Below are positions 1 through 44,743 of a DNA stretch of 44,743 nucleotides, one piece after another. Both the position numbers and the translations under genes were made by a program. The stretch spans positions 1 through 44,743 of the forward strand of contig JAHPZI010000004.1 of the NCBI GenBank assembly GCA_019058295.1. Direction: 5' to 3'. Each line of letters begins with the position of its first letter. The stretch's first letter is position 1. The notes below the pieces were generated by a model. The model ran no database searches, was not told the origin of the DNA, and saw only the letters and a program-made list of their open reading frames with translations. The DNA comes from Promethearchaeota archaeon. GTDB taxonomy: Archaea > Asgardarchaeota > Lokiarchaeia > Sigyniarchaeales > SOKP01.

Positions 1-198
1 ATGTAGAAATTAAATTAAAAGAATTTGGTTTAATAGAATAATCTAAAAATGCTATGTAAAAATCTATTTTCTTAATAATTTTAAATATCCTAATACAAAT
101 AAAATTTTGAATTTATGATTAATTAACCTCAAATATTATGCTTGATTAAATCAAAATATAATATCCCTATTTCATTGATATTAAACAGCCAAATTTAA

Positions 199-331
199 GG
201 GGACTTGGCGAAGCTCGGTATTCTCCGTATCATTTCGCGACGAGGATCGAACGCGGCAGGCTCCAGATCCCGTAGGCAAATCGCTGCGAGCAGAAACTTG
301 TTGGTCGTGGGTTCAAATCCCACAGTTCCCA
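199..331 (+). tRNA. trnW: tRNA-Trp(CCA) with two introns: D-arm 22/23 (222-251) and canonical 37/38 (267-295)
   Basis: Acceptor stem GGGGACT/AGTTCCC+A; T-arm GTGGG-TTCAAAT-CCCAC; anticodon arm GCAGG-CT-CCA-G^A-CTTGT. Removing 222-251 gives a perfect D-stem GCGA/TCGC. Both junctions form BHB-like motifs. A T-tract follows; CCA is not encoded. Confidence 0.92.
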
Positions 332-411
332 TTTTTAATTCTCATTAAAGTTTTTAAACCTCATAATAATATAAGAATTAAGAAGATTAAAAATCATAAT
401 TTCATAAGTTT

Positions 412-993
412 ATGATTAAAAGTAATAAGAAAGACTTTAGAATTAGTACTCGTCTCACTAAATTTTTATTATTCCTGTTCATAATTTTTACAATACCTCC
501 CTTAATTTTTTTAATTTTCTCGATAATCTTTTATTTTACTCTCTATACAATAGTTGCATTCTTATTTCCAATTTTTATATGTTTTCTTATGTTATTTGGT
601 ATTGAAATCACTCATACAAAAGTCGATTTCTTAATAAACCATGAAGAAATAAAAGTTTTAATTCAAAATAATCTAGATTTTCGATTTTCATGGGAAGAAA
701 TCAAAGAAATTAAGGTCATAGAAGAACTCTATGAGCGTCGTACTAGATATACTCCCCTAAGAGTTCTAAGTGGATATAAATTAGTAATAGATTCAATGAA
801 AGAGAGTGTATCTATAAGACTCTGGTGTACTCCATTCTCTCCCAAACGAGAGTTAAAAATAATCAATGCTATAGAAAATTTTTCTTCAAAAAAAAACATA
901 AATCTATCTAGAATTAAACCATCAGAGAGAATAATAAGACTTACTGATAGATATAAAATTTGCTCTGAAATTGGATCAATTAAATCATATTAA
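412..993 (+). CDS. Hypothetical membrane protein (two N-terminal TM helices plus a PH-like soluble domain)
   Basis: 193-aa ORF with two long hydrophobic stretches followed by FSWEEIKEIKV, reminiscent of bPH domains. Confidence 0.7.
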   Translation: MIKSNKKDFRISTRLTKFLLFLFIIFTIPPLIFLIFSIIFYFTLYTIVAFLFPIFICFLMLFGIEITHTKVDFLINHEEIKVLIQNNLDFRFSWEEIKEIKVIEELYERRTRYTPLRVLSGYKLVIDSMKESVSIRLWCTPFSPKRELKIINAIENFSSKKNINLSRIKPSERIIRLTDRYKICSEIGSIKSY

Positions 994-1068
994 TTTCCAT
1001 TATTATTTTATTTTAACAAACATAAGGATCTTTAACAAGAAATCACCTTTTTAAAAGTAGGGAAAGTA

Positions 1069-1239
1069 ATGTATAAACTCAAGATTATTTCTTCTGATAA
1101 AAAGACAAAATTAGAAAATGAGGTAAATCGATTTTTAAAGAAGATAAAAGAGAAGTTATTTGATATTAAATTTACTCATACATATGTTCAGCAATTCGAT
1201 ATTCATATGTATAGAAGTTTTGTAATTTACGAGGAATAA
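1069..1239 (+). CDS. Small protein, Cse60/DUF2758-like (56 aa; not in ORF track)
   Basis: Manual translation MYKLKIISSDKKTKLENEVNRFLKKIKEKLFDIKFTHTYVQQFDIHMYRSFVIYEE. The pattern LExxVNxFL...DIKF...VIY resembles the Cse60 family. A purine-rich AGGGAAAG lies upstream. Confidence 0.7.
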   Translation: MYKLKIISSDKKTKLENEVNRFLKKIKEKLFDIKFTHTYVQQFDIHMYRSFVIYEE

Positions 1240-1416
1240 AAGATACAATACAATTATCTTAGTTGCGAGTACGGCAGTGCATATATCTTTATTATGCGCT
1301 CTTTACAATAAAGATATATTTAAATAAAAATCATTTTTAAACAATTTCAGTATAAAAAAAAAATTTATATGAATACCACACTAATATTTATGATATAAAA
1401 TAGGAGTTTTCTTTAA

Positions 1417-1803
1417 ATGTTTCGAATTGAGATAGTAGGAGAGAATTGCTTATACATAAAAACTCTAGGGACATTTCCTAAATCTGTAGCTAAGCGATTC
1501 GTGAAAGAATTTGAAGAAAAAACGAAAGGTTATAAAAAATTATGCGCAATCATAGATAATCTTGATGCTATTTTGTTAGACTTACGATCCTTTAATATCA
1601 TATTAGATTTATTAAAAAAGAACAATGAAAAACTAGGAAAAGCTGCGTATGTTATTTCTACTAGTAATCTTCCTTTAGATAAAGAATTCCAGATCTTATT
1701 AGAAAGAGCAGAATCTCCAGAACGAAAGATAGTGCACAATCTTGATGAGGCTAAGAAATGGGTTGGGATTGAAGATATTATCATCCCCCATCATAATAAA
1801 TAA
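1417..1803 (+). CDS. STAS/SEC14 (SpoIIAA-like) domain protein
   Basis: 128 aa; LYIKTLG...CAIID...KAAYV...HNLDEAKKWV pattern; AGGAG upstream. Confidence 0.7.
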   Translation: MFRIEIVGENCLYIKTLGTFPKSVAKRFVKEFEEKTKGYKKLCAIIDNLDAILLDLRSFNIILDLLKKNNEKLGKAAYVISTSNLPLDKEFQILLERAESPERKIVHNLDEAKKWVGIEDIIIPHHNK

Positions 1804-1829
1804 TCTATTTACCCATTATTACTTCATTT

Positions 1830-2624
1830 TTAAATTAACCTTTTTTTGGTTAACTCAATTGCTTTAGGATTAGTATCAACACCAATCCACCTTCTTTTAA
1901 GCTTTTTTGCGACTGCTAATGTAGTACCCGATCCACAAAAAAAATCTGCAACAATATCTCCCTCATTTGAGGAAGCTAAAATTATGCGTTTAAGTAATTC
2001 TTCCGGCTTTTGAGTAGGATATCCTAAGTATTCTTTTGACTTTGTTCTTGTTTGGTAAGAATATATATCATTCCATACATCTCCCACTAAAGTTCCAGGT
2101 TTTTCGTCTAGATATTGTTTTCCCCCTCTCCTTTTTCTGTAAAGCCGATCATCTTCGTCCTTGTATCGGAACATTTTTTTTATGTACTCTTCCTTATAAG
2201 GTAAATATTGTTTATTAAACGTAAATTCCTCTGATTTGGTATAATAGAGGATCGTATCATGCTGACGTACCCATCCTTTCACCTGACTTTTAAATCCTGA
2301 GACACTACCTACATTCCAAATTATCTCTCTTTTAAAAAAATTTCTTCCAAATATGCTATCACATATCGGTTTTAAATCGAAAAGGGCATTCGCATCACAA
2401 TGGCAATAGAAACTACCATTTTTTTTTAACACACGATGCATTTCTCTTATTCTTACTTGCATAAACTCTAAATAATGGTTTAATGAATTCCATTGATCAG
2501 AAAATTCTTGATAATCCACCCCCGTATAGAATGGAGGATCTATATAAATTAAATCTATTATTTCTGAATCCAATTCTTTTAAAAAATCTAAGTTATCGAC
2601 CAAATGAACCGTATTGAGCTTCAT
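1830..2624 (-). CDS. Site-specific DNA methyltransferase (N6A/N4C, beta class), apparently orphan
   Basis: Catalytic DLIYIDPPF near the N-terminus, YPTQKPEELL, and SAM-binding DFFCGSGTT near the C-terminus (beta-class motif order). Confidence 0.93.
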   Translation of the reverse strand: MKLNTVHLVDNLDFLKELDSEIIDLIYIDPPFYTGVDYQEFSDQWNSLNHYLEFMQVRIREMHRVLKKNGSFYCHCDANALFDLKPICDSIFGRNFFKREIIWNVGSVSGFKSQVKGWVRQHDTILYYTKSEEFTFNKQYLPYKEEYIKKMFRYKDEDDRLYRKRRGGKQYLDEKPGTLVGDVWNDIYSYQTRTKSKEYLGYPTQKPEELLKRIILASSNEGDIVADFFCGSGTTLAVAKKLKRRWIGVDTNPKAIELTKKRLI

Positions 2625-2660
2625 GTGAGAATTAAATAGGATCGAAACTTAATAAATATT

Positions 2661-3053
2661 GTGAATAATATGCGATTAAACGAAAAGTTTCTTGAAGATT
2701 TTAAGGAATATAATTTTTCTCTTATTAAAGAAGAAAAGATCTTCCTAGTTGGGTCAATAACTAAAGCAAAAGATTATTTTATCAAAATCGAATCAATATT
2801 ACAAATTATTTACAAAAAAATCGTATCAATATGCTCTGTAGATGGGCTTTTAAATAAAGAGATGTTCATTCCTAAAGAATGGGAGCATTTGCAACAAATT
2901 GCATTAAGAAAGCTAGCTGACCAAGACGCAATTCTGGTTTTAGATGTGGATGGCTATATAGGTGATCAATCTAAAGAAGAAATTGAGTACTTCGAAAGAG
3001 AATTAAGAAGACCGGTTTATTACTTATCAAAATTGAAAGAAAATAAAGATTAA
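2661..3053 (+). CDS. Nucleoside 2-deoxyribosyltransferase-like (DUF4406-like) protein
   Basis: KIFLVGS strand plus DAILVLDVDGYIGDQSKEEIEY motif. GTG start; an alternative ATG lies at 2670. Confidence 0.6.
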   Translation: MNNMRLNEKFLEDFKEYNFSLIKEEKIFLVGSITKAKDYFIKIESILQIIYKKIVSICSVDGLLNKEMFIPKEWEHLQQIALRKLADQDAILVLDVDGYIGDQSKEEIEYFERELRRPVYYLSKLKENKD

Positions 3054-3055
3054 TC

Positions 3056-3760
3056 ATGAATTTAGAAAAATTGAAGGAAATTCCGAAGCAGCAACACTTA
3101 ATTTTAATCACTATACTAACCTCAATTCCTTTCTTTATACTTACAATCATGTTTATAATTAACGAATTCCGTTTAATCTCATCCACCGGGTATGGAATTC
3201 TAGACTTTGAACTTGCTTGGACCCCAGGGAGGGCTCAGCAAATTTTATTAGCATGGGGTCAGGTAGAAATACAAAATCAAATAATAATGCATTATATTGA
3301 TTATCTTTATATTCTATTTTATGGATTATTTGGAGCAGAGCTAATATTGATTGCATCTCGTAGGATAGACGGAAAAATACAAAAATTAGGATTATATCTT
3401 ACTTTTACAACCATGATAGCTGGTATATTTGATGCGCTTGAAAATATAAATCTAATTTTAATGTTGAATGACATAACTTTTATAAATTCTGGTTGTCCAT
3501 TTTTTGCTTCAAGTTGTGCTGTTATTAAGATTGGTTTCATCATATTAAGCTTATGCTTCTTTTATATTGCAATGTTATGTTCTATCCTTAAAAAACTAAC
3601 AATTAAGAATATATCTGGATTCTTCACATTAGAGATTGTTCCAATTATCATTTGTGGGCTTTTTGCTCTATGGAATCCTTTTTTAGCACTTTATTTTATC
3701 ACAATTTATTTAATTCTTCTATATTTTATAATAAACTTTAATTCTAAGGATAATAATTAA
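3056..3760 (+). CDS. Hypothetical multi-pass membrane protein
   Basis: 234 aa with about 6 hydrophobic segments; ILDFELAWT, DYLYILFY and AGIFDALEN motifs. Confidence 0.75.
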   Translation: MNLEKLKEIPKQQHLILITILTSIPFFILTIMFIINEFRLISSTGYGILDFELAWTPGRAQQILLAWGQVEIQNQIIMHYIDYLYILFYGLFGAELILIASRRIDGKIQKLGLYLTFTTMIAGIFDALENINLILMLNDITFINSGCPFFASSCAVIKIGFIILSLCFFYIAMLCSILKKLTIKNISGFFTLEIVPIIICGLFALWNPFLALYFITIYLILLYFIINFNSKDNN

Positions 3761-3797
3761 AACTATAACAAGCTAAATTCATACAAGGTTTTCTAAA

Positions 3798-4574
3798 ATT
3801 TTATTAAATTACTTTATTGGGACAGCAGGAAGTGGAAAATCCACACTTACAGGTGCATTAAAAGATTACATAATAAATCGAGATCCAGAGATCACTGCCA
3901 TTACTATAAATTTAGATCCAGGTGTTAAGATTTTACCCTATGCTCCGGATATAGATATAAGAGATTTTATTGTCCTCGGCGAGGTAATGGAAGAATACGG
4001 ATTAGGTCCTAATGGTGCGATGATATTGGCCTCAGATTTAATGGTTAATTATTTAGACGACTTAAAGGATGAGATCGACGAGTTTAATTCTGATTGGGTT
4101 TTAGTGGATACTGCTGGTCAGTTGGAACTTTTTGCATTCCGAGAGACGGGACCTTTAATAGCAAGTTCTTTAGGATTTGGTGATATACAAAGGTCTGTAT
4201 GTTTCCTTTTTGATTCGAACTTTGTTCTTAGACCAAACGGTTTTATATCAACATTGCTTTTAGCAGCCTCAGTTCAATTTCGGTTCAGAAAAATTTCTCA
4301 GATTAATATTCTTTCTAAAGTAGATTTATTAGATGAAGATCAGATAGACATGATCGTTAATTGGAGCCAAGATTTTCAAGCTCTAGAAGAATCTACTAGT
4401 GAGAGAGAAAAGGGATTAATCCGGGAGTTATCAATGGATTTATCTGAGGTGTTTATTCAAATGGGATCAACTGCAGAATTAATTCCGTGTACTATTAGAG
4501 AAGAAAATGGGCTTAATCTATTATTTGGAAGTTTGCAAAGAGTTTTTGATTCAGATAAATCAAGGTTTTATTGA
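3798..4574 (+). CDS. GPN-loop GTPase; probable ATT start at 3798
   Basis: In-frame sequence upstream of the track start (3987) encodes YFIGTAGSGKST and NLDPG. Downstream are GLGPNG, DTAGQLE and SKVD. There is no ATG/GTG/TTG between the in-frame stop at 3774-3776 and the P-loop. Confidence 0.92.
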   Translation: MLLNYFIGTAGSGKSTLTGALKDYIINRDPEITAITINLDPGVKILPYAPDIDIRDFIVLGEVMEEYGLGPNGAMILASDLMVNYLDDLKDEIDEFNSDWVLVDTAGQLELFAFRETGPLIASSLGFGDIQRSVCFLFDSNFVLRPNGFISTLLLAASVQFRFRKISQINILSKVDLLDEDQIDMIVNWSQDFQALEESTSEREKGLIRELSMDLSEVFIQMGSTAELIPCTIREENGLNLLFGSLQRVFDSDKSRFY

Positions 4575-4662
4575 AAAAATTAATTTTTCTTAAGATTTAA
4601 GTAAATTAGAGTAATTTTATTATTTAGATTAAGATTGAAAAAAAAACATTACATAATTAATA

Positions 4663-5760
4663 ATGAAAATTATTGGTCCTGTCGCAGGAATAGGCTCTCG
4701 ATTACGCCCATTTACGTTGAGCAAGCCAAAAGCGTTTATTAGAGTAGCAGGAAAAACGGTTCTGGATCATATTCTTACAAAATTTAGCAATACTTTTGAG
4801 CCAGATACAGAATTGATTATTATTGTTGGATATAAAAAAAGACGAATAATTCAATATATAACCAATAATTATAGCGATAAATTTAAGCTTAATTTTATCG
4901 AGCAAATACCTCGAGGTTATGAGGATAATGTACCCTATTATTGGGGATTGGGTGAAGCAATTTATTTAGCTAATAAATGTTTTGAAAATAAAAAACTAAA
5001 TAGTCTTGAGGAGGATAAACGGGAGGGGGCGCTAATATTTTTAGGAGATATGATTCCAATTGATGAATATTCGTATGTAACGATGCGATATTATGAATCT
5101 GATGTGGATGGGATAATTACGGTGATGAAAGTCCCAAAAGAAAATGCCAGTTCTTATGGCGTTGTAGTTACAGATGAAAATAATATAATTACGAAATTAG
5201 TTGAAAAATCACCAACTTTTATCTCAGACTTAGCAATCGCAGGTATCTATGCTTTTTCAAATTCAGCTATTAAATCTCTTTTCAATCATTTAAAGAAATA
5301 TTTGGATCAAAGAACGGAAGAAACAAATGAAATTTATATGACTGAAAGCATGCAGGACTTAGTAGACGATGGATTTAAAATTGCTGCTTTAGAATTAAAA
5401 GGAGGAATGCTTGATTTTGGAAGACCTTCAGAAGTATTAAATGGCAATCGTTTTCTTTTAGAAAATCAATCTATTAAAAAGGAAGATTTTCAGACTTTAA
5501 ATATCTCTGTGGAAAGAAGTTTTATTAAGAATCCCAATTATATTGAGAAAAATACACGAATTATAAATTCTATTATTGGACCATATGTTTCAATAGGAAG
5601 AAATTGTATAATTAAAAATTCAATATTAGAAAACTGCGTTATCGAAAGGAATAATACACTTTCGAACATAATATCTAAAAATTCTATAATTGGAAGTAAT
5701 GTTACGGTTGAGAATATTAGTAAAGACAATTTAATAATTGGAGATAAAAGTGTATATTAA
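4663..5760 (+). CDS. Sugar-phosphate nucleotidyltransferase with C-terminal left-handed beta-helix
   Basis: AGIGSRLRPFTLSKPK, LGD, YGVV and VEK motifs; hexapeptide repeats IGPYVSIGRNCII. Confidence 0.9.
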   Translation: MKIIGPVAGIGSRLRPFTLSKPKAFIRVAGKTVLDHILTKFSNTFEPDTELIIIVGYKKRRIIQYITNNYSDKFKLNFIEQIPRGYEDNVPYYWGLGEAIYLANKCFENKKLNSLEEDKREGALIFLGDMIPIDEYSYVTMRYYESDVDGIITVMKVPKENASSYGVVVTDENNIITKLVEKSPTFISDLAIAGIYAFSNSAIKSLFNHLKKYLDQRTEETNEIYMTESMQDLVDDGFKIAALELKGGMLDFGRPSEVLNGNRFLLENQSIKKEDFQTLNISVERSFIKNPNYIEKNTRIINSIIGPYVSIGRNCIIKNSILENCVIERNNTLSNIISKNSIIGSNVTVENISKDNLIIGDKSVY

Positions 5761-5925
5761 ATATTTTAATTATTTTCTTTGATCAGAATTATTAAAAAAT
5801 TGAAAAAAAGCATTTCATACTATTATTATTAATTGAGTAAAGTATTAATTTTAACAAAATAAAATTATTAGTTAATGAATAAAGTTTTTTTTAACTAGAA
5901 TATAAAATTATTACAGAGATTTTTC

Positions 5926-7362
5926 ATGCCTTTCAACATCGCCTTTGAGCTTGGGCATAAGCCTCGAGGTAAAATTGATGAAAACTATACCGAACTCCGA
6001 GATCATTTAAACGCTAACGATTTCGTATGCTATAATTACTTAGAAATTCCTATAACGCAGGAATCATTAAAGGCCTATGATATCTTAGTTTTTGTTTGTC
6101 CTGATTATGCAAAACTCTCAAATCAAGAAATAATTGAGATTGTAAATTGGGTAAAAGAAGATGGTGGAGGTTTATTATTACTCTCACATGCAGGAGGAGA
6201 TAGAGGCAGAAATAGTAATTTATCAGAATTAAGCGAATATTTTGGTATGTCTTTTGAAAATGATCAAGTTCTTGACGAAATCAATAACATTGGAATAGAA
6301 AATCTGCCTATAATAACTGCTAATAATTTTATTCCTCCACATCCTATTACAAACGGCATTAATGAAATATGTTATCGTGCGGGATGTTCTCTTATAGTTC
6401 ATGGGGGAGCCTTTTCTATAGTTTCTTCAAATGAGACCTCTGAACCCTTTTCTAGTCCGTTAGTATGTGTTTACGAACCAGAAAACGGTAGAGTTTGTGC
6501 AATGGGAAGTTATGAGATGTTTAGAGATAATACTGGAGGCGGGTTTCAAAATGATGAGCATGCAGAATTAGGATTAAATATATTTAATTGGCTTATAAGC
6601 GAATATAGGATGGAATTAACACAACATGGCACAGTTCAAGTTGCAGAGACTGCTCCAGTTGAGTCAGATTCTGATTCAACAGAACAATATACCTCACCAT
6701 ATAGTTCTGATGTTGATACGCAAAGTATTGACCATATTGAACGTATTGATTCATCTATAACATTTTCGTCAAGAGAAGAATTAACAGGTCTCTTAGAGAG
6801 ATATTTACACCAAATTAACACTATTAAAGATAATATTGAATCTCTCATTAAACATATAAATACGTTTGGTGATGCAATTTTTGAACAAGTGCCTGAAGAA
6901 AGTGAAGCGACAGAAATTAATCAGGACATTAGTGATGAGGATGTTACTCCTTTGTCTGCTTTACCACCTAAACCTCAGGATTTTGGGAAAAAAGGTGAGA
7001 AAGAAACAGCGGATTCCACCGAAGTTTTTATTGGACTTGAACCTGTTGAAACTTTGGAACGAGATACTGTTGAAAAAGTTTCAGATAATGCTCTAGCTGA
7101 AATTGCAAAATCAAAAGAATCTAAATCCAAATCTGAAGCTAAAAAACCACCTAAAGATGAAAAAGAAAAATTACAAGCAGAGCTGGAAAGTTTAGAATCA
7201 AAATTAAATTCTGTTCATAATTTAATAAATTTTATCGAGAAGAAGCATGAATCTGGAAAATTAGATGATAAATCTTACGAAAAACAAACGCGCAAATTAC
7301 AAAAGGATTTAGGAGACTCTGAAAAACGTATCGCAGAAATTAAAGATATTTTAGAAGGTTAA
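5926..7362 (+). CDS. GIFT (GldG/IFT52-like) domain protein with acidic linkers and C-terminal coiled coil
   Basis: PITQESLKAYDILVFVCP...EIVNWVKEDGGGLLLLSHAGGD...NLSELSEYFGMSFENDQV and HPITNGI; no signal peptide; heptad-rich C-terminus. Confidence 0.75.
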   Translation: MPFNIAFELGHKPRGKIDENYTELRDHLNANDFVCYNYLEIPITQESLKAYDILVFVCPDYAKLSNQEIIEIVNWVKEDGGGLLLLSHAGGDRGRNSNLSELSEYFGMSFENDQVLDEINNIGIENLPIITANNFIPPHPITNGINEICYRAGCSLIVHGGAFSIVSSNETSEPFSSPLVCVYEPENGRVCAMGSYEMFRDNTGGGFQNDEHAELGLNIFNWLISEYRMELTQHGTVQVAETAPVESDSDSTEQYTSPYSSDVDTQSIDHIERIDSSITFSSREELTGLLERYLHQINTIKDNIESLIKHINTFGDAIFEQVPEESEATEINQDISDEDVTPLSALPPKPQDFGKKGEKETADSTEVFIGLEPVETLERDTVEKVSDNALAEIAKSKESKSKSEAKKPPKDEKEKLQAELESLESKLNSVHNLINFIEKKHESGKLDDKSYEKQTRKLQKDLGDSEKRIAEIKDILEG

Positions 7363-7389
7363 TAAAAGAACTTTTTTTAAAAAGAAGGC

Positions 7390-8730
7390 TCAGCTATTTT
7401 TAGTTTTTCCAAATTTCGGTTTAAATTCGTCAGGAACATAAGGTTGAGCGTATTTATTAACAATCTCAAAAAAGTCTTTGTCCGAAACGCCTCTTGTAAT
7501 CTTTTTTAATTCTTCTTTAATTATATGAAAAGATTTTCTTAAATCTTCTTTTGAGGTCGATTCATGTTTAACTTTTACTTCTGTTACAATCTTCCTTATA
7601 ATATCTTCAGGAATATCTAAATCTAAAACTTCTATTTTGCTCCGTAATGCGGCCATAATCGATTTTGAACCGCTAAATTTCCCAAGATAGAATTTTCTTC
7701 TTCTCCCAACTATTTTAGGGTTTATGGGTTCGTAAGTTAGTGGATGAGCTAAAATTGCAGCTATATGTAGCCCACTTTCATGGCTAAAAGCGTAATCTCC
7801 AACAATTGGTTTGTACTGCGATAGAGGTTTGCAAAAATACTTTTCACAAACCTCACTTAATTCGGGTAAAAGATTGAGCTTTATACCTGTATTAATTCCT
7901 AATCTATGTAAATTCATTACTACCTCATCAAGGGCAGCGTTTCCTGCTCGCTCTCCGTAGCCATTGATGCATGTATGTGGATATTTACAACCTTGAATAA
8001 CACCTGTTATTGTATTTGCCACAGCCATACCAAAATCGTTATGAGTATGGATACCCATGTAAATTTTCTCTTTTGAAGGTTCTATAACCTCTTCTCTAAT
8101 TCGAGTCATTAGATATCTAGTAGAGCAAGGTGTTAAAACGCCAACGGTATCTCCAAGAACTATTCGTTCGGCACCAGCATCAATGGCAGTCTTAAAGACG
8201 TTTTTTAAATGCTCGAAATCGCATCTTGTGCCATCTTCTGATACCCAATTGACCTTTAATGCATTCTCTTTTGCGTAAAGGATCGCAGTTCTAATCTTTT
8301 CTAATTGATCTTGTTCGGTTTGTTTTAATGTTTTCCTAAAAATTGGAGAGATTGGCATAAATACAACGATTTCTTCAAGATCTGCATCAATACACGCATC
8401 AATATCGTCTTTTCTAGGTCTTGCGATGCCTAATATAGTAGATCTTCTTAAATTTTCGTTAACAATTGTCTTTACGATATTTTTTTCAGATTCCGAAACG
8501 GCTGGAAACCCTACGGCTATTAATTTAACACCAATGTCATCCATGAGTTTTGCTAAATGAATTTTCTCGTCAAGTGTAAGATATACGGTTGGACTTTGTT
8601 CTCCATCTCTGAGAGTCTCATCCCATATATAAACATGTTTAGGTTGCTTAAATTTGAAATCTTGGCAAGCAATATTATTATAATCAATAAGGAGCTTTTC
8701 CAATTCTTCTGTAGTGAATTTATAAGACAT
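7390..8730 (-). CDS. LeuA/homocitrate/citramalate synthase family enzyme (DRE-TIM, no evident regulatory domain)
   Basis: DETLRDGEQ, DTVG, HTHNDFGMA, NGYGERAGNA and AFSHESGLH motifs. Confidence 0.9.
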   Translation of the reverse strand: MSYKFTTEELEKLLIDYNNIACQDFKFKQPKHVYIWDETLRDGEQSPTVYLTLDEKIHLAKLMDDIGVKLIAVGFPAVSESEKNIVKTIVNENLRRSTILGIARPRKDDIDACIDADLEEIVVFMPISPIFRKTLKQTEQDQLEKIRTAILYAKENALKVNWVSEDGTRCDFEHLKNVFKTAIDAGAERIVLGDTVGVLTPCSTRYLMTRIREEVIEPSKEKIYMGIHTHNDFGMAVANTITGVIQGCKYPHTCINGYGERAGNAALDEVVMNLHRLGINTGIKLNLLPELSEVCEKYFCKPLSQYKPIVGDYAFSHESGLHIAAILAHPLTYEPINPKIVGRRRKFYLGKFSGSKSIMAALRSKIEVLDLDIPEDIIRKIVTEVKVKHESTSKEDLRKSFHIIKEELKKITRGVSDKDFFEIVNKYAQPYVPDEFKPKFGKTKNS

Positions 8731-8889
8731 TAGTAATTCTCCATGAAAATATTTAATATAGAAAATTAAAGAAGTTAAATAAATTTCATTTTACAGAAGT
8801 AAAACAAAAAAAGGTAAATTGATTAATATTAATTAGGACTTTTTTTATAGAGAAGATTCTAATAAATCTTGGTAATTAGTTTTATTTTC

Positions 8890-9468
8890 TTAAATTTTTT
8901 TAAAAATGAATATATTATACAAAAAATTCTCTCTAATTTCAACTGAAAGTGGAAGATTTTTTGTATACTCTCTTGGATCAACGGCATCCGGATGTGTGGG
9001 AGAGCGTTTTCTTATTCGCTTAATTGCCTTAGGTGTTGGTTCAAAAATGCCAATAATTCCTTTCGATTTTAATATGCGAATAAATTCTTTAAATGCTGAG
9101 ATTTTATCATTGATATGATGAAGTGCTCCCAAGATAAAAATTGCATCAAACATCTCATCATTAAAGGACATTTTTTCTGCATTAAATGGTTTGTATTCTA
9201 TTAAACTGTCAATATAAACTTTTTTAGCATTTTCTAGCCAATTTTGTTTAGCATACTCCGTATTATCGTTATCAGGTTCTCCCGTGATTACTTTATAATT
9301 ATTTAAAGCTAAAATGATAGCCATTCGCCCTTTTCCTGTTCCCACATCTAAAATTTTAGCATCTTTACTCAACTTTAAATCATGAACTATAGGATTGATT
9401 ACATCAAATATCAAGCTAAATTCAGGGCCTAATATTTCTTTCGCATTATTAATATCCAAATATTTCAC
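8890..9468 (-). CDS. Class I SAM-dependent methyltransferase
   Basis: ILDVGTGKG, FDAIF, ALHHI and RILKSKG motifs. Confidence 0.88.
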   Translation of the reverse strand: MKYLDINNAKEILGPEFSLIFDVINPIVHDLKLSKDAKILDVGTGKGRMAIILALNNYKVITGEPDNDNTEYAKQNWLENAKKVYIDSLIEYKPFNAEKMSFNDEMFDAIFILGALHHINDKISAFKEFIRILKSKGIIGIFEPTPKAIKRIRKRSPTHPDAVDPREYTKNLPLSVEIRENFLYNIFIFKKI

Positions 9469-9469
9469 C

Positions 9470-9808
9470 TTAATCTTCTAATATCGTATTTTTCAAGAAT
9501 CCTAATCCTCTTGGAGTTGACTTCCAACCTTCAGTAGATTCAATAATAAAAAGACACTGCTTTAACATTGATAAATGGTAATTTAATTGATCTTCTTTTA
9601 GCTTAAATTCCTTTTTAATTTCATTTGTGCTCTTAATTTCATTACCAATGAATTTTAAGAGCTCTCTTCGGTCTTCATTCATCATTGTCCTATATGCTCG
9701 GCTATGATCTAATTTATGATCAAGATTCTCTGTCATTTTCAGAAAATCCTTTAGTTCTTCTTTAGTCAATTTTGATTTATTTAGCATTTTCTTCATTTCA
9801 TCTTCCAT
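9470..9808 (-). CDS. ArsR-like winged-helix transcriptional regulator
   Basis: RRELLKFIG...QLNYHLSMLKQ...WKSTPRG; 1-bp gap to the methyltransferase. Confidence 0.82.
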   Translation of the reverse strand: MEDEMKKMLNKSKLTKEELKDFLKMTENLDHKLDHSRAYRTMMNEDRRELLKFIGNEIKSTNEIKKEFKLKEDQLNYHLSMLKQCLFIIESTEGWKSTPRGLGFLKNTILED

Positions 9809-9944
9809 AAAATATACCCCTTAAAAGTTAATTAAGTATTGTAATAATAACAAAAAAAAATTATTTACTAAAATAAACTTTATACTTTCTAATACAACTT
9901 TTTCCGTCCCAACTAAAACAAATTTAGAAAAATAGGATGATCTT

Positions 9945-10682
9945 CTATAATAGATTTAGCCAAGTTGAATCGTCTTTTAATTGCTCATATTCTTCAAGAT
10001 CTCCAAAATTACCACTAAATTGTTCTTTTTCCATGTTAATAACTCGAACTTTCCAGTTTCTTTCTTTAATTCCAATTCTAATTGCTTCAGGGATTTCTAA
10101 TTCCCCTCTATCAGAAGGTTTTAAAGTTTTTAATACATCAAAGATTTCTTTTGAAAATATGAAAACACCAGTATTATCAAGATTAGAGCTAGATGTTCCT
10201 TTTGGGGGCTTTTCAATAATATCTGAACAATACTTGCCTTCGCAATAAATAGCGGCACCTTTATAGGGATCATCTGTATAACTCGTTACGAGTATAAAAT
10301 TTTGATCTTCGTTTTTGTATGCATTGTATACATCTCTGTATACTTTATAGGAAACTAAAGTATCTCCCCAGGTTAAGAAAAAATGTTGATTTGGTATTGA
10401 ATTCTCGCAAAGTAATAGCGCTCCTCCTGTTCCATTTAAATCAATTTGTTCAATATATTCAATATTAATATTCCAATTGCTTCCATCTTGAAAATAATCA
10501 ATGATTTGTTCTTTAAGAAAACCTAATACTATAATAAAATCTTTAATACCAGCGGTTTTAATCCCGTTTATGATATATTCTAATAAAGGCTTTCCGTGCA
10601 CGGGAAGCATTGATTTCTGGTATAGTTCAGTATAAGGCCGCATGCGTTTTCCATATCCCGCGCATAAAATGATTGCTTTCAA
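9945..10682 (-). CDS. NTP transferase family sugar-phosphate nucleotidyltransferase
   Basis: KAIILCAGYGKRMRP, GTGGA, WGD, IIEKP and SDRGELEI motifs; TTG start. Confidence 0.9.
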   Translation of the reverse strand: MKAIILCAGYGKRMRPYTELYQKSMLPVHGKPLLEYIINGIKTAGIKDFIIVLGFLKEQIIDYFQDGSNWNINIEYIEQIDLNGTGGALLLCENSIPNQHFFLTWGDTLVSYKVYRDVYNAYKNEDQNFILVTSYTDDPYKGAAIYCEGKYCSDIIEKPPKGTSSSNLDNTGVFIFSKEIFDVLKTLKPSDRGELEIPEAIRIGIKERNWKVRVINMEKEQFSGNFGDLEEYEQLKDDSTWLNLL

Positions 10683-10994
10683 AACAAATCAGCTCCAATT
10701 TAAAATCTATTTTAATAATTAAAAATATCAAAAATTATTAAATTTAAATTATTCAAATTTAATTGCTGAAAAACTATAAATTTTTATATCAAATTTGACA
10801 ATTGGAGATATTTTACACTTTTCCAAGGTCAGAAACTAACGCGCTTTTTTATAATATTCAAAAATAGTTGGAATAAAAAGAAATTTTTATGGCAAAAAAT
10901 ATGTAGAATTTAGTTGATTAGAGATTAGATGTTCCAGCTGTAGAGTTGTGGGGAGAAATATTCGATTTTAATAGATATTATGAGAAATATACTT

Positions 10995-11162
10995 TCAATA
11001 GAAGTATTTTTCATCATATTCCTCTTCTTCGTAGTTATCCCAATCGTCATATTCCTCGTCCTCATCATAATCTACATCTTCTTCGTCATCAAAATCATCT
11101 TCATCATCCCAATCTTTCTCATTCTTTTTTTTATTTGGTCCAGCATAAAATTTTAATACCAT
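10995..11162 (-). CDS. 55-aa hyper-acidic aromatic-rich microprotein (not in ORF track)
   Basis: Manual translation MVLKFYAGPNKKKNEKDWDDEDDFDDEEDVDYDEDEEYDDWDNYEEEEYDEKYFY. GAGGA lies shortly upstream of the ATG. Mixed GAT/GAC/GAA/GAG codons argue against a simple microsatellite. Confidence 0.75.
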   Translation of the reverse strand: MVLKFYAGPNKKKNEKDWDDEDDFDDEEDVDYDEDEEYDDWDNYEEEEYDEKYFY

Positions 11163-11560
11163 TTCTAATTCCTCAATTTTTTATTTATTTGAATAAGATT
11201 AGAAACAATTATTAATTCACTTATCAATAAATCTAAACCTATATTTAAATATTTTGTATTAAAATTTAAATAAAACGAGGTTTAACTCTTAGATAGATAT
11301 AGTTAAATAAAATTAATTATGAGATATAGTATCATATTAAATTGAGAAGATTTAGCTCAAAGCATTTCAAATCTAAGAGATTTTCTCAAACATATCTAAA
11401 AAACCCAATATATGTCTCTTTATAAAATCTTTATCTTTTCCTAATGATTTAATTAAAACATTTTATTTATTTAATACAAATAAAATAATATTTATGCATA
11501 TCTAATATTTCAAAAATTTAGAATATCTTATAAATATTTGAGATAATTCTTTTTGAGATA

Positions 11561-12562
11561 TTAAATAATTTTTAATCTTTGGAATAAACCAGTAACCAGA
11601 ATCGGTAATGCTATTGTAGCATCACACCAAACACTCACATATTGAGAATCTAGAGCATATTTACCCCATGATTTAGATTCTGAAGTTGTACAACCTGAAA
11701 GACCGCCATCATATTCCGTTGCTGTATGAATACGAACAGAATACTTATAACCAGATTCAATTCCATGCTCTCTTAGTTGTTCAAGATGATCTAAATATGG
11801 AAAGATTTGTTGTGCCCAATTTCTTGGTACACCACCACCAACAATAAATAGTCCAGCTTTCTTGCGTGTTTTTATAATTTCTGCAAATTTTTTAACATCC
11901 TCAAAGATATTAAAATTAAATTCATAACCCTCCTTAACAGTGAATTTAATTAAATCTAAAGCTAACTCAGAGTCGCTAAAAGCAGGTATAAAAATTGGAA
12001 TTTTATGTTTAGCAGCAAGGGAAAGAATGCATTTTTTATCTATTTTATTTCCAATTAATTTTAGAAATTCAGAGGGAGAAATTTCTAACTTTTTATCCTT
12101 ACATATTTGATCTATTATCTCTAAAAGTTTATTCCTTGTTATTTTATAATTATCCTCAGGGAGGAATATATCATAAATTCTATTAATTTCAAGGTTATAG
12201 AGTTCATTATCATCGACATTAGGATTTCCTAAATAATGTCCGATATTAACTATTGTGTCAATTAAATCATGAGTAATATTGGCACCTGTTGTAATCAATA
12301 CATCAATAATATTATGTTCGATTAATGAGCTAATTAATCCCCCCATACCTGCTGGAACCATTGCACCAGAAAGGGCTAAAACTTTTAGACATTCATTATC
12401 TGAAACCATTCTTTCAAGGATATCAAGCGCTTTCCCTAAATTTCCTCCCTGAAATCCACAGTATTTAAGATTTTCTAAAAGATCTTCAATAGTTCTAATC
12501 TTATTCACATCGAAGGGAATAACTTTCTTTATTAAATAATCATCTTTATTATTATGTCTCAT
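11561..12562 (-). CDS. dys: Deoxyhypusine synthase
   Basis: GFQGGNLG, SGAMVPAG, TTGANITHD, GGGVPRNW, DGGLSG, SWGK (catalytic Lys) and DATIALP motifs. Confidence 0.93.
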   Translation of the reverse strand: MRHNNKDDYLIKKVIPFDVNKIRTIEDLLENLKYCGFQGGNLGKALDILERMVSDNECLKVLALSGAMVPAGMGGLISSLIEHNIIDVLITTGANITHDLIDTIVNIGHYLGNPNVDDNELYNLEINRIYDIFLPEDNYKITRNKLLEIIDQICKDKKLEISPSEFLKLIGNKIDKKCILSLAAKHKIPIFIPAFSDSELALDLIKFTVKEGYEFNFNIFEDVKKFAEIIKTRKKAGLFIVGGGVPRNWAQQIFPYLDHLEQLREHGIESGYKYSVRIHTATEYDGGLSGCTTSESKSWGKYALDSQYVSVWCDATIALPILVTGLFQRLKII

Positions 12563-12637
12563 AGAATAAGAAAATGTTTAAATAAATAAAATATTAATTA
12601 TTATAATTAAAATAGATAAACTTAATTCTTCCGAAAT

Positions 12638-13186
12638 ATGTCATTAGTTCCAAAAGCGGTATGTTTTGTCAGAGGAAAGGGCTTTCATAAATCAAAATTA
12701 GGTTCATTCGAACAAGCCTTAAGAGACGCTGGAATTGCTAAATATAATATAGTTAAAGTAAGCTCAATATTACCTCCCTATTGTATTGAAATTCCAAAAG
12801 AAGAAGCTTTACCCCAACTCCGTGCTGGGCAAATATTATATACTGTATTAAGTCGTGCAAGCAGTGACGAATTTAATCGTTTAATAAGTGCTTCAATTGG
12901 CATTGCAAAACCATCCGATATAAAAGCTTATGGATATTTAAGTGAGCATCATGCATTCGGTGTTAAACCCGAAAAGACAGGAGAATTTGCAGAAGATCTG
13001 GCAGCAGAAATGTTGGCAACTACTTTAGGAGTAACATTCGATTCTGAAGCAGATTATGATGAAAAACAAGAAATATTTAGGATGAATGGGAAAATAGTCG
13101 AAACAAAAAGTATTACTGAATCTGCAACTGTTAGACAAGAAAATGAATGGGCTACAGTCTTAGCGGCAGCAGTTTTTATACTTTAA
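12638..13186 (+). CDS. pdaD: Pyruvoyl-dependent arginine decarboxylase
   Basis: SFEQALRDAGIAKYNIVKVSSILP (Ser-Ser autocleavage site), GYLSEH and AEDLAAEML. Confidence 0.93.
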   Translation: MSLVPKAVCFVRGKGFHKSKLGSFEQALRDAGIAKYNIVKVSSILPPYCIEIPKEEALPQLRAGQILYTVLSRASSDEFNRLISASIGIAKPSDIKAYGYLSEHHAFGVKPEKTGEFAEDLAAEMLATTLGVTFDSEADYDEKQEIFRMNGKIVETKSITESATVRQENEWATVLAAAVFIL

Positions 13187-13246
13187 ATTTGCATCCAAAT
13201 TTTTTAATTGATGAATTTATTTTTTTAAATAAAGTAAGAAAAATGG

Positions 13247-14356
13247 ATGATGAATGGCGAAGTTGTCTTTTTTCAATTATTTGATGTTGGGAGATATATT
13301 GATCTAAATGAAATTCAATCTATTTTCCCGGGAATTAGAGATAAGAAAATTATTAAAACTAAAGATACTCCTGATTATATTATTATTCCCGAAACAATTA
13401 GGGTTGAAATTGAACAAGATATTAAAGTAAAATCTAATAATCTAAAAAATTTTAAAGCTCAGATAAAACTTTATGAAGATGGGGTAATTTCTTTTATTAT
13501 AAGAGCAGATTTTATTGATTTAACGTTAGAAAATTTTCATACTATTCGAAATACCGAGATAAATACGCCAGGTGGCACATTAAAGATTGAAAATTGGATT
13601 GAAATTCAATTTAATAAAATTTATGAACTTTCTGGAGACTATATTGATTCATATTTTATCACCCTTGATCATCTTGAGTCCGAAAAATATACTTGTTATT
13701 GTATAAATGATGTCCTTATAGACCCTAATACATTTATTGGAGAAAATGAGAAATATTTAGCCTCATTTTTAATGGGAGAAAATCCTGAATTAGATCTTCA
13801 TCAAAATCAGATTGATGATACATTAAAAAATTCATTTTCTTTTTTAAAACAGGATATTACTATTTTTGATTTTCATCGGTGTCTTATCATTGACTCGACA
13901 AAAGATTATGAAGATCTCTTGCTTATTATAGAATTAGCAAATTTTCAACGTTTAAAATTAAGAACGCTAGATCGCTTGTTAGATATACATTTGGATAGCG
14001 CAGAGGATGATATTCGTAGTATTTTTATTAAAAGTCGATTATTCTTGAGAAGATTAAGTAAAAAACTAGGCTATTTATTTAGACTAAGGTATGATTTTAT
14101 CTTTATCCTTGAAAATTTAGAAAATGTCTCAAAAATCATTGGGGATTACTATTTAGCTCAAATTTATCGTCATTTGGGAAAAATCTTCCGATTTAAACAA
14201 TGGAGTGAAAGTATACGCAATCGAATGAGAATATTGGATGATATATATACAACGGCAAAATCTACTAAAACAGATAAATTAATCCTTTACTTGGAAATTC
14301 TTTTAGGTGTTGTATTTACTCTGGAATTTATACTATTTCTTCTAGGATTATATTAG
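13247..14356 (+). CDS. RMD1/DUF155-like membrane-anchored protein
   Basis: LFDVGRYIDL N-terminus, helical region ending in YLAQIY...W...RMRIL, and C-terminal TM LEILLGVVFTLEFIL. Confidence 0.6.
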   Translation: MMNGEVVFFQLFDVGRYIDLNEIQSIFPGIRDKKIIKTKDTPDYIIIPETIRVEIEQDIKVKSNNLKNFKAQIKLYEDGVISFIIRADFIDLTLENFHTIRNTEINTPGGTLKIENWIEIQFNKIYELSGDYIDSYFITLDHLESEKYTCYCINDVLIDPNTFIGENEKYLASFLMGENPELDLHQNQIDDTLKNSFSFLKQDITIFDFHRCLIIDSTKDYEDLLLIIELANFQRLKLRTLDRLLDIHLDSAEDDIRSIFIKSRLFLRRLSKKLGYLFRLRYDFIFILENLENVSKIIGDYYLAQIYRHLGKIFRFKQWSESIRNRMRILDDIYTTAKSTKTDKLILYLEILLGVVFTLEFILFLLGLY

Positions 14357-14462
14357 AGAAGAATAATGTATTTTTAAACTTCTTTTAAAAAGACTTTCTT
14401 CACGATATTCGGTAATATAAAAGCAATATTAAAGGAAAAAGTTTATTTGAAATATAAAAGTA

Positions 14463-15479
14463 TCAAATTATTTGAAGAGTCAACCATTTTAATGCTTTAA
14501 TAATCTCATCATCATCTTTTAGAATATTTAATGAAAAGAATTGAACTTTAACTACTTTTTTTTGCTCCTCTGAAAGTTTTAGATAATTATAAACTTCACA
14601 TTCTTCTAAGGATCTCTCTCCCTCAGAAATGTTTTCGATTATCAAGATTGGAAAATTTATTGTTTTATCTGCAATATTAATTATAATTTTTTCAATATCC
14701 TCTTTTAATTTTTTTATATTGTCTCCCTTTCCATTTTTGAATAGATATATAAAAGCCTGAATAGTATCTAAATCAAGAGATGAATTTAAATCAATTCTTG
14801 GATATGGAATTTTTATGTTTTCAATTAAAACACTAAAAATCCGTGTAGATACACTTAAATCTTTTTGTTTGTAAAATTGGATGGCTTCAATGTTTTTTAG
14901 TAAAATTCGTTTACCAGCATTTTTTTGCCCAATAATGAAGATTTTTCTTTTGATTCTTGAATCCTTAGTAATAATATTAATCTCAGGATCAAGAACTAGT
15001 TTATTAAAGAAATGATTAAAAATAAGGAAAAAATCGACATTATATTCTTTACACAATATATTTAAATCTGCTTCATCAGGATCTTTTTTATGACTATGTA
15101 AAATTAAGTTAAAATTTGATAATTGCGTAAGCTGAGATTCAAAATCTTCAAGAATTTCTACTTTAGAATTTAAGTAATTAAAAACATCTCCTAATTCATA
15201 CTTGAAAAAAGAGGTACGTAGGAGAAATGAAATCATCAATAATTCAGATCCGCCCCTTGCCATCTTCGAGGGAATCCGGAATAAATGGTTAATGGACTGA
15301 TATCTCCGAAATGCAAATAAAAAGGATCCTAAATCCTCACTAAATTCTAATATTCGAAAAAGATCTGGAAAATCCTTATCATCTGGTTTGGATGGTTGAC
15401 AATATAAAAAATTGGGCCCGATTCTTTCATCAAAATATAAGATACATAGATACTTCGCTTCTAACAAAGTTTGAACCAT
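14463..15479 (-). CDS. Longin/uDENN-like domain fused to a degenerate small-GTPase-like domain
   Basis: LYFDERIGP and ARGGSELLMIS (longin/uDENN pattern); KIFIIGQKNAGKR P-loop variant, AFIYLF, FPILIIEN and terminal KALKWL. Confidence 0.72.
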   Translation of the reverse strand: MVQTLLEAKYLCILYFDERIGPNFLYCQPSKPDDKDFPDLFRILEFSEDLGSFLFAFRRYQSINHLFRIPSKMARGGSELLMISFLLRTSFFKYELGDVFNYLNSKVEILEDFESQLTQLSNFNLILHSHKKDPDEADLNILCKEYNVDFFLIFNHFFNKLVLDPEINIITKDSRIKRKIFIIGQKNAGKRILLKNIEAIQFYKQKDLSVSTRIFSVLIENIKIPYPRIDLNSSLDLDTIQAFIYLFKNGKGDNIKKLKEDIEKIIINIADKTINFPILIIENISEGERSLEECEVYNYLKLSEEQKKVVKVQFFSLNILKDDDEIIKALKWLTLQII

Positions 15480-15578
15480 CCAGTTTTTTTAATCCAAAAA
15501 TTAAAAGAGCTTCTCCTATTTATGATTTTCTAAAAGAATTTTATAATATTAAATTCTATCAAGCAAAATGTTTTAACC

Positions 15579-15642
15579 AAAGACATTAATAAAAGCCTCG
15601 TGTATGAAGCAGATAAAAAAGGATTAAAAGACATTAATAAAA
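15579..15642. repeat. 16-bp exact direct repeat upstream of the longin-GTPase gene
   Basis: aaagacattaataaaa at 15579-15594 and 15627-15642. Confidence 0.7.
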
Positions 15643-15686
15643 CCTATTTACTTATTGGATCTTAAAAGAAAATAAGAAAATATATA

Positions 15687-16631
15687 TTAATAATTAAAAA
15701 TATCAAAAATCCACGCCCTTCCTCCCGCTTCTTCAATAGCCTTAGCAACTTCTTTTTGTTTTCCAGGGCATATTGCTAACATACATCCTCCTCCTCCAGC
15801 CCCCATTTGTTTAGCTCCTAAAGCACCCGCTTCAATAGAAGCTTCGCATAGCTTTAAAATCTTTTCTGTCTCTGCTTTTAATATAATCTCTTGTTCTTGT
15901 TGTATATTCATTAATTCTCCCAATTTTTTAAAGTCACTCTTCAATAAGGCTTTTTTTCCTTGATAGACCCCTTCTTCTATGACTTTGAATGCCGCTAATG
16001 TTGCGGGATCTTTTTCTTTAATTTGTTTCTTAACTCTATTTAATACGGAACCCGCCTTTCTTTCTTCCATAGAATCGCCGACAACAATCGGCAAATTTTT
16101 AATTTCTAATAATTCCACTCTTGGATTCTCGTCCGTATATATGAAAGTTACACCTCCATAGGCAATACTATACTGATCCATTCTCCCGCATTGAATTCCT
16201 AAATCGTGATTTTCCCCTAAATAAGCTAATTCAGCAATTTGAGAATTTGGAAGACTCAGATCAAAAGCTTCATTTAAAGCCCTGAGAAAACCAACTGATA
16301 ATGCTGCAGAAGTAGACAATCCACACCCTATAGGAATATCAGACTCAACATCTATATAAAAACCGTTATCAATCTTATCCATTAATCGTTCGGTTAGAAC
16401 ACTCCAATAATTTAAATCAATATCGTGAGGTGGTGATTCCCCCAATTTAAATTTAATCCTTTCCTTAGTATCGTGGCTATAAAATTCAATTAATCCATCT
16501 GTTCTTGCTTCACAATTAATTTTCATCATTAAATTAATTGCCATAGCAATAACAGGTTTACCTAATAGGTCAACTTTATCCCCAAGTATACATATTCGAC
16601 CTGGTATTTTAAGAGCGACTTTATCTATCAT
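15687..16631 (-). CDS. GHMP-family kinase (sugar kinase or mevalonate kinase-like)
   Basis: PGRICILGD, PIGCGLSTSAA, GRMDQYSIAYGG and GAGGGGC motifs. Confidence 0.88.
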   Translation of the reverse strand: MIDKVALKIPGRICILGDKVDLLGKPVIAMAINLMMKINCEARTDGLIEFYSHDTKERIKFKLGESPPHDIDLNYWSVLTERLMDKIDNGFYIDVESDIPIGCGLSTSAALSVGFLRALNEAFDLSLPNSQIAELAYLGENHDLGIQCGRMDQYSIAYGGVTFIYTDENPRVELLEIKNLPIVVGDSMEERKAGSVLNRVKKQIKEKDPATLAAFKVIEEGVYQGKKALLKSDFKKLGELMNIQQEQEIILKAETEKILKLCEASIEAGALGAKQMGAGGGGCMLAICPGKQKEVAKAIEEAGGRAWIFDIFNY

Positions 16632-17050
16632 TTTATTACGTCAGTGATAAAGCATGTCTCAGCAATTTTTATTCCTTCAATTTGACTGATTTTATCTTCT
16701 ATTAAAGGATTAAATTGTTCTATAGAATCAATTTCAATCATCATAAATAAGCCACAATCTCCGCTTAATCGCCAAATATTGCTAATTTCCTCGATATTTT
16801 TTAATTCAGATATAATTTTTTTGATTTGTTTAAAATTTGGCTCAATTTTTACCGTAGCGCGGGTTTTAGGCTTCGAATTGATGTTATACTCAATCGTGAA
16901 CTTTTCAATAACTCCCTCTTGTACTAATTTTTTGACACGGCGTCGAACTGTTGCCTCAGTCTTCCCAATTTTTTGAGAGATTTCATTGAATGATATTCGA
17001 CTATCATGTTTCAATTCCTCTATTATCTTTAAGTCTATTACGTCTATAAT
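16628..17050 (-). CDS. Lrp/AsnC transcriptional regulator; probable ATT (17050) or ATA (17047) start
   Basis: In-frame upstream extension IDVIDLKIIEELKHDSRISF supplies the canonical first helix. TEATVRRRVKKL HTH; LSGDCGL RAM domain; 4-bp overlap with the kinase gene. Confidence 0.9.
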   Translation of the reverse strand: MIDVIDLKIIEELKHDSRISFNEISQKIGKTEATVRRRVKKLVQEGVIEKFTIEYNINSKPKTRATVKIEPNFKQIKKIISELKNIEEISNIWRLSGDCGLFMMIEIDSIEQFNPLIEDKISQIEGIKIAETCFITDVIK

Positions 17051-17440
17051 TACATCAACTTCTATTATTTAAAAAATGATAATTATTAATAATAAAAAGA
17101 TTAAAAGAGTTATTAAATTTTTACATTTCTAGTTAAAAAACCGACATAAAAATATCCCAAGGAAAAAAAATTATGTTATTTTGACAAAAAATGATCGAAA
17201 GTTACTAAAAAAACCCAATAACAATCAAAAAATTTCATTCTACAACTATATAAACTAATATCAATAGACTTTTTCTTATCTATTTCTCATTAATAATTAA
17301 TAAATAGTTCTCATTACATTACTCCCGCAATTTCTATCAAAATCGTTTTTTTTATCGTTTTTTTACCCTCTAAAATTATTTTAATAATTCTCTATAACTT
17401 TCTTATTATAAGTCAAATTAATTATATAGAATCAAAAAAA

Positions 17441-18310
17441 TTGATTTTTATGAATGTGTTAGTAATATATTTTTCTCAAACTGGCGGAACTGAAAAAATA
17501 GCTAAAATGATCCAAAAAGGTATATTAAATAGCGGAAATAAATGCGAAATTGCTAAAATAAAAAGCGTTGATACTAATTGTTTAAAAGATTTTGACTTAA
17601 TTGGTATTGGAACTCCAACTTTTTTCTTTAGAGAGCCAATTAACGTTCGCACTTTTATTCAAAAAATGAAAAACACAGACGGAAAGCATTGTTTTGTTTT
17701 CTGTACCCATGGAAGTTTAATTGGCAATACTTTTTTTTATATGAATGAAGAATTAATAAAAAAGCGTTATCTAGTAGTAGGTACTTTTGATTCTTATTCA
17801 GAATCATCTATTCAATTTTATCCAAAAATTATGCATACAATTAAACATCCTGATGATATTGAGATTAAAGAAGCAGAAAATTTTGGAGAAAGCATATGCG
17901 ACATTAGTTTAAGGGTCAAAAACGGAGAAATAGATTTGATTCCTAAATTTGAATTAATTGAAAACACTTGGTGGGCAAAACAATCAAAAGCTTTAACACC
18001 AGAGTTATTAAGGAAATTTTATCCTAAGTTTAAAATAAATATAGATAATTGCGTCAAATGCTTAACCTGTCAGGAAAGTTGTCCTGTCGATGCGATAAAT
18101 GTAGAAGTAAATCCTCCAGAAATTCAAAAAGAAGGTTGTATATTTTGTGCCTACTGTGAAAAACTATGCCCCGAAGGAGCAATTGAAGCGGACTGGACTA
18201 TGACGAGAAAAGGAGCGAAAGGAAACTTAAAAGGGTATGTCAAAGCTTTAAGAGAAGCAGAATTGCAAGGAAAATTTCGACCTTATGTTGATTACGAGAA
18301 AATTATATGA
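17441..18310 (+). CDS. Flavodoxin-ferredoxin fusion (EFR1-like)
   Basis: YFSQTGGT flavodoxin motif and two CxxCxxCxxxCP 4Fe-4S motifs. The true start may be the ATG at 17450. Confidence 0.88.
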   Translation: MIFMNVLVIYFSQTGGTEKIAKMIQKGILNSGNKCEIAKIKSVDTNCLKDFDLIGIGTPTFFFREPINVRTFIQKMKNTDGKHCFVFCTHGSLIGNTFFYMNEELIKKRYLVVGTFDSYSESSIQFYPKIMHTIKHPDDIEIKEAENFGESICDISLRVKNGEIDLIPKFELIENTWWAKQSKALTPELLRKFYPKFKINIDNCVKCLTCQESCPVDAINVEVNPPEIQKEGCIFCAYCEKLCPEGAIEADWTMTRKGAKGNLKGYVKALREAELQGKFRPYVDYEKII

Positions 18311-18420
18311 TTTTTAAAAAAGTTAGTTTTTTAAAATACACACACAGCTTTATTAGATTCTCAAGAAATTATTAATTATTATTAAAAAAATGTTTTTTAA
18401 CTAAATTAATGGTGAGATGA

Positions 18421-19887
18421 TTGCAAAAAGAAAGTCAAAATATAATCGTTTTTATGCTGGATTCTCTAAGACCCGATCATTTAGGTTTAAACGGCTGTGA
18501 CATAGCAAAAACGCCTAATATTGATAGTTTAGCCGAACATGGAATTAATTTTACTAATACTTATTCCGAATTTCCTTTTACAATCCCTACAAGAACAGCT
18601 TTAACGGCAGGGATTTATACGCATACAAATAGACCTTGGATGCCGATGAAAGATTACGATCTCCATATTAGTAAGTTATTGCAAAAGAAAAAGAAATATA
18701 ACACTGGCTTATTTGGCGATAGCCCAATGACCGTTGATCTTTTTAATTGCCATATTGGATTTAAAGATTATAAACATTCTAAGTACGGAAAATGTCAACC
18801 AAATGTTTCCAATGCTTATAATTCAGAAATAAAAACTAACGATTATATTTGGGGAGATGAACATGTGGCTTCCAAATTAAAAACAAGAGAGTTGCCCCTT
18901 GAAATCGAACAATGGTTATTTAGAAATACATTAGCGAATGAATATTATTTAGAAAAAACACTAGGTTTGAGACGCTCAGAAGTTGTTACAAATTGGGCAT
19001 TAGAATGGCTCGATAATCCAGAAAATCTTAAAGCCCCATTCTTTCTTTGGGTTGATCATTTTGAACCTCATGAGCCTTGGTTAGCACCTGAAAAATTTTT
19101 GAAACCTTTTGAACATTTAATGGATGAATCTGAAGGAATTTGTCCTATGCCACCTGCTGATTCAACATTACTTTCGGAGGGAGTAATTAAAAATCTATTG
19201 GCTCATGTGCATGCTACTAATTACGAAGTTGATATGGAGGTTGGAAGAGTTCTACAAAAAATTGGCGATCTAGGGTTAACTGATGATACTGTGATTATTA
19301 TAATAAGCGATCATGGGGAGCCTTATGGAGAACACGGAAGAATTAGAAAATATGGAATAGTCCTCTATGATGAATTAGCAAAGATTCCTTTTATTGTTAA
19401 AGGTCCTGGTTTTGATAAAGGAAGAAAAATGGACACATTATTAACCACTCCCGATATTTCAGGATTCTTTTTGGAAACAGCAGGAATAAATATACACAAG
19501 GATATGGAATCACTCTCGTTATATCCTGCAATCAACGATAAAAATTCGGAGATAAATGCTGTTCACGATATGATTTTTTTTGGTGCCTTTCAAATCAGAG
19601 CCGGTTGTAGAACTCCACAATGGAAATTTATTGATAATAGAGGTGAAAAAGGCGGAATGGATGAATTATACGACCTAAATAACGACCCTGAGGAAAAGAA
19701 TAATTTAATTAACGAGGAATCCGAAATTTCCCAAGCTTTATGCAAAGATGTGTGGGAGTTTGGAAAGCTTTGGGCAAGGCAGCTCGCATTTAGAGACCAT
19801 CCAATGGATCCCTTTACAAAAATTAAGATAAAAAAAACTATGGGAAAGAATTTCAAAAAACTAATGAAAGAATCTTTTTATGAATGA
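18421..19887 (+). CDS. Sulfatase-like hydrolase/transferase (alkaline phosphatase superfamily) with Thr at the nucleophile position
   Basis: DSLRPDHLG, TPNIDSLA, TIPTR, EPHEPW, SDHGE and ELYDLNNDPEE motifs. Confidence 0.88.
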   Translation: MQKESQNIIVFMLDSLRPDHLGLNGCDIAKTPNIDSLAEHGINFTNTYSEFPFTIPTRTALTAGIYTHTNRPWMPMKDYDLHISKLLQKKKKYNTGLFGDSPMTVDLFNCHIGFKDYKHSKYGKCQPNVSNAYNSEIKTNDYIWGDEHVASKLKTRELPLEIEQWLFRNTLANEYYLEKTLGLRRSEVVTNWALEWLDNPENLKAPFFLWVDHFEPHEPWLAPEKFLKPFEHLMDESEGICPMPPADSTLLSEGVIKNLLAHVHATNYEVDMEVGRVLQKIGDLGLTDDTVIIIISDHGEPYGEHGRIRKYGIVLYDELAKIPFIVKGPGFDKGRKMDTLLTTPDISGFFLETAGINIHKDMESLSLYPAINDKNSEINAVHDMIFFGAFQIRAGCRTPQWKFIDNRGEKGGMDELYDLNNDPEEKNNLINEESEISQALCKDVWEFGKLWARQLAFRDHPMDPFTKIKIKKTMGKNFKKLMKESFYE

Positions 19888-21514
19888 CTATTTTCTTGGA
19901 TTAGACTGCTCAACTCAGAGTTTAACTGGTGTTATTATTGATTTTGACTCAGGAGAAGTTATATTTAGAAATAAGATAAACTATGATGTGGATTTACCAC
20001 ACTATAAAACTCAAAATGGAGTTGTAATTCATGAGGATCCAAAGGTTGTTCACTCTTACCCCTTGATGTGGGTAGAATCTTTAGAATTATTATTTGAAAA
20101 AATTTCTCAACATAATATTCCAACTGAAAATATTAAAGGCATCTCTGGATCTGGGCAACAACACGGAACTGTTTATTTAAATGATAAGTTCGAAAAAGTG
20201 CTTCAAAATTTAAAATCAAGTGAACCGCTATCCAAACAATTAGAAAATACTTTTTCTCGTAAAACTAGTCCAATTTGGATGGATAGTAGTACTACTAAAC
20301 AATGTAAAGAAATTCGCGAAACTCTTGGCGGAATGGAAGCTACTATTAAAATTACTGGCTCTAATACCTTCGAGAGATTTTCCGGACCTCAAATTAGAAA
20401 ATTTTATCAAGAAAATTCCGAAGCTTATAATAATACCAAAATAATTCATCTTGTTAGTTCATTTATGGCATCAATTTTATTAGGTAAAAATGCTCCAATA
20501 GATAATTCAGATGGAGCAGGCATGAATTTAATGAATATAATGACAAAAAAATGGGACAATCGAGCTTTAGATGCCACCGCTCCTAATTTAAATAAAAAAT
20601 TACCATCTCTTACCAATTCATATGATATTATAGGTAAAATTTCTCCTTATTTTGTAAAGAAATATCATTTTCATCCTGAAACTCTTATAATTGCCTGGTC
20701 TGGTGATAATCCAAATAGTTTAATTGGTGTTGGCTTAGTTAATAAAGGGAAAGTGGCTATAAGTTTGGGGACCAGCGATACATACTTCGGCTATTTAAAG
20801 AAGTTATATTTAGATTTGAATGCTGAAGGGCATGTTTTTGGTTCTCCTACAGGAGATTATATGAGCTTAATTTGTTTTAAAAATGGATCTTTAGCAAGAG
20901 AAATGATTAAAGATAGATTTAATTTAGATTGGAATCAATTTTCCAAGATATTAAATAAAACTCCTAAGGGAAATTTCGGAAAAATAATGTTACCCTATTT
21001 TTTTCCTGAAATTGTTCCATTAGTATTAAATCCTAAAGTATATAGGTTTGGTTTTGATGAAAATGACTTGGAAGGGAATGTAAGAGCGATAATAGAAGCC
21101 CAATTCCTCTCAATAAGACTTCATTCCCGATGGATTGGTGAAAAACCAACAGAAATTTACGCAACTGGAGGTGCGTCAGCAAATGAAGATATCTTAAAAA
21201 TCGCCGCTAATATTTTCAATACAACCATTAGACGATTTGAAATTACAGACTCGGCTGCTTTAGGGGCAGCTTTCAGAAGCGCTAAATCTTACTATGACTT
21301 TACTGACAATGATACTGGAAAGAATTGGGAAAATATATTGAATAAATTCTTAAAATTTCAAGATAGCATTGTTATCGAACCAGATAAGGTATATAGAGAA
21401 TTATACGATGATATGCTTGAGCTTTATAGAAAATGTGAAGATTTTATTTTAAGAAATGGTGAAGATCCAGAACTTTTTAGAAAAAAATTTATTAAAAAAT
21501 ATTTTCCTTCTTAA
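19880..21514 (+). CDS. xylB: Xylulokinase, FGGY family, eukaryote-like (XYLB/Xks1) subtype
   Basis: LGLDCSTQ, SGSGQQHG, SPIWMDSST, ERFSGPQIRK, LVSSFMAS, GMNL, GDNP, SLGTSDT and FKNGSLARE; 8-bp overlap with the sulfatase-like gene. Confidence 0.85.
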   Translation: MNDYFLGLDCSTQSLTGVIIDFDSGEVIFRNKINYDVDLPHYKTQNGVVIHEDPKVVHSYPLMWVESLELLFEKISQHNIPTENIKGISGSGQQHGTVYLNDKFEKVLQNLKSSEPLSKQLENTFSRKTSPIWMDSSTTKQCKEIRETLGGMEATIKITGSNTFERFSGPQIRKFYQENSEAYNNTKIIHLVSSFMASILLGKNAPIDNSDGAGMNLMNIMTKKWDNRALDATAPNLNKKLPSLTNSYDIIGKISPYFVKKYHFHPETLIIAWSGDNPNSLIGVGLVNKGKVAISLGTSDTYFGYLKKLYLDLNAEGHVFGSPTGDYMSLICFKNGSLAREMIKDRFNLDWNQFSKILNKTPKGNFGKIMLPYFFPEIVPLVLNPKVYRFGFDENDLEGNVRAIIEAQFLSIRLHSRWIGEKPTEIYATGGASANEDILKIAANIFNTTIRRFEITDSAALGAAFRSAKSYYDFTDNDTGKNWENILNKFLKFQDSIVIEPDKVYRELYDDMLELYRKCEDFILRNGEDPELFRKKFIKKYFPS

Positions 21515-21633
21515 ATTTAAATGTTTTTAGGAAGATATCACATAAATAATCTAATAATAAAAGTTATTTTTAATGATATAATTATTATATATATTTAACA
21601 AATCTATTATTTTGATTTTCTGAGAAGAGAAAA

Positions 21634-22428
21634 ATGTCAAATGAGATCCCGGAAAATGTTAAAGAATCACTTCGGGCAATAGGTCTGACTGATTATGAAA
21701 TTTCGATCTATCTTACATTAACCTCTAAAGGACCAATGGATGCGAGAGAACTATCAGAAGCTTCAGGTGTCCCCTATTCTCGAATATATAATATCCTAAC
21801 GCAATTAGAAAAGGATAAAATGTGGATAATTAAAGAGGAGGAATCGAGACCAAGCAGATATTTTGCCAAAAGTCCAGATGAAGCACTTATCATTGCGAAA
21901 AAACAGTATAACGATGCTTTTGATAAAAATTCTAATAAAATAATTCACACTTTAACCCCCATTTATCAATCGCATGATGTACCGATAAAGATTGCGTTAT
22001 ACATCCATAGGGGTCGAGATGTATGCATTAATAGAGCCCTTTCGTTGATTAACTTGGCAAAAAACTCGATTTATTTAGTTTCTACGGATTTTGATTTTTT
22101 AAATGCTTATTATGACGATATCAAGAAAGCTAGAGCAAGAGGTGTAATAGATCTTAAATTATTAGTCGAGGAAAAAGCCTTAGAAGATAAAAACTATCTG
22201 AACATATTAAAAAAATATAAAGAACTCTGTGAAATTAAATCTCGAGACCAAGTATTTGGGAGTTCACTCATTATTGACGAAGGAGAAGACGCCTTCATTG
22301 TTCTCTCCCAGAAATTTTTCGAAAGATACTCGTATTTTGGAATTGAAACTGATCATATTGCTTTTGGTCCAGCTGCATTATTTTACTTTAGTTATCTTTA
22401 CGATTCTGCCAATTTAGTTGAGTTATAA
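21634..22428 (+). CDS. TrmB-family transcriptional regulator
   Basis: LRAIGLTDYEISIYLTL...ELSEASGVPYSRIYNIL...RPSRYFAKSP, followed by an effector-binding domain. Confidence 0.92.
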   Translation: MSNEIPENVKESLRAIGLTDYEISIYLTLTSKGPMDARELSEASGVPYSRIYNILTQLEKDKMWIIKEEESRPSRYFAKSPDEALIIAKKQYNDAFDKNSNKIIHTLTPIYQSHDVPIKIALYIHRGRDVCINRALSLINLAKNSIYLVSTDFDFLNAYYDDIKKARARGVIDLKLLVEEKALEDKNYLNILKKYKELCEIKSRDQVFGSSLIIDEGEDAFIVLSQKFFERYSYFGIETDHIAFGPAALFYFSYLYDSANLVEL

Positions 22429-22445
22429 TAAGGGAGAAGTTATTT

Positions 22446-23261
22446 TTGAAAATTGGATTAATATATTTTTCTCCAACGGAAAACACAGCAAAAATAGCTG
22501 AAATAGTTAAAAACAAATTGGATGAACTAAATAATGAAGTCGAAGAATTTAATATTACTAATTATTCAGAAAGGCAAAAAAAAATAGATTTAGGGCAATT
22601 TGAGGCATTTATTTTTGGATTCCCAATATATTATTGGAGAGCGCCGAAGTTAATTAGAGATTGGCTTTTAACTTTAAAAGGAGAAGGCAAAAAATCATCC
22701 GTCTTTTTTACTTATGGTGGAGTTAATATTTTGGCACATCATAACATTAAGAATATACTCACTAATCAAAATTTTGTACTAGTTTCAACTGCTGAATTTG
22801 TAGGCAAACATACTTATAATTTAGCAGGATGGAAGTTAAATGAAAGTCGTCCAAACCAAGAAGATTTTGAAATAGCAAAAGATTATACTGTTAAAACTTA
22901 TAAAAGATTTACAGGTGAAGATACTGGAATAGTAGATTTTGAACCCTCTCATATTTCTGAAGAGGCAGTTGATCGGATTGAGATTATGCTAAAAAAAGAG
23001 ATCCCTATACCTTTTAGAGAAGAAGAATGTAGTATGTGTCGAACTTGTGAAGAATTATGTCCCGTAAATGCAATGGATGCAGATAAAGGAAAACCTAATG
23101 GAAGTACTTGTATTAGATGTTTAAGATGTGTTGCAAACTGCCCTGATGGTGTACTAAAAATAGAGAATATGTTAGTTCAATATCAACTTATAAAAAAAGC
23201 AACTAAATTTACAGATGAAATTTTAAATAGTAGAAAAAGTAAAATTCTATTGCAAAATTAA
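22446..23261 (+). CDS. Flavodoxin-ferredoxin fusion (EFR1-like), second copy
   Basis: YFSPTENT, GFPIY, TYGG, CSMCRTCEELCP and CIRCLRCVANCP; TTG start. Confidence 0.88.
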   Translation: MKIGLIYFSPTENTAKIAEIVKNKLDELNNEVEEFNITNYSERQKKIDLGQFEAFIFGFPIYYWRAPKLIRDWLLTLKGEGKKSSVFFTYGGVNILAHHNIKNILTNQNFVLVSTAEFVGKHTYNLAGWKLNESRPNQEDFEIAKDYTVKTYKRFTGEDTGIVDFEPSHISEEAVDRIEIMLKKEIPIPFREEECSMCRTCEELCPVNAMDADKGKPNGSTCIRCLRCVANCPDGVLKIENMLVQYQLIKKATKFTDEILNSRKSKILLQN

Positions 23262-23272
23262 ATAGGCAAAAA

Positions 23273-24187
23273 ATGACATATAAAGGTATATTTCCAGCCA
23301 CCATTACTCCAATGAATGCAGATTTTTCTATTGATTTTGACAGTTTCAAAAATTATTTAAGTTGGTTAAAAAATCAAGATGTTTCCGGGTTTGCTATTAA
23401 TGTAGATACTGGTGAAGGTCCTTCCTTAACGTCTGAAGAGAGAATGAAATTATTAACCATAGCAAAAGAAGTTTCTGAGGATTTAAAAATTATTGCAGGT
23501 ATTATCGGGAGTTCTACAGAAAGTGCTGTAAAAGAAGCTAAAAATGCCGTTTCTTGTGGAGCCGATGCTTTTTTGATTTTTCCTCATGAGACATTTAGGG
23601 GCGAGCCTCAAGATACGACTCTGATTTACAAATATCACGAAGCTATTGCTACAGAAACAAATAAAGACCTCATTATTTTTAATTTACAAGACGCTTTAGG
23701 AGGTTGTCTTTATACTAATGAGACTTTAAAGAAGTTGATCTCAATTCCACAAGTAAAAGCTATAAAAGAAGCTAGTTTTGATATTTCAATTTTTAAATCC
23801 ATGCATCAGTTTTTAAAAAAACAGGATAAAAAAATCTCATTTTTAACCGGAAATGATAATTTTATTTTGGACTCGTTTTCAATGGGCGCTGATGGAGGAT
23901 TATTAGGTTCATGTGCTCAATTAACTCAATTTCAAGTCGATTGTTTAAATTTTATCAAAAATAAACAATATGATAGAGCAAAAGAATTATCTAATATATT
24001 TCAGCCTATAATAGATGTGACTTTTATGGCTCCCGTTAATAACTACCGCGCAAGAACTAAATATTCATTGAAGTTGCAAGGGGTAATCCCTAACGATTAT
24101 GTTAGACCTCCTCTAACAGAAATTACTAATGAAGAAAAGAATTTTATTAAAAACGCTTTAAAATCATCCGGTATAATAAAGAATTAA
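23273..24187 (+). CDS. DHDPS/N-acetylneuraminate lyase family aldolase or dehydratase
   Basis: KGIFPATITP, TGE, Schiff-base Lys in AIKEAS, TGND and VRPPL. Confidence 0.85.
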   Translation: MTYKGIFPATITPMNADFSIDFDSFKNYLSWLKNQDVSGFAINVDTGEGPSLTSEERMKLLTIAKEVSEDLKIIAGIIGSSTESAVKEAKNAVSCGADAFLIFPHETFRGEPQDTTLIYKYHEAIATETNKDLIIFNLQDALGGCLYTNETLKKLISIPQVKAIKEASFDISIFKSMHQFLKKQDKKISFLTGNDNFILDSFSMGADGGLLGSCAQLTQFQVDCLNFIKNKQYDRAKELSNIFQPIIDVTFMAPVNNYRARTKYSLKLQGVIPNDYVRPPLTEITNEEKNFIKNALKSSGIIKN

Positions 24188-24217
24188 GAATTAAATTGAA
24201 TCCGATTTTTGGAATTC

Positions 24218-25597
24218 TTACTTTTTTCGATATTTAGGGTCTCTAATAACACATCCAGTATTTTTTCCAAGTCTCATTAAGTTTGAACAACCCGAGCACG
24301 CTATACAGACTTCTTTTTTATCAATAACACCTTTTTGAAAAATTTGTTTCGGAAAATTAGGATTAGCAATTGCCATCCTTCCAAAACCACAAATATCTGC
24401 TTTTTCTTGACGAATCATGCCTGTTGCGATATATCCACCAAATTGACGTAAGTAAGAATAACCAGATCCAATAACGACCATATCTTTAGGGACTTGGTTT
24501 TTTAATTTTGCTGTCAATTTAATTAATCTTTCCACGCTATAGAGTGGGTGCTCATTAGGTATAGCTCCTCCTTTTAATGGAGTATCGTAAGGTCTTGTAA
24601 TATGGGCCTTAAAATGAGGATTCCCCGCAGAAATATTAATCAATCTTATTCCAATGTTATATAATTCTTTAATTAGTTCTAATGGTTCTGATAAGTCAAT
24701 TGACGCAGGGGAAGTTTCATTTTCTATTTCTTTCACTCCAAAACCATTAGGGTATGGAATTCCATCATATACACCTATTCGGGAAGTTAATAGAAAATAT
24801 TTATCGTTTTTAATTTTTTTCATCGTTTTTTTTAGAATATTAAGAAAGAATCTTGCTCTATTTTCTAAAGATTCCCCTCCATATTTAGAATTCTCTCGAA
24901 CTCTTGAACTTAATAATTCACTTATTAAATAACCATGACAAGCTTTAATGTCTACTCCATCAAATCCCACTTCTTTTGCCAATACCGCTTTTTCTACCCA
25001 AATATTTTCTAATTTTTCTAAGTTATCATCAGAAATCACAATCCCATCTTTTTCTGATACACCCCTATCATTATCTAGTTCAGAATTATGATAAGCTCTA
25101 ATTGGGTGTTTTTTACCATTTAAAACGCAATATCTTCCCGAATGGTTTAATTGTAATATTAGAACGCAATTATCTTTAAATCCTAAATCTTTAAGAGTCT
25201 TATTACAGATCCTCCTTGTTGATGAAACAAGTTTCTTAAATTTATTAGAATTTAAATCTGATAAAATTAATTGATTTGGGTTTGAACGGCAGTCCTCGTT
25301 AATTGCTGTCGATTCAAACCAAATTAAACCAGCTCCTCCTCTTGCATAACGTGTATATCTTCTATTAGTCAACTTACTTGGAGATCCATCTAAATTTGCA
25401 TCGAAACCTTCCATAGGTTGGATTGCCAAACGATTAGGAATTGTTTTATTTTCTAATTTAACATTTTCTTGTAAAATTTTCACTTCTGAATTAATTGGAA
25501 TTCTTAAGTTTAAATCCATTAATCTATATTTTAAATCTTTAAGTGTTTTATACGAGAATATTTCAAATGAAGCATGAGAAGGCTTAAAATTCGTCAT
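24218..25597 (-). CDS. Old-yellow-enzyme family NADH:flavin oxidoreductase
   Basis: NRLAIQPMEG, QLNHSGR, GFDGVDIKACHGYL, YGGESLENRARF, GFGRMAIANP and CIACSGC. Confidence 0.9.
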   Translation of the reverse strand: MTNFKPSHASFEIFSYKTLKDLKYRLMDLNLRIPINSEVKILQENVKLENKTIPNRLAIQPMEGFDANLDGSPSKLTNRRYTRYARGGAGLIWFESTAINEDCRSNPNQLILSDLNSNKFKKLVSSTRRICNKTLKDLGFKDNCVLILQLNHSGRYCVLNGKKHPIRAYHNSELDNDRGVSEKDGIVISDDNLEKLENIWVEKAVLAKEVGFDGVDIKACHGYLISELLSSRVRENSKYGGESLENRARFFLNILKKTMKKIKNDKYFLLTSRIGVYDGIPYPNGFGVKEIENETSPASIDLSEPLELIKELYNIGIRLINISAGNPHFKAHITRPYDTPLKGGAIPNEHPLYSVERLIKLTAKLKNQVPKDMVVIGSGYSYLRQFGGYIATGMIRQEKADICGFGRMAIANPNFPKQIFQKGVIDKKEVCIACSGCSNLMRLGKNTGCVIRDPKYRKK

Positions 25598-25687
25598 TAA
25601 AAAACAATCACATATCTCTTTAGATATATATCATTCATTAATATAGATTAAAATTAAAATAAATATAGAACTTATCATACCTTCAAA

Positions 25688-26311
25688 ATGAAAAAAATTC
25701 TTCTATATCAGGGCGGACGATACATCAAATCAGAAAAAACCTACAATTATTTTAAAAATATTTTAAACGATTATAATATAGACTGCTTCGATAATGTTGA
25801 GATTTTCGGTACTAGAGATTTTTTTGAATACGATACGACGATTTTTTTTAGTCAAGAGGGTAAATTTACTGAAGAACAAGAAAAAAATCTCCTTAATTTT
25901 GTGTCTAGTGGAAAGGGTTTTATTGGATTACATGGCGCATCAGCTTCTTTTAAAAAGCATCCAAAATATTTCAAGATGTTAGGCGGACGATTTATTGGTC
26001 ATAAGCAGGTTATCAAGTTTGATATTAAGATTTTAGATAAAGTTCATCAAATTACACAGGATTTGGAAGATTTTAATTTTAAAGATGAGCCATATCGACA
26101 CGATTTTTCAATGGGTAAAGAAATTCACATTTTAGCTGAGGCAGATTATCACGATAAAACAGATCCAAAGCCTGAACCTATCATGTGGACAAATATTTAT
26201 GGTTCTGGGAGGGTTTTTTACTGTGCTTTAGGTCATAGAACTATATCACTTAAAGATGAAATCTTCCAAAAGATTATCAAAAATGCTCTAAAATGGGTTT
26301 TAGAAAGATAA
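25688..26311 (+). CDS. ThuA-like (GATase-fold) domain protein
   Basis: GKGFIGLH, LGGRFIGH, HQIT, DEPY, PIMW and GRVFYCALGH motifs. Confidence 0.85.
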   Translation: MKKILLYQGGRYIKSEKTYNYFKNILNDYNIDCFDNVEIFGTRDFFEYDTTIFFSQEGKFTEEQEKNLLNFVSSGKGFIGLHGASASFKKHPKYFKMLGGRFIGHKQVIKFDIKILDKVHQITQDLEDFNFKDEPYRHDFSMGKEIHILAEADYHDKTDPKPEPIMWTNIYGSGRVFYCALGHRTISLKDEIFQKIIKNALKWVLER

Positions 26312-26345
26312 AATTGAAAAACTAAGAAAAAAATAGTAATGATTA

Positions 26346-26801
26346 TTATTTCAAAAAAGCTTTTTTACCTAAAAAAATGAAAAGCTCTCCGAGCTCAAAA
26401 AGCGTTAATGGTTGAATCAATTGAGCCATTTGATTACGTAGCTCTTGTTTATCGAGACCGGCTATAACTAATTTCTCAATATCTGCTACGTAATCTTCCA
26501 TATTAATGAACAATATCTCAATCTTCGCAACGCCCGTTAATTCTTCAATATCTTTATTGAGGTGCTCTTCAATTTGATTTAACAATCCTAATTTTAATTT
26601 TGGATCGAGTTCATATTCGGAGATTAATCGATTTATCTCTTCTAATACAATATTCAAAGTTAAATTCCAATCCGCATTCTCTTTATATTTCGGAATTAAA
26701 ATTTCGCTAATTATTAACTCAAAAAGAGTATGGGGTTCTTGTTTGGTGAATTCTACTTCCATACCCGTTGATAGCTTAATTTTTTTACCTTCCTGAGCCA
26801 T
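26346..26801 (-). CDS. Hypothetical helical protein
   Basis: 151-aa ATG ORF filling the space between neighbours; no recognised motif. Confidence 0.7.
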   Translation of the reverse strand: MAQEGKKIKLSTGMEVEFTKQEPHTLFELIISEILIPKYKENADWNLTLNIVLEEINRLISEYELDPKLKLGLLNQIEEHLNKDIEELTGVAKIEILFINMEDYVADIEKLVIAGLDKQELRNQMAQLIQPLTLFELGELFIFLGKKAFLK

Positions 26802-26901
26802 TTTAACATCACAAGAATTTTTCGAAAACCAACTTATTAATTAATAAACCAACTAAATATAAAATAATTATTTTATTTCAAGAATATTTAAGAATTTTTA
26901 A

Positions 26902-28026
26902 CTAATAATATATTTTTTTTGAATGAGTAAAAGGAATAAACGAGTCTTTTGTAATCAAGATTTGATCTTCGGTACGGGCACCTCCTAATCCCTGGCCTGG
27001 AATGTATAATCCAGGCTCAACTGTTACAACCATATTTTCCTCTAAAAGCTCTTGAGAAAGGGGGGATAAATATGGTGTTTCATGAATGTCTATACCCACT
27101 CCATGTCCAAGACTATGAAGAAATCTTGCACCCCATTCTTTATTTTTATTAATAAAAAACTCTCGAACGATTTTGTCAATATCACAACATTTAACTCCCG
27201 CTTTTATGTTGTCTAACCCATATTGTTGAGCATCGTTCACTAAGTTTATTAATTTCGCTTTTTCTTTACTTTCTTTTTCTTTTCCAAAAATAAATGTTCT
27301 TGTCATATCAGAACAATAACCACCAAATCTTGCCCCAATATCTACTATAATTATATCGCCGTCTTGAACTTTTTTATTAGTAGTTTTAGCATGAGGATAT
27401 GCTGAATTTTCTCCTGAGGCTACAATTGTATCAAAAGGAATTCCTTCTGACCCTGCCTTTCGCATAGCGTATTCCGCCTCTGCCACCAGTTCATATTCCG
27501 TCTTACCTTCTTCTATGCCATCAAAGATCGTCTTAAATCCAAGATCTCCTATCTCCCCAGCTCTTCGAATTGCTTCTATTTCTTTATCAGTTTTTATTAT
27601 TCTGGCACCATTAATTATTTCCGAACTCTCCACAAATTTATCAATTTTATATTTTTCATTCCATTCGTTATATCTTTTAACTGAAATATAATCGTCTTCG
27701 AATCCTACAGAATTGAGTTCTAATTTATTAATTGTTTTGTATATGAAATTTGGTTTTCCACTTGGAATTTGCTTTATCTCTATAAAAGACAGACTTTTAT
27801 CTTCATCTATGAATTTTCTTGCCTGATCATATTCTAACGCATTAAAAAAAACCCAAATCTTCTCATCGTTATATTTTTTATCTTCTCTTGGAATAAAAAT
27901 TACAACGTCGCTTTCAACCTTAAATCCTAGGATATATATAACATTTTGTGGTTTCGTAATTAAAATACCATCAAGTTCAACAAATTTTTCATGAGAACGA
28001 ATACGATTTATTCTTTCTAAGCTCAT
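26902..28026 (-). CDS. pepQ: Xaa-Pro amino/dipeptidase (M24B)
   Basis: SGENSAYPHA, DIGA...YCSDMTRT, HSLGHGVGIDIHE, TVEPGLY and RTED metal-ligand motifs. Confidence 0.9.
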   Translation of the reverse strand: MSLERINRIRSHEKFVELDGILITKPQNVIYILGFKVESDVVIFIPREDKKYNDEKIWVFFNALEYDQARKFIDEDKSLSFIEIKQIPSGKPNFIYKTINKLELNSVGFEDDYISVKRYNEWNEKYKIDKFVESSEIINGARIIKTDKEIEAIRRAGEIGDLGFKTIFDGIEEGKTEYELVAEAEYAMRKAGSEGIPFDTIVASGENSAYPHAKTTNKKVQDGDIIIVDIGARFGGYCSDMTRTFIFGKEKESKEKAKLINLVNDAQQYGLDNIKAGVKCCDIDKIVREFFINKNKEWGARFLHSLGHGVGIDIHETPYLSPLSQELLEENMVVTVEPGLYIPGQGLGGARTEDQILITKDSFIPFTHSKKIYY

Positions 28027-28103
28027 AATAATATAAATCTCTCAAAATATTAATTAGATCTTCTTTTTTTTGAGCTTATCATATCAACCACAATAAAGAT
28101 AAG

Positions 28104-28226
28104 AAAGATAATTCAACCTTTTTTAAATTTATTAGGCAACAGAATCGAGATATCAACTTAATTATTAAATATTATTATTTTAGAGATATTAGGAATCAAT
28201 AAGATTAAAGATAATTCAACCTTTTT
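28104..28226. repeat. 20-bp exact direct repeat upstream of the M24 peptidase gene
   Basis: aaagataattcaaccttttt at 28104-28123 and 28207-28226. Confidence 0.8.
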
Positions 28227-28641
28227 CAATGATAAAAAAGAAAGAGAACTAAAATCGTTGCCCATGATTCAAAAGTAGAAAAAAGAGGAGACATATTTAT
28301 CTAATAACAGGGTTAAGGGTTGAGGTATTGCCTTTTCATCGGCTTTAGGTATAAGAATATATTTTACACATCATGGCTTCGATTTTATTAATATTAAATT
28401 GCATAGGATGATATTTAAATTTTTTCATGTGAAAAAAAGGAAAAACAAAATTTGAATAATATAAACAAAAGTACTTCAAAAATTGTAATGAATTGTGAAA
28501 ATTTAATCAATTTTTATCTTTTTCCTAAAAATCAATCAATTAACTTAAATTATTCACCTCTTAAGTTAATTAACATTTTCCCTTTCTTCATATAAAAAAA
28601 TGAAAAAAAAAAAAAAAGAATTTATTTTTTTAATATTTCAG

Positions 28642-31600
28642 TTATTTGAATCGATGTAATAATTTACGTCGATTTAGGATAATTAAACAACTAAATAGAG
28701 CGATTATTGTTATTAAGATGGCAATATCATATCCTGGAATAATTCCTTCATCATCGTCATCATCATCATCATCACCACCAGCGGCAGGAGGAGCAGGACC
28801 ACCTGGGAATACATCCTGACCATCCCAGCAGATAGGATAGAGATCTTGTCGATTTCCATCTCCTGAAATATTGTATGGTATATTTCCGATTCCGTCATCA
28901 TTAGGATCACTCCCCGTGTAATTATCCCAGAAATTACCAATTGGATTTACAGGATCATACCAGTACCAGTAGTTTACTGCAGCATTCTCATCGTCCTTCG
29001 CATGTAGGGTGTTATTAAGGAAGAGATTCTTGTAGAAATAATTGTTAGCACAAGTAGCTCCAGAGGCATCTAAATAAACACCGATTACAGTGTTATTTCC
29101 AATTATATTGCCAATAATGAAATTATGATCCGAATCATCTGCAATATAAATGCCGTATTTTGAGTTATTACAAGTATTTTCTGTAATATAATTCCAATCA
29201 GCATTATCGTACAAACGAATATTACATTCTATGTTATCTATCACAGTATTATTATGAATTGTGTTGTTATGAGTTTCAAAACCTCCACCATAGAGGGTAA
29301 TCCCATAATAATTATTAAATACAATATTATCAGAGATATTGTTATATTTAGCATTGGAAGTGATAAGTATTCCACTTTCGTCGGTGGCAGTAATTCCATA
29401 TACCATGTTTCCAGAAACATTATTATAATAGGAGCCACCTAATATATATATGCCATTGTCACACTGATAAGAAGCAGGGGTATCTTTGACGATATTATCT
29501 AAAATTAAATTGTAGTCGCCATCAATATGAATTCCCTCTTGATCATTATCAATTACCGTATTATTCCAGATTCTGTTATAGTGACAGTCACCCCAAAGGT
29601 ATATCCCGTAATTATCGCTACTATTGACTGTGTTATTCCAAATCCTATTATGGCAACACTCAGTATCTAGGGCTATCCCATCAGCACCGTTATTTTGAAC
29701 AGTGTTATTCCATATGAGAGTATAATTACAATTATCCCAGATATATATCCCCGTCCCTCCGTTATTTTGAACGGTGTTATTCTTTATGATACTTTCATGG
29801 CTATTATCAACATAAATTCCGTCATTGTTACCCATTACTATATTACTAAAAATCTTATTATCATCAGCATTATACAAACGAATTCCAGATGAGGCATGAT
29901 CATGAATTTCGTTTTTATATATGGTATTATTCCCACAATCTGTCGATAAATATATCCCACGTTTTTGAGATCCTCCTATGCCATTATTCTCAACAATAGT
30001 ATTATATGCTATATCATTATTATCACAATCAGTATCTAACCAAATTCCATAATCTACATGATCCATGATTGTATTATTCATGATGAGGTTATTATCAGGA
30101 TGGTTATCCCCACTAGATAGTAAGTATATTCCATAATTTTGACTACCACCAGATCCTGTCCACTTTATCGTATTGTTCAAAATCTTGTTGTAAGTGCATT
30201 TTCCAAAGAAATATATTCCAGCTATACCATTATCGCAAATTGTATTATTAATGATCTCATTGTCATTGCAATCACTTGTTCCATCATTAAAGTGTATTCC
30301 GTATTGCCCATTATCAATGATAGTATTATTCTTAATAATGTTAAAATCGCACCCCGAAGATAGATAAATTCCGTCCCGACCATTATAATTTATCGTGTTA
30401 TTCAATATTTTGATATCTATACAATATTGCCATATTCGTATTCCTGTATAACCATTGTAATTTAGTATATTACCATAAATAGTATTATTATAGACCATAC
30501 CCAAGAAGAGTATTCCTGCTCTAATTGAAGTTGATTTCCCATTATTACTAACGTTGTTGAATTTTATCATATTGTTATTACCGCCCCCCATATCAAAATA
30601 TATTCCATATAGATTATTGTCTAAAATGTTGTTATACGAAATTTCATTATCGTCACACCCATCTTGAAAGAAAATACCCCAATCGGATAGGGCTGTAATA
30701 TTATTTTCGCTAATAGTATTATCATCGCAATCATTATTTAAATGAATCCCATAACGTTGATTTGTCCCTGCTGCGGTGTCTGTGATATTATTAAACGAAA
30801 TCGTATTATTATGACAATTATCCCAAAAGTATATAGCTCTATAATTATCTATGATTGTGTTATTCCAAATTAGATTTTCTTCTGATTCTCTTAATCTTAT
30901 TCCATAACCATTTATATGACCATTTTTTATTGTATTAGACGTGAAATTATTATTTGAAGAATAATAGATTCTGATCCCTTCATCACAACCAGTTATTATA
31001 TTGTAATCAATAACATTTTCTTCGCAATCGGTATCTAAATAGATTCCGCAGTTTTCTATATTAATAATTGTATTGTTGTAAACAGTATTGTTAATAGAAT
31101 CCATGTATAATACTATTCCATGAACGCCATTACCTCGCACCATATTGCCTGAAATTGTATTATTTTCACAATAATGTAGAGCTATTCCAACCGAGCTATG
31201 GGATGTATTCAAATTTGAGATTTCTGAATAACTACAGTTATATAAAATCACTTGTCCAGCGTTAGTAAAATTGTCTGCACCTAAGCCGATTTCATCTTTG
31301 TAAAAATAAACGGGCTTTCCATTAACTGTATTATTAGGATAAATAGTAGTTGTTCTTAATTCTATTCTAGAATTTGTTTCGGAATTACCAATCCCGCAGT
31401 TACTCAATTTATTCCCTGAGACTATTGTATTAGGAGTAAAATGTATTATTATACCGTGAGAATCACAATCTTCTATGATATTCCCTCTAATAGTGATATC
31501 ATTAGTACTCGAAAGACGTATCCCATCATTACTATTTATTATTGTATTATTTATAAGTTGAGTCAATCCAGATGCTATATTATTAATAATTATACCAGCA

Positions 31601-32337
31601 TAACTAAGATCAGAGATAGTATTGTTCACTACCATACATTTAGATCTAAGAATCTCAATCCCGATTGAACCACAGTTAGTAATAGTATTATTTTCGATCG
31701 TAGTATCGTGTGAATAATCGTAGATATATATTGCTTCGCTACTAATATCGGATATAGTATTATTTATGATTTTATTTTCTAAAGAAGAACCCATCATCTC
31801 AATACCAACGGAACAATCATGGATTAAATTATTCTTAAAAGTGTTATTATTGCAATCATCTAATCTTATCCCTTTTGTATTAATTCCCGTTGAAAAATTA
31901 TTACCTATTATAGTCCCATTGTGCGTATCTTGGAGTATTAAACCAGCTTGATAAACAAGATTCCCAGCATTAATAAATGTGCAATTATTAATCTCAAAAT
32001 AGTAATCTGAATTCTGGATTATGAGACTGTTATTATCATTGTCTCCGCTAAAAGTAAGGTCTTCGATTTTATAGGGATCCCCCAATATACCATTCCCCGT
32101 GACCCAACCCTCACCTTTGGCTTTAGTCCAACCTGTAAGATCATCTATTTTTTTTTCAATCAAAACCGCTGAATCTTTCGGCATTTCCTTATCAATATCA
32201 TTAATGGTTTCATCGTTTATATCATTCTTAAGCAAATTCTTCTCTTCTTGTTCTTCTTCTGAGCTCGAAATTATAATCCCAAAAGAAAAAACAATTAAGA
32301 AGATCCCCATTATTAGAAATAGATTTTTATTTTTCAT
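28642..32337 (-). CDS. Large cell-surface right-handed beta-helix (NosD/PbH1-repeat) protein with C-terminal IPGYD-TM-basic sorting signal
   Basis: N-terminal hydrophobic signal; many NNTI..N...GI.L repeats; GNFWDNY...DGIG..PY; Pro/Gly and poly-Asp linker; IPGYD plus TM plus RRK. Confidence 0.9.
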   Translation of the reverse strand: MKNKNLFLIMGIFLIVFSFGIIISSSEEEQEEKNLLKNDINDETINDIDKEMPKDSAVLIEKKIDDLTGWTKAKGEGWVTGNGILGDPYKIEDLTFSGDNDNNSLIIQNSDYYFEINNCTFINAGNLVYQAGLILQDTHNGTIIGNNFSTGINTKGIRLDDCNNNTFKNNLIHDCSVGIEMMGSSLENKIINNTISDISSEAIYIYDYSHDTTIENNTITNCGSIGIEILRSKCMVVNNTISDLSYAGIIINNIASGLTQLINNTIINSNDGIRLSSTNDITIRGNIIEDCDSHGIIIHFTPNTIVSGNKLSNCGIGNSETNSRIELRTTTIYPNNTVNGKPVYFYKDEIGLGADNFTNAGQVILYNCSYSEISNLNTSHSSVGIALHYCENNTISGNMVRGNGVHGIVLYMDSINNTVYNNTIINIENCGIYLDTDCEENVIDYNIITGCDEGIRIYYSSNNNFTSNTIKNGHINGYGIRLRESEENLIWNNTIIDNYRAIYFWDNCHNNTISFNNITDTAAGTNQRYGIHLNNDCDDNTISENNITALSDWGIFFQDGCDDNEISYNNILDNNLYGIYFDMGGGNNNMIKFNNVSNNGKSTSIRAGILFLGMVYNNTIYGNILNYNGYTGIRIWQYCIDIKILNNTINYNGRDGIYLSSGCDFNIIKNNTIIDNGQYGIHFNDGTSDCNDNEIINNTICDNGIAGIYFFGKCTYNKILNNTIKWTGSGGSQNYGIYLLSSGDNHPDNNLIMNNTIMDHVDYGIWLDTDCDNNDIAYNTIVENNGIGGSQKRGIYLSTDCGNNTIYKNEIHDHASSGIRLYNADDNKIFSNIVMGNNDGIYVDNSHESIIKNNTVQNNGGTGIYIWDNCNYTLIWNNTVQNNGADGIALDTECCHNRIWNNTVNSSDNYGIYLWGDCHYNRIWNNTVIDNDQEGIHIDGDYNLILDNIVKDTPASYQCDNGIYILGGSYYNNVSGNMVYGITATDESGILITSNAKYNNISDNIVFNNYYGITLYGGGFETHNNTIHNNTVIDNIECNIRLYDNADWNYITENTCNNSKYGIYIADDSDHNFIIGNIIGNNTVIGVYLDASGATCANNYFYKNLFLNNTLHAKDDENAAVNYWYWYDPVNPIGNFWDNYTGSDPNDDGIGNIPYNISGDGNRQDLYPICWDGQDVFPGGPAPPAAGGDDDDDDDDEGIIPGYDIAILITIIALFSCLIILNRRKLLHRFK

Positions 32338-32562
32338 TTAAATTTCACTTAAAAATTTTTTTTTAAATTGTTAGTTAAAAAATTTCAAGTTGAATTGAAT
32401 AAAAACTTTTTTACATTTTTATATATTATCCTTCTCATTATAACAAGAAGCCAACCTCATTATTGTAATATTATTTCAATTTCATATAATTTTCAAGAAC
32501 TAGGAAATAATGAAAACTATGAAATTAAAAATATTCTAAGAAATGAAAAAAAAAAAATTAAA

Positions 32563-33759
32563 TTAGGTTTTAACCAAAGCTGGGATAAATTCATCATCAC
32601 ATATTTTAATAAGGTCTTTTGTATAATCAATCATTTTTTTAGTGATTTCTGGGTTTTTTAGTAAAGTTACATCAGATTTATCTCCTCGATCCCATAATAG
32701 ATATGGCGTATTTTCATGAGGAGTTTTTTCTTTCACCTCTTCAATCCAATTTTGAGGTATTTCATTTTCCAAATCGACATCCAGCATTTTGGCTAGAAAT
32801 AAGCTCCACGCTCTCGGAACAACTGTCATTAAATACCCTCCACCGCCTAATGCAAGCCACTTATCATTGCAATAGTCCTTAGCACATGTTCTCATTGTTT
32901 GGGCAATATCCCTATATACTTGGATTGAAAGTCCCATTTGAGTTAATGGATCATCAAAATATGTATCTACTCCTAATTGAGTTACCAATATATCTGGTTG
33001 GTAGGCTTCCAATATCCTTGGAGCTGTTTTTCTAAATAATTTTAAATACATTTTATTACTAGTTCCCGGCAATAAAGGAAAATTAATTGCAAATCCTTTT
33101 CCTTTTCCTTCGCCTCGTTCATTAATACTTCCTGTTCCAGGGAATAAGAATTGTCCAGTTTCGTGATAAGAAATAGTTAAAACGTCAGGATCATCGTAAA
33201 ATAGCCATTGAACACCATCTCCGTGATGGCAATCAATATCTAAGTATGCGATTCGGATATCTTTTTGTATTTTTTTGAGATGTGCTATTGCCACAGCTAT
33301 ATCGTTGAAAATACAGAATCCTGATGCTTTATCTTTAACCGCATGATGAAGTCCTCCAGCAAAATTAAATGCTACATTGAATTCATCATCAGTCCAAACC
33401 TTATCAGCAGCTATTAGAGATCCTCCACAAATCAAAGCAGATGCCTCATACATCCCTTTAAAAATTGGATTATCCCCTGGGCCTAATCCATATCGGAAGG
33501 GATTGACAGAATCATCTTTTGGATTATCGCTGAGTTTTTTAACTACCTCAATATATTTTGGAGAATGGACCATCTCCAATTCTTCCTTAGTACACATACG
33601 AGGAGAAATAATTTCTAATCGAGGGTTTTCAAGAAGCCCAAGCTTTTCCATTAAGCTATAAGTCAGAGCCAGCCGTTGGGGGCGTAACGGGTGACTTGAT
33701 CCAAAATTATATCTTTGATAATCCTCTGAAAAGATTAGACCAACTTTATTGCCAACCAT
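32563..33759 (-). CDS. acuC: Zn-dependent histone deacetylase family (AcuC/class I-like) protein
   Basis: HPLRPQR, GGLHHA, SGFCIFND, DIDCHHGDG, FPGTG, QLGVD and GGGGY. Confidence 0.9.
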   Translation of the reverse strand: MVGNKVGLIFSEDYQRYNFGSSHPLRPQRLALTYSLMEKLGLLENPRLEIISPRMCTKEELEMVHSPKYIEVVKKLSDNPKDDSVNPFRYGLGPGDNPIFKGMYEASALICGGSLIAADKVWTDDEFNVAFNFAGGLHHAVKDKASGFCIFNDIAVAIAHLKKIQKDIRIAYLDIDCHHGDGVQWLFYDDPDVLTISYHETGQFLFPGTGSINERGEGKGKGFAINFPLLPGTSNKMYLKLFRKTAPRILEAYQPDILVTQLGVDTYFDDPLTQMGLSIQVYRDIAQTMRTCAKDYCNDKWLALGGGGYLMTVVPRAWSLFLAKMLDVDLENEIPQNWIEEVKEKTPHENTPYLLWDRGDKSDVTLLKNPEITKKMIDYTKDLIKICDDEFIPALVKT

Positions 33760-33791
33760 TTTAATAATTATAAAAAGTAAGTTTTTTTCTA

Positions 33792-34958
33792 TTATTTAAT
33801 CGTCTTATGACATGCGGGACAAATTTTATACTCATTAGTTATCATCTTATAACAATGTGGGCATAAAATAAATTTAAGTTCTTCATCCTTTATTGTTTCT
33901 TTAATATCTTCGGTTTTGGGTGTATCAATTTGATTAACATCAGATACTCCATTAGAGATTCCCAATACATTTTCTGCTTGAATCACCTGTGGAACTTCCT
34001 GTGATTCATGACTTTTTAAATAATCTTGAATATCTAAAATTTCTACTCGAATATCACGTTGCATTGCCTTAGTAAACTTAATTTTTTCAATATATTCTCT
34101 GTCAAGTTTTATTAAATTATAACAATTAAAACACCTAAAGACGTGAGATATTCCTATCGAGGTTTCTGGAGCCCATTGTGCCCAACAAGTCCTATGAGCT
34201 GTAGTTCCACATTTTTTGCACTTCAAGAGATCTGTTGCATCTTTTTCAAAACAAATAGAACAAGTATCGCTTTTTTTTACTTCAGCTAAATCTTCTGCCA
34301 GGTTTATGTAAAATAAATGGCTATCTGCGGGAATTATATATTTTCCATCCTCCACTGAGCTTTTCTTAATCTTTTTCTTTACTGCTAATCTCTCTGATAA
34401 TTGAGGTAATTCATTAAGCTTTTTTACATAAAAAATGTCCCCATTACACTGTTCCACCAATTTCTGTAATTTTTCGTCTTCTTCAGTATCTTTTATTTTA
34501 ATTCTAATAATATCAATAAATAATGGCATGTCTTTGACTTGGGAGATCAAATTTTGAAGAACAGGTAAATATACTGGGGCAATTTTTGGTGTGCCTGCAT
34601 CTGAAAATACAATTAACCGAAAAGCTTTTTCACCAATAATTTTAAAAGCTTGAATAATAAACGAAATTCCCACAAAAATACCTCCTCCGATATTTCCACC
34701 AATAATAACGGGTTCTAATGACTTTAATGTTAATAGAATATGTTCGGAATTTAAGGTAAAATCTTCAAGATAATTTGGGCCGTTTTCTTCAAAAAAAGAC
34801 ACATTATATCTACTACTCGGGTCAATCGAAGTTTTTACTTCACAAAAACGCTCTATTGCTTCATAAATAAAAGGCATTTCTGTTATATTTGGAGTAAGCG
34901 CATTCAAGAATAATGTATCTTCTGATCTCGTATACGAGCTAGAATCAAAAATCTCCAA
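33792..34958 (-). CDS. vWA-like domain plus C4HC3 (PHD/RINGv-like) finger plus C-terminal C4 zinc ribbon
   Basis: RLIVFSDA and IDIIRI vWA-type strands; CSIC..CKKC..HRTC..CFNC; CPHC..CPAC. TTG start preceded by GAGGT. Confidence 0.75.
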   Translation of the reverse strand: MEIFDSSSYTRSEDTLFLNALTPNITEMPFIYEAIERFCEVKTSIDPSSRYNVSFFEENGPNYLEDFTLNSEHILLTLKSLEPVIIGGNIGGGIFVGISFIIQAFKIIGEKAFRLIVFSDAGTPKIAPVYLPVLQNLISQVKDMPLFIDIIRIKIKDTEEDEKLQKLVEQCNGDIFYVKKLNELPQLSERLAVKKKIKKSSVEDGKYIIPADSHLFYINLAEDLAEVKKSDTCSICFEKDATDLLKCKKCGTTAHRTCWAQWAPETSIGISHVFRCFNCYNLIKLDREYIEKIKFTKAMQRDIRVEILDIQDYLKSHESQEVPQVIQAENVLGISNGVSDVNQIDTPKTEDIKETIKDEELKFILCPHCYKMITNEYKICPACHKTIK

Positions 34959-35162
34959 TTACCTCTATTTTTTTTAAGTATATTTTGTTAAGAAATTCTA
35001 TTATGATTAATAATATCCTAATATTGTTTCTTTTTTTAATTTTTTATTTATTTTTTGAAAGTATGAGTGAAATAATGGTAGGATTAAATACAAAAGATTA
35101 AATTATTTAAATATTATAAAAGAAATAAAGATTCAATAATAACTATTCTTCTACAGCAAATA

Positions 35163-35717
35163 ATGAGTATTAGATTCAAAAAATTTTTATTACGGGCAGG
35201 AAAGGAGAGTGAATTTAAACCACTTAAAAATGCCTTACTTAATTATTTAATGAAGGACGCCGAAAACAAATATAAAAATTATCCTCGTCTTTTAGAACTT
35301 ATGAAAGCTTATTGGCCCAATTATGAACATCGTTTCATGATCGCTAACCTTTTAAAAGATCATCATGAAGAAATATTTTATTTTTATCTAACTACAATCT
35401 TTCCTTTTAGAAAGGGGGGTTTATCACTTGAAGATCCTGAAGCACCAACCACCGTTGATTTTAAATGTGTCTATAAATATCGCTATAATCAAAAGGAAAT
35501 TGCTGTAGTTGAAGAAGTTATGAAGGAACTGAAGATTCAAGATAAAGTTGAGGGAATTCTAAAAAGAGTTTTAATTTTTGCTGTAAGTTCTCTTGCCCCA
35601 ATGGTTGAGCAAATCTTCACAAGGCCTTTTGCGTTTCAATTTGCTAATATTGACGCAAACCAATTCAACAATGGAGAATATGAAGTTATAGCTACCATAT
35701 CTGCTAGAGAACAATAA
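35163..35717 (+). CDS. Hypothetical protein
   Basis: 184-aa ATG ORF; no recognised motif. Confidence 0.7.
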   Translation: MSIRFKKFLLRAGKESEFKPLKNALLNYLMKDAENKYKNYPRLLELMKAYWPNYEHRFMIANLLKDHHEEIFYFYLTTIFPFRKGGLSLEDPEAPTTVDFKCVYKYRYNQKEIAVVEEVMKELKIQDKVEGILKRVLIFAVSSLAPMVEQIFTRPFAFQFANIDANQFNNGEYEVIATISAREQ

Positions 35718-35746
35718 TTAGAGATTCTTAATTTTTTAGTTTTTTT

Positions 35747-36748
35747 TTATTTCTCTTTAAGTAAATAATATAGAAGTGCCTTAGCTGTATAGAGACGATT
35801 TTCTGCTTGATCATAGACGATAGAATGTTTTCCATCAATAACAGCGTCGTCTGCTACAATGTTTCGTCTAATAGGTAAACAATGCATTAGAATTGAATCA
35901 TTCTGAGTATTTTCTAAATATTTTTCTTGAATTTTCCAACTATCTCTATAAGGTACTCTTAAAGGCTTTTCTGCTTTCGCATTTCCATATTCCTTTATTG
36001 AGCCCCAGCTTTTAATGTAGACTACATCAGCATCTTTATAAGAATCCTCAATATCATTTGAAAATTCAAGGGATCCCCCTGATTCATTCGCATTTTTATG
36101 TGCTATATTTAAGATTTCATCATCTAATTCATAATTTTTTGGATGAGCTAAAGTCACATTCATTCCATATCGAGTAGTTATAAGCAAAATAGAGTTTGGA
36201 ACACTTAATGGCAAAGGATTTGGATGATAAGCCCATGAAATCACGACTTTCTTTCCTTTAAATTCTTTCTTTTTCTCTTTTATTGTAAAGATATCTGTAA
36301 GTGCCTGGAGAGGATGGAATTGATCATCTTCAAAATTAATAATAGGAACAGGAGCCCATTTCGCAAATTCACGAAGAACTTTATTTCCTTCTTTATAAAC
36401 CCAATTTACAGAATTAGGGAATAGTCGAATCCCAATTGTGTCGTAATATCTTGATAAAACTATCGCTGTGTCTTTTACAGACTCAGACTTATAGCCTATC
36501 CAAGAATCTTTAATGCTGTTAAAAGTTGGTTGCATACCTAATTGATACGCTGCTACTTGAGTCGAATTTCTTGTTCTAGTTGAGGGATTATAGAAAAACA
36601 TGCAAATTGATTTTCCATCTAAGGAATTTCTATACTTTTTTGGATTTAATTTCACATCTTTGGTTAAATTTAATAATTCATCCAATTGCTCTTTATCCCA
36701 ATCTTGAGTACTAATAAAATCATTTTTCTTTACTTTTTTTAAAGCCAT
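35747..36748 (-). CDS. argF: N-acyl(acetyl/succinyl)-ornithine carbamoyltransferase (ArgF'-like)
   Basis: STRT, HPLQ and HCLPxRR, plus the ArgF'-type SWAYHPNPLP and KSWG motifs. The ATG at 36748 is preferred over the TTG at 36760. Confidence 0.8.
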   Translation of the reverse strand: MALKKVKKNDFISTQDWDKEQLDELLNLTKDVKLNPKKYRNSLDGKSICMFFYNPSTRTRNSTQVAAYQLGMQPTFNSIKDSWIGYKSESVKDTAIVLSRYYDTIGIRLFPNSVNWVYKEGNKVLREFAKWAPVPIINFEDDQFHPLQALTDIFTIKEKKKEFKGKKVVISWAYHPNPLPLSVPNSILLITTRYGMNVTLAHPKNYELDDEILNIAHKNANESGGSLEFSNDIEDSYKDADVVYIKSWGSIKEYGNAKAEKPLRVPYRDSWKIQEKYLENTQNDSILMHCLPIRRNIVADDAVIDGKHSIVYDQAENRLYTAKALLYYLLKEK

Positions 36749-36895
36749 TAATCGACACAATTTTTTTGGTGATTGATAAATCTGAGAAATTGTAGAGTTA
36801 TTTTTAGTTTATATAAACGAAATAAAAATAAGTTATAGAGATCTTTATTTAAGAATATTTTGTTTTCAAGGTCTAAAAAGAATACTTACTTAAAT

Positions 36896-37321
36896 TTACT
36901 TACTTAAATATTGTCCCAAATCCATTAATTCATCTTTTCGCTTAACTTGAATTTTACTTTTTATCCCTTTTGCTTGTCGTTCTAGGTAAACAATTATATC
37001 TAATGGAATTCTTCTAGGAACTCCTCCTTGTCTTGAAATAATTGCTAATAAATAATCTATATTTTGTACCACTTCTGGACTTACTAACTCATTAAAAATC
37101 TTTTGATAAATTTGAGGTTCTTTCTCTTTTAAATTAATCAAATGATTATATGCTTCAGGCATCAATACAATTTTTAATAAATAATCAACTTTTTCCCAAA
37201 GGTCTGAGAATCTATCTTGAGAAGCTTGTTTTCTTTTTTGTGCTTCCATAAGCGCTTTCATTTTTTTCATTCGAATTTTGTCTAATTCGTGTTGTTCATT
37301 TTCTTTACCTTCTTGATTCAT
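36896..37321 (-). CDS. PDCD5/MTH1615-like DNA-binding protein
   Basis: ELDKIRMKKM, LLKIVLMPEA..L..L....P and ISRQG...RI pattern. Confidence 0.72.
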   Translation of the reverse strand: MNQEGKENEQHELDKIRMKKMKALMEAQKRKQASQDRFSDLWEKVDYLLKIVLMPEAYNHLINLKEKEPQIYQKIFNELVSPEVVQNIDYLLAIISRQGGVPRRIPLDIIVYLERQAKGIKSKIQVKRKDELMDLGQYLSK

Positions 37322-37343
37322 AATTCTTTTATCACCTGATCAT

Positions 37344-38261
37344 TTAATTATTAACGATTTTTAAAGCAATTTCCAAAGCTCTTATACCATCTTCTAGTGT
37401 TACAAGAGGTTCTTTATCGTAGAGAAAATTATTAATTTCTCTTCTAAGAGGTTCGTCTGCCCTCAATGGGGTATATGAAATTCGTTTAGTAATAGGGAAT
37501 TCTCCATCTAAATCTATTCCTGTATCTATTTCAATTGTTTGAGAAATAAAATCTACAATTATTCCACCTGAAACGCCATTAACGTACATTTTTCTAAATT
37601 TTGAAGGAGTAAGCCAGTTCGATTCTATATGTCCTATTGAGCTTCCAAAATCTAATACTATAAACGCAGCATCAGCGTGTATCTCATCTTTATAACATTT
37701 TTTTACTCCAAACGCATCTATAAAATTTTCTTTGCCTAAGATCCTCTCTTGTAAATAAATATCATGTATTGATAAATCTAATATAACTCCCATTTGCCAC
37801 TCCCTTTTGGGATATAATCCAATTCTCCTTGAGGTAATTGAAAATACATCACCAATTTTAGGTAAATGCTCCAAAAGTTTTTCAAAAACAGGATTATAAA
37901 GTTCTATAAAGGCGGGTAAAATTTTAATACTATGTTCATACTCCAAGAAAGCTTTTAAATCTTCGATATTTAATGCCATTGGTTTTTCCATTAGAATGTC
38001 AATTCCAGCCGATGCAAATTTTTTTGATATAGAAGGTATAAATTTAGGCGGGGTTACAATGCTAACTGCGTCAATTTCTTCATTTTTTATCAAATCATCC
38101 ACATTTGTATATGTATTTATATCATATTGATTAGCAACTTGCTCCAATTTTGCCTTATCGATATCACAAACGCAAACTAAATTTGAAAGCTCGTAAAGAT
38201 TTCTTATATGCGCCCGTCCAAACCAACCAGCACCAACAACGGCTGTGTTCTTTTTTTTCAT
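37344..38261 (-). CDS. Gfo/Idh/MocA family oxidoreductase
   Basis: VVGAGWFG, DAVSIVTP, MEKP, DLSIHD and SNWLTP. Confidence 0.9.
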   Translation of the reverse strand: MKKKNTAVVGAGWFGRAHIRNLYELSNLVCVCDIDKAKLEQVANQYDINTYTNVDDLIKNEEIDAVSIVTPPKFIPSISKKFASAGIDILMEKPMALNIEDLKAFLEYEHSIKILPAFIELYNPVFEKLLEHLPKIGDVFSITSRRIGLYPKREWQMGVILDLSIHDIYLQERILGKENFIDAFGVKKCYKDEIHADAAFIVLDFGSSIGHIESNWLTPSKFRKMYVNGVSGGIIVDFISQTIEIDTGIDLDGEFPITKRISYTPLRADEPLRREINNFLYDKEPLVTLEDGIRALEIALKIVNN

Positions 38262-38369
38262 TTAATTCTTTTTTCTTTTAACTTTATAGTTAAGAATAAT
38301 GAAATTAAAATAATAATTTTTTTGAAGTTAAATGTAGAAATTAATTAAAGTCTATAAAGAAAAATAAAA

Positions 38370-38557
38370 TGGTCCCCTCTCCCGGCCTCGTTCCGCCGTC
38401 GTTCCGTTTTGGACCGACGCATCCGGGGGCCGCTCGGTTTTTGCTGGCTGACGTAACTTCATAGGTACAAAACCTTAGTACGCGATTTCATCTACAGCCG
38501 AGCGCTCTACCAGTCTGAGCTTACCTCTTTAAAGGGTATCCCTTTAAATAAGAGGGG
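38370..38557 (-). tRNA. trnY: tRNA-Tyr(GTA) with three introns: 8/9 (38522-38549), 37/38 (38439-38491), 55/56 (38391-38420); CCA encoded
   Basis: Spliced product CCCCTCT-TA-GCTC-AGACTGGTA-GAGC-G-CTCGG-CTGTAGA-CCGAG-CGGCC-CCCGG-ATCGAGG-CCGGG-AGAGGGG-A-CCA. All four stems pair perfectly. C1:G72/A73 is the archaeal/eukaryotic Tyr identity. BHB-like motifs are present at all three junctions. Confidence 0.92.
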
Positions 38558-38599
38558 CTATTTATAGAGGGGCTTTTTTATAATTATCTAGTTCTTTAA

Positions 38600-38607
38600 T
38601 TTATATA
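38600..38607 (-). promoter_or_regulatory. Putative TATA box of the tRNA-Tyr gene
   Basis: TATATAAA on the minus strand, preceded by an A-rich stretch, about 43 nt upstream of C1. The AT-rich context lowers confidence. Confidence 0.45.
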
Positions 38608-38785
38608 TTTTTTACGATTTTAAGCAAGAATCAATGAAGTGTAAAAAAAAATCTTTTTTTAAATAGTTTTTTGGTAATAAAAAAATGAAAAATTAGTATA
38701 ATTTATGAATTCCAAACCTTTTTATAAAATTATTAAAATCTTTTTATTAAATTATAAAAATATTTATATTTGAGATGATAGAAAT

Positions 38786-39295
38786 TTGCGTGAAGAAAAT
38801 GACTATGGGGACGCCATAGAGACATATAAAAATGATGAATATGTTATTATTGAACCATGGGGTCGAAGTATAGATCATTTACGATTAACTATTATCGGTA
38901 AAAAAGGAACCCCCTATGCTGATGGAAAATTTGTATTCGAAATTAAGTTCCCAGAAAATTATCCCTTCGCACCTCCATATGCCTATGCTGTAACTCTTAT
39001 GTGGCATCCTAACATTGATTCTAGTATCCCACCTGGCAAACTTAACATTTGTTTGGACTTAATTAATCCCGATCTCGTAGGTAAAGTTGATGCGAGTACT
39101 GGTGCATCAGGTTGGACACCATCAAAAACTTTAATTAATATTATTGAGGCTCTCAAGGGGATGATGCATTATGAAGCTCCATTTTTCAACCCTGGAGATC
39201 CACTGAATCACGAAGCAGGAGAAGAATATTTTAGGAATCTAAAGAAGTTTGAATCTAAAGCAAAAAAATGGACTCAAAAGTACGCAATGGATTAA
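38786..39295 (+). CDS. Ubiquitin-conjugating enzyme E2 (UBC fold)
   Basis: GTPYADG.F, FPENYPFAPP, WHPNI, catalytic Cys in NICLDLI, WTPS, PLNHEA and AKKWTQKYA. Confidence 0.95.
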   Translation: MREENDYGDAIETYKNDEYVIIEPWGRSIDHLRLTIIGKKGTPYADGKFVFEIKFPENYPFAPPYAYAVTLMWHPNIDSSIPPGKLNICLDLINPDLVGKVDASTGASGWTPSKTLINIIEALKGMMHYEAPFFNPGDPLNHEAGEEYFRNLKKFESKAKKWTQKYAMD

Positions 39296-39333
39296 CCCAT
39301 TATAAATTTCTACGCAATGGATTAACCCATTAT
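39281..39333. repeat. Exact 23-bp direct repeat duplicating the 3' end of the E2 gene
   Basis: tacgcaatggattaacccattat at 39281-39303 and 39311-39333; each copy contains an aatgg/ccatt mini-hairpin. Confidence 0.9.
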
Positions 39334-39395
39334 TTATTTCTTTTTAAATTAATGATACAATTCATATTTTAATCATTTTTTTATTGAAATTATAA

Positions 39396-40004
39396 ATGAT
39401 CTCTTTTAAAAAAAAAAAAGTAATTATATTTGACTTAGATGGAACTATTGTAAGGTTACCTGTTAATTGGGATCATTTAAAGAAACTTTTAACCAAAAGA
39501 TATAATGATGTTTATGGTGAAACTTGTGAATTTGTACATATTACTGCTTGCCTCGATCAGGTTGTAGATAAAGATGATGAAGCAGAATTACAGAATTTTT
39601 TTAATATGCTTGAAGACTACGAGATGAAAACGATAAAAGACAATGAAACTATTAAAGAAACCATTTTTTTTATTAAGAATATACACATGTTTAAAGTCCC
39701 TAATGATATTAAATTAGCAGTATTATCCTTAAACACAAGAAAAACGATTATTGGATCTTTAAAATTAGCAGGAATTTATGAAAAGATAGATCATATTATA
39801 GGAAGAGAGGATGTGAGAAAGTGGAAACCAAATCCAGAAGGATTGTTAAAAATTCGAGATCATTATGGGGTTAAAAAAGAAGAAATAATATATATCGGAG
39901 ATCTCGAAAAAGATGTAATAACTGGTAAAAATGCTGGAATCGAGGCTTATTTAATCGATGAAATAATTAATCTTGTTAATAAAAAGAAAGTAGAAACTAC
40001 ATAA
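39396..40004 (+). CDS. HAD-superfamily phosphatase
   Basis: IFDLDGT, LSLN, KPNPEG and IGDLEKD motifs I-IV. Confidence 0.92.
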   Translation: MISFKKKKVIIFDLDGTIVRLPVNWDHLKKLLTKRYNDVYGETCEFVHITACLDQVVDKDDEAELQNFFNMLEDYEMKTIKDNETIKETIFFIKNIHMFKVPNDIKLAVLSLNTRKTIIGSLKLAGIYEKIDHIIGREDVRKWKPNPEGLLKIRDHYGVKKEEIIYIGDLEKDVITGKNAGIEAYLIDEIINLVNKKKVETT

Positions 40005-41580
40005 ACGTAATTATCACATTATATTTTTTAATTTCCGATGCTTCTTTTGCCTTTCCTAAGGGTGTTATAGAAACAATGTCATTACTTTTAATTTTAAGAG
40101 AATTTAGCTTAATTTTTGGGTCTTTCATTGACGGAATATATGGATTCCAATAAATTTCTTTACTCATAGGATTGGTGATCATCCATAAATCTGGTTCTAA
40201 TTTATGTTCACTAATTTCCATAGCCTCAAAGATATAACCCAAATCTGCATCAAAAGGAACCACAATACGGACATTTTCTTCACCCTCAATTGTGCCGCAC
40301 GCAAGACATTCCTCTCGCTTTGTTATGTCCAGGGCATCAAATTGACCATAAACACCATTATAATTAATATAAGGAGGATCCATCGGAGGGCCAATATTTC
40401 TACCATTCACTCGGAACAATAATTTTAAAGCTTCTTGGGATTCAATACTAGAAATAATGGAACTAACTGTTTGAACTGCAGCAATTTTATTTCCTAATAT
40501 GTTTTCCATTTCTTCAAATTTATAATCCGATCCGAAAGTTTCTTTTATATTATTTTTCCACTCTTGAATTTCTTCTGGTGTCAAAGATTCTCTCTTTTCT
40601 GGTGGTACATTTTCATTAAAAACTCGTTCTCTTAATTTTCTTAATTCTTCTTGAGCTAATTCTTTTAATTTTAATACCTCATCATCGATGTTCAAATCTG
40701 GTTTATGATCATATTTTTTTTCAAATTCTACCTCAGCCTTGATAACGCAATGATTTCGATTTCTTGGCAACCCCTTTAATGTACAAGCTGCTATCAATTT
40801 ATCATCAGCAGGAATAACGGGTACTAAGCATCTATAACAAGGCGTTTGGTCTAATAAATTAGAACTATATTTTTCATCAAATTCAGTTTCAATTCGTTCT
40901 CTTATCCTTTCTTTAACAGGTTCTATTTTTTCCTGTCTTATTTGATAGATTTTTTCTTCTAACTCTTCTATTTCTCTTTCAGCTTTAAAATATTCAGGAT
41001 AATCATCTTCGTTAATAGACCATAATTCTGATTCAACTAATTTATCGATTTCAATTTTTCTGTTTTTATATTGGATTCCTGCTCCTTCGGGAATGACAAT
41101 TTGAACATGACCCTCAAATCCTACAGTTCCTCCCTCAACTATAGGTTTTTTTAACCTTAGGCAGATTTTATTTAAATCTAGTCTAGCGTTGAAATTATCT
41201 AATGCCATAACGACAACATCTGCTTCTTCATAAACGGACATTGGCAATTTCTGAAGTTTCTCAAAATAAAAATCAATATTTATAAAGGGATTCATCTCTT
41301 TCAGCCTCTCTGCGGCAACTTCTGCCTTTGGTCGACCTTCATCTCCAGGTCTAAATAGCATTTGACGAGAGAGGTTTGAAGTTTCTATAGTATCTAAATC
41401 AACTAAGATCAACTTACCTATACCCATTAATGCGAAGTCCTTAGCAATTTCGCAACCAAGTGCTCCGACTCCCACTATCATTATACAACCATTATTAACG
41501 ACATCTTGGTCCCAACCGTCAATTAACTGCTGCCTAGCAAACATCCTAGATTTGAAAATTTCATTCTTTTCAGTAGTCAT
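39997..41580 (-). CDS. Ubiquitin-like-activating enzyme E1 (Uba2/Uba3-like)
   Basis: GVGALG, DLDTIETSNLSRQ and LDNFNAR adenylation motifs; Zn ligands CYRC and CLAC; catalytic-Cys motif CTLKGLPRNRNHC; probable C-terminal ubiquitin-fold domain. Confidence 0.92.
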   Translation of the reverse strand: MTTEKNEIFKSRMFARQQLIDGWDQDVVNNGCIMIVGVGALGCEIAKDFALMGIGKLILVDLDTIETSNLSRQMLFRPGDEGRPKAEVAAERLKEMNPFINIDFYFEKLQKLPMSVYEEADVVVMALDNFNARLDLNKICLRLKKPIVEGGTVGFEGHVQIVIPEGAGIQYKNRKIEIDKLVESELWSINEDDYPEYFKAEREIEELEEKIYQIRQEKIEPVKERIRERIETEFDEKYSSNLLDQTPCYRCLVPVIPADDKLIAACTLKGLPRNRNHCVIKAEVEFEKKYDHKPDLNIDDEVLKLKELAQEELRKLRERVFNENVPPEKRESLTPEEIQEWKNNIKETFGSDYKFEEMENILGNKIAAVQTVSSIISSIESQEALKLLFRVNGRNIGPPMDPPYINYNGVYGQFDALDITKREECLACGTIEGEENVRIVVPFDADLGYIFEAMEISEHKLEPDLWMITNPMSKEIYWNPYIPSMKDPKIKLNSLKIKSNDIVSITPLGKAKEASEIKKYNVIITFM

Positions 41581-41614
41581 TTTTAAAACATCAAGATTTT
41601 TTTTTAATAACTTT

Positions 41615-44600
41615 CTATTCTTTCTTTTTTTTGGAGGCTTCTCTAATCATTCTTTTCATATCATCAATTTCTTCTCTATCTTTCGCCTTTTGAATTTCTT
41701 TTTCTTTCTTTTCTTTTTCTTCTTTAGCTTTTGCTAATTCTGCGGCGAGTTCTTGTTTTAGTTTAAACATAGTTCCCAAATTTTTCCTAAATTCTATTGA
41801 TTCCATCTTTATTCGTTCTTTTTTCTGCTGCTCTGTTAATATTATTTGTTCTTTTTCACTTTTTATCATTTTCTCAAATTCACCAGTTAAATCTCTGATA
41901 TCTCCAAGTGATTGCCGCATTTTCCGATCCTCTTCTTCTCTTCTCTGAATTTCTAAATTTACTTGCTTTTCTAATTCTTCATGAATTCTCTGTCTTTCCA
42001 ACTCTTCTTGTTTAGTTCTCTCTTCCAAAATTTTTATGTTTTTAATTTCAGTTTCAATAAAAATAATCTCATTCTCCCATTCCATTTCTCTAAAGATAGA
42101 GATAGCCTTATTTAAAGAATTATAAGCATTATTAAAATTTCCTAAGTTAGCAAATTTTTTCCCTTCATCCATTAATTTTAATCCCTCTTCCTTTCGTTCT
42201 TCGGCCAATCGTCTTCTTTCTTCGGATTCTTTAAATTCAATTCTGCGTTTTTCTTCTTCTTTTTCATATTCTCTTTGTCTTCTTTTAATTTCTTGTTGGA
42301 ACGATATATATTCCTGTCTCCTCTCAAATTTTGCTTGGTCTTCAGCTATCTTTTTTTCAAGGAATTTTACTTTTTCGCGCTGCAAATCTTTAATCAGTAA
42401 GTTCAAATTATTTAATTCTGGTTCCCATCCTATATTTTCTTCCAATATATTTCTTGCTTGTAGATATAATGAAATTCCTTTATCAAAGTCAGGTTCACTT
42501 GTTTTAAGATATTTTCCTGCCTCTTCTAGTAAAGAATAAGCTGCTTCCCTGGCATCCATTTTTGCTTGAATAATTTTTTCTCTTTCTTGAATAGCTAGTT
42601 GCTTCGCTAATTTTTCCGCTTGATGTTGTCTTTTTCTTTCTTCTATCATTTGATTTAGCTGTTTTTCTTCTTCTAAATGTTCTAATTCTTTCTGAAGCGC
42701 CAATTCTTTTTCTATTTGTTTCTCTTCTTTTAAATTTATAATTTTGACAATCATTTCTTTAATAGAATCTGTAGGGAAGCGCAACTCATTTAAAATTAAT
42801 TCTGCTTTTCTATAGGAATCTAAGGCCTTGTCGTAATCCTTGCTTTTTGTTAATTTTTCAGCATCGTCTAAAATATTAAATGCATGTTCTCTTCTTTTTT
42901 CCAAAGCCACAATTGCTTCTTCTCTTTTAATAATCTGAATTTGTTTGTCTTTTAATCGTTCTTTTTGTTTCTTAAAACTGTCAACAACTTTTTGTTGTGC
43001 TTCTTTATATTCCTTTTCTCTTTGTTTTTTAATCTCTTCTTCTTTTTTCTTTTCATGAACTTTTTGAATCATTTCCTTAATTGCTTTTGTTGGGAATTGT
43101 ATTTCATTTAGAATTAATTCTGCTTGCTGATAATTTTCAATAGCTTCATCATATTTAGTTTGAGTCATTAAATTCTCAGCTTCTTCCAAAAAATTAAAAG
43201 CCTTTTCTCTCCTTTCTTCGTAAGACTTTAATTTTTCTTTACGTTGTTCTAATACCATATCTTTTTGAATGAGTTTTTCCCTTTCCAAATCTAATTGTTT
43301 TTTTAATTTATTCTGAAATTCTTGTTCAGTTTTTTTCCTTTCAATTGTCCATTGTAGTTCTTTTTCTTTCGATAAATTTAATTCATTTTTTTTCTGTTCA
43401 ATTTCTTTAATTGTATTCTCAATTAGAGGTAATTCATCAGTCCATTGAATTTCTGCGAAAATATTTCCTGCATTTTGATAGGCATAAATTGCTTTATCAA
43501 AATCTTCTTGATCTAGATAATTTTGTCCAGAATCTAAGAATTGAAATGCCATCTGCTTGCGTTGTTCTCTATATTTCAATTCTTCTTCTCTTTCCTTAAG
43601 TTCAAGTTCTTTTAACTTTAACTTTTCACGTTCTTGATTTAATTGTACAGACATTTTCTGCTGAAATTCCAACTCTTTTTCTTTTTGTTGTTCTTTTTTC
43701 TTTAATTCATCAGATTCCTTCTCTATTACACTTAGTTTTCTCTGCTTTATATTGGAAATAGTACCTTGAATTGATGGAATATATGATTCCCATCCAGGAC
43801 CCATATTTCCCAGAGCTTCTAAAGCCTTTTGATATTCTTTAATAGCCTCATCATAATTTTCTTCTTTTAATATCTTGTCAGCGTTATCCAATAAATCAAG
43901 AAATTGTTTTTCCACTTGAACCTTTTCTAACCGCTGCCTCTCAAATTCTTTTCTTTTTAATTCTGAAGTTTGTGCTGTTTCTACAAATTTAGCTTTTTCC
44001 TTTTCTTGAATCATTTTTTGAATTTTGTTTAATTCATCCTCTCTCTTTCTTTTAACTTCTTCTGCATGTATTACTCTTTCTTTCTTTTCATTTATATCAT
44101 TAATTGAATTAATTATTGGTTGAATATAAGAATCCCAACCTATAGATTTAAAAAGATCTATTGATTGCTCAAAATTCTTTATCGCATCATCATATTTTCT
44201 TTCTCTTTCCAATGCTTTACCATTATCAATCAATTTAAATGCTTTATCCTGAATTTCCTCTTCTTTTTTCTTTCTTTCTTCAAATTCAAGAAGTTTCTGT
44301 TTTTTAAGATCTAATTCTGATTGAGGAATAGTTGGTTGTACAAAAAGTTCCTCTTTTAATGATGGGGTGACTACCTGTGGTTGAGGTTGAATAATTTCCT
44401 TTTCTTTTACAAGTTTTTCAACTATTGCCTGAATAATCTGTGTTTGTTGGGTCCAACCAAGAGAGTTTAATGATTCAATAGCGTTCTGATAATTTTTTAT
44501 TGCCTCATTGAGATTCTTTTCTTTTTCAAATTTTTTAGCTTCGTCAATATAGGCAAAGGCTTGATTTTGCATCTCTTCTTCTTTTTTCTTTCTTTCTTCT

Positions 44601-44743
44601 AATTCAAGAAGTTTCTGTGTTTTAAGATCTACTTCTGCCTGAGAAAAAGCTGGTTTTACAATAGGTTCCTCTTCTAAAGAAGGGGTATCTACCTGTGGTT
44701 GAGTTTGAATAATTTCCTTTTCCTTTTTAAGCATTTCAACTAT
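41615..44743 (-). CDS. Giant TPR/MIT-like helical-hairpin plus coiled-coil repeat protein (5' end outside the window)
   Basis: Eight modules resembling AF..LD.A......YD.AI..Y..A...F..I.W separated by E/K/Q/R-rich coiled coils. The frame stays open to the window edge. Confidence 0.85.
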   Translation of the reverse strand: MVEMLKKEKEIIQTQPQVDTPSLEEEPIVKPAFSQAEVDLKTQKLLELEERKKKEEEMQNQAFAYIDEAKKFEKEKNLNEAIKNYQNAIESLNSLGWTQQTQIIQAIVEKLVKEKEIIQPQPQVVTPSLKEELFVQPTIPQSELDLKKQKLLEFEERKKKEEEIQDKAFKLIDNGKALERERKYDDAIKNFEQSIDLFKSIGWDSYIQPIINSINDINEKKERVIHAEEVKRKREDELNKIQKMIQEKEKAKFVETAQTSELKRKEFERQRLEKVQVEKQFLDLLDNADKILKEENYDEAIKEYQKALEALGNMGPGWESYIPSIQGTISNIKQRKLSVIEKESDELKKKEQQKEKELEFQQKMSVQLNQEREKLKLKELELKEREEELKYREQRKQMAFQFLDSGQNYLDQEDFDKAIYAYQNAGNIFAEIQWTDELPLIENTIKEIEQKKNELNLSKEKELQWTIERKKTEQEFQNKLKKQLDLEREKLIQKDMVLEQRKEKLKSYEERREKAFNFLEEAENLMTQTKYDEAIENYQQAELILNEIQFPTKAIKEMIQKVHEKKKEEEIKKQREKEYKEAQQKVVDSFKKQKERLKDKQIQIIKREEAIVALEKRREHAFNILDDAEKLTKSKDYDKALDSYRKAELILNELRFPTDSIKEMIVKIINLKEEKQIEKELALQKELEHLEEEKQLNQMIEERKRQHQAEKLAKQLAIQEREKIIQAKMDAREAAYSLLEEAGKYLKTSEPDFDKGISLYLQARNILEENIGWEPELNNLNLLIKDLQREKVKFLEKKIAEDQAKFERRQEYISFQQEIKRRQREYEKEEEKRRIEFKESEERRRLAEERKEEGLKLMDEGKKFANLGNFNNAYNSLNKAISIFREMEWENEIIFIETEIKNIKILEERTKQEELERQRIHEELEKQVNLEIQRREEEDRKMRQSLGDIRDLTGEFEKMIKSEKEQIILTEQQKKERIKMESIEFRKNLGTMFKLKQELAAELAKAKEEKEKKEKEIQKAKDREEIDDMKRMIREASKKKKE
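44285..44743 (-). repeat. Intragenic 318-bp-period (106-aa) duplication
   Basis: ~44285-44425 closely matches ~44603-44743 (KEKEIIQPQPQVVTPSLKEE..KKQKLLE vs KEKEIIQTQPQVDTPSLEEE..KTQKLLE). Confidence 0.85.

Follow-up and report, generated by a model that had tools for sequence, protein, structure and literature searches.

A Lokiarchaeota-type tRNA-Tyr gene with three introns and a duplicate of the 5' acceptor strand in its leader

Introduction

How can an intron persist in a tRNA gene if forming its splice motif means competing with the most stable tRNA helix? The question is raised by a pre-tRNA-Tyr(GUA) gene on the minus strand of the window (the whole 44,743-nt stretch of DNA that was analysed), which runs from 38557 to 38370 and carries introns of 28 nt at 8/9, 53 nt at 37/38 and 30 nt at 55/56. 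A short duplicate of the 5' acceptor strand in the leader of this gene suggests a testable answer, and the answer bears on what limits the placement of tRNA introns in the closest prokaryotic relatives of eukaryotes.

In Asgard archaea 92–95% of tRNA genes are interrupted, and a three-intron tRNA-Tyr is listed for Atabeyarchaeia (PMC11291895); Asgard tRNA genes carry up to five inserts each (Goswami et al. 2026 preprint, 10.64898/2026.10.13.758758). A first, sequence-only reading of the locus had named the Thermoproteales as the group in which three-intron tRNAs are best described, a placing that gives way to these published Asgard cases and to the observation below that such genes are routine for tRNA-Tyr in this family. 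The three-intron tRNA-Tyr itself is an ordinary member of the published Asgard phenomenon, with which it shares several non-canonical introns per gene, frequent omission by annotators and repeated lineage-specific gains. The published studies concern Atabeyarchaeia, Freyarchaeia and Jordiarchaeia, whereas the genome described here is Lokiarchaeota/Promethearchaeota-like, and the gene adds a case of that type to the heavily interrupted Asgard tRNA genes. Its first intron lies at a rarely described junction, and the stand-in strand in its leader is, as far as we found in the literature, unpublished.

Results

Anatomy of the tRNA-Tyr gene

Read along the minus strand, the gene begins with an 8-nt exon 1 (38550–38557) holding tRNA positions 1–8, that is, the acceptor 5' strand and U8. 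Intron 1 follows (28 nt, 38522–38549), then a 30-nt exon 2 (38492–38521) covering positions 9–37 with the D arm, the 5' strand of the anticodon stem and the anticodon GUA. Intron 2 (53 nt, 38439–38491) occupies the canonical 37/38 site and was placed by ARAGORN after removal of introns 1 and 3. An 18-nt exon 3 (positions 38–55; 38421–38438) leads to intron 3 (30 nt, 38391–38420) at 55/56 in the T loop, and the 21-nt exon 4 (38370–38390) supplies positions 56–76: the 3' part of the T loop, the T stem, AGAGGGG, A73 and an encoded CCA. Transcription in archaea terminates at oligo-T, and a T-rich run immediately 3' of the CCA (38360–38369, minus strand) can be read from the sequence as a likely stop. 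Upstream of the gene, at −61 to −41 relative to the tRNA, lies a promoter-like BRE/TATA block, ATCGTAAAAAATATATAAATT (38598–38618, minus strand).

Once spliced, the gene yields a 77-mer that ARAGORN calls as tRNA-Tyr(gta) and that scores 29 out of 29.5 with a custom cloverleaf scorer. All 21 of its 21 stem pairs are Watson-Crick, and U8, A14, GG, U33, U55, C56 and A58 are all in the spliced sequence. It has the anticodon GUA, C1-G72, A73 and a short (class I) variable loop, as an archaeal-type tRNA-Tyr does; C1-G72 together with A73 marks tyrosine identity in archaea. G+C content is 69% in the exons, against 30% for the genome. We note that tRNA position 54 (window 38422), normally U, is A; all four bases occur at this position among the orthologues, whereas U55, C56 and A58 are constant.

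The unspliced window tells annotation programs little about this gene. ARAGORN, with and without its intron option, and Rfam at gathering scores both missed the tRNA, in line with the expectation voiced from the sequence that standard scanners might do so; in this way scanners can lose a decoder entirely. A permissive Rfam scan (E≤10) gave a 9-bit match to HgcG at the locus, which we set aside as a chance match. The three introns, with the coordinates and lengths first proposed for them, were recovered when the gene was read back from the minus strand, and they agree with the ARAGORN call and with the orthologue junctions described below; the fully paired cloverleaf ending in ACCA that had been predicted on excision is borne out by the same call and by the stem pairing. 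When the BHB-like candidates of the region were combined two by two, only the combination in this gene model yielded a tRNA, and this, together with the uninterrupted junctions in orthologues, indicates that the gene model is not the product of chance.

Splice motifs of the three introns

Candidate motifs were judged against a BHB geometry consisting of an outer helix, a 4-bp central helix, 3-nt bulges and an inner helix, with the cuts falling after the second base of each bulge. In intron 1 the central helix is complete (4/4), formed by CCUC of tRNA positions 3–6 with GAGG; the bulges are UU|a and ua|A, and the inner hairpin has 9 bp. The outer helix is a single base pair, which assigns the motif to the relaxed HBh' class, and apart from that 1-bp outer helix it is nearly ideal. 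The sequence-only reading had described a near-ideal BHB here with a 9-bp outer hairpin; its central helix, bulges and 8/9 cut stand, but the hairpin is the inner one. Since the first base of intron 1 and base 9 are both A, the spliced product alone would also permit 9/10; 8/9 is the sole cut for intron 1 that fits a BHB.

The other two motifs are relaxed as well. Intron 2 has three of four central pairs and a 5-bp outer helix, which is the intact anticodon stem. Intron 3 also has three of four central pairs, with a G.G mismatch, and a 5-bp inner helix, cgucg/cgacg; this helix was noticed from the sequence and is present, although it is inner rather than outer in BHB terms and the central helix beside it is incomplete. 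Motif geometry, the cloverleaf restored on excision and insert-free junctions in orthologues all agree with archaeal BHB tRNA introns.

Orthologues and intron history

A DNA search of 40 related genomes recovered tRNA-Tyr orthologues in 19 of them. All were read, several by eye where the automatic 37/38 boundaries were doubtful. The one in G007 is 98% identical over the searched stretch and has all three introns. Intron 1 is missing from the 16 scored orthologues outside the host genome (G000) and G007, and exon 1 is joined directly to exon 2 in orthologues L003 and L008; the G017 gene is uninterrupted at 8/9, and the G019 gene at both 8/9 and 55/56. Across the latter junction G019 reads GGATCGAGGCC, with the T loop AUCGAGG, and because it runs uninterrupted through this loop it fixes the boundaries of the 55/56 intron and indicates that A54 is genuine in the clade.

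The 37/38 intron is common to every tRNA-Tyr orthologue. Further introns occur in other orthologues near 22/23, 43–46 or 59/60 (D arm, variable region and T loop), and two orthologues have three introns in other combinations, so that two or three introns are routine for the tRNA-Tyr of this family. Within the gene, G000 and G007 differ at two positions, both in intron 1 at the tip of the hairpin; a metagenome contig spanning the whole gene differs from G000 at four, in introns 1 and 3, those in intron 1 again being at the hairpin tip. The exons are identical in G000, G007 and the metagenome strain.

The orthologue junctions thus argue that the gene is real and that the 37/38 intron is ancestral to the family. 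By the same comparison of sequences, the lineage of G000 and its close relative G007 has gained the 8/9 and 55/56 introns recently. Given the cloverleaf, the motifs and these junctions, we regard it as very likely that the gene is real and spliced.

Leader copies accompany introns next to the acceptor stem

The leader of the tRNA-Tyr gene contains CCCCTCT (38566–38572, minus strand), a perfect copy of tRNA positions 1–7 located 8 nt upstream of base 1. By composition, the chance of such a copy is about 1e-4 for the 35-nt Tyr leader and at most 1e-4 per leader overall. A SPLITS-like census of G000, combining BHB enumeration with ARAGORN, recovered about 20 host tRNAs; it is a sample and not an inventory, and includes some spurious introns beyond position 72. 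In this genome all three tRNAs whose intron uses the acceptor 5' strand have a leader copy: Tyr (8/9), Val (9/10) and Cys (10/11), the 8/9 site being one of this local group. The tRNA-Val(GAC) gene (C14:94509–94613; L028) has a 29-nt intron at 9/10 and the copy GGGCGTG 6 nt upstream. The tRNA-Cys(GCA) gene (C28:121772–121880; L029) has a 30-nt intron at 10/11, and its copy, GCCAGC, abuts the gene. In G003 and G001 the Cys intron seemingly lies at 9/10; its sequence is not that of the G000 intron, and a spacer separates the copy from the gene.

Intron and copy occur together among the relatives. For Tyr 8/9 the copy is present in both genomes with the intron (G000 and G007) and in none of the 16 scored orthologues without it; the corresponding figures are three of three versus none of about 20 for Val, and eight of eight (three genera, three spacings, differing introns) versus none of 14 for Cys, although related genomes are not independent and these counts represent about three to six independent events rather than thirteen. 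The Val locus of G007 has neither intron nor copy, even though this genome is near-identical to G000 at the Tyr and Cys loci, and further relatives in metagenome contigs likewise have neither. Three genera retain the Cys copy, even though its spacing (0, 3 or 5 nt) varies and so do the intron sequence and the flanks, and a C-to-U change in the Val copy still pairs with the 3' strand as G.U.

The leading alternative to a role in splicing is that the copy is a neutral scar of intron arrival, left by target or partial tandem duplication as a mobile intron-like element inserted. A single insertion would likewise make intron and copy come and go together. The geometry of a target-site duplication, however, is not seen: the two copies flank an 8-nt spacer rather than the intron, which lies downstream of both. 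A neutral 6–9-mer should decay, yet the Cys copy persists over three genera, and the Val variant keeps its pairing. The duplicate is moreover limited to exactly the acceptor-strand bases, and the abstract of the 2026 census reports that neither mobile elements nor copying emerged as a general route for Asgard tRNA introns (10.64898/2026.10.13.758758). We consider a neutral scar unlikely.

The conservation and the folding results below suggest instead that the stand-in strand in the leader is probably functional, and we lean towards a role for it as a splicing helper. By a narrower margin we favour the wider proposal that archaeal introns borrowing the 5' acceptor strand (about 3/4 to 10/11) depend on a leader-encoded cis placeholder, with the gains of intron and placeholder coupled and with splicing preceding RNase P. 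If true, such placeholders would form a class of RNA-folding helper not described before in tRNA maturation and would limit where tRNA introns can settle. For annotation, a duplicate of bases 1–7 in a leader would be a simple signature of introns concealed close to the 5' end.

A leader duplicate of another sort was seen at the tRNA-Val gene of G014 (C77; L039), where a copy of about 16 nt of its own anticodon-arm sequence, ACGTCCGCTTGACGTG, lies about 30 nt upstream of the gene.

Predicted folding and transcription of the leader

In ViennaRNA ensembles with the native leader, the central helix of the intron 1 motif has P=0.96, and pairing between the leader copy and the 3' acceptor strand has P=0.99. 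When the leader is removed, or its copy scrambled or replaced by A/T, the central helix falls to P=0.00. Forcing the intron 1 BHB costs 0.7 kcal/mol with the copy and 7.6 kcal/mol without it in two-dimensional folding. The same comparison gives 2.0 versus 4.7/7.9 kcal/mol for Val and 2.4 versus 3.6/4.5 kcal/mol for Cys. The costs for introns 3 and 2 of the tRNA-Tyr are 1.9 and 3.6–3.9 kcal/mol, respectively, whatever the leader. The BHBs of introns 2 and 3 have P of only about 0.01–0.02 in the same model, so folding alone does not predict what EndA can cut, and we take these results as supportive and not decisive.

The promoter-like block is kept upstream of the tRNA-Tyr orthologues, at distances of about 19 to 48 nt. 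The archaeal TATA box is centred about 26 nt before the start site, and its placement here would set the Tyr start near −22, just before the copy, so that the copy would be transcribed. At Cys and Val, a start set by the nearest TATA-like runs would fall downstream of the copy; the copy would be transcribed there only if a conserved block farther away is the promoter.

We propose the following course of events. The bases of positions 3–6 that the central helix of intron 1 needs are also claimed by the 7-bp, G+C-rich acceptor stem. In a precursor of about 210 nt, CCCCUCU near the start of the leader would pair with the 3' acceptor strand as a stand-in, and the real 5' strand, thereby freed, would pair with intron 1 and present the BHB. 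EndA would remove the three introns at their BHB motifs, with the exons ligated presumably by RtcB. Upon excision of the intron the real acceptor stem could form, and RNase P would remove the leader together with its copy. We infer from sequence and folding that the introns are spliced, that the steps take this order and that the copy acts as a helper; the order implied is splicing and then 5' maturation. In the two-dimensional model the copy remains a competitor of the real acceptor stem in the spliced RNA (P 0.14–0.96), and the choice of the correct RNase P site is left unexplained by the model.

An intronless tRNA array and the remaining alternatives

Whether the three-intron gene is the only tRNA-Tyr, a point raised at the outset, is answered in the negative. 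Contig C22 of G000 carries 27 tRNA genes in a tight array, none with an intron, for nearly all amino acids (C22:30303–33335; L023:9804–12836), among them a second tRNA-Tyr(GUA), intronless and with C1-G72 and A73, at C22:32669–32743. The array tRNAs are 44–61% G+C, against about 65–69% for host tRNAs. The array is syntenic in G005 (91%) and in G003, G009 and G024 (about 70%). G007, at 99% completeness, keeps the three-intron gene, but neither the array nor an array-type tRNA-Tyr was detected there. By Pfam the flanks hold housekeeping genes and a single DNA methylase, and nothing clearly of viral or plasmid type; they also code for a 655-aa protein without a Pfam match. One possibility is that the array represents a set of accessory or mobile tRNAs in a lineage with heavily interrupted tRNA genes.

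With a second, intronless tRNA-Tyr in the assembly, the three-intron gene need not be essential in G000. One could go further and regard it as a decaying or redundant pseudogene in which inserts 1 and 3 stay in while the intact C22 gene does the decoding, and the imperfect BHB motifs of introns 2 and 3 would fit such a state. We find this improbable, as the exons show no defect: their stem pairing is complete, all conserved bases are present except at the clade-variable position 54, and they are identical in G007 and the metagenome strain while the introns differ. The situation in G007, with the three-intron gene and no array-type tRNA-Tyr detected, also argues against decay, and the array, patchy among relatives and lower in G+C, looks itself like the accessory set.

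Very hard to credit is a reading in which the upstream copy is the mature 5' end, and the 8-nt spacer and proximal copy leave within a larger first intron that is then not at 8/9. That copy does pair perfectly with the 3' strand, and sequence alone cannot distinguish two identical 7-mers. The base after the upstream copy, however, is A, where the near-universal U8 would be expected; if positions 8–13 are to read UA and GCUC as they do in the orthologues, their U has to be taken from the proximal copy. Enumeration found no 15-nt or 43-nt alternative that has a BHB-like motif at its bounds and gives back a cloverleaf, and in tRNA-Cys the same arrangement would leave a 6-nt insert without a motif.

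The preferred reading is that of a functional tRNA-Tyr(GUA) gene of an Asgard archaeon of Lokiarchaeota/Promethearchaeota type, whose three introns would be spliced out, the first with the help of the stand-in strand. Taken whole, we consider this explanation likely.

Splicing enzymes and genomic context

The G000 assembly encodes two EndA paralogues of 201 aa each (PF01974/PF02778), one with HS at the presumed catalytic His and the other with DSAKY. The pair fits alpha and beta subunits, presumably assembling as (alpha-beta)2. Asgard EndA has been described as (alpha-beta)2 with a broad-specificity L1 loop (PMC5829648). The EndA protein has its best named relatives among Promethearchaeota and Lokiarchaeota MAGs. 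No match to RtcB (PF01139) was found in the G000 assembly, which is 79% complete; RtcB is found in the relatives G007, G006, G016 and G022, and we therefore attribute its absence to the incompleteness of the assembly. In G006 (C13:33313–34649) the RtcB match breaks at profile position 47, leaving two pieces with 26 nt between them, and this could reflect a short BHB-type insert within the protein-coding gene.

The tRNA-Tyr gene is flanked by genes for a GFO/IDH/MocA oxidoreductase and an E2 ubiquitin-conjugating enzyme. The E2 gene beside the tRNA (38786–39295, plus strand) is followed two genes on by one for an E1-like ThiF protein (39997–41580, minus strand), with a HAD hydrolase between them. 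This neighbourhood fits an Asgard host, a eukaryote-like ubiquitin system being typical there.

A second interrupted tRNA lies near the start of the window, at about 199–331 on the plus strand. ARAGORN with its intron option calls it tRNA-Glu with one odd intron, and a BHB-based parse reads it as tRNA-Trp(CCA) with two introns, one of 32 nt near 23/24 and one of 29 nt at 37/38.

Comparison with known systems

Neither an 8/9 intron nor a leader copy is described in PMC11291895 or in the 2026 census (10.64898/2026.10.13.758758). In the coordinates that Supplementary Data 4 of PMC11291895 gives for one of the three genomes, no insert starts 8 nt into a gene, and hand-added introns are given there without coordinates. 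The 2026 census files 'acceptor stem and junctions' under 'other' and does not mention leaders (10.64898/2026.10.13.758758). A review names the positions 3/4, 20/21, 22/23, 25/26, 29/30, 30/31, 45/46, 53/54, 56/57, 59/60 and 'etc.', with 8/9 absent (PMC4090602). An 8/9 tRNA intron, which had been thought possibly new, is named in none of the literature surveyed, the main intron catalogues (SPLITSdb, GtRNAdb, Sugahara) lying outside that survey.

The nearest parallel for an intron that borrows the acceptor stem is in the Thermoproteales, whose multi-intron tRNAs include an acceptor-stem intron at 3/4 (Sugahara et al. 2008, as relayed in PMC4090602). They are also like the present gene in up to three introns per tRNA, relaxed BHBs and a broad-specificity heterotetrameric EndA (PMC4090602). 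They belong, however, to a different phylum, and no leader helper strand was found reported for them in the literature surveyed.

Split and permuted tRNAs (Nanoarchaeum equitans, Caldivirga and Cyanidioschyzon; PMC4033280, PMC3978253) are alike in that a discarded flank pairs so that a BHB forms. In those genes the flanks pair together and join pieces, whereas here there is one colinear transcript, whose leader repeats a mature strand; the repeat would occupy the 3' acceptor strand as a placeholder. We rejected membership of this class for the tRNA-Tyr gene, which is single and colinear and whose leader element is not the complement of another flank.

The conserved core of intron 2

Intron 2 is about 80% conserved in the 19 orthologues, with compensatory changes in its helix. 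Its core (about 38483–38443, minus strand; orthologues L002–L020) consists of a covarying helix with a K-turn-like internal loop at about 38483–38451, in which YU(G/A)A lies opposite RAUGA and which is closed by a short GG/CC hairpin. This core looks like an L7Ae-binding element.

Clouet d'Orval and colleagues reportedly described, in 2001, a box C/D guide RNA within the pre-tRNA-Trp intron of Euryarchaeota. The tRNA-Tyr intron 2 resembles that intron in being long, conserved and canonically placed and in having a K-turn-forming pair (D'-like and C'-like), but it has no conserved terminal C and D boxes, and the likeness is one of resemblance only. A box C/D guide RNA in intron 2 was rejected, as only the internal K-turn-like D'/C' pair is conserved: a 5' GAUGA occurs in only a few orthologues, the 3' end has no CUGA, and searches of intron 2 gave neither guide complementarity to the tRNA exons nor an Rfam match. 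We note that CAGCC, 3' of the K-turn-like core of intron 2, is complementary to tRNA positions 30–34.

Follow-up and report, generated by a model that had tools for sequence, protein, structure and literature searches.

A leader copy of the 5' acceptor strand accompanies the 8/9 intron of an Asgard tRNA-Tyr gene and is a probable stand-in strand during its splicing

On its minus strand, the window (i.e., the whole 44.7-kb stretch of DNA that was analyzed) carries a 188-nt tRNA-Tyr(GTA) gene at 38557 to 38370, including an encoded CCA, which is interrupted by three introns: one of 28 nt at 8/9, one of 53 nt at 37/38, and one of 30 nt at 55/56. The unspliced locus was matched by neither ARAGORN nor Rfam when these were run on the raw window. 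In silico excision of 38549 to 38522, 38491 to 38439, and 38420 to 38391 leaves 77 nt, which ARAGORN folds into a tRNA-Tyr(GTA) with U8, A9, C1-G72, and A73, and with position 1 at 38557; the combination of C1-G72 and A73 is the archaeal tRNA-Tyr type. The T loop obtained after splicing (ATCGAGG) is the same as that of the G019 ortholog (L003), where it is intronless. All four exons are collinear and lie within the 188 nt, and the gene is thus neither split nor permuted. From promoter to terminator, the following features can be told apart.

38600 to 38619, minus strand: promoter, with a BRE-like element CGTAAAAAA followed by the TATA box TATATAAA (38607 to 38600); the motif is conserved, and its promoter role is suggested by archaeal promoter architecture.
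38575 to 38579, minus strand: predicted transcription start zone, some 23 to 27 nt past the TATA box, placed by the usual archaeal spacing.
38566 to 38574, minus strand: leader copy AGCCCCTCT, the core of which (CCCCTCT, 38572 to 38566) equals tRNA positions 1 to 7 and is complementary to the 3' acceptor strand.
38558 to 38565, minus strand: A+T-rich spacer ATAAATAG between copy and tRNA, TATA-like and without a counterpart in orthologs.
38550 to 38557, minus strand: exon 1, tRNA positions 1 to 8 (CCCCTCTT), in which C3-C6 (38555 to 38552) supply the 5' side of the central BHB helix.
38522 to 38549, minus strand: intron 1, 28 nt, at 8/9, with a 9-bp hairpin and with GAGG (38527 to 38524) as the 3' strand of the central helix; found by BHB search, and its removal is needed for the cloverleaf.
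38492 to 38521, minus strand: exon 2, positions 9 to 37, with the D arm and the 5' half of the anticodon arm (anticodon GTA), from the fold of the spliced product.
38439 to 38491, minus strand: intron 2, 53 nt, at the canonical 37/38 site, with a relaxed BHB and with sequence blocks conserved across genera.
38421 to 38438, minus strand: exon 3, positions 38 to 55, from the fold of the spliced product.
38391 to 38420, minus strand: intron 3, 30 nt, at 55/56 in the T loop, with a relaxed BHB, from the fold of the spliced product.
38370 to 38390, minus strand: exon 4, positions 56 to 76, with the 3' acceptor strand AGAGGGG (38380 to 38374), discriminator A (38373), and CCA (38372 to 38370), from sequence and fold.
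38360 to 38369, minus strand: T-rich stretch TTTTATTTTT, a probable terminator.

Among the BHB candidates of the region, the 8/9 intron ranks first. Its central helix consists of 4/4 pairs between C3-C6 and the intron sequence GAGG, its inner hairpin is 9 bp long, and its two 3-nt bulges (TTA and TAA) lie on opposite strands, so that it conforms to the motif of a BHB intron; with C2-G10 alone as the outer helix on the exon side, it takes the form HBh'. Cuts after the second base of the bulge on both strands restore the full tRNA. An earlier reading of the locus, made from the letters alone (hereafter, the sequence-only reading), had pointed out that the 8/9 BHB needs C3-C6 and is therefore in conflict with the acceptor stem, and the BHB search bears this out: because both structures need the same bases, splice motif and acceptor stem compete.

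Two observations on the introns themselves may be recorded here. Compared with the G007 ortholog (L002), intron 1 shows only two differences, at 38536 and 38540, which together make up the loop-closing G-C pair; the changes (G to A and C to A) open this pair without compensation, and a metagenomic contig has the G007 state. In intron 2 (window 38439 to 38491, minus strand; loci L003 to L020), the blocks ATCGCGTA..AGG, ..ATGA.., and ..ACGTCAGC are kept across several genera while the length varies. Conserved blocks of this kind are unusual for a spacer-like intron, and the canonical tRNA-Tyr intron RNA may have a function of its own, judging from its sequence.

Directly upstream of the gene lies the feature with which this analysis is mainly concerned. 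As the sequence-only reading had it, AGCCCCTCT occurs twice on the minus strand, at 38574 to 38566 and at 38559 to 38551, the second time covering tRNA positions 1 to 7 together with the two leader bases before them (-2 and -1). The window contains no third match, and shuffles of the sequence lead one to expect 0.14. The leader segment CCCCTCT, identical to the 5' acceptor strand, stands 8 nt upstream of position 1, within the distance of about 10 nt that we used to define such a copy. A whole-genome scan for exact 7-mers that occur as a direct repeat and again as a downstream reverse complement returned 26 hits, of which only this locus was tRNA-like.

The TATA-like box TATATAAA at 38607 to 38600, from which transcription had been proposed to start upstream of the first copy, turned out to belong to a longer motif, AATCGTAAAAAATATAT(A/T)AATT, that is present upstream of most of the orthologous tRNA-Tyr genes examined, in several genera. 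In two relatives (G002 and G006), the same motif stands 24 nt before position 1 of an intronless tRNA-Tyr 5' end. The center of an archaeal TATA box usually lies near -26/-27, and transcription would then start at about 38579 to 38575, just upstream of the leader copy. Since the conserved promoter motif and this spacing both place the start upstream of the copy, the copy falls inside the predicted transcript, and the tRNA-Tyr transcript very probably begins with a spare copy of the first seven tRNA bases.

Before any role is assigned to this copy, more trivial readings of the repeat have to be weighed. It could be a chance repeat, an element of a second promoter, or an att-type integration scar, and we consider this group of explanations very unlikely. 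With 0.14 expected matches in the window and with the same layout recurring at two other tRNAs (see below), the repeat is real and not a product of chance. A second promoter might be seen in TATAAATA (38565 to 38558), which lies between the copies and resembles an archaeal TATA box; however, a start directed by this inner box would land inside intron 1, so that exon 1 would be missing, and the spacer is not conserved, the other layouts having 0 to 8 nt of unrelated sequence. As for a scar, archaeal integrative elements can duplicate parts of tRNA genes, but no element is located between the repeats here, and integration leaves duplicates that lie kilobases apart and mostly comprise the 3' portion of the tRNA gene.

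Another way to read the repeat is to take the upstream copy as the true 5' exon; the intron removed would then be larger and would comprise the spacer and the downstream copy in addition to the 28 nt. The upstream copy does stand where the tRNA 5' end lay ancestrally (see below), and GAGG could pair with its CCTC too. Against this, the 5' bulge would have no inner helix beside it; cutting by the rule would put A at position 8, where U is nearly universal, or else add a base ahead of the D stem; and the only BHB candidate from 38565 removes 27 nt and leaves no tRNA, whereas the downstream copy yields a perfect motif and an exact cloverleaf. With the BHB geometry failing, we ruled out the upstream copy as a real exon, and a larger intron of this kind is highly improbable.

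If the copy is transcribed, it could influence which of the two competing helices forms. The tRNA-Tyr precursor with a leader starting at 38577 was folded with RNAfold, with controls in which the copy was changed to A7 or the leader was removed. With the copy present, the leader CCCCUCU is predicted to pair with AGAGGGG (38380 to 38374) with p 0.99, and the 8/9 splice helix between C3-C6 and the intron reaches p 0.96; in both controls, the acceptor stem has p 1.0 and the splice helix p 0. Expressed as energy, the 8/9 splice helix can be forced at 0.0 kcal/mol when the copy is present and at 6.7 kcal/mol when it is absent; for introns 2 and 3 of this gene, forcing the central helix takes 2.4 to 2.9 kcal/mol. 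This predicted switch agrees with the proposal of the sequence-only reading that the leader CCCCTCT sequesters AGAGGGG and thereby frees the 5' strand for the BHB. The central helices of introns 2 and 3 are given only p 0.01 to 0.02 by RNAfold, though both introns must be spliced, so a low predicted occupancy is no proof of a block. Furthermore, after removal of the early intron, the two-dimensional energy model still puts the leader copy on the 3' strand (0.71 to 0.99); since the model favors the copy even after splicing, strand exchange must rest on tertiary folding or enzymes.

The host (genome G000; 3.2 Mb, 30.7% G+C, 79% complete) is an Asgard archaeon from a family whose tRNA genes are heavily interrupted, and a matching picture emerges from a census of Asgard introns (bioRxiv 10.64898/2026.10.13.758758). 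Two further tRNA genes of this genome carry an early intron, and in all three genes the central helix of the first intron uses bases of the 5' acceptor strand (positions 3 to 6 in Tyr, 4 to 7 in Val, and 5 to 8 in Cys). In the tRNA-Val(GAC) gene (contig C14), the intron lies at 9/10, and the leader contains GGGCGTG 6 nt upstream of the 5' strand GGGCGCG, with a single mismatch that still pairs as G.U. In the tRNA-Cys gene (contig C28), the intron lies at 10/11, and GCCAGC directly abuts GCCAGCG. Both precursors show the same predicted folding switch as tRNA-Tyr. Overall, a leader copy was found in 3/3 early-intron tRNAs of the host and in 0/25 of its other tRNAs, none of which has more than 4 nt in common between leader and 5' strand. 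A genome-wide scan for a strong BHB closed by an acceptor stem yielded 9150 raw hits, nearly all of them coding, and, after open reading frame (ORF) masking and a G+C filter, no early-intron tRNA beyond Tyr, Val, and Cys; the scan covered strong BHBs in a genome that is 79% complete, and early introns with a relaxed BHB could have escaped it. A separate intron-removal pipeline (GC islands, top 14 BHB candidates, ARAGORN) served as a source of the other tRNA loci only, and it missed the tRNA-Tyr gene because intron 3 has a relaxed BHB.

Several other tRNA loci of the host genome deserve mention in their own right. A second interrupted tRNA gene is located in the window at 199 to 331 on the plus strand (5' strand GGGGACT, 3' strand AGTTCCC); the tRNA-Glu model that ARAGORN proposes for it is implausible, at least two introns appear to lie in its D arm and anticodon region, and neither an early intron nor a leader copy was found in it. 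The leaders of tRNA-Pro TGG (G000:C2:59216) and GGG (G000:C21:216760) contain C/T-rich stretches (CCTCCTC and CCTCTC) directly upstream of the 5' strand GGGAGGG; both stretches are complements of GGGAGGG, not copies. Finally, G000:C22:30303-33335 holds a dense array of 27 intronless tRNA genes that together serve all 20 amino acids; one of them is a second tRNA-Tyr(GTA), of archaeal type (C1-G72) but richer in A+U. The G+C content is 44% in the array and 30% in its flanks. The array contrasts with the heavily interrupted host tRNA genes and is similar to tRNA arrays found in viruses or mobile elements.

Whether the association of early intron and leader copy holds in relatives was examined on genes chosen by an early-insertion pattern and not by the copy; the pattern was sought in 161 genomes of the class for tRNA-Cys and tRNA-Tyr and in 135 genomes of the family for tRNA-Val. 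False positives of the pattern scan in coding sequences were dropped on inspection (G155, G033, and G029 for Cys, most of the Tyr-pattern hits, and five Val-pattern hits). The remaining early-intron genes have a leader copy in 17/17 cases, 12 of them tRNA-Cys (eleven from the pattern search and one found before), 3 tRNA-Val, and 2 tRNA-Tyr. The sequence-only reading had named relatives with the intron and without the duplicate as the case that would count against it; among these 17 genes of three tRNA families, no such case was found. The copies come in at least six layouts, from a 6-mer abutting the gene to 7- and 8-mers with spacers of 2, 4, 5, 6, or 8 nt, and the introns that they accompany are unrelated. 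Given that the relatives are not independent of each other, the 17 genes amount to about six independent events.

For tRNA-Tyr, the 8/9 intron is shared with G007 only, the locus of which is 98% identical and the copy of which (AACCCCTCT) keeps the 7-nt core; all other tRNA-Tyr orthologs have neither the 8/9 intron nor the copy. The Tyr intron and copy are thus known from one event only (G000 and G007), and they have been inherited together because they lie within 50 nt of each other. Across the three families, dozens of intronless orthologs (Tyr, Val, and Cys) have no copy. The converse scan, done for tRNA-Cys only in the 161 genomes, found one copy beside an intronless gene, which is the sole exception to the co-occurrence: in G051 (L097), GCCAGT stands 7 nt upstream of a gene with the 5' strand GCCAGTG. 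This copy may be a relic of intron loss or may have preceded intron gain. With no intron lacking a copy and one copy lacking an intron, the asymmetry is the one that a requirement predicts.

Two peculiarities were noted among these relatives. In three of the tRNA-Cys early introns, L061 and L077 (G003 and G001) and L073 (G023), cutting by the standard rule, behind the second base of the bulge and with GCGT/GCGC as the central helix, would leave two extra bases in the D-arm region, owing either to irregular bulges or to two nested introns. The leader of the tRNA-Val(GAC) gene L032 (G014) contains, about 20 nt upstream, a copy of the gene's own anticodon stem-loop (CGTCCGCTTGACGTG), a partial duplicate of a different kind.

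The strongest competitor of a functional copy is a neutral by-product, in which the copy is a mere leftover of the intron-gain event, either what remains of the old 5' end or a tandem duplicate, and plays no part in processing. Much about the origin of the copy fits such a view. In G002 and G006, the intronless tRNA-Tyr 5' end follows directly behind the same promoter and occupies the place of the G000 copy, and some 43 nt (spacer, new 5' strand, T, and intron) look as if inserted behind it; positionally, therefore, the copy is the old 5' strand. Moreover, two of the nine identical bases in G000 are leader bases (AG) that are unable to pair with the 3' end, which argues for an origin by duplication and not for pairing selection alone. 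A clean 15-nt tandem duplication was rejected, as the six bases that follow the two 9-mers differ at every position.

The history of the alleles also accords with a by-product. One metagenomic allele shows zero differences over 38419 to 38521 and has 38522 to 38578 replaced by 16 nt, with neither intron nor copy, so that the two features come and go together; another metagenomic contig carries a G007-like allele with both, and the contigs X2 and X3 cover only parts of the locus, from more distant relatives. In addition, the derived alleles are distributed incongruently, the Tyr form being found in G000 and G007 and the Val form in G000, G002, and G006, as would fit a linked cassette that moves by recombination. 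Near-identical alleles with and without both features, together with this incongruence, indicate that intron and copy act as one linked unit that is quickly gained, lost, or exchanged.

The sequence conservation of the copies, however, is hard to reconcile with neutrality, since a neutral G+C-rich 6- to 8-mer in a 31% G+C genome should decay, and the copies remain unchanged while their flanks have diverged by 21% to more than 50%. Between the Val genes of G000 and G002, the upstream flank is 21% and the intron 41% diverged, with 0/7 changes in the copy; between the Cys genes of G000 and G004, the flank is about 40% diverged, with 0/6 changes; and between the Cys genes of G003 and G001, the upstream region cannot be aligned at all, with 0/7 changes. 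The joint neutral probability of these unchanged copies is about 1e-4 as a rough product of per-site survival over the three contrasts, a crude figure because the rates come from short flanks. In one case the copy tracks a change in the acceptor: in the tRNA-Cys gene of G058, in which acceptor pair 6-67 has changed (GCCAGTG/CACTGGC), the leader copy likewise reads GCCAGTG, and the single copy difference seen in tRNA-Val preserves pairing. Nor does a by-product account for the 0/17 early-intron genes without a copy. Since an origin by duplication is compatible with later selection, the by-product explanation stands only in the form that denies any function, and in that form we consider it unlikely.

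Every computable part of the sequence-only reading held up. We therefore favor, as the probable explanation, that the upstream CCCCTCT is a selected stand-in acceptor strand in the tRNA-Tyr 5' leader; the basis for this is the anatomy of the locus, the conserved promoter, the predicted folding, the association in three tRNA families, the conservation, and one covariation. Transcription from the conserved promoter would begin a few bases before the copy. Within the precursor, this copy would pair with the 3' acceptor strand AGAGGGG and leave the real 5' strand free, so that C3-C6 could pair with GAGG of the intron and form the predicted BHB, to be cut at 8/9 by the splicing endonuclease. After excision, the real 5' strand, deprived of its intron partner, would displace the copy on the 3' strand, presumably aided by the tertiary folding of the tRNA, and the leader would then be removed by RNase P. 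Since the real 5' strand would be held by the BHB until the intron is cut, splicing at 8/9 would have to precede 5' maturation. As to its history, the copy would have arisen by duplication of the 5' end of the gene, would stand at the ancestral site of that end, and would have been kept by selection since.

Candidate components of the machinery for these steps are encoded in the host genome. Two EndA paralogs (PF01974) of about 200 amino acids are present (C1:121142-121372 and C26:58847-59095), the number and size of which fit an (alpha-beta)2 endonuclease, and non-canonical introns are cut by endonucleases of the (alpha-beta)2 and epsilon2 types (PMC5829648). The genome also encodes an archaeal RNase P RNA.

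More tentatively, and at somewhat less than even confidence, we speculate that the leader copy is a general, selected requirement for archaeal tRNA introns that borrow the acceptor strand, enforcing the order of splicing first and RNase P second, and that duplication of the 5' end is a permissive step that lets an intron settle near the acceptor stem.

Non-canonical BHB introns of archaeal tRNA genes are reportedly covered by Marck and Grosjean (2003) and by the SPLITS/SPLITSX surveys. The 8/9 intron itself is an ordinary member of this class: its central helix measures 4 bp, each of its two bulges 3 nt, the predicted cuts fall behind the second base of the bulge, and it shares its gene with other introns (PMC4090602, PMC4033280). 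In descriptions of such introns, however, the motif is built from exon and intron alone, with no leader segment that duplicates the acceptor strand as found here. In the split tRNAs of Nanoarchaeum equitans and Caldivirga and the permuted tRNAs of Cyanidioschyzon merolae, sequence from outside the tRNA likewise helps to build the endonuclease substrate and is later discarded (PMC4090602, PMC4033280). There, the leader pairs with the trailer inside the BHB and is removed by the endonuclease, whereas here it would pair with the 3' acceptor strand, outside the BHB, and would be removed by RNase P.

Mutually exclusive helices are familiar from attenuators, from the expression platforms of riboswitches, and from the pairing of leader and 16S rRNA in ribosome assembly. 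The logic would be the same, with a temporary partner letting another helix form and the final structure arising after processing; those systems, however, act on mRNA leaders or rRNA, whereas the temporary partner proposed here is an exact copy of the final one. We know of no attenuator-type system of mutually exclusive helices that gates tRNA splicing. Partial tRNA duplicates that stem from integrating elements or recombination, as in the model for Caldiarchaeum tRNA-Thr (PMC3293823), are likewise short, located beside the gene, and tied to recent intron gain. The copies described here differ from them in that no mobile element lies between the repeats and in that they measure 6 to 9 nt, always start from position 1, lie inside the predicted transcript, and are conserved. 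A leader copy of the acceptor strand is mentioned neither in PMC4090602, PMC4033280, and PMC3293823 nor in the Asgard census (bioRxiv 10.64898/2026.10.13.758758) or the further full-text literature searched; within these sources, the statement of the sequence-only reading that a strand-swap helper of this kind has not been described holds.

Introns in or near the acceptor stem pose an old and little-discussed problem, in that the splice motif claims bases for which the strongest tRNA helix also competes. A stand-in strand encoded in cis would solve this conflict and at the same time fix the order of two maturation steps, with no extra protein. In practical terms, the copy offers an annotation signature for tRNA genes that standard tools miss, such as the present one, which escapes both ARAGORN and Rfam. 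The layout is also relevant to the question of how the many recent Asgard tRNA introns arise, since among near-identical alleles the copy and the intron appear jointly. If the general form of the proposal is true, leader copies would serve in processing and would at the same time mark the way in which acceptor-adjacent introns are gained.
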